Part shown: positions 1-60,804 of the stretch, piece by piece | Numbering within the stretch: position 1 is the first letter of the stretch | Layout: each line of letters starts with the position of its first letter | Source: Chloroflexota bacterium | Lineage (GTDB): Bacteria > Chloroflexota > Limnocylindria > P2-11E | DNA: 60,804 nt | Direction: 5' to 3' | NCBI GenBank assembly: GCA_005879975.1 | Contig: VBIL01000002.1 | Coordinates: 1-60,804 of the forward strand | The notes under the pieces: model-generated | The model's database searches: none | Seen by the model: the letters and a program-made list of their open reading frames with translations, nothing else | Told to the model about the DNA's origin: nothing | Program-made: the position numbers and the translations under genes

Positions 1-1
1 C

Positions 2-262
2 GGCAAGAGCGCGGAGGAAGCGATCGCCATCCTCGAGAACCTTCCAAAGGCGACGGCGCTGCCGCTCGGCCGTGTGGTGCGATCGGCGATCGCCAACGCC
101 GAAAACAACTTCAACCTGACGCTCGAGAGCCTCTACGTGAAGCGCGCGATCGCGAACGAGGGCCCGCGTATGAAGCGCGCGTGGTTCCGCGGACGCGGCC
201 GGCGCGACCTCAAGCTCCATCGCATGGCCCACCTCGAGGTCGTGCTGGACAGCAAGGAATAA
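2..262 (+). CDS. rplV: 50S ribosomal protein L22, C-terminal part (5' end outside window)
   Basis: The frame from base 2 is open to the window edge. Translation GKSAEEAIAILENLPKATALPLGRVVRSAIANAENN...HLEVVLDSKE matches L22. Lies directly upstream of rpsC, as in S10 operons. Confidence 0.85.
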   Translation, partial: GKSAEEAIAILENLPKATALPLGRVVRSAIANAENNFNLTLESLYVKRAIANEGPRMKRAWFRGRGRRDLKLHRMAHLEVVLDSKE

Positions 263-264
263 GG

Positions 265-945
265 ATGGGACAGAAGACGCACCCGGTCGGTTTCCGACTC
301 GGATTCACCAAGACCTGGAATGCCAAGTGGTACGCGAACCACAAGGGGTATCCGGTGCTGCTCAAGGAGGACGTCGCGATCCGCGACGCGATCCGCGGAC
401 GGCTGCGCGACGCGGCTATCGCTCGGATCGACATCGAGCGGTCCGCGAATCAGGTCACGGTGACGATCCAGACGGCGAAGCCGGGCGTCGTGATCGGCAA
501 GGGTGGTGCGAAGGTCGAGGAGCTCCGTCAGGTGCTCGGCAAGATGACCGGGAAGATGGTCAAGGTGAACATCTTCGAGATTCGCTACCCGGAGCTCGAC
601 GCGTACCTCATCGCCGAGAACGTCGCGCAGCAGCTCGAACGCCGTGTCTCTTTCCGCAAGGTGCTGAAGCAGACCGTTCAGCGCTCGATGAAGGCAGGGG
701 CGAAGGGCGTGCGCGTCGCCGTATCGGGACGCCTCGGCGGGGCAGAGATGAGCCGGCGCGAGTGGGAGCGTGAGGGCCGCGTTCCTCTGCACACGTTGCG
801 CGCGGATATCGAGTTCGGTCGCGCGATCGCCAAGACGACATTCGGCACGATCGGCGTGAAGGCCTGGATCTACAAGGGCGACGTCGAGCCGACGCCGCGC
901 CAGGTCACGCAGGCCGGGCCCGCGACGGCACGGGCGGGGGCCTGA
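265..945 (+). CDS. rpsC: 30S ribosomal protein S3
   Basis: ATG at 265 gives [24 protein letters not shown]..., with a KH-type [10 protein letters not shown] motif. ORF 181-945 was trimmed to the canonical S3 start. The stop overlaps the rplP ATG (TGATG). Confidence 0.95.
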
Positions 946-1388
946 TGCTGCAGCCGAAGCGCCTCAAGCATCGCAAGTTCCAGCGCGGCCGCATGAAGGG
1001 GTCCGCGCAGTCGGGCAACACCATCACGAAGGGGGATTTCGCGCTGAAGGCGATGGAGCCCTGCTGGATGACCGCGCGTCAGATCGAGGCCGCGCGGCGC
1101 GCGGTCACGCACCACTTCAAGCGCGGCGGCAAGGTCTGGATCAACGTCTTCCCCGACAAGCCAGTCACCAAGAAGCCTGCTGAGGTCCGGATGGGTTCGG
1201 GCAAGGGCGCGCCCGACCACTGGGTCGCGGTCGTGCGGCCCGGGCGCGTGATCCTCGAAGTCGGCGGGGTGAACCGGGTCCTTGCCAAAGAAGCGTTGCG
1301 CCTTGCGGCCTACAAGCTCCCGATAAAGACGCGCTTCATTGAGAGAGAGGAGGCGGTGGCAGATGAAGGACATGCGGCGGCTGTCTGA
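945..1388 (+). CDS. rplP: 50S ribosomal protein L16
   Basis: [19 protein letters not shown]...[21 protein letters not shown] is a canonical L16 sequence (147 aa). Confidence 0.95.
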
Positions 1389-1566
1389 CAACGAGATCGC
1401 GGACCAGCTGCGGGGCGCGCGCGAAGAGCTCTTCGACGCGAAGTTCAAGCTCGCCACCCGGCAGCTCAAGAACTTCCGCTCGCTGCCGCAGTCGCGGCGG
1501 AAGATCGCGCGTCTCCTCTCGGTGATGCGCGAGCGAACCGCGTCCGAGGGTGAAACGAGTGGCTGA
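1363..1566 (+). CDS. rpmC: 50S ribosomal protein L29
   Basis: [35 protein letters not shown] matches L29. ATG 1363 is preceded by GAGAGAGGAGG. An alternative in-frame start lies at 1339. Confidence 0.9.
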
Positions 1567-2155
1567 GAAGACCGAGAAGACCGAGAAGACGGAGAAGAAG
1601 ACGACGGCGAAGACCTCGACGCGCGCGAAAGCCAGCGCCAAGGCGCCGACCGCGACCCGCGCGGTGAAGGCGCCGGCAAAGGCGGCCGTCGCGGCGCGTC
1701 CTGTCGCGAAGCGGACGGTCGCGCGCAAGCGCACCGCGCCAGCCGTGACGCCGGGCGTGGTGGAGCAGTGGACCTGGCGCCGCCTCCGCCGCAAGACCAA
1801 GGTCGGCGTGGTGGTCTCGGCGAAGATGGCGAAAACGATCATCGTCGAGGTGGGACGGCAGCGCGAACACCCGCTGTACAAGAAGGTCATCCGCGTACGG
1901 AAGCGTTTCGCCACGCACGACGAGACGGGCGACGCGAAGGCCGGTGACCTGGTGCGCATCCAGGAGAGTCGTCCCTTTAGCGCCACAAAGCGTTGGCGGC
2001 TGGTCGAGGTGATCTCGCGCGCCGGCGAGGCGGGCGCCGCGGCCCCGCGTGTCGCCGACATCGAGAAGGCGCTCGAGGCTGCCGAAGGGGTTGACGTGAT
2101 CCTCGCACCCGAGCGCGAAGAGAAGGAAGCGGAAGAGGAGCAGGCGAAAGAGTGA
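1550..2155 (+). CDS. rpsQ: 30S ribosomal protein S17 with long N- and C-terminal extensions
   Basis: The core [45 protein letters not shown]...[19 protein letters not shown] matches S17. From GTG 1550 there is a roughly 75-aa K/A/T-rich N-terminal extension and a roughly 45-aa acidic C-terminal tail. Both keep a G/C-rich third codon position. Confidence 0.85.
1565..1600 (+). repeat. Four tandem 9-nt units GAGAAGACS (encoding [12 protein letters not shown]) inside the rpsQ 5' extension
   Basis: Read directly: gagaagacc gagaagacc gagaagacg gagaagaag. Confidence 0.9.
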
Positions 2156-2520
2156 TCCGGCCGTACACCAGGGTCCGATGCGCGGACAACACCGGAGCGC
2201 GCGAGCTCTCGGTGATCCGCGTCCTGCGCTCGTCGTCGGGTACGACGGCGGAGATCGGTGATGTCTTCGTCGCGACGGTGAAGAACGCCATCCCGAACTC
2301 CGGCGTCAAGAAGGGCGAGGTCGTGCGGGCGGTCGTCGTCCGCCAGACGAAGGAGTATCGCCGCAATGACGGGTCGCTCATCCGTTTCGACGACAACGCC
2401 GCCGTACTGCTCAACCCGCAGAACCAGCCGCGCGGGACGCGCATCTTCGGACCCGTCGCGCGCGAGCTCCGCGAGCGGAACTTCATGAAGATCGTCTCGC
2501 TCGCGCCGGAGGTCCTCTAA
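2152..2520 (+). CDS. rplN: 50S ribosomal protein L14
   Basis: [18 protein letters not shown]...[19 protein letters not shown] matches L14. GTG 2152 overlaps the rpsQ stop (GTGA). Confidence 0.95.
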
Positions 2521-2559
2521 GTGGTCATCCATCGCGTCGCGATGTTTGACCGGCTTGCT

Positions 2560-2581
2560 GCGCCCTCCGTTGGAGGGACGC
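2560..2581 (+). promoter_or_regulatory. Hairpin pairing the rplX Shine-Dalgarno (GGAGGG) with an upstream CCCUCC
   Basis: The sequence is GCGCCCUCC-GUU-GGAGGGaCGC. The GGAGGG lies 9 nt before GTG 2587. The hairpin sits in one of only two sizeable intergenic gaps in the spc operon. Confidence 0.35.
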
Positions 2582-2586
2582 AGTAA

Positions 2587-2925
2587 GTGGCAGGCATCCG
2601 GCTGCGCAAGGGCGACGAGGTAATGGTCATCACAGGGAAGGACCGGGGGAAGCGTGGCCGCGTGCAGGAAGTGCGGCCGAGCGCGCACACGGTCATCGTC
2701 GCCGGCGTCAACATCGCCAAGCGCCACACCAAGCCGAATCCGTCAAAGAATCAGAAGGGCGGGATCATCGAACAGCCGATGCCCCTCGGTCTCGGCAAGG
2801 TCATGGTGGTCTGTCCGCACTGCGGCAAGCCGACGCGCATCGGCCACCGCCTCGACGAGGATGGGACCAAGGAGCGCGTGTGCCGGCAGTGCGGCGAGGC
2901 GATCGTCGTGGAGCAGCCGTCATGA
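2587..2925 (+). CDS. rplX: 50S ribosomal protein L24 (Cys4 variant)
   Basis: [22 protein letters not shown]...[13 protein letters not shown] is the L24 KOW region. The C-terminal part carries CPHCG...CRQCG. Confidence 0.9.
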
Positions 2926-3470
2926 CGGCCGTCCTGAAAGAGCGGTACGACACGACGGTGAAGGACGAGCTGCGCAAGCAGTTCAGCTACGCGAACGTGA
3001 TGCAGATCCCGAAGGTCGAGAAGATCATCCTCAATATCGGGATGGGCGAGGCGATCGGCAACGCGAAGGCGATGGACGCGGCCGCGGGAGACCTCGCGAC
3101 GATCACGGGGCAGCGCCCGATCGTCACGAAGTCGCGAAAGGCCATCTCGAACTTCCGCCTTCGTGTCGGCATGCCCATCGGGCTCAAGGTCACCCTTCGC
3201 GGCGAGCGGATGTGGCATTTCCTCGAAAAGCTCGTTACCGTCGCGCTTCCACGCATCCGTGACTTCCAGGGAGTGCCGGACAAGAGCTTCGACGGCCGAG
3301 GCAACTTCTCGCTCGGGCTCAAAGAGCAGCTCGTTTTCCCGGAGATCGACTACGACAAGATCGATCGCCTACGCGGCATGGAGATCACGATCGTGACCAC
3401 GGCGAGAACGGATGAAGAGGGGCGCGCGCTGCTGCGCGGCCTCGGGATGCCGTTCCGCACTGCGTCCTGA
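2922..3470 (+). CDS. rplE: 50S ribosomal protein L5
   Basis: ATG 2922 overlaps the rplX stop (ATGA). [44 protein letters not shown] matches L5. Confidence 0.95.
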
Positions 3471-3515
3471 GAGGTAGGAAATGACGACTCGTTGCACACG
3501 TCATCATTCATACGT

Positions 3516-3535
3516 GCACCTCCTGGTGGAGGTGC
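3516..3535 (+). promoter_or_regulatory. Perfect 8-bp hairpin sequestering the rpsN Shine-Dalgarno
   Basis: The sequence is GCACCUCC-UGGU-GGAGGUGC. The right arm is the only SD for ATG 3544. The hairpin lies in a 73-nt, relatively AT-rich spacer. Confidence 0.4.
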
Positions 3536-3543
3536 TGTAGTCG

Positions 3544-3729
3544 ATGGCGAAGAAGAGCCTCATCCTTAAGTCACGGCGGACGCCCAAGTTCAAGGTGCGG
3601 GGGCACCACCGCTGTGAGATCTGCGGTCGGCCGCGCGGGTACATGCGGATATTCGGCCTCTGCCGGATCTGCTTCCGCGAGCGCGCGCTGATAGGCGAGC
3701 TGCCTGGCGTCACGAAGTCGAGCTGGTAG
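3544..3729 (+). CDS. rpsN: 30S ribosomal protein S14 type Z (zinc-binding, 61 aa)
   Basis: [46 protein letters not shown]... has CxxC...CxxC and the short type-Z length. Confidence 0.95.
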
Positions 3730-3734
3730 TAGAG

Positions 3735-4241
3735 GTGAGCGTATTGACCGAAGAGCAAATGAGCGGCATGGGCGAGCAGCCCGGGGAGGCCCGGACCGAC
3801 CGACCGGCGCGCAAGCCCGCGACGCCGCCCAAGAAGGCCCGGCCGAAAGGCATAGGGATGCCGAACGACCCCGTGGCCGACATGCTCACGCGCGTCCGCA
3901 ACGCCGCGGGCGCGCGCCACGAGACGGTGAGCATCCCGACGAGCCGGACGAAGCTCGAGATCGCGCGCATCCTGCGCGACGAGGGCTTCATCTCGGGCTA
4001 TGAGCAGCCGAGTGCACGCGAGATACTCCTGCGGCTGAAGTTCGTCGGCAAGCTGCCCGCCGTGTCGGGAATTCGCCGCATCAGCAAGCCAGGCCTACGG
4101 GTCTACGCGCGCAAGACCGAGATACCGCGCGTGCTCGGCGGGATGGGCGTGGCGATCATCTCGACCTCTTCCGGGGTCATGACCGGTCGTCAAGCGGAGC
4201 GCAAAGGCCTCGGTGGCGAGGTCCTGGCGTACGTATGGTGA
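3735..4241 (+). CDS. rpsH: 30S ribosomal protein S8 with about 41-aa N-terminal extension
   Basis: The canonical S8 sequence starts at [16 protein letters not shown] (3858). The upstream in-frame P/K/A-rich stretch keeps high GC3, so GTG 3735 (or ATG 3759) is plausible. The start is uncertain. Confidence 0.85.
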
Positions 4242-4245
4242 TCGG

Positions 4246-4806
4246 ATGAGTCGTATCGGACGCATGCCCGTCGTGGTCCCAGGCGGTGTCGACGTGAAGC
4301 TCGAGGGGCGGATCGTGACCGTGAAGGGGCCAAAGGGCCAGTTGGCGCGCACGTTCCACGAGAACATGTCCATCGCGCGCGAGGATGGGAAGATCACCGT
4401 CACCCGCGCCGACGACAGCAAGCAGAACCGCGCGCTTCACGGGCTGACGCGCACGCTCATCGCGAACATGGTCACGGGGGTGACCACCGGGTTCACGAAG
4501 GATCTCGAGATCAGCGGGACTGGATACCGCGCGGTGCTGCAGGGCAAGAAGCTCCAGCTCGCGCTCGGCTTCTCGCACCCGATCGAGATCGATCCTCCCG
4601 CCGGCATCACGTTCACGGTCGAGACGCCCCAGAAGCTCAAGGTCTCGGGCGTGGACAAAGAGGTCGTCGGTGAGATCGCCGCGAAGATCCGCGGTCTCCG
4701 CGTCCCGGACCCCTACAAGGCGAAGGGTGTCAAGTACGCCGGCGAGTACATCCGCCGGAAGGCGGGCAAGGCCGGCAAGGTCGGCGCGGCGGCGGGCAAG
4801 GTCTAA
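4246..4806 (+). CDS. rplF: 50S ribosomal protein L6
   Basis: ATG 4246 gives [33 protein letters not shown], which matches L6. Confidence 0.95.
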
Positions 4807-4808
4807 AG

Positions 4809-5162
4809 GTGGCGAGAGAGAGCCGTCTTGAAGGCCGGACCAGGCGCCACGAGCGCGTCCGCGAGAAGATCCGCGGCAGCGCGGGACGGCCGCGTCTTGC
4901 GGTGTTCCGCTCGATCACGCACATCTCGGCGCAGCTCATCGATGACGATGCGGGCCGGACGCTGGTCGCGGCGTCGAGCGTCACCACGAAGGACGCCAAA
5001 GGGAACAAGACGGAACGCGCGAAGGCCGTGGGCGCCGTGCTCGGCGAACGCGCCAAGGCCAAAGGCATCGGCGAGGCGGTGTTCGACCGCGGCGGGTACC
5101 GCTACCACGGGCGGATCAAAGCGCTCGGCGACGCCGCTCGAAGCGCGGGGTTGAGGTTCTGA
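4809..5162 (+). CDS. rplR: 50S ribosomal protein L18
   Basis: [35 protein letters not shown]...[20 protein letters not shown] matches L18. Confidence 0.9.
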
Positions 5163-5671
5163 TGGCACGAATCGATGCGAATCGTTTAGAGCTGACCGAA
5201 CGGGTGGTGCAGATCAACCGTGTCTCCAAAGTCGTGAAGGGCGGAAGGCGCTTCTCGTTCTCGGCGATCGTCGTCGTCGGGGATGGCCGCGGTCACGTTG
5301 GCGCCGGGCTCGGCAAGGCCGACGAGGTCCCGGGTGCCATTACCAAGGGCCGCGAGGATGCGAAGAAGCACGTCATGCTCGTTCCCCTCGTCGACCGCAC
5401 CATTCCGCACCGCGTGGAAGCCGATTTCGGGGCGGCGAAGGTGATCCTGCGTCCCGCATCGAAAGGGACCGGCGTCATCGCCGGAGGATCGGTCCGCGCC
5501 GTGGTCGAGTCGGCCGGCATCAGCGACATTCTTTCGAAATCGCTCGGCAGCACGAATCCCGTCAACGTGGTCATGGCGACCATGAAGGCGCTTGGGCAGC
5601 TCCGCTCCGCGGAGTCCGTCCGTCAGGCACGCGGCCTGCCGCAGCGCGAGCCCGCGGGAGCCGCCTCGTGA
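5162..5671 (+). CDS. rpsE: 30S ribosomal protein S5
   Basis: [39 protein letters not shown] matches S5. Confidence 0.95.
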
Positions 5672-5859
5672 CACGGCTCGAGATTCGTCAGAACCGAAGC
5701 TCGATCGGCGAGAAAGAAGGCGCCCGGCGCACGCTCTCCGCTCTCGGGCTGCGGCGCACCGGTCAGATCGTTTCGCACGAGGATTCGCCTGTCGTACGCG
5801 GGATGCTCCGGCGCGTCGCTCACCTGGTCGTCGTGACCGACGGCAAAGCGGAACGCTGA
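5668..5859 (+). CDS. rpmD: 50S ribosomal protein L30
   Basis: [30 protein letters not shown] matches L30 (63 aa). Confidence 0.9.
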
Positions 5860-6308
5860 TGCGCGAGCACCAGGTCGGCCGTCCGCTCGGGTCGCGCAAG
5901 CCGACCCGCCGCCTGGGCCGGGGCACCTCGCAGGGGCAGGGCAAGACCGCGGGACGGGGCACCAAGGGTCAGCTCGCGCGGACCGGCCCGGGCCTACCCG
6001 GCTGGTTCGAAGGTGGGCAGACACCGCTGCACATGCGCGTACCCAAGCTGCGGGGCTTCAAGAACCGCTTCCGCAAGAGCTTCGTCGCAGTGAATGTGGG
6101 GACGCTTGCGAACTATGCCGCGGAAGGCAAGGTCTCGCCCGATACGCTCGCCGCGAAGGGCCTTATCGACAAGGAGGCTCGCATCAAAGTGCTAGGTGAT
6201 GGCGCGATCGCCTCGAAGCTCGAGGTGCACGCGCACTCGGTGTCCGCCACGGCGCGTCAGAAGATCGAAGCCGCCGGCGGCTCCATCGTGATCATCGCGC
6301 AGAAATAG
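5859..6308 (+). CDS. rplO: 50S ribosomal protein L15
   Basis: ATG 5859 overlaps the rpmD stop. GRGTSQGQGKTAGRGTKGQLARTG...GGQTPLHMRVPKLRGF matches L15. Confidence 0.9.
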   Translation: MREHQVGRPLGSRKPTRRLGRGTSQGQGKTAGRGTKGQLARTGPGLPGWFEGGQTPLHMRVPKLRGFKNRFRKSFVAVNVGTLANYAAEGKVSPDTLAAKGLIDKEARIKVLGDGAIASKLEVHAHSVSATARQKIEAAGGSIVIIAQK

Positions 6309-6314
6309 TCGCGA

Positions 6315-7510
6315 ATGGGCATGTTTACCGCGCTCATCGATTCGCTCCGCACTCCCGACCTGCGGAACAAGATCCTCTTCACGCTTGGGATGATCCTGGT
6401 GTTCAGGTTCCTCGCCCATGTGCCGCTCCCCGGCGTCAATCAGGATCAGCTCAATGCGCTCCTCCAGAACAACCAGCTCATCAATCTGCTGGACCTCTTT
6501 TCCGGCGGAGGGCTGGCGCGGTTTTCGATCGTCGCGCTCGGGGTCAATCCCTACATCAACGCCTCGATCATCATGACCCTCCTCAACCAGACGATCCCCG
6601 CCCTCGAGCATCTTTCGAAAGAGGGCGAGTACGGTCGCAACCGGATCAACCAGTACACCCGCATCCTGACCGTACCGCTCGCGCTGCTTCAGCGTCGCTG
6701 ACCGCGGGCACGATCATCCTCATGTGGCTCGGTGAGCTGATCAGCGAGCGCGGCATCGGAAATGGCATCAGCTTCATCATCTTCGCGGGCATCGTGGGCC
6801 GGCTGCCGAACACGGTCGAGCAGACCCTCCAGGTCCAACAGAACTTCCTCGCGCTCGCGGCGATCGCCATCATCTCGGTCCTCGTGATCGGGGCGATCAT
6901 CTTCATCCAAGAAGGCCAGCGCCGGATCCCAGTGCAGTACGCCAAGCGCGTGCGCGGGACTCGGATGTACTCCGGAGGCAGCACGCACATCCCGCTGCGG
7001 GTGAACAGCGCAGGTGTCATCCCGATCATCTTCGCGATCTCGATCCTCCTGCTGCCGAGCCAGGTCGCCCAGTACTTCACCACGAGCGAAACGCAGCTGA
7101 TCCGGGATGTGGCGACGGGGATCGTGGCCTTCTTCCAGAATCCGATCTTCTACAACAGCACCTACTTCGTGCTCGTCGTCGCGTTCACGTTCTTCTACAC
7201 GGCGTTCACCTTCATCCCGAATGACGTCGCCGACAACATCAAGCGCTACGGCGGCTTCATCCCCGGCATTCGGCCCGGGCGTCCGACCGCCGAGTTCCTC
7301 TCCCGGGTGGTCACTCGGATCACCATCGCGGGCGCCCTCTTCCTCGGGCTGGTGGCCGTGATGCCAACGCTCGTCGGAGACTTGACTGGCGTGCAAACGT
7401 TGCGCCTCGGAGGGACGAGCATCCTCATCGTCGTCGGCGTCGTGGTCGAGACGATGAAGCAGCTCGAGGCGCAGCTACTGCAGCGGAGCTACGAGGGGTT
7501 CATCCGTTAG
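6315..7510 (+). pseudogene. secY: Preprotein translocase SecY, split into two frames with about 30 codons missing near 6695
   Basis: ORF 6315-6701 ends ...RINQYTRILTVPLALLQRR*. The other frame resumes with ASLTAGTIILMWLGELISERGIGNGISFIIFAGI... to 7510. The segment between the LALLQ and TAGT..MWLGE motifs (TM3 region) is absent. Confidence 0.85.
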
Positions 7511-8148
7511 TGGCGGACGGCCGAGCGGCGAGCGACGAGACGAGCCTTGAGATCCTCTCCGCCACGGGAGTCGCGCGATTGAGCGCCGGCGATCTCGTCG
7601 TCATGGGCCCCCCAGGGGTGGGGAAGGGGACGCAGGCCAAGGCCCTCGCCCAACAGAACGGATGGGTGCAGCTCTCGACCGGCGAGCTCTTCCGCGACCA
7701 CATCCGCCGCGAGACGGATCTTGGGCGGCGCGTGAAGACCTATCTCGACCAGGGCCTCTACGTGCCGGACGAGGTGACCGTCGAGATGGTCCGCGAGCGC
7801 TTGCGCGGGATCTCGCCCTCGACGCGGGTCCTCTTCGACGGGTTTCCGCGCACGGTAGCGCAGGCGGAGGCGCTCGACCGGCTCCTGGAGGAGCTCGGCC
7901 GGAGGGTCGATGCGGTGCTGCTGCTCGACGCGCCACGCGAGGAGCTCCTCGCGCGCCTTTCCAGTCGCGCGATCACCGAAGCGCGCGCCGACGACACGCC
8001 CGAGGTGATCGCAAAGCGGCTGGACCTCTATCAGGGCGAGACGAGCCCGGTCATCTCGTATTACGACGACCGCGGCCTCGTGAAGCGCGTGAACGGGGTG
8101 GGAAAGGTCGATGACGTGACGCGGCGGCTGCGCGAGGCCGTCAATTGA
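7510..8148 (+). CDS. adk: Adenylate kinase (short-LID type)
   Basis: Contains LVVMGPPGVGKGTQA (P-loop), FDGFPRT and RADDTPEVIAKRL. GTG 7510 gives a roughly 25-aa leader before the P-loop strand. A TTG near 7579 is an alternative start. Confidence 0.85.
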   Translation: MADGRAASDETSLEILSATGVARLSAGDLVVMGPPGVGKGTQAKALAQQNGWVQLSTGELFRDHIRRETDLGRRVKTYLDQGLYVPDEVTVEMVRERLRGISPSTRVLFDGFPRTVAQAEALDRLLEELGRRVDAVLLLDAPREELLARLSSRAITEARADDTPEVIAKRLDLYQGETSPVISYYDDRGLVKRVNGVGKVDDVTRRLREAVN

Positions 8149-8954
8149 TCACGCTGAAGACGCCCGCGCAGATGGCGAAGATGCGCGAGGCCGGTCGGGT
8201 CGTCGCTGCCATGCTCGAGGAGTGCCGCGCGGCGGTCCGGCCAGGGATCACGACCGCCGAGCTCGATCGCATCGCCGCCGAGGTGCTCCGACGGTCGGAC
8301 GCCACGAGCTCGTTCTTCGGTTACTACGGGCATCCGATCAGGCGGGAGGTCCCGCCGGGGTTCCCGCGCACGATCTGCACCTCGATCAACGAAGAGATCG
8401 TCCACGGCATCCCCTCGCCGAAGCGGAAGCTGCGGGAAGGCGACATCGTGGGCATCGACGCGGGCGCGATCATCGACGGCTGGCACGCGGACGCGGCGAT
8501 CACGCTCCCGGTCGGGAAGGTGTCGCCCGAAGCAGAGCGCCTCATCGGGGTGACCGAGGAAGCCCTCCGCATCGGAATCGCCAACGCGCAGGTGGGCGGC
8601 CGGATCGGGGACATCGGCGCCGCGATCGAAGCGTACGTACGCGCGCAGGGCTTCACCGTCGTCCAGAACTACGTCGGTCACGGGATCGGCCGGGCGATGC
8701 ACGAGGAGCCCCAGGTGCCGAACTACAAGCCGGCGCGTGGACACCCCAACCCGCCGATCGGCGAGGGCCTCTGCATCGCGATCGAGCCGATGGTCAACGT
8801 GGGTGGCCCGGAGACGCGGACGCTCGAGGACCAGTGGACCGTCGTGACCGCCGACCGGAGCCTCTCGGCGCACTTCGAGCACACCCTCGCCTGCACGGCC
8901 GCCGGACCGGTGGTCCTGACCGTCCCCGGCAAGGGCGCGGCGGTCGCCGCCTGA
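8145..8954 (+). CDS. map: Type I methionine aminopeptidase
   Basis: Contains MITLKTPAQMAKMREAGRVVA, INEEIVHGIP, DIVGIDAGAIIDGWHAD, GHGIGRAMHEEP and EPM..., which are the metal-ligand motifs. The TTGA overlaps the adk stop. Confidence 0.9.
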   Translation: MITLKTPAQMAKMREAGRVVAAMLEECRAAVRPGITTAELDRIAAEVLRRSDATSSFFGYYGHPIRREVPPGFPRTICTSINEEIVHGIPSPKRKLREGDIVGIDAGAIIDGWHADAAITLPVGKVSPEAERLIGVTEEALRIGIANAQVGGRIGDIGAAIEAYVRAQGFTVVQNYVGHGIGRAMHEEPQVPNYKPARGHPNPPIGEGLCIAIEPMVNVGGPETRTLEDQWTVVTADRSLSAHFEHTLACTAAGPVVLTVPGKGAAVAA

Positions 8955-8960
8955 TGCGTG

Positions 8961-8990
8961 TTGCCCAACTGTGGCCGGTCTTGGTACAAT
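8961..8990 (+). promoter_or_regulatory. Candidate sigma-70-type promoter for the infA/alpha operon
   Basis: TTGCCC, then 18 nt, then TACAAT preceded by TGG. It lies in an AT-enriched 86-nt spacer between map and infA. Confidence 0.3.
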
Positions 8991-9040
8991 TTTGGTTCCC
9001 GTTGGCAGATGCCGCGGGTAAGCCTGTGTCTGGAGCGTAA

Positions 9041-9274
9041 TTGGCGAGCAAACCGAGCAACAAAGAAGTCATTGAAGTCGAGGGGACGGTTTCCGAGGCC
9101 CTTCCGAACGCGATGTTCAAGGTCGAGCTCCAGAACGGGCACGCGGTGCTGGCGCACATCAGCGGCAAGATGCGGATGAACTTCATCCGGGTCGTGCCGG
9201 GCGACAAGGTCCTCGTGGAGCTGTCGCCGTACGACTTGAAACGAGGACGCATTACGAGGCGAGTGAGGTATTAG
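9041..9274 (+). CDS. infA: Translation initiation factor IF-1
   Basis: [59 protein letters not shown] matches IF-1. The start is TTG. Confidence 0.9.
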
Positions 9275-9330
9275 TGAAGGTCCGCGCATCGGTCAAGAAG
9301 CGTTGCGATAAATGCAAGATCATCCGGCGG
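9274..9330 (+). pseudogene. rpmJ: 50S ribosomal protein L36, first 19 codons only
   Basis: GTG 9274 gives [19 protein letters not shown]. The frame then runs into rpsM sequence with no further L36 similarity; the second Cys/His pair is lost. Confidence 0.7.
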
Positions 9331-9695
9331 TCGATATCCCGCGCGAGAAACGCGTCGACGTATCGCTGCGCTACATCTTCGGCATCGGCGCGACGACCGC
9401 TCGCGACGTGCTCGAGCAGGCGCGCGTCGACGCTGGCACGAGAGTGCGCGACCTGACCGAGCCCCAGGTCGCCAAGATCCGTGAGGTCATCGATCGCGGC
9501 TTCACGGTCGAAGGCGATCTTCGTCGCGAGATCGCGCTGAACATCAAACGTCTCCAGGAGATCGGCAGCTATCGCGGTCTGCGACACCGGCGCAACCTGC
9601 CGGTCCGCGGCCAGCGCACCCGCACCAACGCGCGGACGCGGCGCGGGCAGCGCAAGACGGTCGCCGGAAGGAAGAAGGCGGTGTCGAAGACTTAA
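9312..9695 (+). CDS. rpsM: 30S ribosomal protein S13 (native N-terminal 4-5 codons replaced)
   Basis: [28 protein letters not shown]...[28 protein letters not shown] matches S13. The only in-frame ATG (9312) lies inside the rpmJ remnant and gives MQDHPA instead of MARIAG. Confidence 0.85.
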
Positions 9696-10192
9696 TGGCC
9701 GAGCCGAAGCAGGAAAAGGAAAAGCAAGAGAAGCAGGAAAAGCCCGAGCGTTCCCCCAAAGGCGAGAAGCCCGAGGCGGAAGCGCAGGGCGCGGCGGCCG
9801 GGGCTGAGCCGAAGGCCGCACCACGCCGACGCCGCGAGAAGCGTGTCGTCCCGCGCGGGGCCGCGCACGTGAAGGCCTCGTTCAACAACACGATCATCTC
9901 GCTCACTGACCCCGCCGGGAACGTCATCGCGTGGTCTTCGGCAGGCGCGTCGGGCTGGAAGGGCTCGCGCAAGAGCACCCCGTACGCGGCGCAGGTCGCC
10001 GCGGAGAACGCGGCGCGCAAGGCGCTCGACCTCGGGCTCAAGACCGTCGAGGTCTTTGTGCGTGGCCCGGGAGCCGGGCGCGAGGCCGCGATCCGCGCGC
10101 TCGAGGCGACAGGTCTCGAGGTGACCGCGATCACCGATGTCACGCCGATCCCGCACAACGGCTGCCGACCTCCGAAGCGGAGGCGCGTCTAA
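9695..10192 (+). CDS. rpsK: 30S ribosomal protein S11 with K/E-rich N-terminal extension
   Basis: The core is [30 protein letters not shown]...[17 protein letters not shown]. It is preceded by about 45 aa beginning [19 protein letters not shown]. Confidence 0.9.
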
Positions 10193-10815
10193 TGGCGCGA
10201 TACACCGGCCCCGTCTGCCGTATCTGCCGTCGTGAAGGCATGAAGCTCTTCCTCAAAGGCGAGAAGTGCTTCACGAAGTGCACGTTCGAAAAGCGCTCGT
10301 CTCCACCGGGCATGCACCAGCAGCGTCGGCGCAAGGTCTCGGACTTCGCGCTGCAGCTTCGCGAGAAGCAGAAGGCGCGGCGCATGTACGGCGTGCTCGA
10401 GCGACAGATGAAGAACACGTTCGACCGCGCCGCTGAGGTGACCGGGGCCACCGGCGAGACGCTGCTCATCAACCTCGAGCGCCGTCTCGACAACACCGTC
10501 TACCGCTCCGGCTTCGCCAAGTCGAGGTCGCAGGCACGGCAGCTCGTCACCCATGGCCACATCACCGTCAACGGACGCATGACCAAGACCCCGAGCTATT
10601 CGGTGAAGGCGGGCGATCAGCTCGCGGTGCGGGAGTCGAGCCGCTCGTCAAACTACTTCAAGGAGATGACCGCCTGGGCGAAAACACAGACCCGCCCCGG
10701 GTGGCTTGAAGTCGACCCCGACGCGTACACAGCCAAGGTGCTCGCACTCCCGAGTCGCGAGCAGATCGAAGCGCAGGTCAATACCCAGCTCATCGTCGAA
10801 CACTATTCGCGCTAG
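10192..10815 (+). CDS. rpsD: 30S ribosomal protein S4 (Cys4 form)
   Basis: [30 protein letters not shown]...QLIVEHYSR matches S4. ATG 10192 overlaps the rpsK stop. Confidence 0.95.
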   Translation: MARYTGPVCRICRREGMKLFLKGEKCFTKCTFEKRSSPPGMHQQRRRKVSDFALQLREKQKARRMYGVLERQMKNTFDRAAEVTGATGETLLINLERRLDNTVYRSGFAKSRSQARQLVTHGHITVNGRMTKTPSYSVKAGDQLAVRESSRSSNYFKEMTAWAKTQTRPGWLEVDPDAYTAKVLALPSREQIEAQVNTQLIVEHYSR

Positions 10816-10842
10816 CCCCGCGCAGGAAGGAAACCGAAGCCA

Positions 10843-11853
10843 ATGACCCTTGTCGAGCTCGAGTACCCCAAGATCGAACGTATCGAAGGTGACGACCGCT
10901 ACGCGAAGTTCGCGTGCGAGCCGCTTCCCCCCGGCTACGGCACCACGCTTGGGAACTCGCTCCGTCGCGTGCTGCTGTCCTCGCTTCCCGGAGCGGCGAT
11001 CACCGCTGCCCGCGTTCGCGGCGTGGCCCACGAGTTCTCAACCATCCCCGGCGTGAAAGAGGACGTCGTTCAGATCGTCCTCAACCTCAAGCAGATCCGT
11101 CTCCGCTCCTTCGCCAATGAGCCGGTCACGCTCACGCTCGAGAAGACCGGACCAGGTGACGCCACGGCGGCCGACATCATGACCACGAGCGAGATCGAGA
11201 TCGTGAACCCCGAGGCCAAGATCGCGACGCTCGAGCCCGACGCTTCGCTCTGGCTCGAGCTCACCGTCGAGACCGGACGGGGATTCCACTCGGCCGACCG
11301 CCGCGAGGGACTGCCGATCGGGGTCATCCCGATCGACGCGCTCTACAGCCCGGTCAAGAAGGTGAACTTCGGCGTCGAGAGCACCCGCGTCGGGCAGGTG
11401 ACGAACTACGACCGCCTGATCCTCGAGGTGTGGACGGACGGGACGACGACCCCCGACGACGCGGTCGCCCAGGGCTCCCAGATCCTTGTCCAGCAGTTCT
11501 CGCTCTTCGCGGGGCTCACGCGGTCGCAGACCGCGCTCGCTCAGCCCGAGCGCACGAACGGATCGGCCCTGCCGTCGGCGATCGCCGACATGCCGATAGA
11601 GGACCTCGACCTGCCTCAGAGAGCCTTCAACTCGCTTAAGCGGCACGGAATCACGAAGGTCGGCCAGCTTCTCCAGACGCCGGACGACGAGCTCCTGCGC
11701 ATGCGGAACTTTGGCAAGAAGTCGCTGGACGAGATCAAGGAGCGCCTCGCGGCACGCGGGCTCATCGAGCCGCCCGTCCGCGACGAGACCGCCACCGACG
11801 AGTTGCCGCCCGAAGAAGAGACCAGCCTGAGCGAGGGCGACGAGGGGAATTAG
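10843..11853 (+). CDS. rpoA: DNA-directed RNA polymerase alpha subunit
   Basis: The N-terminal domain has GYGTTLGNSLRRVLLSSLPGAA. The C-terminal domain has IEDLDLPQRAFNSLKRHGITKVGQLL...LRMRNFGKKSLDEIKERL. Confidence 0.95.
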   Translation: MTLVELEYPKIERIEGDDRYAKFACEPLPPGYGTTLGNSLRRVLLSSLPGAAITAARVRGVAHEFSTIPGVKEDVVQIVLNLKQIRLRSFANEPVTLTLEKTGPGDATAADIMTTSEIEIVNPEAKIATLEPDASLWLELTVETGRGFHSADRREGLPIGVIPIDALYSPVKKVNFGVESTRVGQVTNYDRLILEVWTDGTTTPDDAVAQGSQILVQQFSLFAGLTRSQTALAQPERTNGSALPSAIADMPIEDLDLPQRAFNSLKRHGITKVGQLLQTPDDELLRMRNFGKKSLDEIKERLAARGLIEPPVRDETATDELPPEEETSLSEGDEGN

Positions 11854-11943
11854 TGCTGAATGCGAGCGAGGAGCGGCTGTGCCGCGACGAGCGAGTCCAC
11901 CCTGCCGGAGGCGTGTCTCCGGCGATAGCCGGAGATTGAGCTG

Positions 11944-12483
11944 ATGCCGCACCAGGTGCACGAGCGCAAGTTCGGGCGCCGGACCGGCCACCGCCGGTCG
12001 ATGCTCCGTAACCTGTCGCTCTCGGTCCTGCGCTACGAGCGCGTGAAGACCACCGAGGCGAAGGCGAAAGAGATCCGGCTGTTCGTCGACCGCATGATCA
12101 ACCTCGGCAAGGACGGCTCCCTCGTCGCGCGCCGCCGGGCTCTCGCCTGGCTTCCGGAGCCGGTCATCGTCGAGAAGGTTTTCAACGACCTCGCCGGGCG
12201 CTGGCCCGATCGCGGTTCGGGCTACGTCCGCCTGACGCATATCGGCCGCCGCGTCGGCGACTCGGCGCCCCAGATGCTGATCGAGCTCGTGCCGGCGCCT
12301 GAAAAGCCTGCGTCAAAGGGCGACGCCACCGCTGAAGCGGAGAAGCCCCGCCGTCGGCTCGCCCTGCCGCGCCGGCGCCCAGCGGTGAAGAAGGACGAGA
12401 CGACGTCCGAGACCAATGCGAAGGCCGCGGCCAAGACGACAGCGACGAAAAAGAAGAAGACGGCGAAGGGAGCTGCGACCTAA
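11944..12483 (+). CDS. rplQ: 50S ribosomal protein L17 with K/A-rich C-terminal tail
   Basis: MPHQVHERKFGRRTGHRRSMLRNLSLSVLRYERVKTTEAKAKE matches L17. The tail is ...AAKTTATKKKKTAKGAAT. Confidence 0.9.
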   Translation: MPHQVHERKFGRRTGHRRSMLRNLSLSVLRYERVKTTEAKAKEIRLFVDRMINLGKDGSLVARRRALAWLPEPVIVEKVFNDLAGRWPDRGSGYVRLTHIGRRVGDSAPQMLIELVPAPEKPASKGDATAEAEKPRRRLALPRRRPAVKKDETTSETNAKAAAKTTATKKKKTAKGAAT

Positions 12484-12503
12484 CGGCGCACTGGAAGGCG
12501 CGC

Positions 12504-13259
12504 GTGGCGTACGACGGAACGCGCTACGCCGGGTTCCAGGTGCAGCCGAACGCACCGACGGTGCAGGCGGAGCTCGAGCGAGCGCTCAGCGCGATCTGCG
12601 ACGAGCGGGTCAGAGTTACCGGAGCGGGACGGACCGACGCCGGGGTGCACGCGAGCGGACAGGTCATCGACTTCCGGACGGCGAGCGCGCTGGACGGAGC
12701 GACGATCGGCCGAGGGGTCAACGCCCTTCTGCCGGAGGACATCGCGGTCTCGGGGCTGGGGCCCGCGGCGGAAGAGTTTCACGCCCGGTTCTCGGCCACG
12801 GGACGGACATATGAATATCGGATCCGGAACGCACCCGAACGCGATCCACTCGGGCGGCTTCGCGAGCACCACGTCGACACGGCGCTGGACGTCGCGGCGA
12901 TGCGGGACGCGAGCAGAGCGCTCGTCGGTCGCAAGGATTTCTCGGCGTTCGCGGCGGGGTCGGGAGGAGTTCGTACGATCCGCGGCGCGGAGTGGTGCTC
13001 CGAGGGCTCGCTGGTTCGCTTCGAGATCACGGCGGACGCGTTCCTGCGCGGCATGGTGCGCGCCATCGTGGGGACGCTCCTCTGGGTCGGTCGCGGGAAG
13101 ATCGACGGTGCGGCATTTGCCGAGATCGTCGATTCGCGCCAGCGCGCGAAAGCGGGTCCGAGCGCACCAGCGAACGGTCTGTGCCTGATCGAAGTTGAAT
13201 ACGAGATCGGAGGCCGGCGGGCATCGAGAGAGCCCTCCGACCGCGAGGCGGATGAATAG
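12504..13259 (+). CDS. truA: tRNA pseudouridine(38-40) synthase
   Basis: Contains AYDGTRYAGFQVQ and GAGRTDAGVHASGQV (catalytic Asp). GTG 12504 is the only start after the rplQ stop, but homology-like sequence (HWKARV) continues upstream in frame without a start codon. Confidence 0.85.
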   Translation: MAYDGTRYAGFQVQPNAPTVQAELERALSAICDERVRVTGAGRTDAGVHASGQVIDFRTASALDGATIGRGVNALLPEDIAVSGLGPAAEEFHARFSATGRTYEYRIRNAPERDPLGRLREHHVDTALDVAAMRDASRALVGRKDFSAFAAGSGGVRTIRGAEWCSEGSLVRFEITADAFLRGMVRAIVGTLLWVGRGKIDGAAFAEIVDSRQRAKAGPSAPANGLCLIEVEYEIGGRRASREPSDREADE

Positions 13260-13262
13260 GAA

Positions 13263-13730
13263 ATGAAGACGTACGCAACGAAGACCAGCGATATCACGCG
13301 AAGCTGGCGGGTCGTCGACGCCGACGGGGCGACGCTCGGCCGTCTTGCCACTGAGGTGGCGATGCTGCTTCGGGGCAAACACAAGGCCACGTTCACGCCG
13401 CACCTCGACACGGGTGATCCGGTCATCGTCATCAACGCGGTGAAGATCAAGGTCACCGGCAACAAGCTGCAGGCGAAGCGCTATGTTCGGCACTCGGGCT
13501 ATCCCGGTGGCCTGCGCTCGGAGACGCTCGAGCGACTCCTCTCGCGCCGTCCCGAGGAGGTCATCCGCCGCGCGGTCCGTGGCATGCTGCCCCAGAATCG
13601 GTTGGGCGAGCAGATGATTCGGAAGCTGCACGTCTACGCCGGTGCCGAGCACCCGCACGCCGCCCAAAAGCCCGAGCCCCACCACTCCGCGAAGGAGAGA
13701 GGCTCGACCACGAAGGAGTCAGCTTCATGA
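13263..13730 (+). CDS. rplM: 50S ribosomal protein L13
   Basis: [39 protein letters not shown] matches L13. Confidence 0.95.
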
Positions 13731-14122
13731 AGAGCGCCCCGTACTTCCAGGGCACCGGCCGCCGCAAGACCTCGATCGCCCGCGTCCGGCTCGTGCCCGG
13801 CGAGGGCGCCGTGGTCGTGAACGGGAAGCCCCTCGACGACTACTTCGCGCGCGACGGCGCGACCGAGCAGGCGCTCATGCCGTTCTCGGTGACGAACACG
13901 GCGCGCCGGTTCAACGCCATGGTCAAGGTCGAGGGCGGCGGCGTGTCGGGCCAGATCGGCGCGATCGCGCACGGGATCGCGCGCGCTCTCATCCAGTCGG
14001 ACAAGGAGCACGCCGCGCCACTTCGTAAGGCCGGCCTGGTCACCAGAGACCCCCGCGCCAAGGAGCGGAAGAAACCCGGTCTCAAACGGGCCCGAAAGGC
14101 TCCTCAGTTCACCAAGCGATAG
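13727..14122 (+). CDS. rpsI: 30S ribosomal protein S9
   Basis: [14 protein letters not shown]...[19 protein letters not shown]...[24 protein letters not shown] matches S9. Confidence 0.95.
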
Positions 14123-14155
14123 CCCAAACGAGCGCGCCGAGCGCAAACTACGAGC

Positions 14156-15319
14156 GTGGCCGGAACTAACTTCAACTACCAGGTCGCTCTCAAAGAAGGT
14201 CTCAACAGCCTTCAGCAGGGCCGGCTGCGTCAGGCCGAGCAGAGCTTCAAGTACCTGGTCGACAAGTTTCCAGGGGCCGAGGGCGGATACCGCGGCCTCG
14301 CGAAGGTGCACTTCGAGCAGGAGGACCGCGCGGGTGCCCTGCGCGTGCTTCGGGACGGGGCGGCCGCGCTCAGCAGGTCGGGCGATAGGTCCGCGGCCAT
14401 CGGGCTGCTGCGCGAGGCGGTCGCCCTCGATGCCCGAGATCTCTCGACGCACCGCCGTCTCGCCGCGGCGCTCGCGCTTGCGGGCGACAAGGAGGCTGCG
14501 GTCCAGGAGTACGCGCGATTCATCCGCGACCTGCGCGATGCAGGCGACGTCGAGCGTGCGAAGACCGAGGTCGCGTACGCGATGGGGCAGCTCAGCGATG
14601 TTCCGGGCGTCGATTCACTCGAGCGCATCGCGAACGGCGACGGCGAGTCCCCGGCGCGCGCGGCCACCAACGTGCGTGAGGAGACGATGCGGGGCGCCTT
14701 CGGCGGCGCGACCGCTCTGCGTCCACGTTCCGCCGATCCGTGGGCGGCGCCATCAGCTCCGGCGCAAACCGATTCCGCGCAGGTCGCTCCTCCGCCGAGG
14801 GTGACTCCGGCCGCTGGTGATCCGTGGGGGTTGACGGCGCGGGCAGCGCAAGCGCAAGTCGAGTCGACCCCAACTGCCGACGCATGGAGCGCGTCCGCCC
14901 CGGCCGCGGATCAACGGGCGCCGGCCGCCTCGAGCGGACCGGACCGAGGCGCGCTTGAGAGCATCGAAGCGGCAGGCGCTGACGAGGTGGTTCCTGCGGA
15001 AACCGACTCAGCAGCGGTCGAGGCCGCGGCGGCCCGCTATCTGGCGACCCGCGACCCGCGTGCAGCCCCGCTCGCCCTGGAGGCCGCGCGCCGCTATATC
15101 CGGGACGGCCAGACCGACGCGGCATCCGATCTGCTCCTCCAGCTCATCGCGGCCGGCGTCGCCGACCACGACGCGCAGCGGCTGCTCGTTGAGGTCGCGC
15201 GCACGCTCGGCAAGCGCGAGGTGGCAAAGGCGAAGTGCCAGCTACTCGTGCAGGCCTTGCTTCTCGACGGCCGCAATGATCTTGCAGCGGAGGTCGAGGC
15301 CCTGGCCCAGGCCGAATAA
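14156..15319 (+). CDS. Hypothetical protein with TPR-like helical ends and a P/A-rich disordered centre
   Basis: 387-aa ORF with coding-like GC3. Helical repeats occur at both ends (e.g. GRLRQAEQSFKYLVDKFPGAEGGYRGLAKVHF). The stop is 4 nt before the cdaA ATG. Confidence 0.55.
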   Translation: MAGTNFNYQVALKEGLNSLQQGRLRQAEQSFKYLVDKFPGAEGGYRGLAKVHFEQEDRAGALRVLRDGAAALSRSGDRSAAIGLLREAVALDARDLSTHRRLAAALALAGDKEAAVQEYARFIRDLRDAGDVERAKTEVAYAMGQLSDVPGVDSLERIANGDGESPARAATNVREETMRGAFGGATALRPRSADPWAAPSAPAQTDSAQVAPPPRVTPAAGDPWGLTARAAQAQVESTPTADAWSASAPAADQRAPAASSGPDRGALESIEAAGADEVVPAETDSAAVEAAAARYLATRDPRAAPLALEAARRYIRDGQTDAASDLLLQLIAAGVADHDAQRLLVEVARTLGKREVAKAKCQLLVQALLLDGRNDLAAEVEALAQAE

Positions 15320-15323
15320 ACAG

Positions 15324-16166
15324 ATGGAGCAGATCCGCCAGCAACTCGACAGGCTGCTCAGCAATCTCCTCAACGGTCAGCCACTTGGCTGGAACAACGT
15401 CCTCGACGTGGTCATCGTTGCCGTCTTCATCTACTACGTGCTCGTCCTCATCCGCGGGACGAAAGCGGTTCAGCTTCTTATAGGCGTCCTCGTGCTTGTG
15501 CTCATCTACTGGATCGCGCGTTCGCTGCAGCTCACTCTCACCACCCTGCTTCTGCAAGCCCTCTTCGCCGTAGCCCTCATTGCGCTCGTCGTGGTGTTTC
15601 AGCCCGAGCTGCGTCGAGCGCTCGGCCAGATCGGCCAGCTCGGTCCGCTGAACCGCCTGCTCCTGCCGGGTGGAGAGGAGCAGATCGAGGGAATTGTCGA
15701 CGAGCTCGTGCGTGCGGCTCTGCTGATCAGCGAGGCCAAGCATGGCGCGCTCATCGTCCTGGAACGCGCGACCGGGCTCCAGGACTACAGCGAGACGGGT
15801 GTCCCGGTGAACGGGAAGCTCACAGCGGAGCTTCTTGCCTCGATCTTCATGACGCGGTCGCCGTTGCACGACGGCGCCGTCATCGTGCGAGGCAGCCAGA
15901 TCCTCGCGGCCGCGTGCCTGCTGCCGCTCGAGGAGACCGCGGAGCGAAGCGCCCATCGCTACGGCATGCGTCACCGCGCCGCGCTTTCCATCAGCGCCCA
16001 GACCGACGCGATCGTAGTCGTCGTCTCCGAGGAGACGCAGGCCATCTCCATCGCCGCGGGCGGCCGGATCATCGGCGCACTCGACGAAGAGCGCCTCCGG
16101 CGCGTCCTCTCATCGCTCCTCCGGAGCCGGATCCAGCCACTCCCGTTCCGCAGCAAGGCCTCCTAG
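15324..16166 (+). CDS. cdaA: Diadenylate cyclase CdaA (three N-terminal TM helices plus DAC domain)
   Basis: ATG 15324 gives MEQIRQQLD... The DAC motifs PLHDGAVIV (DGA) and GMRHRAA (RHR) are present. ORF 14955-16166 was trimmed because its 5' part overlaps the upstream gene. Confidence 0.9.
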   Translation: MEQIRQQLDRLLSNLLNGQPLGWNNVLDVVIVAVFIYYVLVLIRGTKAVQLLIGVLVLVLIYWIARSLQLTLTTLLLQALFAVALIALVVVFQPELRRALGQIGQLGPLNRLLLPGGEEQIEGIVDELVRAALLISEAKHGALIVLERATGLQDYSETGVPVNGKLTAELLASIFMTRSPLHDGAVIVRGSQILAAACLLPLEETAERSAHRYGMRHRAALSISAQTDAIVVVVSEETQAISIAAGGRIIGALDEERLRRVLSSLLRSRIQPLPFRSKAS

Positions 16167-16169
16167 CCC

Positions 16170-17450
16170 TTGGCGCGCGTCCCGCTCCCGACGCGTCCGC
16201 TCCTCCCGCGGCGCCGCGTGGACCTCCGCCGCGCGGTCACCAGCGACTTCCCACTCAAGGCCACCGCGATCCTGGTGGCGGTTATCTTCTGGATCGTCTC
16301 CGTCGTGAACGCGGCGCCCACCGAGGTCGCTCGCGAGTTCGGCGGGCGCGTGCCGGTGGAGCGGCCCGAGGTGCCGGCGGGCTATGTCCTGCAGGGGCAG
16401 CTGGGGGACGTCGGTGTGACGCTCCGCGGGACCGAGGCCGCGCTCTCGAACGTCGTCGCGTCCGATCTACACGCCACGCTGGATCTTGGGGCGGCCGATC
16501 TTCACCGCGCCGATCCGCAGGACGTTCCGGTGCGCGTGCCTGACCCGGCGAGCGCGGGCGTCCGGGTGGTGGAAATCTCGCCGGCCACGGTGAACGTCCG
16601 GATCGAGCCGATCACGTCGCGATCCGTCGCCGCGCAGGCGCGGTTCGCGAACGATCCGCCCGCCGGCACGTTCGCCGGGGATCCCGCGATCACGCCGAGC
16701 GAGGTGAAGGTGAGCGGTCCGGCGAGCCAGGTCGCGCGGATCGCGGCGCTCTATGCGACGGTGCGGTTCGGGGACGCGGTCACCGATCTTGTCCAGAGCG
16801 TGCAGCCGGTCGCCGTCGACGCGGCCGCGACGACGATCGAGGGACTCACCGTGGATCCCGCCCTCGTGCAGGTGACCGTGGCGGTGCTGCCGACGGCGAC
16901 CACGCGGACGGTGCCTGTCGTTCCGGCACTGCGTGGATCGGTGGCGAACGGCTACTGGATCACGCGCGTGACCGTGGATCCCGCGGTGGTGACGGTGCGC
17001 GGCGAGACTTCGGTTCTGAGCGCGGTGGACCAGGTGGGCACGGGCGCGATCGACGTCAGCGGGCTCACCGATGGCAGGACCTATCAGGCGGGACTCTTGC
17101 TCCCGGCGGAGGGCACCTCGCTGCTCAAATCGGTGCAGGCGACGGTGACCGTGACGGTGGCGCCCCTCACGGGCACCCGGTCGTTCCCGGTCGTCGCGGT
17201 TCAGGCCGCCAATCTCGGTAGCAGCCTTTCGGCGGAGTTCGATCCTCCGAGCGTCGGGGTCCTTCTCGCCGGGCCTTTGCCGGCGCTGGGCGCCGTCACC
17301 GTCCTGCAGGTCACCGCCGGCGTGGACGCCGCCGGCAAGGGGCCGGGCACCTACCCCGTGGACGTGACCGTCCGGGTGCCGGCGAGCGTCACGGCCCAAA
17401 GCGTGCAACCGACCCGAGTCATGCTCACCATACGAACGAGGAGCGGTTGA
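16170..17450 (+). CDS. cdaR: CdaR/YbbR-like regulator of CdaA (N-terminal TM helix plus repeated YbbR-type beta domains)
   Basis: Position is between cdaA and glmM. The protein has a single TM helix followed by repeated V/T-rich units ending ...VxVxG. The start is TTG. Confidence 0.75.
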   Translation: MARVPLPTRPLLPRRRVDLRRAVTSDFPLKATAILVAVIFWIVSVVNAAPTEVAREFGGRVPVERPEVPAGYVLQGQLGDVGVTLRGTEAALSNVVASDLHATLDLGAADLHRADPQDVPVRVPDPASAGVRVVEISPATVNVRIEPITSRSVAAQARFANDPPAGTFAGDPAITPSEVKVSGPASQVARIAALYATVRFGDAVTDLVQSVQPVAVDAAATTIEGLTVDPALVQVTVAVLPTATTRTVPVVPALRGSVANGYWITRVTVDPAVVTVRGETSVLSAVDQVGTGAIDVSGLTDGRTYQAGLLLPAEGTSLLKSVQATVTVTVAPLTGTRSFPVVAVQAANLGSSLSAEFDPPSVGVLLAGPLPALGAVTVLQVTAGVDAAGKGPGTYPVDVTVRVPASVTAQSVQPTRVMLTIRTRSG

Positions 17451-18775
17451 CCAGGCTTTTTGGCACCGATGGTGTCCGTGGTGTCGCCAATCTCGACCTG
17501 ACGCCGGAGCTCGCGCTTCGGCTCGGGCGCGCGGCCGGGCACGTGCTCGGCGGCCCCGGCCACTCGGTCGTCATCGGCCGCGATACCCGCCGGAGCGGCC
17601 GCATGCTCGAGAGCGCGCTCGCTGCCGGGCTGTGCTCGGTCGGCATGGAGGTCCGCCTCGTCGGCCACATCCCGACCCCGGGGCTCGCCTACCTCGCCAA
17701 GGCGCACGACTTCATCGCCGGCGCGGTAATCAGTGCCTCGCACAATCCGGCGCCGGACAACGGGATCAAGTTCTTCGACAACCGGGCTCAGAAATTGCCG
17801 GACGCGACCGAAGACCGGATCGAGGCGCTGATGACCGGCGAAGATACGCTCCCGCGCCCGACCGAGGGCGGAATCGGCCTGGTGGGTGACGCCCGCGGGC
17901 TGGTCAAGGACTATGAGGACTTCCTCGTCTCGATGGCTCCGCGCCTCGAGGGCATGCGCATCGCTCTCGACTGCGCGAACGGCTCGACCTATCGGGTGGC
18001 GCCCGCCGTATTCGCTCACGCCGGCGCCGAGGTGCTCGCGTTCTTTGACACGCCCGATGGTCTGAACATCAACGCGGGCTCCGGCGCGACCGCACCGGAA
18101 GCGCTACAGCGGCTGGTCGCCCAGAACAAGGCCGACGCCGGGTTCGCGTTCGACGGCGACGGCGATCGCGTGATCGTGGTCGACGAGCGGGGGCGGGCGC
18201 ACAACGGCGATTTCGTCCTCGCGCTGGCGGCGCGGCACTTCGCGCGACACGGCCGCCTCGACCCGATGCTCGTCGTCGGCACGGTCATGACCAACGGTGG
18301 TCTCGAATCGACCCTCGCCAAGGATGGCATCGCCCTTGTGCGCACCCAGGTCGGCGACCGTTATGTCTGGGAAGAGATGGAACGCCGCGGTGCGCAGTTC
18401 GGCGGCGAGTCCTCCGGGCACGTCATCTTCCGCGAGTACTCGGCGACCGGCGACGGCATCCTCACAGCTCTCGAGGTCCTGCATCTCGCACGCAACGAGG
18501 GCCGTACCCTGGCCCAACTCGCCGACGACATGCAGTTCTGGCCGCAGGTCACGCGCAACGTGAAGGCCGCGAGGCGGCGCGAATGGGAGCAGAACGACGC
18601 GTTCAGAGCGGCGAAGAAGGAGGCCGAAATCACGCTCGGTTCGACCGGACGTCTGCTGGTGCGGCCTTCCGGAACGGAGCCCGTGCTGCGCATCACCGTC
18701 GAGGCTCGTGACGCGACTCTTGCCTCGAGTACGGCGGACATGCTCGCGCGCGTCGCAGAAAGGGAGCTCGTCTAG
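17447..18775 (+). CDS. glmM: Phosphoglucosamine mutase
   Basis: Contains MTRLFGTDGVRGVAN, the active-site ISASHNPAPDNGIKFF, FDGDGDR and GGESSGH. Confidence 0.95.
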   Translation: MTRLFGTDGVRGVANLDLTPELALRLGRAAGHVLGGPGHSVVIGRDTRRSGRMLESALAAGLCSVGMEVRLVGHIPTPGLAYLAKAHDFIAGAVISASHNPAPDNGIKFFDNRAQKLPDATEDRIEALMTGEDTLPRPTEGGIGLVGDARGLVKDYEDFLVSMAPRLEGMRIALDCANGSTYRVAPAVFAHAGAEVLAFFDTPDGLNINAGSGATAPEALQRLVAQNKADAGFAFDGDGDRVIVVDERGRAHNGDFVLALAARHFARHGRLDPMLVVGTVMTNGGLESTLAKDGIALVRTQVGDRYVWEEMERRGAQFGGESSGHVIFREYSATGDGILTALEVLHLARNEGRTLAQLADDMQFWPQVTRNVKAARRREWEQNDAFRAAKKEAEITLGSTGRLLVRPSGTEPVLRITVEARDATLASSTADMLARVAERELV

Positions 18776-20620
18776 GTGTGCGGGATAGTCGGTTACGTGG
18801 GACCGCGCGAGGCACTGCCGCTGCTCATGGGTGGCCTGCGGCGCCTCGAGTACCGCGGCTATGACTCGGCCGGAGTCGCCGTGCAGCAGAACGGGGCGCT
18901 CGAGGTCATGCGGGCGGAGGGCAAGCTCGACAACCTCGCGGCGATCGTCTCGGCACACCCCACCGCGGGACACACCGGGATCGGCCACACCCGCTGGGCG
19001 ACGCACGGCCGCCCGAGCGAGCAGAACGCTCATCCACATGTCGACTGCGGCGGCGTCACCGCGGTGATCCATAACGGGATCATCGAGAACTTCGAGGCGC
19101 TGAAGGCTCCACTCGTCGCGAAGGGCCACCGCTTCTCGAGCGAGACCGACACCGAAGTGGCGGTCCACATGCTCGAGGATGAGCTCACGAAAGGCCGTTC
19201 GCTCGAGGATGCGGCGCTTGCGGTGCTCCCGCGGCTCGAGGGCGCGGCGGCGCTCGCGTTCATTTCCTCGCGCGATCCGGGCAAGATCGTCGCCGCGCGC
19301 ATCTCGAACGCAGGCGGCGTGCTCGTGGGCTACGGCGAGGGAGAGAACTTCATCGCCTCGGACGCGCCAGCTCTCCTCGAGCACACGCGAAAGGTGAGCT
19401 TTCTCGACCACGGAGAGATCGCGATCGTCACAAAGGATGCCGTGTCGTTCCGCCGCATCTCGGGTGAAAAGCTCGAGAAGAAGGTCGAGACGATCACCTG
19501 GGATCCGATCGCCGCGGCGAAGTCCGGTTACAAGCACTTCCTTCTCAAGGAGATCCACGAGCAGCCCCGGGCGATCTCCGACACGCTGCTCGGCCGCGTC
19601 GAGCGTGCGACGGGCCGAGTGGTCTTCGACGATCTCGTGAAGCTGGACGACGCTTACGTGCGAGCGCTCCCGCGCATCACGTTCGTCGCCTGCGGCACGG
19701 CGTCTTACGCCGCGCTTGTCGGCAAGTACATCGTCGAGCGCCTCGCGCGGGTCCCCTGCGACGTCGAGATCGCGAGCGAGTACCGGTATCGCCAGCCAGT
19801 GGTTTCGCCGGGTCAGCTCGTCGTGGCTGTGACGCAGTCTGGCGAGACGGCTGACACGCTCGCCGCGATGGAGGAAGCCAAGCGGCAGGGCGCCCGGCTC
19901 TTGTCCTTCGTGAATGTCGTCGGTAGCCAGGCGAGCCGCGAGGCGGACGACGTCATTTACCTGCACGCGGGTCCAGAGATCAGCGTCGCCTCGACCAAGG
20001 CCTATGCGGCCATGCTCGTCGACCTCTACCTTTTCGCGATCTTCCTCGCGCAAAGGCGCGGCACGATCGATCAAGAGCGCTCACGCAAGCTCCTCGCGGA
20101 GGCGTTCCACCTACCAACTCTGGTCGACGCTGTGCTTCAGGAGGAGGGAAAGGTGCAGGCGATCGCGAACCGCTATCACCTGGCGCGCAACTTCCTTTTC
20201 TTGGGACGCGGGGTGAATTACCCGACCGCGCTCGAGGGCGCCCTCAAGCTGAAGGAGCTCTCCTACATCCACGCCGAGGGCACCGCCGCGGCGGAGATGA
20301 AGCACGGCACCAATGCTCTGATCGACGAGGATCTGCCAGTCGTCGCGATCGCGCTCAAGGACTCGGTCTACAAGAAGATGCGCAGCAACATGGAGGAAGT
20401 CCGGGCTCGCGCGGGCGTGCTGATCGCGGTCGCTAACGATGACGACGACGAGATAACCGGGAAGGCCGAAGAGATCATCCGCATCCCCAAGACCGAGGAG
20501 CTGCTCGAGCCGGTGCTGGCCGTCGTACCGTTGCAGCTGCTCGCGTATCACATCGCCGATCGCCGCGGGAACGACGTCGACCAGCCGCGCAATCTCGCGA
20601 AAGCAGTGACCGTCGAGTGA
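18776..20620 (+). CDS. glmS: Glutamine--fructose-6-phosphate aminotransferase
   Basis: MCGIVGYVG (Cys2 nucleophile) ...GHTRWATHG, two SIS domains and a C-terminal ...NLAKAVTVE. GTG 18776 abuts the glmM stop. Confidence 0.95.
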   Translation: MCGIVGYVGPREALPLLMGGLRRLEYRGYDSAGVAVQQNGALEVMRAEGKLDNLAAIVSAHPTAGHTGIGHTRWATHGRPSEQNAHPHVDCGGVTAVIHNGIIENFEALKAPLVAKGHRFSSETDTEVAVHMLEDELTKGRSLEDAALAVLPRLEGAAALAFISSRDPGKIVAARISNAGGVLVGYGEGENFIASDAPALLEHTRKVSFLDHGEIAIVTKDAVSFRRISGEKLEKKVETITWDPIAAAKSGYKHFLLKEIHEQPRAISDTLLGRVERATGRVVFDDLVKLDDAYVRALPRITFVACGTASYAALVGKYIVERLARVPCDVEIASEYRYRQPVVSPGQLVVAVTQSGETADTLAAMEEAKRQGARLLSFVNVVGSQASREADDVIYLHAGPEISVASTKAYAAMLVDLYLFAIFLAQRRGTIDQERSRKLLAEAFHLPTLVDAVLQEEGKVQAIANRYHLARNFLFLGRGVNYPTALEGALKLKELSYIHAEGTAAAEMKHGTNALIDEDLPVVAIALKDSVYKKMRSNMEEVRARAGVLIAVANDDDDEITGKAEEIIRIPKTEELLEPVLAVVPLQLLAYHIADRRGNDVDQPRNLAKAVTVE

Positions 20621-21096
20621 TCGTGGACGCGATGGCGCGGCGGGTGGCACGGGGGAGCGGGTTGCGCGCGAGCCGCGGGTTCCCCGGGGCCCCGCGCCGC
20701 CGGACACAACGCGCGCAGGACGCCGCGGGCGGCTGCGGGGAGGGTGCGGCGAGCGCGCGACCCCGACCCGCTACGCGGTCAGGGGCCCCTACCCCTGGGG
20801 ACAGGACCCGCCGCGCCTTGCACTACATATGAGCGTTCCGAGCGCGCGGCAACGTGCTCCATCTGTCGGGTCGCTGGGCCGCGAAGGAAGCCGTCTCGAA
20901 AGTTCTCGGACTCGGTGTTCGAGGCGTCGGATGGCGGGAGATCGAGATCCGCCGGACGCGCGCCGGTCAGCCGATCGTCGCACTTCATGGTCGTGCCGCG
21001 GCGCGGAGAGACGCTCTGGGACTCCGGGAGCCTCTGTCGGTGTCGATCTCGCACATCCGAGATCTGGCGGTCGCCGTCGCCGTGGGTCTGCGCTGA
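20617..21096 (+). pseudogene. acpS: Holo-ACP synthase; only the C-terminal 80 aa are readable in one frame
   Basis: ORF 20854-21096 (LSGRWAAKEAVSKVLG...WREIEI...SISHIRDLAVAVAV) matches the AcpS C-terminal half. A GTGA-coupled MIV... start sits at 20617. The 230 nt between them cannot be read as AcpS in any single frame, and no GxDxxE motif is present. Confidence 0.6.
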
Positions 21097-21978
21097 CCGA
21101 GAGATCGGCGACCCCGCTCGACGCGCGTGTCGTCCGGGCCGCGCTCAAGCCACTGCCGAAGGACGCTGGGAAAGAGGCGCGCGGGCGGGTACTCGTCGTC
21201 GGAGGATCGCTCCGCTATCCCGGTGCGACGCTTCTCGCGTCACGTGCGGCGCTACGCTGCGGCGCCGGCGTGGTGACGGTCGCGGCAGCGCGCACCGTCG
21301 TGGAAACGATCGCCGGGGAAGATCCCAACGTGACGTTCTTTCCGCTCGCGGAGTCGCAGCCGGGTGTCGTGGCGACCGGCGCAGCCGCCCAGCTTTCGAC
21401 CGTGGCCGGCGAGAGGATCCGGGCGCTCCTCATCGGCCCGGGACTCGCGCACGCGCCCGGGACCGACGATTTCGTCATCGCGGTGCTGCGCAACTCGCGA
21501 GCGACGCCGACCGTAGTCGATGCCGATGGGTTGAACGCGCTTGCCCGCACCGAAGGCTGGCGCGAGCTACTGCCGGCCAAGACCATCCTGACGCCCCACG
21601 ACGGTGAGGCGGCCCGCCTCGCTGGACGGGTCGTCCCGGGGGGTGCGGCGCGCGTCACCTTCGCGGAGCGGCACGCCCGCGATTGGGGCGCGATCCTCGT
21701 GCTCAAAGGACCGGTGACCGTGGTCAGTGACGGAAAGAAGACCTACGTGCACGATCAGCCGAACCCGACGCTTGGCGTCGGCGGCTCGGGCGACGCCCTG
21801 GGTGGCGCGGTCGCAGCGTTTCTGGCTCGCGGGCTCGCTCCGCTGGCGGCGGCGGCGACCGCGGTCTGGGTTCACGGGCGCGCCGGCGGGCTGCTCGCCG
21901 CCGAAGTTGGCGAGTCCGGCGCCCTGGCGACCGACATCGTCGAGGCTCTTCCCCGGGCGCTCCGTGAAATAGTCGAGC
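21093..21978 (+). CDS. nnrD: ADP-dependent NAD(P)H-hydrate dehydratase (YjeF C-terminal type), no in-frame stop
   Basis: Contains PLPKDAGKEARGRVLVVGGSLRYPGATLLASRAALRCGAGVV, ILTPHDGEAARL and GVGGSGDALGG. The only start-like codon is CTG 21093, overlapping the acpS TGA. The frame runs on into alr because the 3' end is missing. Confidence 0.7.
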
Positions 21979-23061
21979 AAGGCCGACGTCATCGCGGTCG
22001 TGAAGGCCGACGCCTACGGGCACGGCGCCGAGGCCGTCGCCGAGATCAGCTTCGAGGCCGGCGCTGTGATGGTGGCCGTCGCCACGGTCGAGGAAGGCCT
22101 CGCCCTTCGCGAGGCCGGCGTGAACGGTCCGATCCTCGTGTTCTTCGGGCCGACCGACTCCTCGGAGGTCGCGCACGCCGTCGCGCAGGATCTGGTCCTC
22201 ACCGTCTGGGACCAAGCTCGCGCGCGTGCCATCAGCGAGGCCGCGACGGCCCTCCGCCGGACGGCGCGCGTCCACTTCAAGGTGGATACCGGACTCACGC
22301 GGCTCGGCGCGCCGACGAGCGAAGCCGCGGAACGCCTGCGCGAGATACGCGCGCTCCCGCGCATCGAGGTCGACGGGATCTTCACGCACCTCGCGACCGC
22401 CGACGATCCCGACACCTCGAACGACCAGGCGCAGCTCGCACGATTTCAGGAGGTGCTTGGCGCGATCCAAGACCGCCCGCGGCTCGTGCATGCGGTGGCC
22501 AGCGCCGGCGTCGCCGCGTTCGGCCAGGTCGAAGGGGTGAACGCGGTGCGTCCGGGCCTCGCGATCTACGGGGTTCATCCCGCGGCGCACCTCGCGACCG
22601 CGCTCGTGCTGCGGCCCGCGCTCACATGGCACTCGCGCATCCACCGCATCGCGAGCGTGCCGAAAGGTACCGGCGTCTCGTACGGCCACGAATACCGTCT
22701 TCCGCGGGACGGGCGGATCGCCACGGTCCCCGTCGGCTACGGCGACGGGCTCCCACGCGTCGCCGGACAGCGCGGCGGCGTCCTCGTCCGCGGGCATCGC
22801 ATCGGCTTCGCCGGTCGGGTCTGCATGGACCTCGTGATGCTCGACGTCACCGAGATCGAAGATGCGCGCGAGGGCGACGACGTCGTCCTCATCGGCGCAC
22901 AGGCGGGCGCGAAGCAGAGCGCCGACGATCTCGCGGCGGCATGTGGGACGATCAACTACGAGATCCTTACCGGTATCCGTCGCCGCGTCCCGCGCCGCTA
23001 CTTCCGTAGCGGGAAGCTGGTCGCCACGCGCACGCTGGCGGAGGGGTATCACACCCGATGA
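21979..23061 (+). CDS. alr: Alanine racemase lacking about 30 N-terminal codons
   Basis: Similarity starts abruptly at KADVIAVVKADAYGHG (PLP lysine) and continues to the C-terminus, including TGLTRLG, VPVGYGDG and CMD. The annotated ORF starts at GTG 22000, one codon before the catalytic Lys. Confidence 0.85.
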   Translation, partial: KADVIAVVKADAYGHGAEAVAEISFEAGAVMVAVATVEEGLALREAGVNGPILVFFGPTDSSEVAHAVAQDLVLTVWDQARARAISEAATALRRTARVHFKVDTGLTRLGAPTSEAAERLREIRALPRIEVDGIFTHLATADDPDTSNDQAQLARFQEVLGAIQDRPRLVHAVASAGVAAFGQVEGVNAVRPGLAIYGVHPAAHLATALVLRPALTWHSRIHRIASVPKGTGVSYGHEYRLPRDGRIATVPVGYGDGLPRVAGQRGGVLVRGHRIGFAGRVCMDLVMLDVTEIEDAREGDDVVLIGAQAGAKQSADDLAAACGTINYEILTGIRRRVPRRYFRSGKLVATRTLAEGYHTR

Positions 23062-24995
23062 GACGCCGATACGCGGTCCTGCTCGCCACGATCCTTCTGG
23101 CCGGCGCCTGCGTCCCGCCCGCGACCAAGCCGAACGAATCGAGCGAGCCGCCATCCACGTACATCCCTTCCACCCCGACTCCGGTCGCGTCCGCGACCCT
23201 CACGTCGCTCGATATGACCGGAGCGCTTCTGGCGAAGCCGCTCCCGTACGCGGACGGATTCGTGTTGACGCGGACCGTCCGGGGACGGGACGGCAAGCCG
23301 GCAAAAGGATTCGAGCCGGTGCGAACGACGCCCCCGGTCGAGGACATCGGCACCCAGCGCGATTTCTGGACGTATGACTTCGCGGCGAAGAAGAACGTCA
23401 AGACCACGGCGACCCTTCGCCTGATGACCGATCACGCCAAGTGGTGGGCGGCGAACGACGCTAGCGTGGACCTCGGCGCGCTCCGCACCACAGCGTCGAG
23501 CTTCGAGGGCAAGATCTATCCGACCGACCGCCGTCTCTACGGGGAGGAGTGGTCGCCGGGCATCGACGGCGATCCGCGGATCAATCTCGTCTTCGCCCGG
23601 CTTCCCGGCTCGGCCGCGGGCTACTTCAGCGGCTCCGACGAGGAGCCGGCCTGGGTGAACGAGTTCTCCGCCGAGCGAGAGATGATCTACATCAACACGC
23701 TCTCGGCACGCCTGGGTTCGCCGCAGCTCGATTCGATCATCGCGCACGAGTTCTGTCACATGATCCAGTTCAACACCCGCCGGCGATCCGCCGTCTGGTT
23801 CAACGAGGGTCACGCGCAGCTTTGCGAGCAGGGGAATGGCTTCAGCCCCGGCACGGCGCAGACGTATCTGCGCTTACCCGATACGCAGCTCAACGATTGG
23901 TCCGACCTCGAGGCGGCCGCGGTCCACTACGGGCTGGCGTTCATGTTCCTCGAGTTCCTCCGTCAGCAGGCGGGCGGCGAGGACCTCATCCGCGCGATGA
24001 TGCAGAAGGGCATCGACACCCCCGCCGACATCGATGCGGTCCTCAAGCAGCGTGGCCAGCCCGGCGTCGAGGAGCTCTACGCGAACTTCGTTGCAGCCAA
24101 CGCGTTCCTCGGCACGACTCCGGACAAGCAGTACAGCTATCCCCAGACCGCACCGGCGCGTCAGGCCGCGAACGTCGTGCTCGGCGACACCGTGACGACC
24201 GGCGGCACATTCCGGTCCACGGTGCACGAGTACGCGGTCCGCTACGTCGAGCTTCCGCGGGCTCGCATGCAGGTCAAGTTCGACGGCTCGACGAGCAACC
24301 GCCTCATTCCCACCGACCCGCACTCGGGTCGTGCGTTCTGGTGGTCCGACAAGGGCGACGGCATGGACAGCACCCTGACCAAGGTGATCGACCTCCGCTC
24401 GGCGACGAACCCGCAGCTCGCCTTTTGGACGTGGTTCGACATCGAGGCCGACTACGACTACGCCTACGTAGAGGTCTCGAGCGACGACGGCGCACATTGG
24501 ACGCCCCTCCGAACCGAGTCCTCGACGAGCGCGGACCCGAACGGGCAGAACCTCGGGAACGGGATCACCGGCGGGTCGAGTGGCGCGAGCGCGACCGGCT
24601 GGCGGCACCTCACCGCCGACCTCACCCCGTATGCAGGCAAGCAGGTGCAGCTGCGGTTCCAATATGTGACCGACGGGAACCTGAACCTCGGAGGGTGGGC
24701 GATCGACGACATCGAGTTCTCTGGACAGGCCGTGGACGACGCGGAGAGTGAAAACGGCTGGACCGCTTCCGGGTTCGTGCGTTCGACGAATCTCGTCGCG
24801 CAGCGCTTTGTGGTTCAGGTCCTCCGCTTCGGCGACCGCCCGACGGTCGAGCGACACGCCGTGGACAATGGGCAGCTCACGCTCGACCTCGACACGAGCA
24901 CGGATCGGCGAGCGCCACTCCTCGCCGTGACCGGATTCGCCGTACGAACGACCCAGCCGACCAACTTCACGGTCAGCGCCGAAGCTCGGCCGTGA
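23058..24995 (+). CDS. Secreted lipoprotein, MA-clan zinc metallopeptidase with C-terminal beta-sandwich domain
   Basis: Has a signal peptide and lipobox (LLAGAC), HExxH in IIAHEFCHMIQF followed by WFNEGHA, and a C-terminal DYDYAYVEVSSDDGAHWTPL similar to InhA-type domains. ATGA-coupled to alr. Confidence 0.65.
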   Translation: MRRRYAVLLATILLAGACVPPATKPNESSEPPSTYIPSTPTPVASATLTSLDMTGALLAKPLPYADGFVLTRTVRGRDGKPAKGFEPVRTTPPVEDIGTQRDFWTYDFAAKKNVKTTATLRLMTDHAKWWAANDASVDLGALRTTASSFEGKIYPTDRRLYGEEWSPGIDGDPRINLVFARLPGSAAGYFSGSDEEPAWVNEFSAEREMIYINTLSARLGSPQLDSIIAHEFCHMIQFNTRRRSAVWFNEGHAQLCEQGNGFSPGTAQTYLRLPDTQLNDWSDLEAAAVHYGLAFMFLEFLRQQAGGEDLIRAMMQKGIDTPADIDAVLKQRGQPGVEELYANFVAANAFLGTTPDKQYSYPQTAPARQAANVVLGDTVTTGGTFRSTVHEYAVRYVELPRARMQVKFDGSTSNRLIPTDPHSGRAFWWSDKGDGMDSTLTKVIDLRSATNPQLAFWTWFDIEADYDYAYVEVSSDDGAHWTPLRTESSTSADPNGQNLGNGITGGSSGASATGWRHLTADLTPYAGKQVQLRFQYVTDGNLNLGGWAIDDIEFSGQAVDDAESENGWTASGFVRSTNLVAQRFVVQVLRFGDRPTVERHAVDNGQLTLDLDTSTDRRAPLLAVTGFAVRTTQPTNFTVSAEARP

Positions 24996-25903
24996 GCGAC
25001 GGGAACGGCGGGGTCCGGCCCGTCCGCTACGGCGTGATCCCAGCGGGCGGGCTCGGCACGCGCTTCCTTCCGATCAGCCGGACCGTTCCGAAGGAGCTGC
25101 TCCCAGTCATCGACACACCGGTCATCGAGATGGTCGTCTCGGAGCTTTCCGCAGCGGGTATCCCGCGCATCGTCATCGTGATCGCGCCGGGTAAGGAGGC
25201 GCTGGACGCGTACTTCCGTCCGAACGAGCGACTCGAGCGGCGCCTCGCGATCGAGTTCCGGCAGGACGACATCGCGCTCCTGAAGCGCCCCGAGAAGCTC
25301 GCCACCGTTCGAGTCGTCGTGCAGCAGGAAGCGAAAGGGAACGGGCACGCGGTCCTTCAGGCGAAACCGCTGGTCGGCGCCGAGCCGTTCGCGATGCTCT
25401 GGGGCGACGACATCGTTCTCAGCGAGACGCCGGCGGTCGCGCAGCTCATGGAAGCTCGCCAGCGCCTGGGTGGCGGGAGCGTCGTCGGCTGCATTCGCGT
25501 CCCCAAGGACAAGGTCTCGGCCTATGGGGTGGTGGCAGGCACGCCGGTTGACGAACGGACTGAGCGGGTCCTGGCGATCGTCGAGAAACCCTCGCCACAG
25601 GACGCTCCCAGCGATCTCGCGGCGGTCCACGGCTACGTGCTCGAGCCGGAAGTCTTCGAGGTCCTCGAGCACCTCCGTCCCGGGCGCAATGGCGAGATCT
25701 GGCTCACAGACGCTGTCAGCGAGCTCGCTCGCCAGGGTGCGGCCGTGTGGGCCGTCGAGCTCCAGGGGGTCCGATACGACACCGGGGACAAGCTCGGGTA
25801 CGTCAAAGCATTCGTCGACGCCGCGCTCGGGCGGGACGACATGGCTCCTCTCATGAAAGCGCACCTCAAAAGCCTCGGCTGGAAGGCTCCCGGAGAGCGC
25901 TAG
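24992..25903 (+). CDS. galU: UTP--glucose-1-phosphate uridylyltransferase
   Basis: Contains VIPAGGLGTRFLPISRTVPKELLPV, GNGHAV and VEKP. GTGA-coupled to the preceding gene. Confidence 0.85.
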   Translation: MSDGNGGVRPVRYGVIPAGGLGTRFLPISRTVPKELLPVIDTPVIEMVVSELSAAGIPRIVIVIAPGKEALDAYFRPNERLERRLAIEFRQDDIALLKRPEKLATVRVVVQQEAKGNGHAVLQAKPLVGAEPFAMLWGDDIVLSETPAVAQLMEARQRLGGGSVVGCIRVPKDKVSAYGVVAGTPVDERTERVLAIVEKPSPQDAPSDLAAVHGYVLEPEVFEVLEHLRPGRNGEIWLTDAVSELARQGAAVWAVELQGVRYDTGDKLGYVKAFVDAALGRDDMAPLMKAHLKSLGWKAPGER

Positions 25904-25907
25904 CGAT

Positions 25908-25926
25908 TGAGGGGCTATGCCCCTCA
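25908..25926 (+). terminator. 8-bp GC hairpin after galU (no U tract)
   Basis: The sequence is UGAGGGGC-UAU-GCCCCUCA, starting 5 nt after the stop codon. Confidence 0.25.
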
Positions 25927-26024
25927 GACCCCCGAGCCAGGCTCCCGTTACAATCCGCCGGCCCCCATTCGTACACATGGCATCGCCATGGCTTCCTTGC
26001 GGTGGGGCGGGGAGGCGTCACGGG

Positions 26025-27062
26025 ATGGGCCCGCGGCTCGTCATTTCTGCGACCCTACGGTTCGCGCGGCTTGCGCTCGTCAGCTACGTGGTGGCGGTCG
26101 GTACCTGGACGCTCTTGGGGCCGTCGCCCCTCACACCGCCCGCAGCGCTGGTCGCTCGGGTGGCTGCCGCGCCGCGCGGGAGCTCGTTCTCAGCTGATCG
26201 AGCGGCGGACGTCAGTGTCTCGGTCGATGGCTTGACTGCGACCGCCCGGACAGCAGGCACGGTGGAGGACGCGCTCCGCAGCCTCGGGCTCGCCGCCGTC
26301 GCCGGCGACCGCCTATCCGTCCCGGCCGATGCCTCGGTCCTTGCCGGCCACCGCATCGCTCTGGACCGTGGGCTGCCGGTGACGCTGCTTGACGGCGGCC
26401 GGCCGCTGGTCGCGCGAGCACCTCGCGGGACGGTCGCCGACCTCCTGGCCGCCACGGGCGTGACGCTCGGCCCGCTGGATGGGATCGACCGAGACATGGG
26501 AGCCCGGCTCGAGCCCGGCGACGTCGTCCAGATAACGCGCGTGACCGACCGCGTCGAAACCCTCGAGGAGACAGCGTCGTTCGATGTGCGCTACGTCCAG
26601 GATCCGAACCTCGACCGGCTGCGCCAGGTCGTAGTCATCCCCGGCGTCCCGGGCCAGCTCGTAAACACGTACCGCGTTCACCTCGTGAACGGCCTGGAAA
26701 TCGAGCGGGTCCTCCTGGCGTCGCTCGAGGTCACCGCGCCGACCCTGGAGGTCCGCCGGATCGGAACGCGGGCGCCGCAGGCCCCGTCCGAGATCGAGGC
26801 GATCATCCGCGACGCCGCCGTCCGCCAGGGCGCCGACGCTGAGCAGCTGTTGCGGGTGGCCTGGTGCGAGAGCCGCTTCAACCCGGGCGCCTACAACGCG
26901 TCCGGTGCCTCCGGACTCTTCCAGTTCATGCCGCGCACCTGGGTGTCGAACAGCCTCCGCGCAGGATACGAGGGCTCAAGCCCCTTCGATCCCGTTGCCT
27001 CAGCGAACGTCGCCGCGTGGATGTTCGCCCGCGGCGCCGCGAATCTCTGGTCGTGCAGGTGA
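26025..27062 (+). CDS. RpfB/YabE-like cell-wall hydrolase (TM anchor, DUF348-like repeats, G5-like region, lysozyme-like transglycosylase)
   Basis: ATG 26025 follows GGGGAGG. The C-terminus is AWCESRFNPGAYNASGASGLFQFMPRTW...GAANLWSC. It lies directly upstream of rsmA-ispE, as rpfB/yabE do. Confidence 0.7.
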   Translation: MGPRLVISATLRFARLALVSYVVAVGTWTLLGPSPLTPPAALVARVAAAPRGSSFSADRAADVSVSVDGLTATARTAGTVEDALRSLGLAAVAGDRLSVPADASVLAGHRIALDRGLPVTLLDGGRPLVARAPRGTVADLLAATGVTLGPLDGIDRDMGARLEPGDVVQITRVTDRVETLEETASFDVRYVQDPNLDRLRQVVVIPGVPGQLVNTYRVHLVNGLEIERVLLASLEVTAPTLEVRRIGTRAPQAPSEIEAIIRDAAVRQGADAEQLLRVAWCESRFNPGAYNASGASGLFQFMPRTWVSNSLRAGYEGSSPFDPVASANVAAWMFARGAANLWSCR

Positions 27063-27080
27063 GCGGCTAGCCTCACTTCC

Positions 27081-27932
27081 ATGGACGTCGCGGACCCCCG
27101 TGCGCTGCGCGACGCGCTGCGCCGTCACGGCATCCGCCCCGCGACCTCGCTCGGCCAGCGTTTCCTGGTCGATCGTGCGGCGCTCGCCGCGATCGTCGAC
27201 GCCGCCGACATCGGCCCGCACGACGACGTGCTCGAGATCGGGCCTGGTCCTGGCGCGCTGACCGCGGCGCTCGCCTCTCGCGCGCGGTCGGTCACCGCTG
27301 TCGAGATCGACGCACGCATGGTCGCCGTGCTCGAGGACACGCTGGCCGGTTACGACAACGTCCGTGTCGTCCGCGCCGATGCGCTGAGCGTCGACCTCTT
27401 CGTGGTCGGCCCGCGCGCCCCAACGCGGATCGTCGCGAATCTCCCGTATCAGATCACCACGCCGCTCCTCGAGCGCTTTCTCGCCGACCCGCGCCGTCCG
27501 CCCCTGATCGCCGTTCTCGTCCAGCTCGAGGTCGCTCGACGCATCTGCGCCACGCCCCGTGAAGGGCGCGAGCGCGGCTACCTGTCGGTCTTCGTCCAGT
27601 CCTTCGCCGAGCCCCGGATCGTGCGGCGCGTGCCGGCGCGCGCCTTCCGCCCGCCCCCGCGCGTCGACTCGGCAGTCGTCGCACTACGCACGCGCCCCGT
27701 TTCGGCTTTCGCGCCGCTCGCGCAGGAGCCGTTCCTCCGCTTGGTCAGCGATGCGTTCCGGCACCGTCGGAAGCAGCTGCGCTCGGCACTCGGCCACGAG
27801 GCCGGGATGGAACGCCAGCGCGCGACCGAGGTGCTCGCCCGCGCCGGCATCGCGCCGGAGCGCAGACCGGAGGAGCTCTCGCTCGACGAGTGGGTCGCGC
27901 TCGCAGCGGCCGCTGGGGTGCCGCTCGCGTGA
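27081..27932 (+). CDS. rsmA: 16S rRNA (adenine1518/1519-N6)-dimethyltransferase
   Basis: Contains LGQRFLVD, VLEIGPGPGALT and IVANLPYQITTP. Confidence 0.9.
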   Translation: MDVADPRALRDALRRHGIRPATSLGQRFLVDRAALAAIVDAADIGPHDDVLEIGPGPGALTAALASRARSVTAVEIDARMVAVLEDTLAGYDNVRVVRADALSVDLFVVGPRAPTRIVANLPYQITTPLLERFLADPRRPPLIAVLVQLEVARRICATPREGRERGYLSVFVQSFAEPRIVRRVPARAFRPPPRVDSAVVALRTRPVSAFAPLAQEPFLRLVSDAFRHRRKQLRSALGHEAGMERQRATEVLARAGIAPERRPEELSLDEWVALAAAAGVPLA

Positions 27933-28594
27933 GCCGTGCGGTCGTCGTGATGGCCCCGGCGAAGATCAACCTCACGCTCGAAGTGCTCGGGCGCCGCGCC
28001 GACGGATATCACGAGCTCACCTCGGTCTTCGCGACGATCGACGTTCGCGATCGCGTTCGTGTCGCGCCCTGCAAGACGCTCGATGTTCGGATCGCGCCGG
28101 ACATCGGCGCGGCCGAGGGCGAGGATCTCGCCTCGCGGGCCGTGCTCGCTCTTGCCGAAGCAAACGGCCGCGCTCCGTTCGCGCACGTGCGCGTGAAGAA
28201 GCGGATACCGGTGGCGGCAGGTCTCGGCGGCGGTTCGAGCGACGCCGCTGCCGTACTGCGCGCGCTCGCGCGCGTCTGGCACCTCGACGGGCAGGGTCTC
28301 GAGGCCGTCGGCGCGCGTGTGGGATCGGACGTGCCGTTCTTCGCCAGCGGAGCACCCTACGCGCTGGTGCGAGGCCGTGGCGAGCAGGTCGAACCCCTAC
28401 CGGCGCCGGCGCCTCTGTGGATCGCCCTCGTCCAACTTCGCGAACGCGTGTCGACGGCGGAGGTATTCGACGCATATCGAGGCGACGGATCGAACGGCGC
28501 GCGAAGCGCCGCGCTCGCCCGGGCACTGCGAGAAGGAGCCGCGACACCGTCCGTCATCCGTAGATGTTTGGTGAACGATCTCTCTTCGCCCTAG
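27929..28594 (+). CDS. ispE: 4-diphosphocytidyl-2-C-methyl-D-erythritol kinase, C-terminal about 60-70 aa missing
   Basis: GTGA-coupled start. Contains APAKINLTLEVLGRRADGYHEL and KRIPVAAGLGGGSSDAAA. The ORF stops 3 codons after VNDL, so the last GHMP motif (SGSG-type) is absent. Confidence 0.8.
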   Translation: MSRAVVVMAPAKINLTLEVLGRRADGYHELTSVFATIDVRDRVRVAPCKTLDVRIAPDIGAAEGEDLASRAVLALAEANGRAPFAHVRVKKRIPVAAGLGGGSSDAAAVLRALARVWHLDGQGLEAVGARVGSDVPFFASGAPYALVRGRGEQVEPLPAPAPLWIALVQLRERVSTAEVFDAYRGDGSNGARSAALARALREGAATPSVIRRCLVNDLSSP

Positions 28595-28750
28595 GAGATG
28601 ACCGGGCGCATGCGATCAGAATCGCGCGTCGGTTGCGTCGCACCGGACTCCACGTGCGCGTCTTGCGCCTCGGTGTCACTCCATGAGCGACAAGCGAGCG
28701 AGGGCTGTCCCCCTACGTTTGACGCAGTGGATCCCCGAGGAGAGCTCACG

Positions 28751-29080
28751 GTGCGTCAGGCGGGCCAGCGCGGCGGGACATCGACCGCGGGTAAGCACGG
28801 CTCGTCGTTCTATCGAGAGATCGGTCGTCGTGGCGGCCAGGCTCGCAAAGGCCAGCTCGGGCCCGAGGGTTACGCGAAGCTCGGCCGCAAAGGCGGCGAG
28901 GCGCGCAAGACGCAGCTCGGGTCGCGCGGATACGCCGAACTCGGACGCAAGGGTGGCGAAGCGCGAAAGTCGCAGCTTGGTAGCGAGGGTTACGCACAGC
29001 TCGGCCGAAAAGGCGGGCGTCGCGTCGCGGAATTGATCAAACGCGGCAAGCAGCCCGCGGGGGGTTCGAGGGAGGCGTAG
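28751..29080 (+). CDS. KGG-repeat general stress protein (YciG/GsiB-like)
   Basis: GTG 28751 follows GAGGAG. The protein has three GY(A)[15 protein letters not shown] units. ORF 28598-29080 was trimmed to this start. Confidence 0.7.
28868..29017 (+). repeat. 2.5 tandem copies of a 60-nt coding repeat ([20 protein letters not shown])
   Basis: Read directly in DNA and protein. Confidence 0.7.
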
Positions 29081-29118
29081 CCGCCATCGGCCGCCCCTAA
29101 CATTTGAGCCGTGTCCCG

Positions 29119-29189
29119 TGGGGCGTGGCCAAGTGGTAAGGCGGCGGACTTTGGATCCGCTATCCCAGGTTCGAATCCTGGCGCCCCAG
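29119..29189 (+). tRNA. tRNA-Gln (anticodon UUG)
   Basis: Full cloverleaf: acceptor UGGGGCG/CGCCCCA (U1-A72, as in E. coli tRNA-Gln), D arm GCCAAGUGGUAAGGC, anticodon arm GCGGA-CUUUGGA-UCCGC, and T arm CCAGG-UUCGAAU-CCUGG. CCA is not encoded. Confidence 0.9.
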
Positions 29190-29203
29190 CCTGACCGGTC
29201 GAA

Positions 29204-30571
29204 ATGACCGACGCGCCGCTGGCCATCGTGCTCGCGGCGGGCCTCTCGACCCGGATGAAGTCCAAGACGCCGAAGGTCCTTCACCCGATCGCCGGACGCC
29301 CGCTCCTCGCGCATGTGCTGGACACCGTTCGTGCGGCCGGCGCGTTGCCGCTGGTCGTGCTTTCCAAGGACAGCGAGCCCGCTCGCGCGATGCTCGATGG
29401 CAGTGCGCGGGTCGCGCTCCAAGACCCGCCGCGGGGGACCGGCGATGCAGTGCGCGTCGCGCTCGCGGAGGCGAATGGCGAGCGGGGCGTCGCGTACATC
29501 GTCTACGGGGACACGCCACTCCTGCGCGCGGAGACGCTCGCGAGTCTGCGCGCGCTGCTCGCCGAGCGTCACGCCATGCTCGCGATCCTCGCCGGTGACG
29601 TCGGGACCGATAACGCGTACGGCCGGATCGTCCGCGACAAGAACGGGGACGTCGAGCGGATCGTCGAAGCCCGGCTCGCGTCCGCCGAGGAGAAGCTCCT
29701 CCCGGAATCGATCCTGGGCGCGTACGCTGCCGACCTCGGCTGGCTGCGCGAGGCCGTCGCGCGTCTCCGACCGAACGCGACCGGCGAGATCTTTCTCACC
29801 GACCTCGTGGCCGAGGCGACACGCGAAGGCAAGCGGGTCGCGGTCCATCGCACCGGCGATCCGGAGGAGGGAATGGGCGTGAACACGCGAGTCGAGCTGG
29901 CCGCGGCCGAAGCAGCGCTCCGACGGCGCATCCGCGATGGCCACATGCTCGCGGGCGTGACGTTCCGCGACCCGGAGTCGTGCCAGGTCGATGCGGACGT
30001 GCGCATCGCCGCCGATGTCGTGATCGACCGCGGGACGATCCTCGAAGGGAAGACGCAGATCGCCGCCGGCTCGCGCGTCGGACCGTACGCCGTGTTACGC
30101 GACACCATCATCGGTGAGCGCTGCCGCGTCGAAAACTCGACCCTCGAAGGCGCGACGCTCGAGGACGAGGTGACGGTGGGGCCGTACTCCCACTTGCGTC
30201 CGGGTGCCTACTTGGAGCGCGGCGTGTCGATAGGCAACTTCGGTGAGGTCAAGAACGCCCGCCTCAAGACCGGCACCAAGATGCACCACTTCAGCTACAT
30301 CGGCGATGCCGAAATAGGCGCGCGCGTGAACATCGGCGCGGGGACCATCACGCTCAACTACGACGGCGTAAGAAAGAATCGCACCGTCGTCGGAGACGAC
30401 GCATTTATCGGTTCGGACACGCTCCTGCGTGCGCCGGTGACCGTCGGGGCCGGCGCGACGACCGGCGCCGGAGCAGTCGTGACGAAGGACGTCCCCGAGG
30501 GCATGGTGGCGGTGGGCATGCCGGCGCGCGCTATCAAGAAGGCGGACCGCCGGCAGAAGAAGGGAAGCTAG
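29204..30571 (+). CDS. glmU: Bifunctional GlcNAc-1-P uridylyltransferase / GlcN-1-P acetyltransferase
   Basis: Contains LAAGLSTRMKSKTPKVLH and GTGDAV, plus C-terminal left-handed beta-helix hexapeptide repeats. Confidence 0.95.
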   Translation: MTDAPLAIVLAAGLSTRMKSKTPKVLHPIAGRPLLAHVLDTVRAAGALPLVVLSKDSEPARAMLDGSARVALQDPPRGTGDAVRVALAEANGERGVAYIVYGDTPLLRAETLASLRALLAERHAMLAILAGDVGTDNAYGRIVRDKNGDVERIVEARLASAEEKLLPESILGAYAADLGWLREAVARLRPNATGEIFLTDLVAEATREGKRVAVHRTGDPEEGMGVNTRVELAAAEAALRRRIRDGHMLAGVTFRDPESCQVDADVRIAADVVIDRGTILEGKTQIAAGSRVGPYAVLRDTIIGERCRVENSTLEGATLEDEVTVGPYSHLRPGAYLERGVSIGNFGEVKNARLKTGTKMHHFSYIGDAEIGARVNIGAGTITLNYDGVRKNRTVVGDDAFIGSDTLLRAPVTVGAGATTGAGAVVTKDVPEGMVAVGMPARAIKKADRRQKKGS

Positions 30572-31897
30572 GTGGACCCAACCACCATCTGGGTGCTCCT
30601 GTTGGAGCTCATCCTCGTCGCCGTGCTCGCCATCCTCTCCGCGAGCGAAGCCGCGTTGCACACGATCCGGCGGCCGCAGCTCATCGAGGAGCTCGCGGAG
30701 CGCGGCCGGCGCGGCCGGCGCGCCGGGACGATGGGCCGCCGGGCGATCGAATACCTGGCGGCGATCCAGGTCGCGGAGTTCTTCATCGTCTTCGCGTTTT
30801 CCGGCATATCGGCCGCCTTCGTCGCGCCACGCCTCTCGGATCTGCTGCGTTTCGTCTTCGGCCCCGGAGCGCCGGTCGTGCGCGACGTGGCCGCGGTGGT
30901 CGTCACGGTCGCCGTGCTGTCGCTCATCGCCGTCCTCCTCGGCCTATTCGTCCCGCGCGCCATCGGCGCTCGGCACGCGCAGGCGGTGCTGCTCGTCCTG
31001 GTGTGGCCGCTCGAGTTCGTCACCTGGATCACGCAGCCCCTCGTGGGCCTGCTGTTCTTCCTTGCGAGGCTTCTCACGCGCCCATTCGGTGCGAACCCCG
31101 AGGCGGGCGCGCTCGCGCTCGTCACCGAGGACGAGATCAGGTCGCTCGTAGAAACGGGACAGGCGCAGGGGGTGCTCCAGGAACGCGAGCAGCGCATGAT
31201 CACGTCTATCTTCGCGATTTCGGAGAAGCCGGTGCACGAGGTGATGGTGCCGCGCACCGACATCGTCGCGATCGACGTGGACACCCCAGCCGCGGAGATC
31301 CTCAAAGACATCACCAAGGTCGGCCACTCGCGCATCCCGGTCTTCGAGGGCTCGCCCGACAACATCATCGGGATCCTCTATGTGAAGGATCTCTTCCGGC
31401 GCCTGGCCCGCGGTGAGAAGGATGTTCAGATTCGTCCGTATCTTCGGCCGGCGCAGTTCGTCCCTGAGTCCAAGAAGATCGACCAGCTCCTCCGCGACAT
31501 GCAGAAGGAAAAGGTTCACATCGCCATCGTCGTCGACGAGTACGGCGGCACGAGCGGACTGGTCACGATCGAGGACCTGGTCGAGGAGATCGTCGGCGAG
31601 ATCCGTGACGAATACGACGTCGAGCAGGAGATGGTGCTGCCGGTCTCCGAGACCGAGGCGCTCATGGACGCGCGCGTCCCCTTCGAGGAAGTGCGCGAGG
31701 CCTTTGCGCTCGACCTGCCATCGTCCGAGAACTACGACACGCTCGGCGGTTTCGTCGTCGCGCAGCTCGGACGGTTCCCACGTGCCGGCGAGGCTGTGGA
31801 GGCGGGTGGCGCCCGATTCGTCGTAGAGACCGTTGAAGGTCGGCGCATCCGCCGCGTGCGCGTGGTCAAGAAGACGCCGACCGCAGAAATGGTCTGA
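30572..31897 (+). CDS. CNNM/HlyC-CorC family transporter (DUF21 TM domain, CBS pair, CorC_HlyC)
   Basis: Has four N-terminal TM helices, then HEVMVPRTDIVAID...HSRIPVF...AIVVDEYGGTSGLVTIEDLVEEIVGEI. Confidence 0.85.
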   Translation: MDPTTIWVLLLELILVAVLAILSASEAALHTIRRPQLIEELAERGRRGRRAGTMGRRAIEYLAAIQVAEFFIVFAFSGISAAFVAPRLSDLLRFVFGPGAPVVRDVAAVVVTVAVLSLIAVLLGLFVPRAIGARHAQAVLLVLVWPLEFVTWITQPLVGLLFFLARLLTRPFGANPEAGALALVTEDEIRSLVETGQAQGVLQEREQRMITSIFAISEKPVHEVMVPRTDIVAIDVDTPAAEILKDITKVGHSRIPVFEGSPDNIIGILYVKDLFRRLARGEKDVQIRPYLRPAQFVPESKKIDQLLRDMQKEKVHIAIVVDEYGGTSGLVTIEDLVEEIVGEIRDEYDVEQEMVLPVSETEALMDARVPFEEVREAFALDLPSSENYDTLGGFVVAQLGRFPRAGEAVEAGGARFVVETVEGRRIRRVRVVKKTPTAEMV

Positions 31898-32308
31898 GTG
31901 GAGAAGCTTGCCCCGGGCGACGAGGACCTGATCCGCGTCGCGGCGCTCGCGCGCCAGCGCGCGTATGCGCCGTATTCGAAGTACAAGGTCGGCGCGGCTA
32001 TTCGCACGAAGCGGAACAAGATCTACTCGGGTGCGAACGTGGAGAACGCGTCCTACGGGCTCACGGTCTGCGCGGAGCGCTGCGCGGTGTGGGCCGCGGT
32101 CGCGGCGGGGGAGACGAAGGACTACGACGCGATCGCGATCGTGATCGACGACGACAAGCTACCGACGCCTTGTGGCGCGTGCCGGCAGGTGATCGCGGAG
32201 TTCGCGCCCGACCTGCGTGTCGTGCTCGCGACGACCGCCGGCATGCGGAAGGCCACGACGCTGACCGCGCTCCTCCCCGAGCCCTTCCTTCCGGGGAATC
32301 TCGTCTAG
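31898..32308 (+). CDS. cdd: Cytidine deaminase (small tetrameric type)
   Basis: Contains APYSKYKVGAA, CAERCA and PCGACRQ zinc motifs (136 aa). Confidence 0.9.
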   Translation: MEKLAPGDEDLIRVAALARQRAYAPYSKYKVGAAIRTKRNKIYSGANVENASYGLTVCAERCAVWAAVAAGETKDYDAIAIVIDDDKLPTPCGACRQVIAEFAPDLRVVLATTAGMRKATTLTALLPEPFLPGNLV

Positions 32309-32793
32309 CTCGCGGTCTGCGCGTCGGTCAGCGCGCGGTAGAACGCGGTCGCGCGCGTCATGGCGAGCTCGCGCAAGCCTCCGCTGATTCGCTCCTCCGC
32401 ATGCTCGCCGGCGGATTCAAGGTGCAACACGCCGTAGTCCCGGATCATCGAGAGCGGGAAGGGGCGTGCCAGGCTCGCGTCCTGGATGCGATCGAGCAGC
32501 AGGGCGGCCTGATTGCGGTTGAACACTCCCCAACGCGCGATCACCCGCCGATCAGTGAGCACGAACCATTTCGCGCTCCAGGGGATCCAGCGGAAGAGGA
32601 TCCAAAGGGTCAGCACGATGAACACCGCGAGGCACGCGATGACGAGCCCCGGCTGACCGAGGCCGCCGAAGTAGAGGGCCAACACAAACAGCATCACGTC
32701 GAGGATGACGAGAGGTTCCCAGAGAAAGAGTGGTCTCGTCGCGAGAAGCACCCTCTCGCTCGGCTCGAGGATGATGTCCCGCGGAGCCGTCAT
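32305..32793 (-). CDS. Membrane protein with bacterial PH (bPH_2/YdbT-like) domain
   Basis: Two TM helices followed by WFVLTDRRVIARWGVFNRNQAALLLDRIQD. Confidence 0.6.
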   Translation of the reverse strand: MTAPRDIILEPSERVLLATRPLFLWEPLVILDVMLFVLALYFGGLGQPGLVIACLAVFIVLTLWILFRWIPWSAKWFVLTDRRVIARWGVFNRNQAALLLDRIQDASLARPFPLSMIRDYGVLHLESAGEHAEERISGGLRELAMTRATAFYRALTDAQTAS

Positions 32794-32826
32794 CGCGCGC
32801 GAAATTCTAGAGGCGGGCCCGCCCGA

Positions 32827-33150
32827 TCAGCGCGCGGAGTGGCGCCCCCGATTCGCGACTTGCCGAACTGGCTGCAGTGCCTCTAGGACTCGAGCGCGCC
32901 ATGAAGTGCGCCGGCCCAATGATTCCTCGACCTTCGTCCAGATCGAGGTACGGCCGGAGCGCCCGACCTCAACCGCGAGAGGGCGGACCCGCGGATCGAG
33001 GTTGTACCAGCCCTGCGCCGGCAAATGAAGGGCCGTCCTGCGCTGACCGTTCCTCGGACGCACACCGAGCCGCGCGACGTCTCTGCCGCAAAAACGGCAG
33101 AGGATCGCCGCCTCCTGGATCTGCTCAGCGCAGTACGGACATGCCCTCAT
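32827..33150 (-). CDS. Hypothetical zinc-ribbon protein
   Basis: The N-terminus is CPYCAEQI...CRFCG, followed by a GWYNLDP motif. The C-terminal half is low-complexity and R-rich, so it may be frame-damaged. Confidence 0.35.
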
Positions 33151-33365
33151 CAGTCATCTGAGTCTGCATCGATCGGTCCACATATGCACGCTTTCGGGGG
33201 TCGCGACCTTCTGGTGGGTCACAGTCGAGTAACGGCGGTGCGTCTAGACGACCGCGTTAGGCCCGTGTGGCGGCACCGGCCGGCTCAGCGGCGCCGGTCG
33301 CCGTCGCGACCAGGCGCTCGAGCAGTTGAAGCGGTTCACGAGCGGTCGGGGTGACGCCTCGCAGC

Positions 33366-34313
33366 TCATGCCAGGATCTCGCGAATCCGTTCCACATTCT
33401 CCGCCGGGAGCGGGGCCGCCGGCGCGAAGAGCGCGGCGAGACGTTCCCGCAGCTTGCCCTGCGCGCGCTCGAACGCCAGCGCCACCGGCAGCGTCTTCTT
33501 TCGCTTGGTCAGGTCATTCATCTCTACCTTGCCGGTGCGTTCGGCCGACGCCCAGATGCCGAGGAGATCGTCGTGCGCCTGGAAGGCCTGCCCGAAGGCG
33601 TCGCCGAAGCGCGCGAGCGATCCGCGCACCAGCGGGTCGTCCGTCGCGAGCACAGCGGCCCCCTCGGCCGCGGCCGCGAAGAGCGCCCCGGTCTTCTTCG
33701 CGGCCATCGCCCGGTACCGCTCGGTGGTGACGTCGGTCCGTGTCTCGAAGGAGATATCCAGGAACTGCCCCTCGCAGACCTGCACGCATGCCCGGTCCAC
33801 GAGGCCCGCGAACGCGAGCACCCGTTCCGACGGGAATCCGCGAAGCCTCTGCACCGCGAGCCGCGACACCGCGAACATCCCATCACCAGCGTTGATCGCC
33901 TGCGGGACGCCCCATACGCTCCAGACCGTCGGCCGATGGTGACGGGCCGGGTCCTGGTCCTCGATGTCGTCGTGGATCAGGGTGAAGTTGTGCAGAAGCT
34001 CGATCGCCGCGGCCGCCGGAAGCGCGGGGCGCGCGTCGCCAGTCAGCGCTTCGTAGACCAGCGTGCACAGGACCGGACGGAGACGCTTGCCGCCCCCGCC
34101 GCGCTCGGCGTCGAGCCCGAGGTGGTACAGCATCATCCCGTAGAAGGGTTGGAGTGCCGGCTCCGCCTGGCTGAGAAGAGCGCGGATCTCTTCGTCTACA
34201 GCGGCGAGGTGCGCTTCAATGGTTTGGCCCACCAGAGATCGATGATACGGTCGCTTCGCGGAGTCGGGCGGCGCAGCTCCCCGCCTGTTCGTACCATTGA
34301 CGCGACGTGGCAT
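33366..34313 (-). CDS. Polyprenyl diphosphate synthase (trans-IPPS); 3' end continues in another frame to about 33257
   Basis: Contains the first DDxxD box LIHDDIEDQD, the second QAHDDLLG, and KRKKTLPV. The ORF ends about 45 aa early. Downstream frame +1 reads ELRGVTPTAREPLQLLERLV...*, which looks like the missing tail. The start is uncertain (ATG 34313 or GTG 34232). Confidence 0.8.
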   Translation of the reverse strand: MPRRVNGTNRRGAAPPDSAKRPYHRSLVGQTIEAHLAAVDEEIRALLSQAEPALQPFYGMMLYHLGLDAERGGGGKRLRPVLCTLVYEALTGDARPALPAAAAIELLHNFTLIHDDIEDQDPARHHRPTVWSVWGVPQAINAGDGMFAVSRLAVQRLRGFPSERVLAFAGLVDRACVQVCEGQFLDISFETRTDVTTERYRAMAAKKTGALFAAAAEGAAVLATDDPLVRGSLARFGDAFGQAFQAHDDLLGIWASAERTGKVEMNDLTKRKKTLPVALAFERAQGKLRERLAALFAPAAPLPAENVERIREILA

Positions 34314-35083
34314 CTCGCACGTACCGTGCGGAGGCGATCGTCCTCAAGACGAACGACTTCGCCGAGGCAGATCGCATCCTCGTCCTCTTCACGCGCCATT
34401 TCGGCAAGGTACGCGTCGTCGCGAAGGGCATCCGCCGCGCGACGAGTCGTATGGCCGGGCACGCGGAGCCGCTCACCCACGCCACGTATCAGCTCGCGCG
34501 CGGTCGTGAGCTCGACGTGCTCACGGGCGCCGAAGCGCGCGCCATCTATCGGGACATGCGCGACGATCTCGCGCTGATTGCCGCCGGCTGGTACGTCGCC
34601 GAGCTCGTCGATCGGTTCACCGCCGACCGCGTCCCGTCGGCGCCGCTTTTCGACCTGCTCGAGACCGCGCTCCGCTCGCTCGATGCCGGCATGTCGGCTC
34701 CAGTGGTGTGCCGATGGTTCGATCTGCACCTACTCGACCGCTCCGGATTCCGTCCGGAGCTGGGCGTCTGCGCGCACTGCCGCACGCCTCTTGCCGAGGG
34801 GACGAACGCGTGGGAGCCGGCGGCGGGCGGCGCGATCTGCGCGGGCTGCGCGACGCGGCTCAGCCTCGTCGCTCCGCTGTCCGTCCGCGCGCTCAAGTCG
34901 CTGCGGTTCCTGCTCGTCAGCGACCTCGACACCGCGGCGCGCCTCCGGCTCGACGCCATGCTGGCGCACGAGCTCGACCGACACCTGCGCGCGTTCGTCC
35001 GGTACGTGATCGATCGCGACATCGCCACAGCACGCCTCATGGACGAGCTCCGCGACCTGAAACCGCCCGCACGCGTGTCGTGA
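34307..35083 (+). CDS. recO: DNA repair protein RecO
   Basis: The N-terminal OB fold reads YRAEAIVLKTNDFAEADRILVLFTRHFGKVRVVAKG. A Cys4 motif CAHC...CAGC is present. Confidence 0.85.
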   Translation: MASRTYRAEAIVLKTNDFAEADRILVLFTRHFGKVRVVAKGIRRATSRMAGHAEPLTHATYQLARGRELDVLTGAEARAIYRDMRDDLALIAAGWYVAELVDRFTADRVPSAPLFDLLETALRSLDAGMSAPVVCRWFDLHLLDRSGFRPELGVCAHCRTPLAEGTNAWEPAAGGAICAGCATRLSLVAPLSVRALKSLRFLLVSDLDTAARLRLDAMLAHELDRHLRAFVRYVIDRDIATARLMDELRDLKPPARVS

Positions 35084-36453
35084 AGACGGCCGCGAGGGTG
35101 GAGGACGTCGCAGAAAAGCTCACCTCGCTCGCGAAGCGACGAGGCTTCGTCTTTCCGTCGAGCGAGATCTACGGCGGGGCGGGCGCGACCTGGGATTTCG
35201 GTCCGCTGGGTGTCGAGCTCAAGCGAAACGTAAAGGATTCTTGGTGGCGCGCGATGGTGCAGCTGCGCGACGACATCGTCGGGCTCGATGGCGCGATCCT
35301 CATGCACCCGCGGGTGTGGGAGGCATCGGGCCACATTGAGAACTTCACCGACCCGCTCGTCGAATGCAGCCACTGTCGCAAGCGCTTCCGCCTGGACGAG
35401 CTTCCAAACGGCGACGCTCTCACTTCAGCCTGGCGCGCCAACAAGCTCGACCTTTCGAAGGAGCCCTGTCCGAACTGCGGTTCGATGCCGGCGCTGAGTC
35501 AGCCTCGCCGCTTCAACCTGATGTTCAAGACGTTCGTCGGACCGGTCGAAGACACTGCCTCGATCGCGTGGCTTCGACCCGAGACCGCGCAGTCGATCTT
35601 CGTGGACTTCGAGAGCGTCCAGCAGGCGACGCGTCGCAAACTTCCGTTCGGGATCGCGCAGATCGGCAAGGCTTTCCGCAACGAGATCACGCCAGGCAAC
35701 TTTATCTTTCGGTCGCGCGAGTTCGAGCAGATGGAGATGCAGTACTTCAGCCGTGCGGCCGACGCGCCGCGTTTCTACGAGGAGTGGAAGGATCTCCGCC
35801 GCGCGTGGCATGTCGCGCAGGGCATTCCGGCCAACAAGCTGCGCTTTCGCGACCACGCCGCCGACGAGCGCGCCCACTACGCGGCGGCGGCGACGGACAT
35901 CGAGTTCGAGTTTCCTTTCGGCTGGAGGGAGTTCGAGGGCATCCACTACCGCACCGACTACGACCTGAGGCGGCACAGCGAGTTTTCCGGGAAGGACCTC
36001 TCGTACTTCGACGATGCGACCAACGCGCGTTTCGTTCCGCACGTGGTCGAGACCTCAGTCGGGGCCGACCGCGCGACCTACGCGATCCTCTGCGCCGCGT
36101 ACGACGAGGAGCCCGACAAGGAGGAAACCCGTGTCGTGCTCCGTCTCCGCCCGCACCTCGCCCCCTACAAAATCGCGGTCCTGCCACTCTCAAAGAAGCC
36201 TGAGCTCTCGGCCCTCGCGCGAGAGGTCTGGGCGGCGGTGAGGCCGCACTTCATGTCCACATTCGACGAGACCCAGGCGATCGGCCGCCGCTACCGGCGG
36301 CAGGATGAGATCGGAACCCCGCTCTGCGTGACCGTGGACTTTGAGTCGCTCGTCGATCGTGCGGTCACCATCCGCGAGCGTGACTCGATGGGCCAGGTCC
36401 GCGTGCCCATCGCCGAGCTCATTCCCGCCCTCCGCGAGAAGCTCGGCGCCTGA
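35080..36453 (+). CDS. glyQS: Glycine--tRNA ligase (dimeric class II type)
   Basis: GTGA-coupled to recO. Contains LAKRRGFVFPSSEIYGGAGATWDFGPLG, FNLMFKT, RPETAQ, GKAFRNEITP and FRSREFEQMEMQYF. Confidence 0.9.
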   Translation: MKTAARVEDVAEKLTSLAKRRGFVFPSSEIYGGAGATWDFGPLGVELKRNVKDSWWRAMVQLRDDIVGLDGAILMHPRVWEASGHIENFTDPLVECSHCRKRFRLDELPNGDALTSAWRANKLDLSKEPCPNCGSMPALSQPRRFNLMFKTFVGPVEDTASIAWLRPETAQSIFVDFESVQQATRRKLPFGIAQIGKAFRNEITPGNFIFRSREFEQMEMQYFSRAADAPRFYEEWKDLRRAWHVAQGIPANKLRFRDHAADERAHYAAAATDIEFEFPFGWREFEGIHYRTDYDLRRHSEFSGKDLSYFDDATNARFVPHVVETSVGADRATYAILCAAYDEEPDKEETRVVLRLRPHLAPYKIAVLPLSKKPELSALAREVWAAVRPHFMSTFDETQAIGRRYRRQDEIGTPLCVTVDFESLVDRAVTIRERDSMGQVRVPIAELIPALREKLGA

Positions 36454-36460
36454 CCAGAGG

Positions 36461-37183
36461 GACGTCCTCGAGACCGCGTTCCTGCTGCTCTTCTTCAGTA
36501 CCGGGGCCCGTACACCGATCCTTGCGCTGCTCGCACTCCGGCGTCCCCGGAATCTGGCCGCGGTCGTCCTTCCGTATCTCGCGCTGCTCATCGTGGCGCT
36601 TATCGCCGCCGACCCAGCCGTCGTCGTTCTCGCCCTCTCGCCCTCCTCGCTCGCCGGCGCGGCCATCGCGCGCTGGATCGGAGCGCGCGAAGAGACCGTC
36701 GGCGCCCTGATGACCGGAACGATCGTCCTCTCGCTGGCGCTGCTCCCCGCCGGCGTTCCAGCGCTCGCCGTCACGTTGAACATGGGACTCGCGGCGCTGG
36801 TCGTCGGTGTCGTTGTCGCCGGATCGTTCCCCACGGTCCGCGACGCGATCCTTCCGGTCCTCGATCCGGCGCGCTACGCCGCGATCGCCGCCATCCTCGC
36901 GATAACCGCGATCAGCAGCATCTCGCTCGTCGACGGACGCGCGATCGCGCTGGCGGGGATCGTGCTTGTCGCAGGCACGCTCAGCGCGGCGATCGGCGCT
37001 TGGGTCTTCGGCGGCGACCCGCTCGCCGCGGCGATCGGCGGCGGGACGCGCGACCCGAGCGTCGCCGCCGGGGTCGCGATGCTCGTGGGTCTTGCCGGCG
37101 GGGCCGCCGTGCCGCTCGCGTACGCGGCGCTGCTGGCCCTAGCGACGGCCCTCGGGAAGCTCGTCGTCCCGCGCCAAACGTGA
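36461..37183 (+). CDS. Polytopic membrane protein, start codon not identifiable
   Basis: Hydrophobic A/L/V-rich ORF with high GC3 begins right after the glyQS stop. There is no ATG/GTG/TTG before GTG 36593, so the 5' end may be missing. Confidence 0.4.
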   Translation, partial: DVLETAFLLLFFSTGARTPILALLALRRPRNLAAVVLPYLALLIVALIAADPAVVVLALSPSSLAGAAIARWIGAREETVGALMTGTIVLSLALLPAGVPALAVTLNMGLAALVVGVVVAGSFPTVRDAILPVLDPARYAAIAAILAITAISSISLVDGRAIALAGIVLVAGTLSAAIGAWVFGGDPLAAAIGGGTRDPSVAAGVAMLVGLAGGAAVPLAYAALLALATALGKLVVPRQT

Positions 37184-37609
37184 CGCGAAACGCTGCGCCA
37201 CCAGCGTCGCCGCCGATGTCAACGCCGCGGTGGCCGCCTCCCAGAACATCTGCTTCGTCCGCGGACCCGTCTCGACCTCCCCGATCTCCTTGCGCAGCGC
37301 CTCTCGGAACCGCTTGCGGGTACCGCCCTTGAGACGGTCGAGCCGGCCGCCGAGCCGCTGGACGATCTGGTCAAGCTCCTTCTCGCCACGCGCCTGACGC
37401 GCGCCTCGGATCCGCGAAGCGAGGGCGACCCCGACCACAGCGGCGAGAGACCCGAGCGTTCCGAAGACCGCGAGCGGCTGACGTCGCGCGATACGGCGCG
37501 GATCGACGTCTTCGGAGAGACGCGCGCGCAGATACGCGAGGTCGCGGTCGATCTCGCCGCGGAGCGCGGCTAGCTCGCGCTCCGTCCGAGCAGACGCGCT
37601 TTCGCCCAC
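37139..37609 (-). CDS. DUF3618-like protein (coiled N-terminus plus one TM helix)
   Basis: GTG 37609 gives ...RTERELAALRGEIDRDLAYLRARLSEDVDPRRI...PLAVFGTLGSLAAVVGVALA. Confidence 0.45.
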   Translation of the reverse strand: MGESASARTERELAALRGEIDRDLAYLRARLSEDVDPRRIARRQPLAVFGTLGSLAAVVGVALASRIRGARQARGEKELDQIVQRLGGRLDRLKGGTRKRFREALRKEIGEVETGPRTKQMFWEAATAALTSAATLVAQRFASRLARDDELPEGRR

Positions 37610-38115
37610 CGGATGGTCTCCTTCACAGAGTTGATCGTGCGCGTTGGTCCGTGCAGCTCCAGCCTGCTGTAGCCGCCGTAGCCGATTCCGACCGTGAGGA
37701 TGGACAGCGCGATCGTCAGCAAGAGCGCCGCGAGTACGAGCTCCGGGAGGAAGAGGAAAGCCACGAGACCGATCGCGACGAGGAGGATCGCGCCGAGCAA
37801 CCCCGCCAGGATCTTGCGCCCGCGTATCGCGAGGACGAGGGCAGCGACGGCCGCGCCGATCGAGAGCCCGAGCACCAGTATTCCGAGCCAATCCCGCGGG
37901 ACCAGCGCGACCAGAGCGACGATCAGGACGACCACTGTGATGAGCGTGGTGAAGGCGAGGCCCGCGGCGATCCCGAGCCAGATCGCGGCGCGCACGTTTG
38001 CGGCGAGCAGCTCCGCGATCTCCTGGCGGGGGAGCTCGAGCTGCTTGCGGATGTACGTTCGGATGTTTCCCCGGATGCGACCGAGGAGCGTGCGGTAGCC
38101 GGGGCGTTCGTACAC
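37570..38115 (-). CDS. Holin-X-like (phage holin family 3) membrane protein
   Basis: GTG 38115 gives YRTLLGRIRGNIRTYIRKQLELPRQEIAELLAANVR, followed by 3-4 TM helices. The longer start at 38259 would nearly abut the divergent gene. Confidence 0.5.
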   Translation of the reverse strand: MYERPGYRTLLGRIRGNIRTYIRKQLELPRQEIAELLAANVRAAIWLGIAAGLAFTTLITVVVLIVALVALVPRDWLGILVLGLSIGAAVAALVLAIRGRKILAGLLGAILLVAIGLVAFLFLPELVLAALLLTIALSILTVGIGYGGYSRLELHGPTRTINSVKETIRWAKARLLGRSAS

Positions 38116-38274
38116 GGGCCGCGACTGTACCGCAGGGAGGCGCACGCGCGTCCGGCGGAGCACGTTCTCTGCCAGGTAAGAGTTCCGCGGTGCAACTCGG
38201 ACGCGCACGAGCGCCCCTCGGGCGACGTTATCTTCAACCCCCTGAGACGCCCCGATCACCGCCGTCGCGGTCCG

Positions 38275-39453
38275 ATGCGAAGCGCGCGCACGACTGTGCT
38301 CGCGCTCGCCGGCGGGATCTTCGCGGCCTGCCTCCAGGCACCGAGCGCGCTGCCGCAGGTTTCGACCGCCCCCTCAGCCGTGCCACCCACTGCCGGATCT
38401 TCCGCGCGACCCTCCTCGCTCGGCGTCGCGACGCCGTCGCCGAGCGCGACGGCCACCGCCAAGCCTCAGCCGGTGAGCGGCCGCTACGGCGTGGTTATCA
38501 CGGGCCTCATCGGTCCCGCGCTGCAGGCGTCGAGCTATACGGTCGCGCTCGTCGGCGCGGACGGCCGGACCGCCGCGAGCGCCACAGCAGCTCGAGTTCT
38601 GATCGGCCCCGAGATCTCCACCGTCAGCGCCTCAGCCTCACGGCTCTATTTCCTCGATGGGCCGTCGCGCCTGCGCTCTCTCACGCCTGACGGCGCGAGC
38701 GCCATGGTCCGCGATTTCGCGGTCGGCCCGGGCGAGCGCGTCGCCTTCGCGGTGAGCCCCGACGATCTGCGCATCGCCGTGGCCGTCATCGACGTGGCCG
38801 CGCCCACGAACAGCGTGCGCGTCTACGTCGAGGACCTGGGCGGCGGGGGCCATCGCGATCTCCTGACCTCGCAGACTCGCGTGATGTGGCCGGTCGGCTG
38901 GCGAGGCAGCCAGCTGGTTCTCGGCACACGGGAGGACCGCTGCCCGGTCTGCGACACCTTCTATTTCCCGTCGGGCTACGTCGTCGTCGATTCGAGCACG
39001 GGGTCCACCCTCTTCGAGGTTTGCACCGGCGGGGCGGAGCAAGACCTAACGCGCAACGCGACCCCGGCCGGGGTGCTCTGCGTCAAGAATCGAGGGACCC
39101 AGGACAGACTCACGGTCGACACGGTGGTAGCCGGCTGGGATGGCTCAGAGCGCGTCGTGCCGATGTCGTGCTGGGCGCAGGGTGGCTCGCTCTCACCGAA
39201 CGGCGAGCTTATCGCGGACATCGAGTACCCCCCGTGCCGACAGGGGCATCTCCGGCTCCTCGACCGAAGCGGCCGCAGCGCCGCGCCGCCTGGCTTCCCT
39301 GAGGACGGCTGGCCCGGTGGCTGGATCGACGATCGACATCTTGTCTATCGCGCCACCAACTATCGGCTGATGGTCGTCGACATCGTCACGGCGAAGGTCA
39401 GCCCCGTCGAGGCCGAGGGAACGTTCGTCGCGAGCCTGCCGCCGAACCTCTGA
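38275..39453 (+). CDS. Lipoprotein, probable beta-propeller; function unknown
   Basis: ATG 38275 gives [19 protein letters not shown] (lipobox), a P/S/A linker and then beta-rich sequence. The 5' part of ORF 37651-39453 is antisense to the two genes above. Confidence 0.6.
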
Positions 39454-39511
39454 CTCACGCACGGTCAGGGCCGTTCTGCCAGAATCGACGTCTCCAGAAG
39501 GGGAGGTCGTG

Positions 39512-42067
39512 ATGGCACGCGCACGCACCAAATGGGTTTATCTCTTCGCGAACGGCAAGGCCGAAGGTAACGCGAAGATGCGCGAGCTGCTCGGTGGAAA
39601 GGGTGCCGGCCTCGCCGAGATGACCAACGCGAAGCTCCCGGTCCCGCCGGGCTTCACGATTCGAGCGCGCGGCGAAGAAGAAGCTGGGCGACCCGAAGGA
39701 TCCGCTGCTCGTCTCCGTCCGCTCAGGCGCGGCGATGAGCATGCCGGGCATGATGGACACGGTCCTGAACCTCGGACTGAACGACGACAGCCGCAAAGGA
39801 CTCGCCACGCTGACGAAGAACGAGCGTTTCGCGTGGGACGCGTACCGCCGGTTCATCTCGATGTTCGGCCGGATCGTGCTCGACATCCCCGCGGAGAAGT
39901 TCGATCACGCCCTCGAAGCCAAGAAGAAAGCGGCTCGCGTCCAGACAGATCCCGAGCTCAGCCCGAAGCAGCTCGAGGAGCTCGTCGACGAGTTCAAGGC
40001 GATCGTCCGCACCCAGACCGGGAAGCCGTTCCCGACCGAGCCGAAGGAACAGCTGCGCCTCGCGATCGAGGCCGTGTTCGGGTCGTGGTTCGGCCAGCGC
40101 GCCAAGGACTACCGAAAGCAGTTCAAGATCGCCGATGACCTCGGGACGGCCTGCAGCGTGGTGACGATGGTGTACGGGAACATGGGCGACGACTCTGGCA
40201 CCGGCGTCGCGTTCACCCGCGATCCGAACACCGGCGAGAAGGTCCTGTACGGCGAGTACCTCACGAACGCGCAGGGCGAGGACGTCGTCGCGGGCATCCG
40301 CACGCCGTCGAAGATCGCGCAGATGAAGAAGGACCTCCCCAAGGCGTACGCCGAGTTCGACCGGATCGCCAAGCGGCTCGAGAAGCACTACCGCGACGCG
40401 CAGGACCTCGAGTTCACGATCGAGCGCGGCAAGCTCTACATGCTGCAGACGCGGTCAGCGAAGCGGACCGCCGCCGCAGCGGTGAAGATCGCGACGGATA
40501 TGGTGCGCGAGGGCCTGATCACGAAGGACGAGGCCCTCCGGCGTGTGGACCCGATGCAGGTGGAGCAGCTTCTGCTCCCGCGCTTCGATCAGAAGGAAGT
40601 CGAGCGCGCGCGCACCGGCGGGCGGTATCTGGCGAAGGGGCTCAACGCCTCGCCCGGCGCGGCGACCGGCAGAGCCGTGTTCGACGCGGACCGCGCCGTC
40701 GTGCTCAAGGGCCAGAAGCAGCTCGTCGTGCTCGTGCGCCCGGAGACGAGCCCCGACGACTTCCACGGGATGGTCGCCGCGACCGGCATTCTCACCGCCC
40801 GCGGCGGATCGACGTCGCACGCCGCCGTCGTCGCGCGCGGGCTCGGCCTTCCCTGCGTCGCGGGCGTCGCCGCGCTCGACATCGACCTCCAAAAACGCGA
40901 GATGCGCGTCGACGGCAAGGTGATCAAGGAGGGCGAGGCCATCTCCATCGACGGGACGACCGGCGAGGTCTTCGCCGGTGAGCTGCCGACGATTGCAGCG
41001 AACTTCCGCGAGGAGAAGGAGCTCATCGAGCTTCTCTCGTGGGCCGACAAGAAACGCAAGCTCGGCGTCTGGGTGAACGCGGACACACCAGGCGAGTGCC
41101 GCCTCGCGCGGGAGTTGGGCGCCGAGGGTGTCGGCCTTGCGAGGACCGAGCACATGTTCCGGGAGGCAGAGCGCCTGCCGATCGTCCAGGAGATGATCCT
41201 CGCGAACGACACGGCCGGACGGAAGCGCGCGCTCGAGAAGCTCCTGCCGTTTCAGCAGGGTGACTTCCGTGAGATGTACGAGGCGATGGACGGGCTGCCG
41301 GTGGTGATCCGTCTCATCGACCCGCCACTCCATGAGTTCCTGCGTGAGTACGCCGATATCAATGTCGAGATCGCTGTGGCTCGCGCGACCGGGAGCAACG
41401 GACTGGAACTCGAAAAGAAGGCGCGAATTTACCGGCGGCTCGAGCAATTACACGAGGACAATCCCATGCTCGGCCTGCGCGGGTGCCGGCTGCTCCTCGT
41501 GTATCCGGAGATCCTAGAGATGCAGATCCGGGCGATCCTCGGCGCGGCGATCGACGTCGCGGAGAAGGGGATCAAGGCCAAACCCGAGATCATGATGCCG
41601 CTCGTCGGCACGATGGGAGAGCTTGATCGCCTCGAGGCGCAGGTCAGGGATGTTGCGGAGACCGTGTTCAAGGAGCGCGGGAAGCGCGTCGAGTTCAAGT
41701 TCGGGACGATGATCGAGATCCCGCGCGCGTGCATCATCGCGGACCAGATTGCGACGAAGACAGAGTTCTTCTCTTTCGGGACCTCACGCGATACGTCGAG
41801 GAGAAGATCATCCCGGCCGATCCGTTCCAGGTGCTCGACCGCGACGGCGTCGGCGCGATGATGCGGATGGCGATCGAGCGCGGCCGCAAGACGAAGCCCG
41901 GGCTGAAAATCGGCATCTGCGGCGAGCACGCCGGTGAGCCGTCGTCGGTCGCGTTCTGCCACGAGATCGGGCTCACCTACGTGTCGCCGTCGACCTATCG
42001 CGTACCCGTCGCGCGGCTCGCGGCGGCACAGGCCGCCCTCGCCGAAACGGGGGAGAAGGACCGCTAG
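39512..42067 (+). pseudogene. ppdK: Pyruvate, phosphate dikinase, interrupted at about 39662 and about 41784
   Basis: Three consecutive frames read as follows: (1) [44 protein letters not shown]; (2) [36 protein letters not shown]...GGSTSHAAVVARGLG...EFFSFGT; (3) [25 protein letters not shown]...[13 protein letters not shown]...AAAQAAL. Confidence 0.9.
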
Positions 42068-42576
42068 CTCGGCGGGGCGACGCGAGCCGCGCGGAACACG
42101 ATGTCCCACGTGCGGAAGACCGACACGACGATGAGGACCAACACAGTCCCCGCGAGCAGCTGTAACGGCCACGCCTGTCCTCCCAGCAGCGCGAGCCCGC
42201 CCGCCAGCGTGACGGCGCATCCAGTGACAAACAATGCCGCCCGGAACCAGCGATTGCGCCGGCCGTATATACCGCTCGAACGGAAGAGCTGCGGCGCGCT
42301 GCGCGCCGATGTCGCAAGGATGAATACGAAGACGATGAGGATCTCCTGGCCAAGTGCGACGAGCGACTGTGGAATGAGCGGGAACAGGGACAGACCCATC
42401 GCGACGACGTACTCCAGGAGGATCGCCCGGGCGTCTTGACGCAGGTCCGCGTAACGCTCGTCACTGAGCAGGCGCAAGTGGACCGAGACGGCCACGAAGA
42501 GGAGGCCGATGAGCGCGCCGGCTATGGTCGCGGTGGTAACGAAGAACTCGCGCCACTCGGACAGCTCGGGTGCCAT
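42064..42576 (-). CDS. Small integral membrane protein (4-5 TM), unknown function
   Basis: ATG 42576 is preceded by GGAGGAG. The sequence is hydrophobic throughout. Confidence 0.55.
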
Positions 42577-42668
42577 CCCACTCCTCCGCGCGGAACCTAG
42601 CATCGTTCCAGGCGCGTCTGCGCCGGAGCCGCCATGAAGGGCGCGACCGCTAGGGCCGGTTCAGATGA

Positions 42669-43100
42669 TCAGCTGCCTGACTTCGCGAGGGCCGGTGCCG
42701 GCTGGTAGCTCGGCGGGAGCGGCGTTCCGGTCTTGCGCGAATCGACCTCCACGATCTCGTCCTTCATCGGAGCGAGCACGCCCAGGAGCTGGTCCTGCTC
42801 CTTCTTGCCTACTCCGAACTTGTTGAGGGTCGCGACCAGATCTTCGACCAACGCATTGAACTCGCCCGTGGTCACCCCCATGCGAGTGTGCGTGGTCTTC
42901 ATGTCCCGCCCGGTGTACTGGCACGGGCCACCCGACGCCTCGCACACCTGGTCGATGAGCATCGACTTGAGCCGAGGGACGTCTGTTCGCCCGAACTTGC
43001 TGTTTATCCGCTCGTCACCCGCCGCGCGTGCGACGAAATCGTCGACGACGCTCGTGATCGCGCTCTTGCCACCTAACCTGTCGAACAGTGAACGTTCCAC
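42669..43100 (-). CDS. glbN: Group I truncated haemoglobin
   Basis: SLFDRLGGKSAITSVVDDFV...GGPCQYTGRDMKTTHTRMGVTTGEF is a trHbN-type sequence. GTG 43100 follows GGGGAGG. ATG 43136 is an alternative start. Confidence 0.8.
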   Translation of the reverse strand: MERSLFDRLGGKSAITSVVDDFVARAAGDERINSKFGRTDVPRLKSMLIDQVCEASGGPCQYTGRDMKTTHTRMGVTTGEFNALVEDLVATLNKFGVGKKEQDQLLGVLAPMKDEIVEVDSRKTGTPLPPSYQPAPALAKSGS

Positions 43101-43167
43101 CGCAACACCTCCCCTTGCTCGCGCCAGCGTTGGCATACACCCGGAGCGGTGACGTGTAAAGGCCTGA

Positions 43168-43803
43168 TCACGGCATGTGCGGTGCGAAGTGCCGTTCGAC
43201 GGCGGCGCCGATGTCGACCAGCGCTCGCGAACCGTCGATCTTGATGGAAACGAGACCGAGTGCTTCCGCGCGCCCCCGGATGTGGTCGGTCAGGAGCGCG
43301 TCGCGGGCCAGCCGGTTTTCCCGGGCGCGGCCCGGATCGCTGGTCCCTTCGACCGACCCCCATCCGCGTCGCTCGAGCGCGACGACGCGGAACTCCCGTG
43401 TCGGTAGCAAAAAGATGGCCTGACGCGGACTATCGATGACCGCGTGAACGAGGTCGGGCAGGAACCCAAACCCGTCCGCGATCACGGGAGGATGTTCCGC
43501 CATCGCGAGAAGGTCTTCTATGACCATCTCGAAACGCTCGCGAAAACCGCCGATCGTTTCATCCGCCATCTGTCGTGGAGTTCGTAAGATCCAGCGCTCG
43601 TCGAGCGACATCGCGAGGAACGCGGCACGGTGGGGATGACGATCGGCGCGAGTTCGCTCTGTGTGGTCGCGCGAGTCGTGCCAGTCGTAGTTGTATCGCG
43701 CGAGCCCGTGGCGGTCGGCGAGCAGGGTCGCCACGGACGACTTCCCCGCGCCGGTGCCGCCGCCGATCCAGAGGACATGCCGTAGCCGCGTTCGCAGCTC
43801 CAT
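43168..43803 (-). CDS. P-loop NTPase / small-molecule kinase-like protein
   Basis: ATG 43803 gives MELRTRLRHVLWIGGGTGAGKSSVA (Walker A). Confidence 0.6.
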   Translation of the reverse strand: MELRTRLRHVLWIGGGTGAGKSSVATLLADRHGLARYNYDWHDSRDHTERTRADRHPHRAAFLAMSLDERWILRTPRQMADETIGGFRERFEMVIEDLLAMAEHPPVIADGFGFLPDLVHAVIDSPRQAIFLLPTREFRVVALERRGWGSVEGTSDPGRARENRLARDALLTDHIRGRAEALGLVSIKIDGSRALVDIGAAVERHFAPHMP

Positions 43804-43941
43804 CGAACCCCCCTGCCCCGGACGGGGCTGGGCATTGTCCGCGCCCGCTACGTCAAAGAACAAGTCTTGAAGTTGGAACCGGTGACGCTCACACTTGTTC
43901 GTGACCCAGACCGCGTTCTTCATCTATTAGCCTTACGCGCG

Positions 43942-45033
43942 ATGGCCACACAAACGCGCGCCGAGGCGAAGCTTTCCCGAACGCGCTCTGTCTCGGCGCT
44001 GCGCGTTCGCGAACAGACCGAAGAGCTCGAGGCGACGGTGCTTTCCGAGCACGCGACACGCTCGGCGAACGCGCGCCGCGATCACCCGGAGGAGCCATCG
44101 CCGACTCGCGCGGCGTTCGCTGTCGATCGCGACCGGATCGTGCACAGCAAGGCATTCCGCCGACTCAAGCACAAGACGCAGGTATTTCTTGCGCCGGTCG
44201 GCGACCACTACCGCACGCGGCTGACGCACACGCTCGAGGTCACGCAGATCGGCCGGTCGATCGCGCGAGCGCTCCGCCTCAACGAGGATCTCGTCGAGGC
44301 GATGGCCATGGGCCACGACGTCGGACACACGCCCTTCGGCCATGTCGGAGAAGAGCTCCTCGGCAAGTTCCTCACCCCCGAGGGCTTTCGGCACAACGAG
44401 CAAAGCGTCCGGATCGTCGAGAAGATCGAGCAGAGCGGCGCAGGCCTCAATCTCACGCACGAAGTCCGCGATGGGATCGCGAAGCACAGCGCGCCGACCG
44501 AGGGCGGGGTCGAGACTGCGGCGTGGGGTATTCCCGAGACGCCCGAGGGATGGGTCGTGCGCTACGCGGACAAGATCGCCTATCTCCACCACGACATCGA
44601 CGACGCGATGCGCGCCGGGATCGTGCGTGAGGAGGACATCCCGCAGAGCATCCGCGCGTCGCTCGGCCGCGATCGCGCCGAGCGGCTCGACACGATGATC
44701 TACGACGTGATCGTGACCTCGTACAGCAAGCGCGACGTCACCATGAGCGACGAGGTGCTCGAGGCGACGAACGCCCTCCGCAAGTTCATGTTCGAGAATG
44801 TGTACCTGGCTGGCCCGGCCAAGACCGAGGACCGCAAGGCTCAGGGCGTTCTCTGGGAGCTACTCGGCTACTTCGAGGGGCACCCCGACCTGCTGCCGCC
44901 AGAGCATCAGCGGATCGCAAAGCAGGATGGGACGAAGCGCGCGGTCGCCGACTACGTCGCGGGGATGACCGACCGCTATGCGCTGGACACCTACATTTCG
45001 ATCTTCATCCCCTCGGGCTGGAGCCACCTCTAA
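43942..45033 (+). CDS. dgt: dGTP triphosphohydrolase-like HD-domain protein
   Basis: Contains DRDRIVHSKAFRRLKHKTQVF, RLTHTLEV and GHDVGHTPFGH. An alternative TTG start lies at 43867. Confidence 0.85.
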   Translation: MATQTRAEAKLSRTRSVSALRVREQTEELEATVLSEHATRSANARRDHPEEPSPTRAAFAVDRDRIVHSKAFRRLKHKTQVFLAPVGDHYRTRLTHTLEVTQIGRSIARALRLNEDLVEAMAMGHDVGHTPFGHVGEELLGKFLTPEGFRHNEQSVRIVEKIEQSGAGLNLTHEVRDGIAKHSAPTEGGVETAAWGIPETPEGWVVRYADKIAYLHHDIDDAMRAGIVREEDIPQSIRASLGRDRAERLDTMIYDVIVTSYSKRDVTMSDEVLEATNALRKFMFENVYLAGPAKTEDRKAQGVLWELLGYFEGHPDLLPPEHQRIAKQDGTKRAVADYVAGMTDRYALDTYISIFIPSGWSHL

Positions 45034-45072
45034 AGGGACAGCCGGCGCGTCGCATGGGAGAATGCGGCGAGC

Positions 45073-45441
45073 GTGGGCACCCGCCGGCGCATCCTCATCG
45101 TTGACGACAACCGTGACGCCGCGGATGCGCTCGCCGAGCTGATGCGCGACTTCGGTCACGAGGTCTCGACCGCGCACGACGGACGGTCGGCGCTCGAGAG
45201 CGCCACCATCCACCGTCCCGAACTGGTGCTGCTCGACATCAGCATGCCTGAGATGGACGGCTTCGAGGTCGCTCGGCGCCTTCGCGACGAGGTCGGGCTT
45301 CACGACGCGATCCTGGTCGCGCTCACCGGGTACGGAGAGGATCGGCATCGAGGCCTCTCGCGCGACGCGGGCTTTGACCACCACGTGACCAAGCCGGTCG
45401 ATGCGCTCAAGCTCGAGGAGCTCCTCAAGCTTCCGCTCTAG
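45073..45441 (+). CDS. Stand-alone response-regulator receiver (CheY-like)
   Basis: Contains ILIVDDN, LVLLDISMPEMDG, ALTGY and KP (122 aa). There is no output domain. Confidence 0.85.
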   Translation: MGTRRRILIVDDNRDAADALAELMRDFGHEVSTAHDGRSALESATIHRPELVLLDISMPEMDGFEVARRLRDEVGLHDAILVALTGYGEDRHRGLSRDAGFDHHVTKPVDALKLEELLKLPL

Positions 45442-45470
45442 CCCGCAAGTCCCGCGCGATACTGCGTCTA

Positions 45471-47294
45471 GTGCCTGGTGACTTCGACCTCGTCAAAGAG
45501 CGCGTCGACATCGTTCAGCTCATCCTCGAGCGGGTCCCACTCAAGAAGGCTGGCCGCGTCTACAAGGGCCTCTGTCCCTTCCACCCGGAGAAGACACCCT
45601 CCTTCCAGGTCGACCCGGATCGGCGCCGCTACCACTGCTTCGGCTGCGGGCGCGACGGCGACGTGTTCACCTGGCTCGAGGAGCAGGACGGCCTCGAGCC
45701 CGCGGAGGCGCTGCGAGTCCTCGCCGACCGAGCGGGCGTCGAGCTGACCACCCGGCGAGGGCCGGAGGAGCACGAACGCGAAAAGAGGCTAATCGCCGCC
45801 AATGACACCGCCCACTTCTACTTCCGGCAGGCGCTCCGCGGGACCGCGCGGGGCAAGGAGGTCGCTGCCTACATCGCCAGCCGCGGGATCCAGCCGGAGA
45901 CGGTCGAGCGCTTCGGCCTGGGGTACGCGCCCGACAGCTTCGACGGCCTCCTTTCATACCTGCGAAAGAAGGGGTACGCGGACGAGGAGGCGGTCTCGGC
46001 CGGGCTCGTAAGCTCGACCGAACGGGGCCTCTTCGACCGCTTCCGCGACCGGCTGATCGTCCCGATCAAGGATGGCCGGGGACGGATCGTGGCTTTCGGG
46101 GGCCGGGCGATGCGGCCCGACCAGCCTGGGAAATACCTCAACTCCCCGCAGACAGCCCTTTTCAACAAGAGCGGGACGCTCTACGCGCTGGACGCGGCTC
46201 GAGCCGCGATCCGCAAGGAGCGTGCGGCCGTCATCGTCGAGGGGTATTTCGACACGATCGCCATGCATCAGGCCGGTTTCATCAACGTCGTGGCGTCGAT
46301 GGGCACCGCCCTCACCGAGGACCAGTACCACCTCCTCGACACGATGCGGATCGAGCGCGCGATCGTCGCCTTCGACGGCGACGCGGCGGGCCAGCGCTCG
46401 GCCGAGCAGCGGGGGAGCGACCTCGCTCGTCAGGTGCAACGGGCCGTCCAGCGCGCCGGCCGTGGGTCGGTGACCGCACGGACCGGGCTCGCCGTATACG
46501 TCACCGTCCTGCCCAACGACACCGATCCAGACGATCTGGCGCGGCGTGACCCGGAGCGCCTTCGGAGCCTTATTGCCGCCGCGAAGCCGGTCCTCGAGTT
46601 CGTGATCGACCGCATCGCGAGCAGAAGCGACCTGGCGCGAACCGACGGGCGCAGGCGTTTCCTGGCCGAAGCCGTGCCGCTGGTCGCCGACGAGCCCGAC
46701 CCGCTCACGCGGGAGCTCTACCTGGGAACCCTTTCCAAGCTGACCGGTGTCGAACAGGAGTCGCTCCGCCGAGAGGCGTCCGCCGCCCCGCGAGAACCAA
46801 GCGGGCGGGGGACGGAGCTTCCCACTCGCGCTGAGACGACCACGAAACAAACAGGCTCTCCCGCGCGTTACCTAATGGCACTGTTGACGCGATTTCCGGA
46901 GGAAGCGGCGCGCGCCGACCTCGATCCCAGCGACCTCAACGACCCCGACTTGCGAGCGCTCTACGAACAGCTCCAGGCGGGGAAGCACCCGACCTCTGAC
47001 TTACCGGCTCACTTAGCCGCCGTCGTAGCGGCACTTGGCGCATCAGCGCCTGAGTTCGGAGATGAGGTCGAGCCTGGTCAGGCGATCGAGATCGCGGCCC
47101 TCAGCCTTCGGGAATGGAATCTGCGGCGCCGTCTTGAGGACGCCGGGGCGAAGCTCCGGCGCGGCGAAGGTGGCGACGGAAGTGTGCTGGACGGAGAGAT
47201 CGCTCACCTGGCGGACCAGCTCACGGAGCTGATGAGGCGCCGGGAACGACACACCGTCCTGCACACAGCGGACGTGGACGAGAGGGATGAATGA
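45471..47294 (+). CDS. dnaG: DNA primase
   Basis: Has the zinc finger CPFHPEKTPSFQV...YHCFGCG, the RNA polymerase domain GRAMRPDQPGKYLNSP, and Toprim motifs IVEGYFD and FDGDAAG. Confidence 0.95.
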   Translation: MPGDFDLVKERVDIVQLILERVPLKKAGRVYKGLCPFHPEKTPSFQVDPDRRRYHCFGCGRDGDVFTWLEEQDGLEPAEALRVLADRAGVELTTRRGPEEHEREKRLIAANDTAHFYFRQALRGTARGKEVAAYIASRGIQPETVERFGLGYAPDSFDGLLSYLRKKGYADEEAVSAGLVSSTERGLFDRFRDRLIVPIKDGRGRIVAFGGRAMRPDQPGKYLNSPQTALFNKSGTLYALDAARAAIRKERAAVIVEGYFDTIAMHQAGFINVVASMGTALTEDQYHLLDTMRIERAIVAFDGDAAGQRSAEQRGSDLARQVQRAVQRAGRGSVTARTGLAVYVTVLPNDTDPDDLARRDPERLRSLIAAAKPVLEFVIDRIASRSDLARTDGRRRFLAEAVPLVADEPDPLTRELYLGTLSKLTGVEQESLRREASAAPREPSGRGTELPTRAETTTKQTGSPARYLMALLTRFPEEAARADLDPSDLNDPDLRALYEQLQAGKHPTSDLPAHLAAVVAALGASAPEFGDEVEPGQAIEIAALSLREWNLRRRLEDAGAKLRRGEGGDGSVLDGEIAHLADQLTELMRRRERHTVLHTADVDERDE

Positions 47295-48752
47295 AGAGCA
47301 GCACTAAGGAAACGACGACCACAACGGCGCCGGCGCCAGAGCGCGGTATCCATCCGGAGCACCGCGAGGCGGCCGAGCGCCTCATCGCGCGTGGCCGCCA
47401 GCAGGGCTACGTCACGCAAGAAGACATCGTTCGCGCGATCCCCGACGCGGAGCCGGGCGAGGTCGAGGAGCTCCTCACGACGCTCGACGACAACAACGTC
47501 GAGATCCCTCATCAGCGTCGACGACCCGGTCCGCATGTACCTCAAGGAGATCGGGAAGGTACCGCTCCTCACGGCGGAGGAGGAAGTCAACCTCGCGAAG
47601 TCGATCGAGCTCGGCGAGCAGGCGCTCGTCTCGCCCGCGCTCTCGGTCGTGCATCTCTACGAGCTGGGGGTCGAGGTCAAGAAGCGCATGGCCCTCGGCC
47701 GTCCCAAGGAGTTCGTCGACGAAGCGACTCGGTTCACGACGAAGGCGCTCCACTACACGCTGAACGACGAAGAGGGTGGCAAGGAGCTGAAGCGCGTCAC
47801 CAACCGGCTCCTCAAGCTGCGCGATCCGCTTCAAGGCGAAGCGAACAGCAAGGAGATCAGCTACGAGGCGAAGGTCCTCATCGACGAGACCGTCGCGCTG
47901 ATCGATGCCGCGCGCCGTGACGCCGAGCGGCTCGCGTTCCGCATCCTCCCGCAGTACGCGAAGATCCACGGTCCCGCCGAAGGGGCCGAGCGGCTCGGCG
48001 AGCTCGTCATGCTCGGCGCGGAGCTCCGTGACACCCTCGTCAAGCACCTCGACAAGCTCGCGCAAGGCGACTCCGACGAGCAGCGCGCGCTACGCCGCCT
48101 CGCGGACGAGCTTATCCAGAAGGGCGACGACGCGCGCCACAACCTGACTGAGGCCAACCTGCGTCTCGTTGTGTCGATCGCGAAGAAGTACATCGGCCGC
48201 GGCATGAGCTTCCTCGACCTGATCCAGGAGGGGAACATCGGTCTGATCCGTGCGCGGACCATCCGCATCCCGGTCCACATGGTGGAGACGATCAACAAGC
48301 TCATCCGCGTGTCGCGTGGACTTCTGCAGGAGCTCGGCCGCGAGCCGACGGCGGAGGAGATCGCGGAGCGGATGCTCATCACTGCGGACAAGGTGCGCGA
48401 GATCGTGAAGGTCTCGCAGGAGCCCGTCTCGCTGGAGACGCCGATCGGCGAGGAAGAGGACAGCCATCTAGGGGACTTCATCCCTGATAACCAGGCCCTC
48501 GCGCCGAGCGACGCGGCGAGCCACAAGCTGCTCAAAGAGCAGGTCGAGAGCGTGCTCGAGGGGCTCACCGGACGCGAGCGCCGCGTCCTGCAGCTGCGCT
48601 TCGGTCTGGAAGACGGGCGCACCCGTACGCTCGAGGAAGTCGGCCGGGAGTTCAACGTTACCCGAGAGCGCATCCGTCAGATCGAGGCGAAGGCGCTGCG
48701 CAAGCTGCGTCACCCCTCGCGAAGCCGAAAGCTCAAGGACTACTTGGAGTAG
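47291..48752 (+). pseudogene. rpoD: Primary sigma factor, frame break near 47508 and in-frame loss of region 2.3-2.4 near 48254
   Basis: Region 1.1 is in frame 2 (to ...LDDNNVEI). From [24 protein letters not shown] the sequence is in frame 0. It reads [15 protein letters not shown] directly joined to [16 protein letters not shown], so the YATWWIRQ block is absent. Regions 3 and 4 are intact ([20 protein letters not shown]). Confidence 0.9.
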
Positions 48753-48775
48753 CGTCGTGCACGAAACGGTCGCGT

Positions 48776-48812
48776 GAGAGGCGCCGCATGAGCGGCGCCT
48801 CTCTTCATAAGT
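48776..48812 (+). terminator. Rho-independent terminator after rpoD
   Basis: 12-bp stem GAGAGGCGCCGC-AUGA-GCGGCGCCUCUC followed by UUCAUAAGUUCU. Confidence 0.7.
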
Positions 48813-48884
48813 TCTATCTCGGGCGTATGCCTTAGGTATCGCAAAGACGGCGCCTGGCGAGGTCAAACCGCGCACGATTTGGCG

Positions 48885-49925
48885 ATGCGCGCTGTCGTCC
48901 TGATTCTTGCCGCCTCGCTCGCCGGATGTTCGGCTATGCCAACGTCCACGTCGCCCCGGACCGAGTCCCCGGCCGCGACCGAGACGCCGAGTCGGGCGGC
49001 GGTGGCGACCGTGACCCCAATACCTCCTCAGGCCCCGGCTGGCGCGAGCGGAATCGCCTTTCCCACGATCTCGGCTATCTCGGCGCCCTCGGATTCTGTC
49101 GTGTGGGTCGTCACCGATAGCGATCGGCTGTTCCGATCGACGGATGGAGGGGTGACTTGGGGCCGGCGCCCAACGCCGGCCTCGTATTCGAGTGGTCCAA
49201 TCTCGTTCGTCGACGAGAGCGAAGGCTGGCTCGCGCGAACGGGATCTCCGGCCACCGGGTGTATGGCGCAGTACTTCGACCTGTGGCATACCGCCGACGG
49301 CGCGATGAGCTGGGAGTTGCTCGTTCGAGTCGGGTGGGATCTTCCACCCATGGACGTCTCCTTCGGGCAATGCAAAGGCCCGGTCGCGTTCGTTGACAGG
49401 GGAAAGGGCGTGCTCGTGGGCTCAGCTAGGGACACCGCTCCAACGCTGTATCGAACGCGCGACGGTGGCCGAAGTTGGATAAGCGGACCCCTTGGGGATC
49501 CGCCAGGTTTCACGACGCATCCCGAACACACCCTTCGGCCGGAGGGTGTGAGGTGGTTCGGGTCGACGCTTCTCCTTGACGCCTTGACATGGTTGGAGGG
49601 AAGGTCGATCCGGTATGTGTTTCGTTCGAATGACGCCGGCGCGACATGGGTCTACGTGCGCTCCATCAATGATGCTTCCGAACCCATCGTTTTCGTGACT
49701 CTCACGCGCTGGCTTCGATTCTCTTATCCGATCGCATTGGAATCGACCGACGCGGGCGCGACCTGGCACAGCTTCGCGACCGACTACCGGCAGGGTGCTA
49801 CCCCGGCACCGCCATCTGCGGCCTTCGCCGATGAATCTGTGGGCTACGCGACCGCCCGATTCTCACTTCAGCGCACTGTCGATGGAGGCAGACACTGGTC
49901 ATCCCTAAGAATGCCTGGGATCTAG
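48885..49925 (+). CDS. Lipoprotein with BNR/Ycf48-like propeller repeats
   Basis: MRAVVLILAASLAGC is a lipobox. Repeated SxDGGxTW-type motifs occur (STDGGVTW, TADGAMSW, TRDGGRSW, SNDAGATW, STDAGATW, TVDGGRHW). Confidence 0.65.
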   Translation: MRAVVLILAASLAGCSAMPTSTSPRTESPAATETPSRAAVATVTPIPPQAPAGASGIAFPTISAISAPSDSVVWVVTDSDRLFRSTDGGVTWGRRPTPASYSSGPISFVDESEGWLARTGSPATGCMAQYFDLWHTADGAMSWELLVRVGWDLPPMDVSFGQCKGPVAFVDRGKGVLVGSARDTAPTLYRTRDGGRSWISGPLGDPPGFTTHPEHTLRPEGVRWFGSTLLLDALTWLEGRSIRYVFRSNDAGATWVYVRSINDASEPIVFVTLTRWLRFSYPIALESTDAGATWHSFATDYRQGATPAPPSAAFADESVGYATARFSLQRTVDGGRHWSSLRMPGI

Positions 49926-49975
49926 ACGCGCGTAGTGGCGAGCGCGATCAGGGCCGCTGAGGCCGATAGCCTTTG

Positions 49976-50518
49976 TCAGCGTTTCGACGCGCCGAAACGC
50001 TCGAAGCTCACGAGCTCCGCGAGCGGTTTGCGCCCGCGTGCCGGGCCGGTCGGCCGCGGATCGGCCGTCGACTTCGGCCGACCGATCATCACGATCTGGC
50101 GAGCCGCACGCGTCTCCGGGATTGCGAGGATCCGCTTCGCCTCGGCCTGATGTGCCGGTTCGCCGAACCACGCGACGCCGCCGCCGTAGCCGAGCAGGGT
50201 CGCTCCGGTGAGAAGCCGCTCGGTCACGCGGCCCTCGTCGTACGCCTCGCTCAGCGGATTCGAACCGTCGAGCACGATGGCGATTCCTACAGGTGCCGCT
50301 GCCAGCGAGTTGATGTTCGGCCGAAGGCCCGCGATTTTTCGGAGCTTCTCGCTGGCAGCGGCACCTGTAGGAAGCGGATTTGCGAGACGCGACGGATCGG
50401 CCGGAGCGCCCTCACGACCGGCGAGCATAGCTGTGCGATCCGGTGGGATGATGCGTCCGTGAGCGACGTCGATTCCGGTGAGCTCGAGCGTCTTGGGTCC
50501 GCGCTTCGCCTCGCGCAA
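49976..50518 (-). CDS. Nitroreductase-family protein (only the C-terminal about 115 aa are recognisable)
   Basis: APVGIAIVLDG...LLTGATLLGYGGGVAWFG...EAKRILAIPETRAARQIVMIGRP...RKPLAELVSFERFG matches nitroreductases. The N-terminal 60 aa lack the RRSxR and QPW motifs. The gene contains the 90-nt inverted-repeat element. Confidence 0.55.
   Translation of the reverse strand: MREAKRGPKTLELTGIDVAHGRIIPPDRTAMLAGREGAPADPSRLANPLPTGAAASEKLRKIAGLRPNINSLAAAPVGIAIVLDGSNPLSEAYDEGRVTERLLTGATLLGYGGGVAWFGEPAHQAEAKRILAIPETRAARQIVMIGRPKSTADPRPTGPARGRKPLAELVSFERFGASKR
50283..50372. repeat. Perfect 26-bp inverted repeat with 38-nt spacer (90-nt element)
   Basis: TTCCTACAGGTGCCGCTGCCAGCGAG (50283-50308) is the exact reverse complement of 50347-50372. 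The spacer contains the palindrome TTCGGCCGAA. Confidence 0.9.
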
Positions 50519-50684
50519 TCCGCGCTAGAGGAGGCGCTCGAGGCAGCCGAGAATCTCGGCAGCTTCGACCACCGCTTTGACGTGCCGCGAGCGCTCGGCG
50601 GCGCGCAGCGTCTCGTCGGCAATGCGCTGGATGCCGTCGAGTCCGCCCGAAAGCCCCAGCCCTAAGCTCGGATACCATCGGATC

Positions 50685-51368
50685 ATGCGTGGACTCATCG
50701 GTAAGCGCCTCGTCGATATAGACGTCGGGTAGATCGCTGCGGTAGCCGCCTCCTTCCAGCGCGTCGTCCTCGATGTGGGCGCAGGCGACGGCGGCTACAT
50801 CCTCTACCGAGCGAAGAGCGAGCCGAGCACGTTTGCGATCGCACTGGATGCCAGTCCGGATGCCTTATCCGTCGGCGCGTGGCGCGCGAAGCGCGCCGGC
50901 GTAGCCAACGCGGCCTTCCTCGTCGAAGCCGTTGAGCGAATTCCGAGTGAGCTCGCCGGCTCCGCGAACGAGGTCACCGTCCACTTCCCGTGGGGCTCGC
51001 TGCTTCGCGGTCTCCTGGCCCCGGACGAGCGCGTCGTCTTGCCCCTCGCGAATCTCTTGAAGCCCGCTGGCGGGTTGCGTCTGTTGCTCTCGGCGACGTC
51101 GCGCGACGGCTATGCCGACCTCACCCCCGACGATCTATCGGCGCTCGCGGGCTGTTACGCGGAGCACGAGCTCGGGCTCGCAGAGGTACGAGTCGCCACC
51201 CGCATGGACATCGCCGCTTCGCGGTCGTCCTGGGCGAAGCGGCTCGGTCTGGGCCGGCCGGTCGTGTTCGCGCGCTACTCCCGGCGCTCCTCACGCAGCG
51301 GTTTCACGTCGGCCGGGACCCCGTCTGCGGCGCACCTGATCCACTCCACCGCGAACCGTCCGTCGTAG
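50685..51368 (+). pseudogene. KamB/NpmA-family 16S rRNA (adenine1408-N1)-methyltransferase with in-frame TAG at codon 16
   Basis: ATG 50685 gives MRGLIGKRLVDIDVG*IAAVAASFQRVVLDVGAGDGGY...VHFPWGSLLRGLL...SSWAKRLGLGRPVVFARYS. From memory it is colinear with KamB (MRRVVGKRVQEFSDAEFEQL...VVLDVGTGDG...MPWGSLLRG) and NpmA. The TAG aligns with a Glu codon. Confidence 0.75.
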
Positions 51369-51851
51369 CCGAAAAGTGGCCCCCAGACCGGGTTCGTCAC
51401 GCGAGAACCGCTGTGCACCGGAACGGAGATGCATACCTCCGCGCTCGTCGACGGAGAGATCGATGTCCACGGCGAGGTGCTGGTGGGTGCCCAGGTAATC
51501 GACGATCCGCCCGCGCGCCTCGCTATAGATCATCGTGGCGTCGAATCTGCGCCCGAGCGGTGGGCCGAAGTCGCGTACCCACGTGACCGTCTCGCGGCCA
51601 AAGCGATCGCGGTACGCATAGTTGTGGACGGAAAACGGGACGTCTCTGCCGCGCTGCGGGAACATGATCCGCCGCCACGTCCCGACGTAGAGGAATGGAA
51701 GCGTGTATGGCTGTCCGTGCCAGACGCGCTCCATCACGCCTCGGCCGACCGCGGCGCAGCCGTCCCCGCTCGAGAACCCGAACCGCCGCTGGATCTCCGG
51801 GTGCAGCCGATCGAAATCCGATCCCATCGCGTGCCGGTAGATCGAGCTCAT
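51275..51851 (-). CDS. DUF4166-like protein, frame break/gap near 51404
   Basis: ATGA-coupled to the upstream DoxX gene. It begins MSSIYRHAMGSDFDRLHPEIQRRFG... and runs to GMHLRSGAQRF. A second frame then gives VTNPVWGPLFGYDGRFAVEWI...* ending at 51275. Confidence 0.55.
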
Positions 51852-52252
51852 TTGGCTGGCGGCTGTCGGAGGCAGCGTGCGGCGCGAGGGACCTCGCTGG
51901 CAGCGCGGACCGCGATCGCCGCGAGGGCGGCCATCGCGACGCCGAGCGTGATGGGCTGGAACGGCGCGACGACGAGGTCCGGCACCCGAACGCTCGTCGC
52001 GAGACCGAGGCCGATGCCGAGCGCTCCACTCAGAACGAGCAGCGGGCGAGCATCTCGGACGACGAGCAGCGCGACGCCGAGCACGATCTCGAACACCGCC
52101 GCCACGACGACGAACGCCGGTGCGAACGACGCGGGCACGCCCATGCGCGACGCGAGGTCGATCTCCCCCGCGCCCGCCACGAGCTTGGGGACGATGCCGT
52201 GGTAGAGCCAGATGAACGCGAGCGCCAGAGACGCAAACGGTCGAAGCTCCAC
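51848..52252 (-). CDS. DoxX-like membrane protein
   Basis: LALAFIWLYHGIVPKL begins four TM helices. The GTG 52252 frame overlaps the end of the SRPBCC domain frame. Confidence 0.55.
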   Translation of the reverse strand: MELRPFASLALAFIWLYHGIVPKLVAGAGEIDLASRMGVPASFAPAFVVVAAVFEIVLGVALLVVRDARPLLVLSGALGIGLGLATSVRVPDLVVAPFQPITLGVAMAALAAIAVRAASEVPRAARCLRQPPAK

Positions 52253-52680
52253 GCGGTCGCCCAGCCGAGGATGGGACGGAACAGGAGATCCGCGAAACGC
52301 CCGACGGAGCCGAAGCGGGTCTCGTAGTCGTAGAGGGTGATGAACCGGATGCCCCCATCCGCCGGGGCGTAGCGCCAGTAGCCCGATCCCTGCCGGATGA
52401 GCGACTTGGCGTCGTCGGACCAGAAACGAAGCGCGGAGGTGCGGTCACCGTCGCGATCGCGCGCGCCGATGCTCTCTCCCTCGCCGGCGATGCGCAGGCC
52501 GAAGCCGATCCGCGTCGCGTAGAGGAAGCGCTGCGGATCCTTCTCGCTCGCACGCGCGAGATAGCGGATCTCGGTGAACCGAAGATCCCACCGCTCGTGA
52601 GCTTCCGGCCGCTGCGTCGCGTTCCAGAGCGCCTCCATCGGTGCCCGTACGAACCGCTCGACGTAGATCGGTCGGCCCAC
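52226..52680 (-). CDS. SRPBCC (START/polyketide-cyclase-like) domain protein, possibly the N-terminal part of an SRPBCC-DoxX fusion
   Basis: MGRPIYVERFVRAPMEALWNATQRPEAHERWDLRF...GYWRYAPADGGIRFITLYDYETRFG...WSFDRLRLW. Beyond this point the listed ORF (to 52030) is R/S-rich junk overlapping the DoxX frame. Confidence 0.6.
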
Positions 52681-52738
52681 CGGGCGGACTCTAGACTCGC
52701 GCGGTCCGTCTTCCGTGTCCGCAGGAGGTCAAACAGAG

Positions 52739-53515
52739 ATGTGCCATCCCGAAGTTCCTGCCGGCGCTCCGATCCCCGATGTGCGCGTCGAAGAAGCGAC
52801 CATCCCGGTGGAGGGTGGCGCGGCGATGCCCGGGCTTCTCGCGTTCCCTGAACGCGTTCCCGCGCCTGGGATCCTGATCGTCAACGACGTCTTCGGCCGC
52901 AGCCCGTTCTACGACAACCTCGCGCGGCGGCTCGCACAGGCGGGGTTCGTTGCGACGACACCCGAGTACTTCTTTCGCGAGGGCGCGCTCCCCGAGCCGA
53001 CGCGCGACGCGGCGATGGCGCGCGCGAAGAAGCTCGACTTCAAGCGTTGGGGCCGTGACATGTCGGCCGGGATCGACTGGCTTCGCACGCGACGAGATGT
53101 GAACGGGCTGGTCGGAACGATCGGCTTCTGCATGGGCGGCACGATGGTCCTGCTGCTCGCGGCCCGGAAAGAGGGCATCGCCGCAACGGTCTCGTACTAC
53201 GGCTTCCCGGCCGACGCGCGCACCGACACGTCGCCGATTGACCTCGCGCCGAAGATGCGTGGCCCGATCCTCGGCCACTGGGGCGATCAAGACACCGGTG
53301 CGGGCATGGACAACGTCGAAAGGCTTCGTGCCGCGCTCGACCAGGCCAAGGTCGAGCACGAGTTCCACATCTATCCCAGCCTGGGCCACGGCTTCCTCAA
53401 AGCCTCGCTCGAGGACCCGAAGACGCCGGGTTACGAGCAGGCGTGCACCTCGTGGAAGCGGACGCTCGAGTTCTACCGCCGTTGCTTCGCACGCGCTCCG
53501 GTCGGCGCGCGCTGA
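52739..53515 (+). CDS. Dienelactone hydrolase family protein
   Basis: ATG 52739 follows AGGAGG. Contains GILIVNDVFG, IGFCMGG (nucleophile elbow) and GHGF. Confidence 0.8.
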   Translation: MCHPEVPAGAPIPDVRVEEATIPVEGGAAMPGLLAFPERVPAPGILIVNDVFGRSPFYDNLARRLAQAGFVATTPEYFFREGALPEPTRDAAMARAKKLDFKRWGRDMSAGIDWLRTRRDVNGLVGTIGFCMGGTMVLLLAARKEGIAATVSYYGFPADARTDTSPIDLAPKMRGPILGHWGDQDTGAGMDNVERLRAALDQAKVEHEFHIYPSLGHGFLKASLEDPKTPGYEQACTSWKRTLEFYRRCFARAPVGAR

Positions 53516-53877
53516 CCAGAGCGCGCGCGCGGCTCCGACCACGCGACGTCCGACGGCAGCTCGTCGAGGAGGATCGGCTCGAGCGCGGTGATGTAGGCGG
53601 TCATGCGTAGCGCGAGGCGCTCGAGGAGCTCCTCGTCGAGCGTGCCGAGCGCGACCGGCTCCCAGATGCGAGCCCAACCCTTGTCCCAGGTTTCGACGCG
53701 CGCATCGTCGCCGAGCTCATCGCGGATCGCGCGGTCCCGCGCTTTGAACGCGGCCAGGAGGCGCGCGTTGGTCAGCGGGTCGGCCTCGAAGTGGAGCCCG
53801 AGCTCGATCACGCCGATGCGGCTGCGCATCCACACCTCGTAATGGAGCTGCGGGTTGCCGAACCACATCTGCGCCAT
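53473..53877 (-). CDS. Hypothetical protein
   Basis: 134-aa ORF (MAQMWFGNPQLHYEVWMRSRIGVIELGLHFE...) with coding-like composition. Its 3' tail overlaps the convergent hydrolase gene by about 40 nt. Confidence 0.4.
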   Translation of the reverse strand: MAQMWFGNPQLHYEVWMRSRIGVIELGLHFEADPLTNARLLAAFKARDRAIRDELGDDARVETWDKGWARIWEPVALGTLDEELLERLALRMTAYITALEPILLDELPSDVAWSEPRARSGQRAPTGARAKQRR

Positions 53878-53974
53878 ATACGAGTAAGCCGTCGATCGGA
53901 ATAAGGAAAGCTCCGGCGATAGCCCCGACCGAGTCGTGTCGACGACGCCGCGGAGGAACGCGCGCGGCTCGAGC

Positions 53975-55165
53975 CTACGGGGTACGCGAGCGGAGCGCGA
54001 GGTCGAGGACGCCGGTGAGCGCCGGCGCGCAGATCCCGGCGACGGTGACCAACGTGAGGACGCCGCCGCGCGTCGGGCGCTCCACGACCCGCCAGATCGG
54101 GTCTGCGATCGCGGCGCCGATCACCATCAGCGGAGCGGCGAGTAGCGCGCCGCCGACCGTAAGTGGATGGTCCCAGATGATCGCGGTCGCGATGCCGAAG
54201 AGCAGTCCGGTGAAGGCCCACCAGCGCCAGCCTACCGTCGCCGTCCCGCGCAGGGCGAGAGCGACCGCGGGAACGATGAGCGGGACGTACGTCGTCGTGT
54301 AGGTGAGGAACGCGCCAAGCCCGAGGACCAAGAGCGGCCGGGGATCGAACCGCCGCAGGAGCCCGAACGCCAGGCCGGCGCCAAGCGCGACGAGCGGAAC
54401 GAAGAGCGGGTTGACGCGTGTGATGTCGTAGGCAAGATAGATGCGCGCGGTGTGCTGGAACGCCGGCTCGGCCGCCAAGACCGGGATGCTCGCGATGTAG
54501 CGGACCACCTCGGGGCTGATGTTGTTCATGAACGGACCCGGCACGCGTTCGATTGAGCTCGAGAAGAGCAGGAAGCCGAAGACGGCGGCCGACACCGGGC
54601 CGATCGGCTTCCATCGCGCGAGTGCGAGCCGGCACGAGGCGACGCCGAGGAACGCGATCCCCAGACCCCACCCAAGCATCGAGTGCGGGAACGACCAGAG
54701 TGTTTCGTCGAGCCCGAACGCGGTGTGCCAGATGCCGTCGAAGAATCCGGCGAGCCCGGTCACGACGAATCCGCCGCCGGCGAGCGCGATCGCACCGGGG
54801 ACCGGGAACGGAAAGGGTGGCAGGGCGAAGGCATCGCCGAACCAGCGGCGCAGATCAGGAGTGAACGCGATGTAGGCGAGCGTGAGCGTCGCGCAGAGGT
54901 GCATCGAGTAGACGAAGAGATGCGGCGGCGAGAAGAAGTCCTCGAACGGATGCGTCGCGTGCCAGCGCCGGTCCCACTCGAAGCCGAACCCGAACGCGAG
55001 GATGTCGAAGATGACGGCGAGCCAGAGGAGGCGGTAGGCGGTGGTGAGGCCGACTCGGTCCTGCGCCGCCTCGGATGCCGTGAGTGCGGTCGCGGTCACG
55101 TCGGTATTGGATACGCTGACCAAGCGAGCCAGATGGCGTCGAATGCCTATCGGTGCACGCCGCAA
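53975..55165 (-). CDS. Polytopic membrane protein (about 10 TM), unknown function
   Basis: 396-aa hydrophobic ORF with conserved-looking W/H/F-rich loops (FGFEWDRRWHATHPFEDFFSPPH). Confidence 0.6.
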   Translation of the reverse strand: MRRAPIGIRRHLARLVSVSNTDVTATALTASEAAQDRVGLTTAYRLLWLAVIFDILAFGFGFEWDRRWHATHPFEDFFSPPHLFVYSMHLCATLTLAYIAFTPDLRRWFGDAFALPPFPFPVPGAIALAGGGFVVTGLAGFFDGIWHTAFGLDETLWSFPHSMLGWGLGIAFLGVASCRLALARWKPIGPVSAAVFGFLLFSSSIERVPGPFMNNISPEVVRYIASIPVLAAEPAFQHTARIYLAYDITRVNPLFVPLVALGAGLAFGLLRRFDPRPLLVLGLGAFLTYTTTYVPLIVPAVALALRGTATVGWRWWAFTGLLFGIATAIIWDHPLTVGGALLAAPLMVIGAAIADPIWRVVERPTRGGVLTLVTVAGICAPALTGVLDLALRSRTP

Positions 55166-55187
55166 TACCGTAAACTCACTCGCGCGA

Positions 55188-55222
55188 TCCCTGGTAGCTC
55201 AGCGGTAGAGCAGGCGGCTCAT
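55188..55222 (+). tRNA. 5' half of a tRNA with anticodon-loop CUCAU (Met/Ile2-like), interrupted by a group I intron; 3' half not found apart from AACC at 55433-55436
   Basis: Has U8-A9, D stem GCUC/GAGC, A14, G18G19 and anticodon-stem strand GGCGG followed by CUCAU. The acceptor strand UCCCUGG starts with an unusual U1. No matching CCAGGGA strand or T arm is found downstream. Confidence 0.6.
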
Positions 55223-55432
55223 GGTTAAAGGGCAGCCCCTTGGGGAAACTCAGGGGTGTCACTGGGTGAACTGTCGGGAAACCTAAAGCGCGCAAGCGCC
55301 ATGGCAATCCGCAGCCAAGCCCGAGGGAACGCCTCGGGAAGGTTCAGAGACTATGCGCCCGGCGCCTAAAGCCCGAAGGGGCCATGGCGAAGAGATAGTC
55401 CGTGCCCGGGGGTCCTATTGACACGGCGCTAG
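55223..55432 (+). ncRNA. Group I intron (IC3, Azoarcus/cyanobacterial tRNA-intron type), about 210 nt
   Basis: All core helices P2-P9 can be drawn (see finding). The core strings GGGAAACCUAAAGCG, CAUGGCAAUCCGCAGCCAAGC and GAAGGUUCAGAGACUAU...AGAGAUAGUCC match remembered tRNA-intron cores. GNRA loops GAAA and GCAA are present. Confidence 0.8.
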
Positions 55433-55453
55433 AACCTATGTTCTATCGCCCTC

Positions 55454-56383
55454 ATGCTCGTGTGCCAGCAATGTGGTGCGGAATTTCCTGTCGTGCTCGT
55501 GCTCCGGGGAAAGCCGCGCGATCTTCGCGGAAGAAAACACTGTGTCGATTGCCGCCCCTACCGCGAGCTTGGACGGCCGCGGAAACCGGTAATCAGAGCG
55601 GCGAAGGCCCTGATTTGCGCGGCCTGCGGCAAGGCATTCCCGGCGAAGCAGCTCGTCGATGGCAAGATGCACTCGCTCTATCGCCGCCGGTTTTGTCTGG
55701 ACTGTTCACCGTTTGGCGCACACAACACGTCCAAGACCCCTTCCGGCCTTCGTTCGACCGAGGAACGAGACCACGTTCGTCGCGAACGCCGGCGAGAGTC
55801 CTTTAGGCGATCTCTTCACAAACGCAGGCGTAAGCGGAAGCGTGACCTCGTTGAGATGTATGGCGGCCGGTGCGTCGACTGTGGGTATTCGACTTGCGTC
55901 GAAGCACTCCAATTCCATCACCGCGATCCCTCGACCAAAGACTTCCGACTTGGGGAATTCAACGGCTCCCTGGCGCGGCTTTTGAAGGAGGCCGAGAAAT
56001 GTGATCTCGTCTGCGCGAACTGCCACCAGCTCAGACACGCAATGGAGGCAAAGGCGACCAGCGCTCCCGTCGTCCGGCTCCGGCGGGAGACGAAGCTGCG
56101 CGCGATCGGTCTGTTCGGCGGGGTCTGCCCTGGGTGCGGAGGCAGCTATCCACCCGCGGTCCTCCAATTCCATCACCGCGATCCCGCTGCCAAGGAGTTC
56201 GCGATCTCTACCGATGGGATTTACCGGCGATGGGAGAAGATCGCGGGCGAGCTCGCGAAGTGCGTGATGCTTTGCGCGAATTGCCACGCCGAGACCCACG
56301 CCGGGTTACGTGAGCTTCCCAGCGACGCGACGTGTGCGTCCCAGCAGGACGAGGTCATCCTGGCCGCGTCCGGAGTGGCCTAG
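55454..56383 (+). CDS. Tandem zinc-ribbon / tandem HNH nuclease-like protein (309 aa)
   Basis: Two CxxC...CxDC units are followed by a K/R linker and then two HNH units: GGRCVDCG..FHHRDPSTKDF..KCDLVCANCHQLRH and GGVCPGCG..FHHRDPAAKEF..KCVMLCANCHAETH. Confidence 0.75.
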   Translation: MLVCQQCGAEFPVVLVLRGKPRDLRGRKHCVDCRPYRELGRPRKPVIRAAKALICAACGKAFPAKQLVDGKMHSLYRRRFCLDCSPFGAHNTSKTPSGLRSTEERDHVRRERRRESFRRSLHKRRRKRKRDLVEMYGGRCVDCGYSTCVEALQFHHRDPSTKDFRLGEFNGSLARLLKEAEKCDLVCANCHQLRHAMEAKATSAPVVRLRRETKLRAIGLFGGVCPGCGGSYPPAVLQFHHRDPAAKEFAISTDGIYRRWEKIAGELAKCVMLCANCHAETHAGLRELPSDATCASQQDEVILAASGVA

Positions 56384-56407
56384 CGACGGCGTCTACCATC
56401 CGCCCTC

Positions 56408-56893
56408 GTGACCGATGGCCCCTTCCTCGAGGACTTCAAGGTCGGCGACGTGTCTCGCTCGTCGAGCGGTCGCACGATCACGCAGGCCGACAACATCTGG
56501 TTCTCCCTGCTGACGAACAATGCGAACCCCATCCACATCGACCAGCACTACGCCGCTCAGACCGAGTTCGGCCGGCCCCTCGTGAACAGCATCCTCAGCA
56601 TCGGCGTGGTCACCGGCCTCATGGTCCCGGCCACGAGCCAGAACGGATTCGCGCTCGGCTGGGACGAGATCACGCTCCCGAATCCGCTGTTCGAGGGCGA
56701 CACGCTGTATGCCGACAGCGAGGTCGTCGACGTGCGCGAATCACGGTCCCGGCCGGGGTGGGGGATCGTGAAGGTGCGGCAGCGTGGCATCAAACAGGAC
56801 GGCACGATCGTGCTCGTGATGACCCGCAGCTTCATGGTTCCCACGCGGGCAGCCGCGCCCAAGCGAGCGAGACCGCCGACGCCGCGCGACTAG
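56408..56893 (+). CDS. MaoC-like (R)-specific enoyl-CoA hydratase/dehydratase
   Basis: MTDGPFLEDFKVGDV...RTITQADNIWFSLLTNNANPIHIDQHYA is a hot-dog fold motif. Confidence 0.8.
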   Translation: MTDGPFLEDFKVGDVSRSSSGRTITQADNIWFSLLTNNANPIHIDQHYAAQTEFGRPLVNSILSIGVVTGLMVPATSQNGFALGWDEITLPNPLFEGDTLYADSEVVDVRESRSRPGWGIVKVRQRGIKQDGTIVLVMTRSFMVPTRAAAPKRARPPTPRD

Positions 56894-56894
56894 G

Positions 56895-58061
56895 GTGGAT
56901 TTCTCGACGACCGACCAGCAGGACCAGATCAGGAGGGCGATCCGCGACCTCTGCGCGGGCTTCGGTGACGAGTACTGGCGCGAGCTCGATCGCAAGAGAG
57001 AGTACCCGGAGAGATTCGTGCGGGCGCTCACCGATGCCGGCTGGCTTGCCGCGCTGATCCCGGCGGACTACGGCGGGGCCGGGCTCGGGGTCGCCGACGC
57101 TGCGGTCATCATCGAGGAGATCAACCGTTCAGGCGGGAACGCCGCGAGCGCGCATGCCCAGATGTACACGATGGGAACGCTCCTCAGGCACGGGAGCGAG
57201 GATCAAAAGCGCGGCTACCTGCCCCGGATCGCGAAAGGTCAGCTCCGGCTCCAAGCGTTCGGGGTGACCGAGCCCGAGGCGGGCTCGGAAACGACGCGCC
57301 TGCGGACGGCGGCCGTGAGGAAGGGCGACCGTTATGTCGTGAACGGAAAAAAGGTCTTCATATCGCGCGCCGAGCACTCCGACCTCCTCCTTCTTCTCGC
57401 GCGCACGACGCCCTACGAGGAGCTCGAGGACAAAACGGAAGGCCTCTCCATCTTCATGGTGGATCTCCGCAGGGCCGTAGCCGATGGACGGATCACCGTG
57501 CGACCGATCGACACGATGCTCAACCACCACACCACAGAGCTCTTCATCCAGGACCTCGAGATCCCCGCCCGCGACCTCATCGGTCAGGAAGGCCAGGGCT
57601 TCCGACACATCATCGACAGCTGGAATGTCGAGCGAATCCTGATCGCGTCCGAAGCGCTCGGCGATGGGCGATGGTTCGTCGAGCGTGCAGCAAAGTACGC
57701 CGGCGACCGTGTGGTCTTCGGCAGGCCCATCGGGGCGAACCAGGGTGTTCAGTTCCCCATCGCGCAGGCGCACGCGCGTCTTGAGGCGGCGACGCTGCTC
57801 CGCGATAAAGCAGCGTGGCTTTTCGATCACGGCAAACCGTGCGGCCCCGAGGCGAACATGGCGAAGCTGCTCGCGTCGCAGGCATCGTGGGATGCCGCGA
57901 ACGCGGCGCTCGACACGCATGGCGGGTACGGGTTCGCGGCGGAATACGACGTCGAGCGTAAGTTCCGCGAGACACGTCTCCTGCTCGTCGCCCCGATCAG
58001 CAATAACTTGGTGTTGGCCTACATCGGTCAGAACGTCCTCGGCATGCCGCGTTCGTATTGA
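56895..58061 (+). CDS. Acyl-CoA dehydrogenase
   Basis: Contains FGVTEPEAGSE and YVVNGKKVFIS, plus the C-terminal GGYGFAAEYDVERKFRETRL. Confidence 0.9.
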   Translation: MDFSTTDQQDQIRRAIRDLCAGFGDEYWRELDRKREYPERFVRALTDAGWLAALIPADYGGAGLGVADAAVIIEEINRSGGNAASAHAQMYTMGTLLRHGSEDQKRGYLPRIAKGQLRLQAFGVTEPEAGSETTRLRTAAVRKGDRYVVNGKKVFISRAEHSDLLLLLARTTPYEELEDKTEGLSIFMVDLRRAVADGRITVRPIDTMLNHHTTELFIQDLEIPARDLIGQEGQGFRHIIDSWNVERILIASEALGDGRWFVERAAKYAGDRVVFGRPIGANQGVQFPIAQAHARLEAATLLRDKAAWLFDHGKPCGPEANMAKLLASQASWDAANAALDTHGGYGFAAEYDVERKFRETRLLLVAPISNNLVLAYIGQNVLGMPRSY

Positions 58062-58972
58062 TGCGCTCGGGTTCCGCGGTCCTGCTCCGATCGCTCATGT
58101 TCGTCCCCGGCCATCGGCCGCGCATGATCGACCGCGCGCTCGGACTCGGAGAATTCCCCGCGAGCGATCTCGATGTCGCGATCCTCGACCTCGAGGACGG
58201 CGTGCCATTCGAACAGAAGGAAAGCGCGCGCGCCACGATCGCGGCGGCGCTGAAGCGCGCGACCGTCGGGCCGGGCCGCTACGTTCGCCTGAACGCCGCG
58301 GCGGATCTGCGCCCGGCCGACCTCGCCGCGATCGTCCGGAAGGGCCTCGACGGCGTCGTCGCTCCAAAGATCTCGGGCCCGGACGAGGTCGCGTCGTTAG
58401 CACACCACCTGGAGGAGCACGAGATCGCCGCCGGGTTCGCGCGCGGGAGCCTACGCATCATCGCCTCCATCGAATCGGCGCGTGGCCTGCTCGAGGCGCC
58501 GGCGATCGCGGCCTCCTCCGAGCGTGTCATCGCGCTGCTCTTCGGTGCCGAGGACTTCGCGCTGGACCTGGGATTGCCGGCGCGGCGCGAAGCCGAGGCA
58601 GCCGACCTGCTTCACGCACGCAGCGCGGTCGTTGTGGCAGCGGTGGCCGCCGGTAAGGCGGCGATCGACGGGATCTGGCCGGACATCGAGGACGCCGGCG
58701 GTCTTGAGCGCGACGCGCGCACCGCTCGGAGGCTCGGCTTCTCCGGCAAATCGCTCATCCATCCGGGCCAGATCGCGACAGTCAATGAGATCTTCAGTCC
58801 GAGCGCGGATGAGGTCGAACACGCGGAGCGCGTCGTCGCCGCGTTCGACGAAGCCACGAGGAGGGGGGACGGCGCGGTCGCGCTCGACGGCAAGCTTCTG
58901 GATCCGCCCATCGTCGAGCGCGCTCGGCGCACGCTGGCCGCACACGAGGTGATCGCGACCGAATCCGGATAA
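58061..58972 (+). CDS. HpcH/HpaI aldolase / CitE-like acyl-CoA lyase
   Basis: Contains RSLMFVPG, ILDLEDGV, IESARGL, GAEDFALDLG and KSLIHPGQI. Confidence 0.85.
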   Translation: MRSGSAVLLRSLMFVPGHRPRMIDRALGLGEFPASDLDVAILDLEDGVPFEQKESARATIAAALKRATVGPGRYVRLNAAADLRPADLAAIVRKGLDGVVAPKISGPDEVASLAHHLEEHEIAAGFARGSLRIIASIESARGLLEAPAIAASSERVIALLFGAEDFALDLGLPARREAEAADLLHARSAVVVAAVAAGKAAIDGIWPDIEDAGGLERDARTARRLGFSGKSLIHPGQIATVNEIFSPSADEVEHAERVVAAFDEATRRGDGAVALDGKLLDPPIVERARRTLAAHEVIATESG

Positions 58973-58974
58973 GG

Positions 58975-59006
58975 AAACGCCGCCGGTGGAGAGACCGGCG
59001 GCGTTT
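58975..59006. terminator. 13-bp hairpin with A/U flanks after the CitE-like gene
   Basis: The sequence is AAACGCCGCCGGU-GGAGAG-ACCGGCGGCGUUU, starting 3 nt after the stop. The U tract is short. Confidence 0.55.
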
Positions 59007-59031
59007 GGAGGGGAAGCGATCGAGAGCTGGT

Positions 59032-59073
59032 GGCTCGTCCACAAGGCCGACGCTGCTGCCTCGTGGACGAGCC
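59032..59073. other. 11-bp stem with 20-nt loop in a long intergenic region
   Basis: GGCTCGTCCAC ... GTGGACGAGCC. Confidence 0.5.
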
Positions 59074-59225
59074 CCTACATCCCAGCCTGCGCGAGCCGGA
59101 CCCACCCCTTTGCAGCGCCGAGCGACTTCGTCATCGAGTGCATCGTTCGGGCTAACGACACGCCGAGCAGGGAATTAGGAGGCCCGAGACGCCACTGACA
59201 CCACGCCTCGGATCTGGTGGAAATG

Positions 59226-59255
59226 GAGCGGCCCGCCGCAGGGGGCGGGCCGCTC
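59226..59255. other. 12-bp perfect GC-rich hairpin in a long intergenic region
   Basis: GAGCGGCCCGCC-GCAGGG-GGCGGGCCGCTC. No U tract on the + strand. Confidence 0.5.
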
Positions 59256-59413
59256 GACGCAGGGGGGTCGGATTAGTCGGTTACGAGTTGGTGACCGAGG
59301 GCTCTCCGCCTCAGGACGTCGAGTGGATGACGGCGATCGGTCCCCTTCTCCTGTGCAGCACGTAGAACGCGTCCGGGTACGGGGCGTTACTCGCGCGGAG
59401 ATACATTCGTCGC

Positions 59414-60382
59414 ATGCCCCGACAAATCCGTGCGCTGTGGCCATTGCTATTGGCCGTCCCGCTGGTACTGGGACTTGCCGCCTACTTCGTGGTCTCGTTC
59501 CGGGTCGCGGAAAGCGTGACCCGCGTGGATCGTTTGCCGCTCGAGCCGCCCGCGACGTCGGTCGCACCGACGCATGAGGACGTCAGCTTCGAGAGCCGCG
59601 ACGGGACCCCGCTCAAGGGATGGTGGTTCGCGGTCGCCGGCGCGGATCGCGCGGCGGTGCTCGTCCACGGCCGTGGTCGGAACCGTATCAACTCCACGTT
59701 CCATCCAGACCGCATCGCCCGGATGCTGCTCGCGCATGGCTACGCCGTCCTCCTCTTCGACCTTCGGGGCCACGGCGAAAGTGGCGGGACGAGGTACACG
59801 CTCGGGATCGAGGAGCCTCGGGACGTCCTCGCCGCGATCGACCTCGCGGCGACGAAGGCGCGGGTCGACCGTGCGCGCGTCGCCGTGATCGGCGAGTCGC
59901 TGGGCGGAGGTAGCGCGCTCATGACGGTGAAGGCGGATCCGTCGATCGGGCCGGTGGTCACCGATTCGGCGTTCGCCGACGGCAATAGCGTCGTAAGCGA
60001 GTCGGCGAGCAAATACACCAATCTGCCGTCCTGGTTCACCCCGGGCATCGTGCTCATGTCTCGGATCTTTCTCGGCCTCGACATCGGGCAGGTCACGCCG
60101 GCCAAAGTGGTCGCCGGTCATTCCGAACGCGCGTTCCTGTTCATCCAATGCGTGGAGGACCAGACCGTCCTGATGCATCACGGGCTCGATCTGCGTGCCG
60201 CGAGCACCAACCCGCGAAGCGAGCTGTGGCTGGTCCCCGGATGCGATCACGTCCAGGCCTTCGCCAGCCGGCCGGCTGAATGGGAACAGCGCGTAACGGC
60301 GTTCCTCGCGCAGGAGCTCGGGCCGGAGAAGCCCGCGGCTCGAGGGGCCGGTATCCTCGCCGCACCACGACGGGGAGGGTGA
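59414..60382 (+). CDS. Membrane-anchored alpha/beta hydrolase
   Basis: Has an N-terminal TM helix, HGRG, the nucleophile elbow GESLGG, and a C-terminal GCDH. Confidence 0.8.
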   Translation: MPRQIRALWPLLLAVPLVLGLAAYFVVSFRVAESVTRVDRLPLEPPATSVAPTHEDVSFESRDGTPLKGWWFAVAGADRAAVLVHGRGRNRINSTFHPDRIARMLLAHGYAVLLFDLRGHGESGGTRYTLGIEEPRDVLAAIDLAATKARVDRARVAVIGESLGGGSALMTVKADPSIGPVVTDSAFADGNSVVSESASKYTNLPSWFTPGIVLMSRIFLGLDIGQVTPAKVVAGHSERAFLFIQCVEDQTVLMHHGLDLRAASTNPRSELWLVPGCDHVQAFASRPAEWEQRVTAFLAQELGPEKPAARGAGILAAPRRGG

Positions 60383-60384
60383 CT

Positions 60385-60762
60385 GTGGCACGAACGACGA
60401 GCGGAAGGCGCGTGCGCTGGGACGACTCGCAACGCGAGCAGCTGATGGCGGGTGTGCAGCGCAGGTTCCTCTACGGTGACAAAGCCATGCTCGCGCAGAT
60501 CTGGCTCGCGAAGGGCGCGACCGTGCCGAAGCACGTCCATCCGGCTGAACAGCTTTCCTACATCGTGGAGGGCGCGCTCCGCCTTCGGCTGGGTGACGAC
60601 CTCTCCGAGGTGCACGATGTCCGCGCGGGGGAGGTGCTCGTCATTCCCTCGAACGTGCCCCACGAGGCGACCGCGCTCGAGGACACATATGACCTCGATG
60701 TCTTCAGCCCGCCACGCGAGGATTGGATCAAGGGACAGGACGCCTACCTCAGAGGCCGGTAG
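60385..60762 (+). CDS. Cupin-domain protein
   Basis: GTG 60385 follows GGGGAGGG. Contains PKHVHPAEQLSYIVEG...VLVIPSNVPHEA. Confidence 0.7.
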   Translation: MARTTSGRRVRWDDSQREQLMAGVQRRFLYGDKAMLAQIWLAKGATVPKHVHPAEQLSYIVEGALRLRLGDDLSEVHDVRAGEVLVIPSNVPHEATALEDTYDLDVFSPPREDWIKGQDAYLRGR

Positions 60763-60764
60763 CG

Positions 60765-60804
60765 ATGTCCGTCGCGAGCGTTCCCTTCGGCATCAACTTC
60801 TTCT
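60765..60804 (+). CDS. Start of an unidentified ORF running off the window
   Basis: ATG 60765 gives MSVASVPFGINFF... Only 13 codons are visible. Confidence 0.25.
   Translation, partial: MSVASVPFGINFF

Follow-up and report, generated by a model that had tools for sequence, protein, structure and literature searches.

A probable decayed tRNA-Asn-type gene bearing most of a group I ribozyme beside an HNH endonuclease gene in Chloroflexota

The window, by which we mean the whole 60.8-kb stretch of DNA analysed, contains a locus at which a membrane-protein gene on the minus strand is followed by a tRNA/RNA tract, a gene for an HNH endonuclease that other alleles may lack, and genes for a MaoC-type hydratase, an acyl-CoA dehydrogenase and an HpcH-type lyase. 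The same synteny is seen for every allele type of the locus. The nearest named genomes are MAGs of 'Candidatus Limnocylindria', a class of Chloroflexota, and the relative L014 shares 94-95% amino-acid identity in three flanking proteins, so that Limnocylindria is the most likely host. Elsewhere, the sole tRNA that ARAGORN in default mode calls in the 60.8 kb is a tRNA-Gln at 29119-29191. The tRNA/RNA tract is composed of the following parts (a downward arrow marks splice sites in the strings given in the text).

55171..55176, plus strand: TAAACT, candidate -10 element of the tRNA promoter, within the conserved upstream block ..ATACCGTAAAMT..
55188..55219, plus strand: tRNA 5' exon as far as U33, from the sequence and from homologous exons in 14 intact relatives (ARAGORN -i)
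55188-55194, plus strand: acceptor strand UCCCUGG, followed by U8-A9
55197-55211, plus strand: D arm GCUC/AGCGGUA/GAGC, followed by A26
55213-55217, plus strand: 5' strand of the anticodon stem, GGCGG, followed by C32 U33
55220..55223, plus strand: CAUG, extra relative to canonical alleles in alignments
55224..55237, plus strand: the rest of P1, from alignments with canonical alleles
55224-55225, plus strand: GU, aligned with and homologous to anticodon G34 U35 of canonical alleles
55226-55231, plus strand: L1 loop UAAAGG
55230-55233, plus strand: GGGC, part of an alternative P1 register with a U33.G wobble, in which C55220 pairs with G55230
55232-55237, plus strand: internal guide sequence GCAGCC
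55237..55400, plus strand: group I catalytic core (P2 with GAAA loop, P3, P4, P5, P5a, P6, P7, P8), from RF00028 and RNAalifold
55349-55354 and 55395-55400, plus strand: P7, GACUAU/AUAGUC, invariant in the alignment
55405..55412, plus strand: remnant of the P9 5' strand, CCCGGGG (about 55405-55411), and the deletion junction, from a three-way alignment

An earlier note on this DNA had described a tRNA 5' half here, and all of its elements (acceptor UCCCUGG, U8-A9, D arm, GGCGG, C32 and U33) are indeed read at 55188-55219. No tRNA is reported at the locus by ARAGORN in default or intron mode or by the Rfam tRNA models; the intron-aware mode, which the note had recommended, recognises a split tRNA in each of 14 relatives but not in the window, which in both modes gives no complete cloverleaf and has no T arm. 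A G at position 73 is a criterion for tRNA-Asn. The U1-A72 pair is, in bacteria, essentially restricted to tRNA-Asn and tRNA-Gln (PMC1635274). In the window U1 stands at 55188, with A72 and G73 deleted; both are present in every intact relative (UCC....GGA G), and because U1-A72 and G73 occur in all of these, the exon body appears to be of the tRNA-Asn type. The 'unusual U' noticed previously at the start of the acceptor strand is therefore real, being the U1 of this tRNA-Asn/Gln pair. The tRNA(CAU) identity that had been proposed does not survive the comparison: relatives carry a tRNA-Asn body, with a 3' exon that reads G↓UAACC and never G↓AACC (112 of 112). In canonical relatives CUGU and UAA join to give the GUU anticodon; the window, with CU-CAUG-GU and no 3' exon, has no GUU in a seven-nucleotide loop, and intact alleles of its junction type yield no GUU under any canonical splice placement. 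The upstream block ..ATACCGTAAAMT.. is conserved in the window, in L001 and L002 and in the upstream flanks of other relatives, and TAAACT (55171-55176) within it is a candidate element that might serve as the tRNA promoter; a strict sigma-70 promoter scan gave no match, either for this candidate or for that of the HNH gene.

The tract that follows the 5' exon is, to judge from its sequence, part of a true group I intron of the Azoarcus-like kind, set in the anticodon loop of a tRNA and belonging to a class already described. The covariance-model search suggested in the note gives a match of RF00028 to 55210-55410 at 50.0 bits, exactly the gathering score of 50, with an E-value of 9.4e-10 for the whole window and 2.3e-11 in a local search; intact relatives score 54.7-91 bits (n = 16). 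For 58 aligned sequences, the window first and 57 relatives, the RNAalifold consensus contains 55 pairs, with compensatory double changes in 24 of the 55, and recovers the anticodon stem, P2, P3, P4, P5, P5a, P6, both parts of P8, and P9. The P2, P3, P4, P5a, P6 and P8 drawn earlier all agree with this consensus, and the call for compensatory changes is answered in part, by several pairs each in P2, P5a, P6, P8 and P9 and by one pair in P3; P4 varies on one side only, and P5 and P7 never vary among the 58 sequences.

The label 'compact, Azoarcus-like' is likewise borne out. Over 183 aligned positions the window's intron shares 66% identity with the Azoarcus olearius tRNA-Ile2 intron as given in the seed alignment of Williams, and the core segments are all collinear (..GGGAAACCUAA.., ..GGCAA..CCAAGC.., ..GAAGGU..AGAGACUA.., ..AUAGUCC..). 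The Azoarcus tRNA-Ile(CAU) intron (IC3; 'Ile2.5Ug') is similarly compact, at about 200 nt, with GAAA loops on P2 and P9. It splices, however, after CAU (position 5) with a 3' exon AA, whereas in the window's relatives the body is that of tRNA-Asn and the 3' exon begins with UAA; those that share the window's junction type read ..ACG↓UAACC, with U before AA, and no guide sequence pairing with CAU is found in window-type relatives.

The 3' part of the gene can be seen in L001, L002 and L123, where the core leads into P9 and, after a few nucleotides, into G↓UAACCGCC AGGUC GGAGG UUCGAGU CCUCC CCAGGGA G, the exon segments being the remaining anticodon arm, variable loop, T arm and acceptor strand; a non-conserved spacer and then a conserved block, GGTCCTATTGACAC...TAGAACCTATGTTCTA, lead on to the HNH start codon. 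The proposal to recover the 3' exon from sister genomes was thus rewarded with a complete split tRNA in syntenic relatives. In a three-way alignment with L001 and L002, the window aligns to about 55412 and picks up again at GGTCCTATTGACA, and columns 268-361 (94 columns), which hold P9-3' and G↓UAACCGCC AGGUC GGAGGUUCGAGUCCUCC CCAGGGA G, are missing from it. Gone with them are the P9 loop and 3' strand, the terminal omega-G with the 3' splice site, the 3' exon from UAACCGCC to CCAGGGAG, and the spacer; of the relatives' P9, CCCGAGG-GAAA-CCUCGGG, the window retains the 5' strand only. The T arm has no match anywhere in the 60.8 kb with up to three mismatches allowed, and a search of the window for the acceptor complement CCAGGGA returned chance matches only. 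The gene is complete in L123, whose HNH protein is 98% identical and whose flanks are 94-98% identical to those of the window (the L001 HNH protein has 79% identity). The deletion junction falls within a run of G, which hints at microhomology. Another deletion allele, of independent origin, is L141, in which the P9 hairpin leads straight to the HNH start codon and the 3' exon, the spacer and the operator are lost. Such loss of the 3' exon is found in 2 of about 70 variant alleles and 0 of about 50 canonical alleles, a weak hint that variant lineages can do without the tRNA at this locus.

Downstream of the deletion junction lie the endonuclease gene and its upstream region.

55418..55445, plus strand: conserved upstream region of the HNH gene, from comparison across loci
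55418-55423, plus strand: TTGACA, candidate -35 box of the HNH gene
55430-55445, plus strand: perfect palindrome TAGAAC-CTAT-GTTCTA (TAGAACCTATGTTCTA)
55454..56383, plus strand: free-standing endonuclease gene of 309 aa, an intact ORF (PHROG 2255)

The protein has N-terminal CxxC pairs and two tandem HNH motifs (..CANCHQLRH.. and ..CANCHAETH..), so that the catalytic pattern HH..N..CANCH is present twice in the translation. It matches PHROG 2255 'HNH endonuclease' with an E-value of 3.8e-63, as well as PHROG 3106 and other HNH families, and has 998 homologues in metagenomes; it has no Pfam match at E<=0.01 and no PDB sequence match. Its upstream region is conserved as TTGAC-N10-11-TAGAAC-N4-GTTCTA, with the start codon 4-10 nt further on, even among genes whose HNH proteins share only 40-50% identity, and GAAC-N4-GTTC stands at the same place in 83 of the 124 loci with enough downstream sequence, with a single occurrence in the window. 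GAAC-N4-GTTC is the LexA box of the Gram-positive-type and Chloroflexi SOS regulons. The palindrome of the HNH gene resembles this LexA/SOS box, and the gene may accordingly be under LexA control.

The position of this upstream region bears directly on the 3' end of the intron as previously drawn. The helix CGUG/CACG at 55401-55425 had been taken for P9, but the P9 of relatives is different and the sequence from about 55413 belongs to the HNH upstream region; the proposed omega-G at 55432 lies within the conserved HNH promoter/operator, and the AACC said to rebuild the anticodon loop sits inside the palindrome TAGAACCTATGTTCTA at 55430-55445. All three are chance readings of the HNH upstream region. 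We also considered that the ORF might lie inside the intron as a P9 insertion, with the 3' exon behind it, and rejected this arrangement: the HNH stop codon is separated from the start of the MaoC-type hydratase gene by 24 nt, which contain no tRNA sequence and leave no downstream room for a tRNA 3' half in the window, and in relatives the 3' exon precedes the HNH gene.

The HNH gene itself is present or absent among alleles of the locus. In 15 alleles (L014, L031 and 13 others), all canonical, the tRNA is followed directly by MaoC, and in more than 60 the order is tRNA-HNH-MaoC; the gene is found in nearly all variant and about half of the canonical alleles. It behaves as an insertion polymorphism. 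The window's HNH cluster mixes inserted alleles with uninserted ones whose anticodon stem differs, and HNH clade is therefore not simply correlated with junction type. In other phyla, introns of this family carry related HNH domains within their P1 loop; an example is L147, in which the coding sequence for ..CANCH.. comes immediately ahead of the guide sequence.

A scan of the genome collection with the core pattern gave at least 120 loci in many phyla, with Patescibacteria/Saccharibacteria, Planctomycetota, Gammaproteobacteria, Omnitrophota and Chloroflexota among the loci listed. Most of them are tRNA-Asn(GUU) genes interrupted between U35 and U36 (CUGU↓...G↓UAA); a number of the calls are ambiguous. 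The host range that the earlier note had considered new is outdated in this light: the Williams 2020 preprint raises the number of intron-split bacterial tRNA classes from 4 to 21, with 5292 genes across phyla, and its seed alignment includes an Asn.4Ug class (bioRxiv 10.1101/2020.01.27.920355). The wider family, which is widespread and extends to Chloroflexota (Limnocylindria), falls for the most part into this published Asn.4Ug class; literature searches for tRNA-Asn introns in Chloroflexi or Patescibacteria brought up no other relevant paper. The seed Pam37.Asn.4Ug resembles our locus in having the intron after loop position 4 (CUGU↓), a tRNA-Asn body and a G before the UAA exon, with a guide GCAG that pairs with CUGU, and the canonical relatives L014, L002 and about 50 others fit this description exactly. 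Compared with the same seed, the window copy is without 3' splice site and 3' exon, has four extra nucleotides between U33 and G34, is only 63% identical to the seed sequence, and has its endonuclease gene outside the intron, downstream of the tRNA.

Taken together, we consider 55188-55412 to be very probably what is left, after decay, of a tRNA gene of the Asn type that contained an intron. The remnant is truncated and non-functional, a tRNA pseudogene bearing most of a group I ribozyme. Of the intron-split tRNA gene proposed earlier, the tRNA 5' half and the group I core from P1 to P8 stand, and the 3' end as drawn and the completeness of the gene do not; measured by the refuting outcome that the note itself had named, what we find is a dead fragment, the 3' splice site and the entire 3' exon being among the roughly 94 nt that are absent. 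In intact relatives, a pre-tRNA transcript would carry a compact IC3-like ribozyme of about 200-215 nt (P1-P9, with GAAA on P2 and P9) in its anticodon loop, and in canonical alleles splicing after CUGU, with a U35.G wobble in P1, and after the G before UAA would produce the loop CUGUUAA of tRNA-Asn(GUU). We propose that in the window a deletion of about 94 nt between G runs took out the loop and 3' strand of P9 together with the 3' splice site, the entire 3' exon and the spacer, and would thereby have fused the ribozyme core with the promoter/operator that serves the free-standing HNH endonuclease gene downstream. Such a remnant could give rise to no tRNA and at most might still undergo guanosine-dependent 5' cleavage. 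The HNH protein may be a homing endonuclease travelling with the intron by 'collaborative homing', perhaps expressed from the SOS-box-like operator.

Other accounts of the tract have to be set against this one. An assembly or consensus artefact, with the organism carrying an intact gene, might be suspected from the G-rich junction with its short repeats (CCCGGGGG) and from the integrity of close relatives such as L123 with its 98%-identical HNH; a clean loss of 94 nt of unique sequence without a long flanking repeat is, however, atypical of collapse, and L141 provides an independent natural deletion of the same region, so that we hold an artefact to be unlikely, though it is the chief residual doubt over the window. 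The deletion leaves the core 6 nt from the HNH -35 box with no spacer, L141 fuses P9 directly to the HNH start codon, and the tRNA upstream block is conserved, all of which would suit a remnant co-opted as a ribozyme leader of the HNH mRNA, in which read-through from the tRNA promoter and cleavage or folding would control the endonuclease. Comparable leaders are known in GIR1, a ribozyme that precedes a homing-endonuclease mRNA, and in the group I ribozyme that depends on c-di-GMP. Yet fusions of this sort occur in 2 of about 135 loci only, each different, all other loci keep a complete tRNA and a separate operator, and the fused form bears no sign of selection; we rate co-option as rather more unlikely still.

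An intact split tRNA(CAU) of the Azoarcus Ile2 type, whose 5' exon would end in CAU and whose 3' exon would start with AACC, with 55401-55425 as P9 and G55432 as omega-G, accounts for CUCAU at 55218-55222, for G55432 being followed by AACC and for the 66% identity to the Azoarcus intron. It leaves an 'exon' of 4 nt only after G55432, in a stretch that is conserved HNH promoter/operator in 83 loci with a complete tRNA upstream; the true P9 and 3' exon are seen in relatives and missing here, the base preceding AACC in relatives is U rather than G, and neither CCAGGGA nor a T arm lies downstream. The alignment with relatives refutes this reading, which we find very hard to credit. To a split gene whose 3' half (...CCUCGGGG..G↓UAACCGCC..CCAGGGAG) is encoded elsewhere in the genome and joined by trans-splicing we give practically no chance: the 5' exon, P1 and catalytic core are undamaged, as it would require, but the missing P9 3' strand and omega-G belong to the ribozyme itself, the 60.8 kb contain no 3' half, and every relative is contiguous. 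The decayed tRNA-Asn-type gene thus remains our preferred reading of the tract.

The 5' junction, at which the CAU of the earlier reading lies (within CAUG, 55220-55223), deserves separate consideration. A scan of metagenomes added 120 loci, and of all loci 112 could be parsed for their junctions. In every one of the 112 the 3' exon starts with UAA and the preceding base is G. The 5' side is the canonical Asn CUGU in about half of them, and otherwise CUCA (38 and the window), CUCG (12), CUCC (9), CUGG (2), CUUC (2) or CUUG (1), with the same Asn-type body and the same syntenic locus as in canonical alleles. Aligned to canonical alleles such as L014 (CU-GU-CGACG-GCAGCC), the variants have inserts of 1-10 nt between U33 and G34, which in 22 of 22 distinct non-canonical junctions end in G (G, UG, CAUG, CGUG, CACG, CCGUG and others), and keep the GU, a 5-nt L1 loop and the guide sequence. 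The rewritten junction of the window (CU-CAUG-GU...) is common to many intact relatives. It offers two candidate wobbles, U33 (55219) with G55231 and U55225 with G55232; the latter register is the homologue of the canonical site, and the former covaries in relatives. This covarying register is the P1 of the earlier note (GCU↓C with GGGC), which fares well: in variants it pairs G31-C, C32-G, U33.G and N34-N', and N34-N' is Watson-Crick in all 22 distinct junctions (C-G in 17, U-A in 3, G-C in 2). For the 'CA type' sub-lineage, to which the window belongs, no placement of the splice sites combines a U(-1).G wobble with both an omega-G and a loop of 7 nt. Exons, intron and junction are conserved between variant lineages whose spacers are past alignment, and the variant group has compensatory changes (acceptor C5-G68 to U5-A68, and T stem G49-C65 to C49-G65 in L145); the junction variants look to be under selection rather than decaying.

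How such junctions might be spliced admits several readings. A tRNA-Thr, with the 5' splice site after U33 and a 3' exon NGUAA, agrees with the P1/P10 registers, but the would-be omega is A or U in 11 of the 22 distinct junctions and the identity clashes with the retained U1-A72/G73; we have not adopted it. Joining CUNN to UAA, for tRNAs with CAU, CGU, CCU and similar anticodons, appears unlikely, needing as it does A, G or C at -1 and differing amino-acid identities at one orthologous locus. The joining of CU to UAA in a 5-nt loop best fits the conservation pattern but would give no usable anticodon. Removal of the insert as a 'mini-intron' by the same ribozyme is remotely conceivable; the P10-like pairing looked for in its support was not found. 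We also offer, as a doubtful speculation with a modest chance of being right, that the inserts have been selected in an arms race in which the tRNA-Asn gene is pitted against the SOS-inducible HNH endonuclease next to it, with the intron acting in two registers. The insert would make the carrier allele immune to its own endonuclease, whose target would be the anticodon-loop DNA GCGG-CUGU; the second P1 register, with the covarying U33.G, would remove the insert or re-route splicing; and a tRNA-like product would stay selected, as the acceptor- and T-stem compensatory changes in inserted lineages might indicate. If true, the locus would house a 'collaborative homing' system that is chromosomal and under LexA control, built around a dual-register group I intron. 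The junction variants, which break the usual U(-1)/omega-G rules and yet look conserved, in any case pose a testable splicing question.

Among known systems, the cyanophage psbA/F-CphI pair reportedly consists of a free-standing endonuclease beside an ORF-less group I intron. T4 mobE/I-TevIII is another free-standing endonuclease for which 'collaborative homing' has been described (PMC2790892). Our locus is like these systems in that the intron is ORF-less, an HNH-family gene lies directly downstream of the interrupted gene, and this gene is present or absent at one locus. It differs from the phage cases in that a bacterial chromosome and a tRNA gene, not a phage protein gene, are involved, and in the tandem HNH motifs and the conserved SOS-box-like palindrome. 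I-Ssp6803I is also an endonuclease tied to a bacterial tRNA group I intron, with anticodon-loop DNA as the expected target, but it is encoded within the intron, in a different tRNA, whereas the HNH gene of the window lies outside. I-Ssp6803I is said to be PD-(D/E)XK-like, not HNH.

The functional weight of the window copy itself is very little; more interesting than the remnant are the adjacent SOS-box-like HNH gene and the hypervariable junction. The states in which the locus occurs, namely canonical, with or without the HNH gene, rewritten at the 5' junction and truncated by one of two independent 3' deletions, form a natural series for studying the joint travel of a free-standing endonuclease and an ORF-less intron in bacterial chromosomes. 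Introns of the tRNA-Asn class abound in soil Chloroflexota (Limnocylindria) and in many further phyla, and standard tRNA finders miss or misname the genes that carry them, so that tRNA-Asn may look 'missing' in such genomes. In intron mode ARAGORN often reports tRNA-Asn intron genes as Thr, because the terminal G of the intron precedes U36 and is read as anticodon base 35.

The free-standing double-HNH endonuclease gene of the window (55454-56383, +) is an insertion polymorphism: in other syntenic alleles, including L014, L031, L130, L143, L164, L175, L199 and L208, the MaoC gene begins at most about 60 nt 3' of the intron-containing tRNA. The encoded protein carries several CxxC pairs in its N-terminal part and two HH..N..CANCH motifs in tandem, an internal duplication. 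Neither a Pfam match at E ≤ 0.01 nor a relative by sequence in the PDB was found for it; about 1000 homologues are present in metagenomes. In loci from other phyla (L147, L138, L157, L185, L209 and L240, and also L006, L009, L058 and L067; introns of 540-630 nt), the intron itself encodes an HNH protein that is shorter than the window protein but related to it. This intron-encoded ORF lies in the P1 loop, directly 5' of the guide sequence GCAGC. One endonuclease family therefore has both intron-encoded and free-standing members.

Two further features of the window need to be located here:

55418-55445, TTGACA followed by the perfect palindrome TAGAAC-N4-GTTCTA, directly 5' of the HNH start codon
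29119-29191, ordinary tRNA-Gln(UUG) gene, which also starts with U1

The TTGACA-palindrome layout recurs at 83 related loci (for example, L001 3958-3985 and L123 1552-1581), and is kept even though the HNH proteins share only 40-98% identity. Judged by its sequence, the palindrome looks like a LexA/SOS operator, and the endonuclease may therefore be induced by DNA damage. L141 (metagenome contig WNGB01139551.1) has a second deletion allele, independent of the window's: about 200 nt 3' of the core pattern, the P9 hairpin CCCGCGGGAAACCGCG is fused straight to the HNH ORF (..tctaagATGCTATTGGTCTGCGAAACATGCGG), with the 3' exon, the spacer and the operator all absent.

The 5' exon/intron junction is hypervariable, both in the window (55220-55231) and at the homologous site in other loci such as L001, L129, L132, L128, L123 and L178. 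Inserts of 1-10 nt, each with a terminal G, lie between U33 and G34; the window has CAUG where L123 has G, despite flanks that are 94-98% identical. Covariation is seen in an alternative register of P1, one that has a U33.G wobble, with 22 of 22 cases Watson-Crick and three pair types represented.

ARAGORN in default mode generally did not detect the split tRNAs of loci L001-L122, and its intron mode often assigned them to tRNA-Thr, Tyr or Met rather than to Asn, since anticodon positions are mimicked by the terminal G of the intron and by the intron's first bases. Thus, tRNA-Asn may be under-annotated in genomes with such split tRNAs. The tRNA-Gln(UUG) gene is the sole intact tRNA within the window. 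In Isosphaeraceae/Tundrisphaera of the Planctomycetota (L027, L015, L036, L072, L078 and L080), the core pattern also matched tRNA(CAU) genes whose introns have the form CUCAU|...G|AA, and in Patescibacteria (L057 and L099, Saccharibacteria/Paceibacterota) it matched intron-bearing initiator tRNA-fMet genes (CGCGGGG...).
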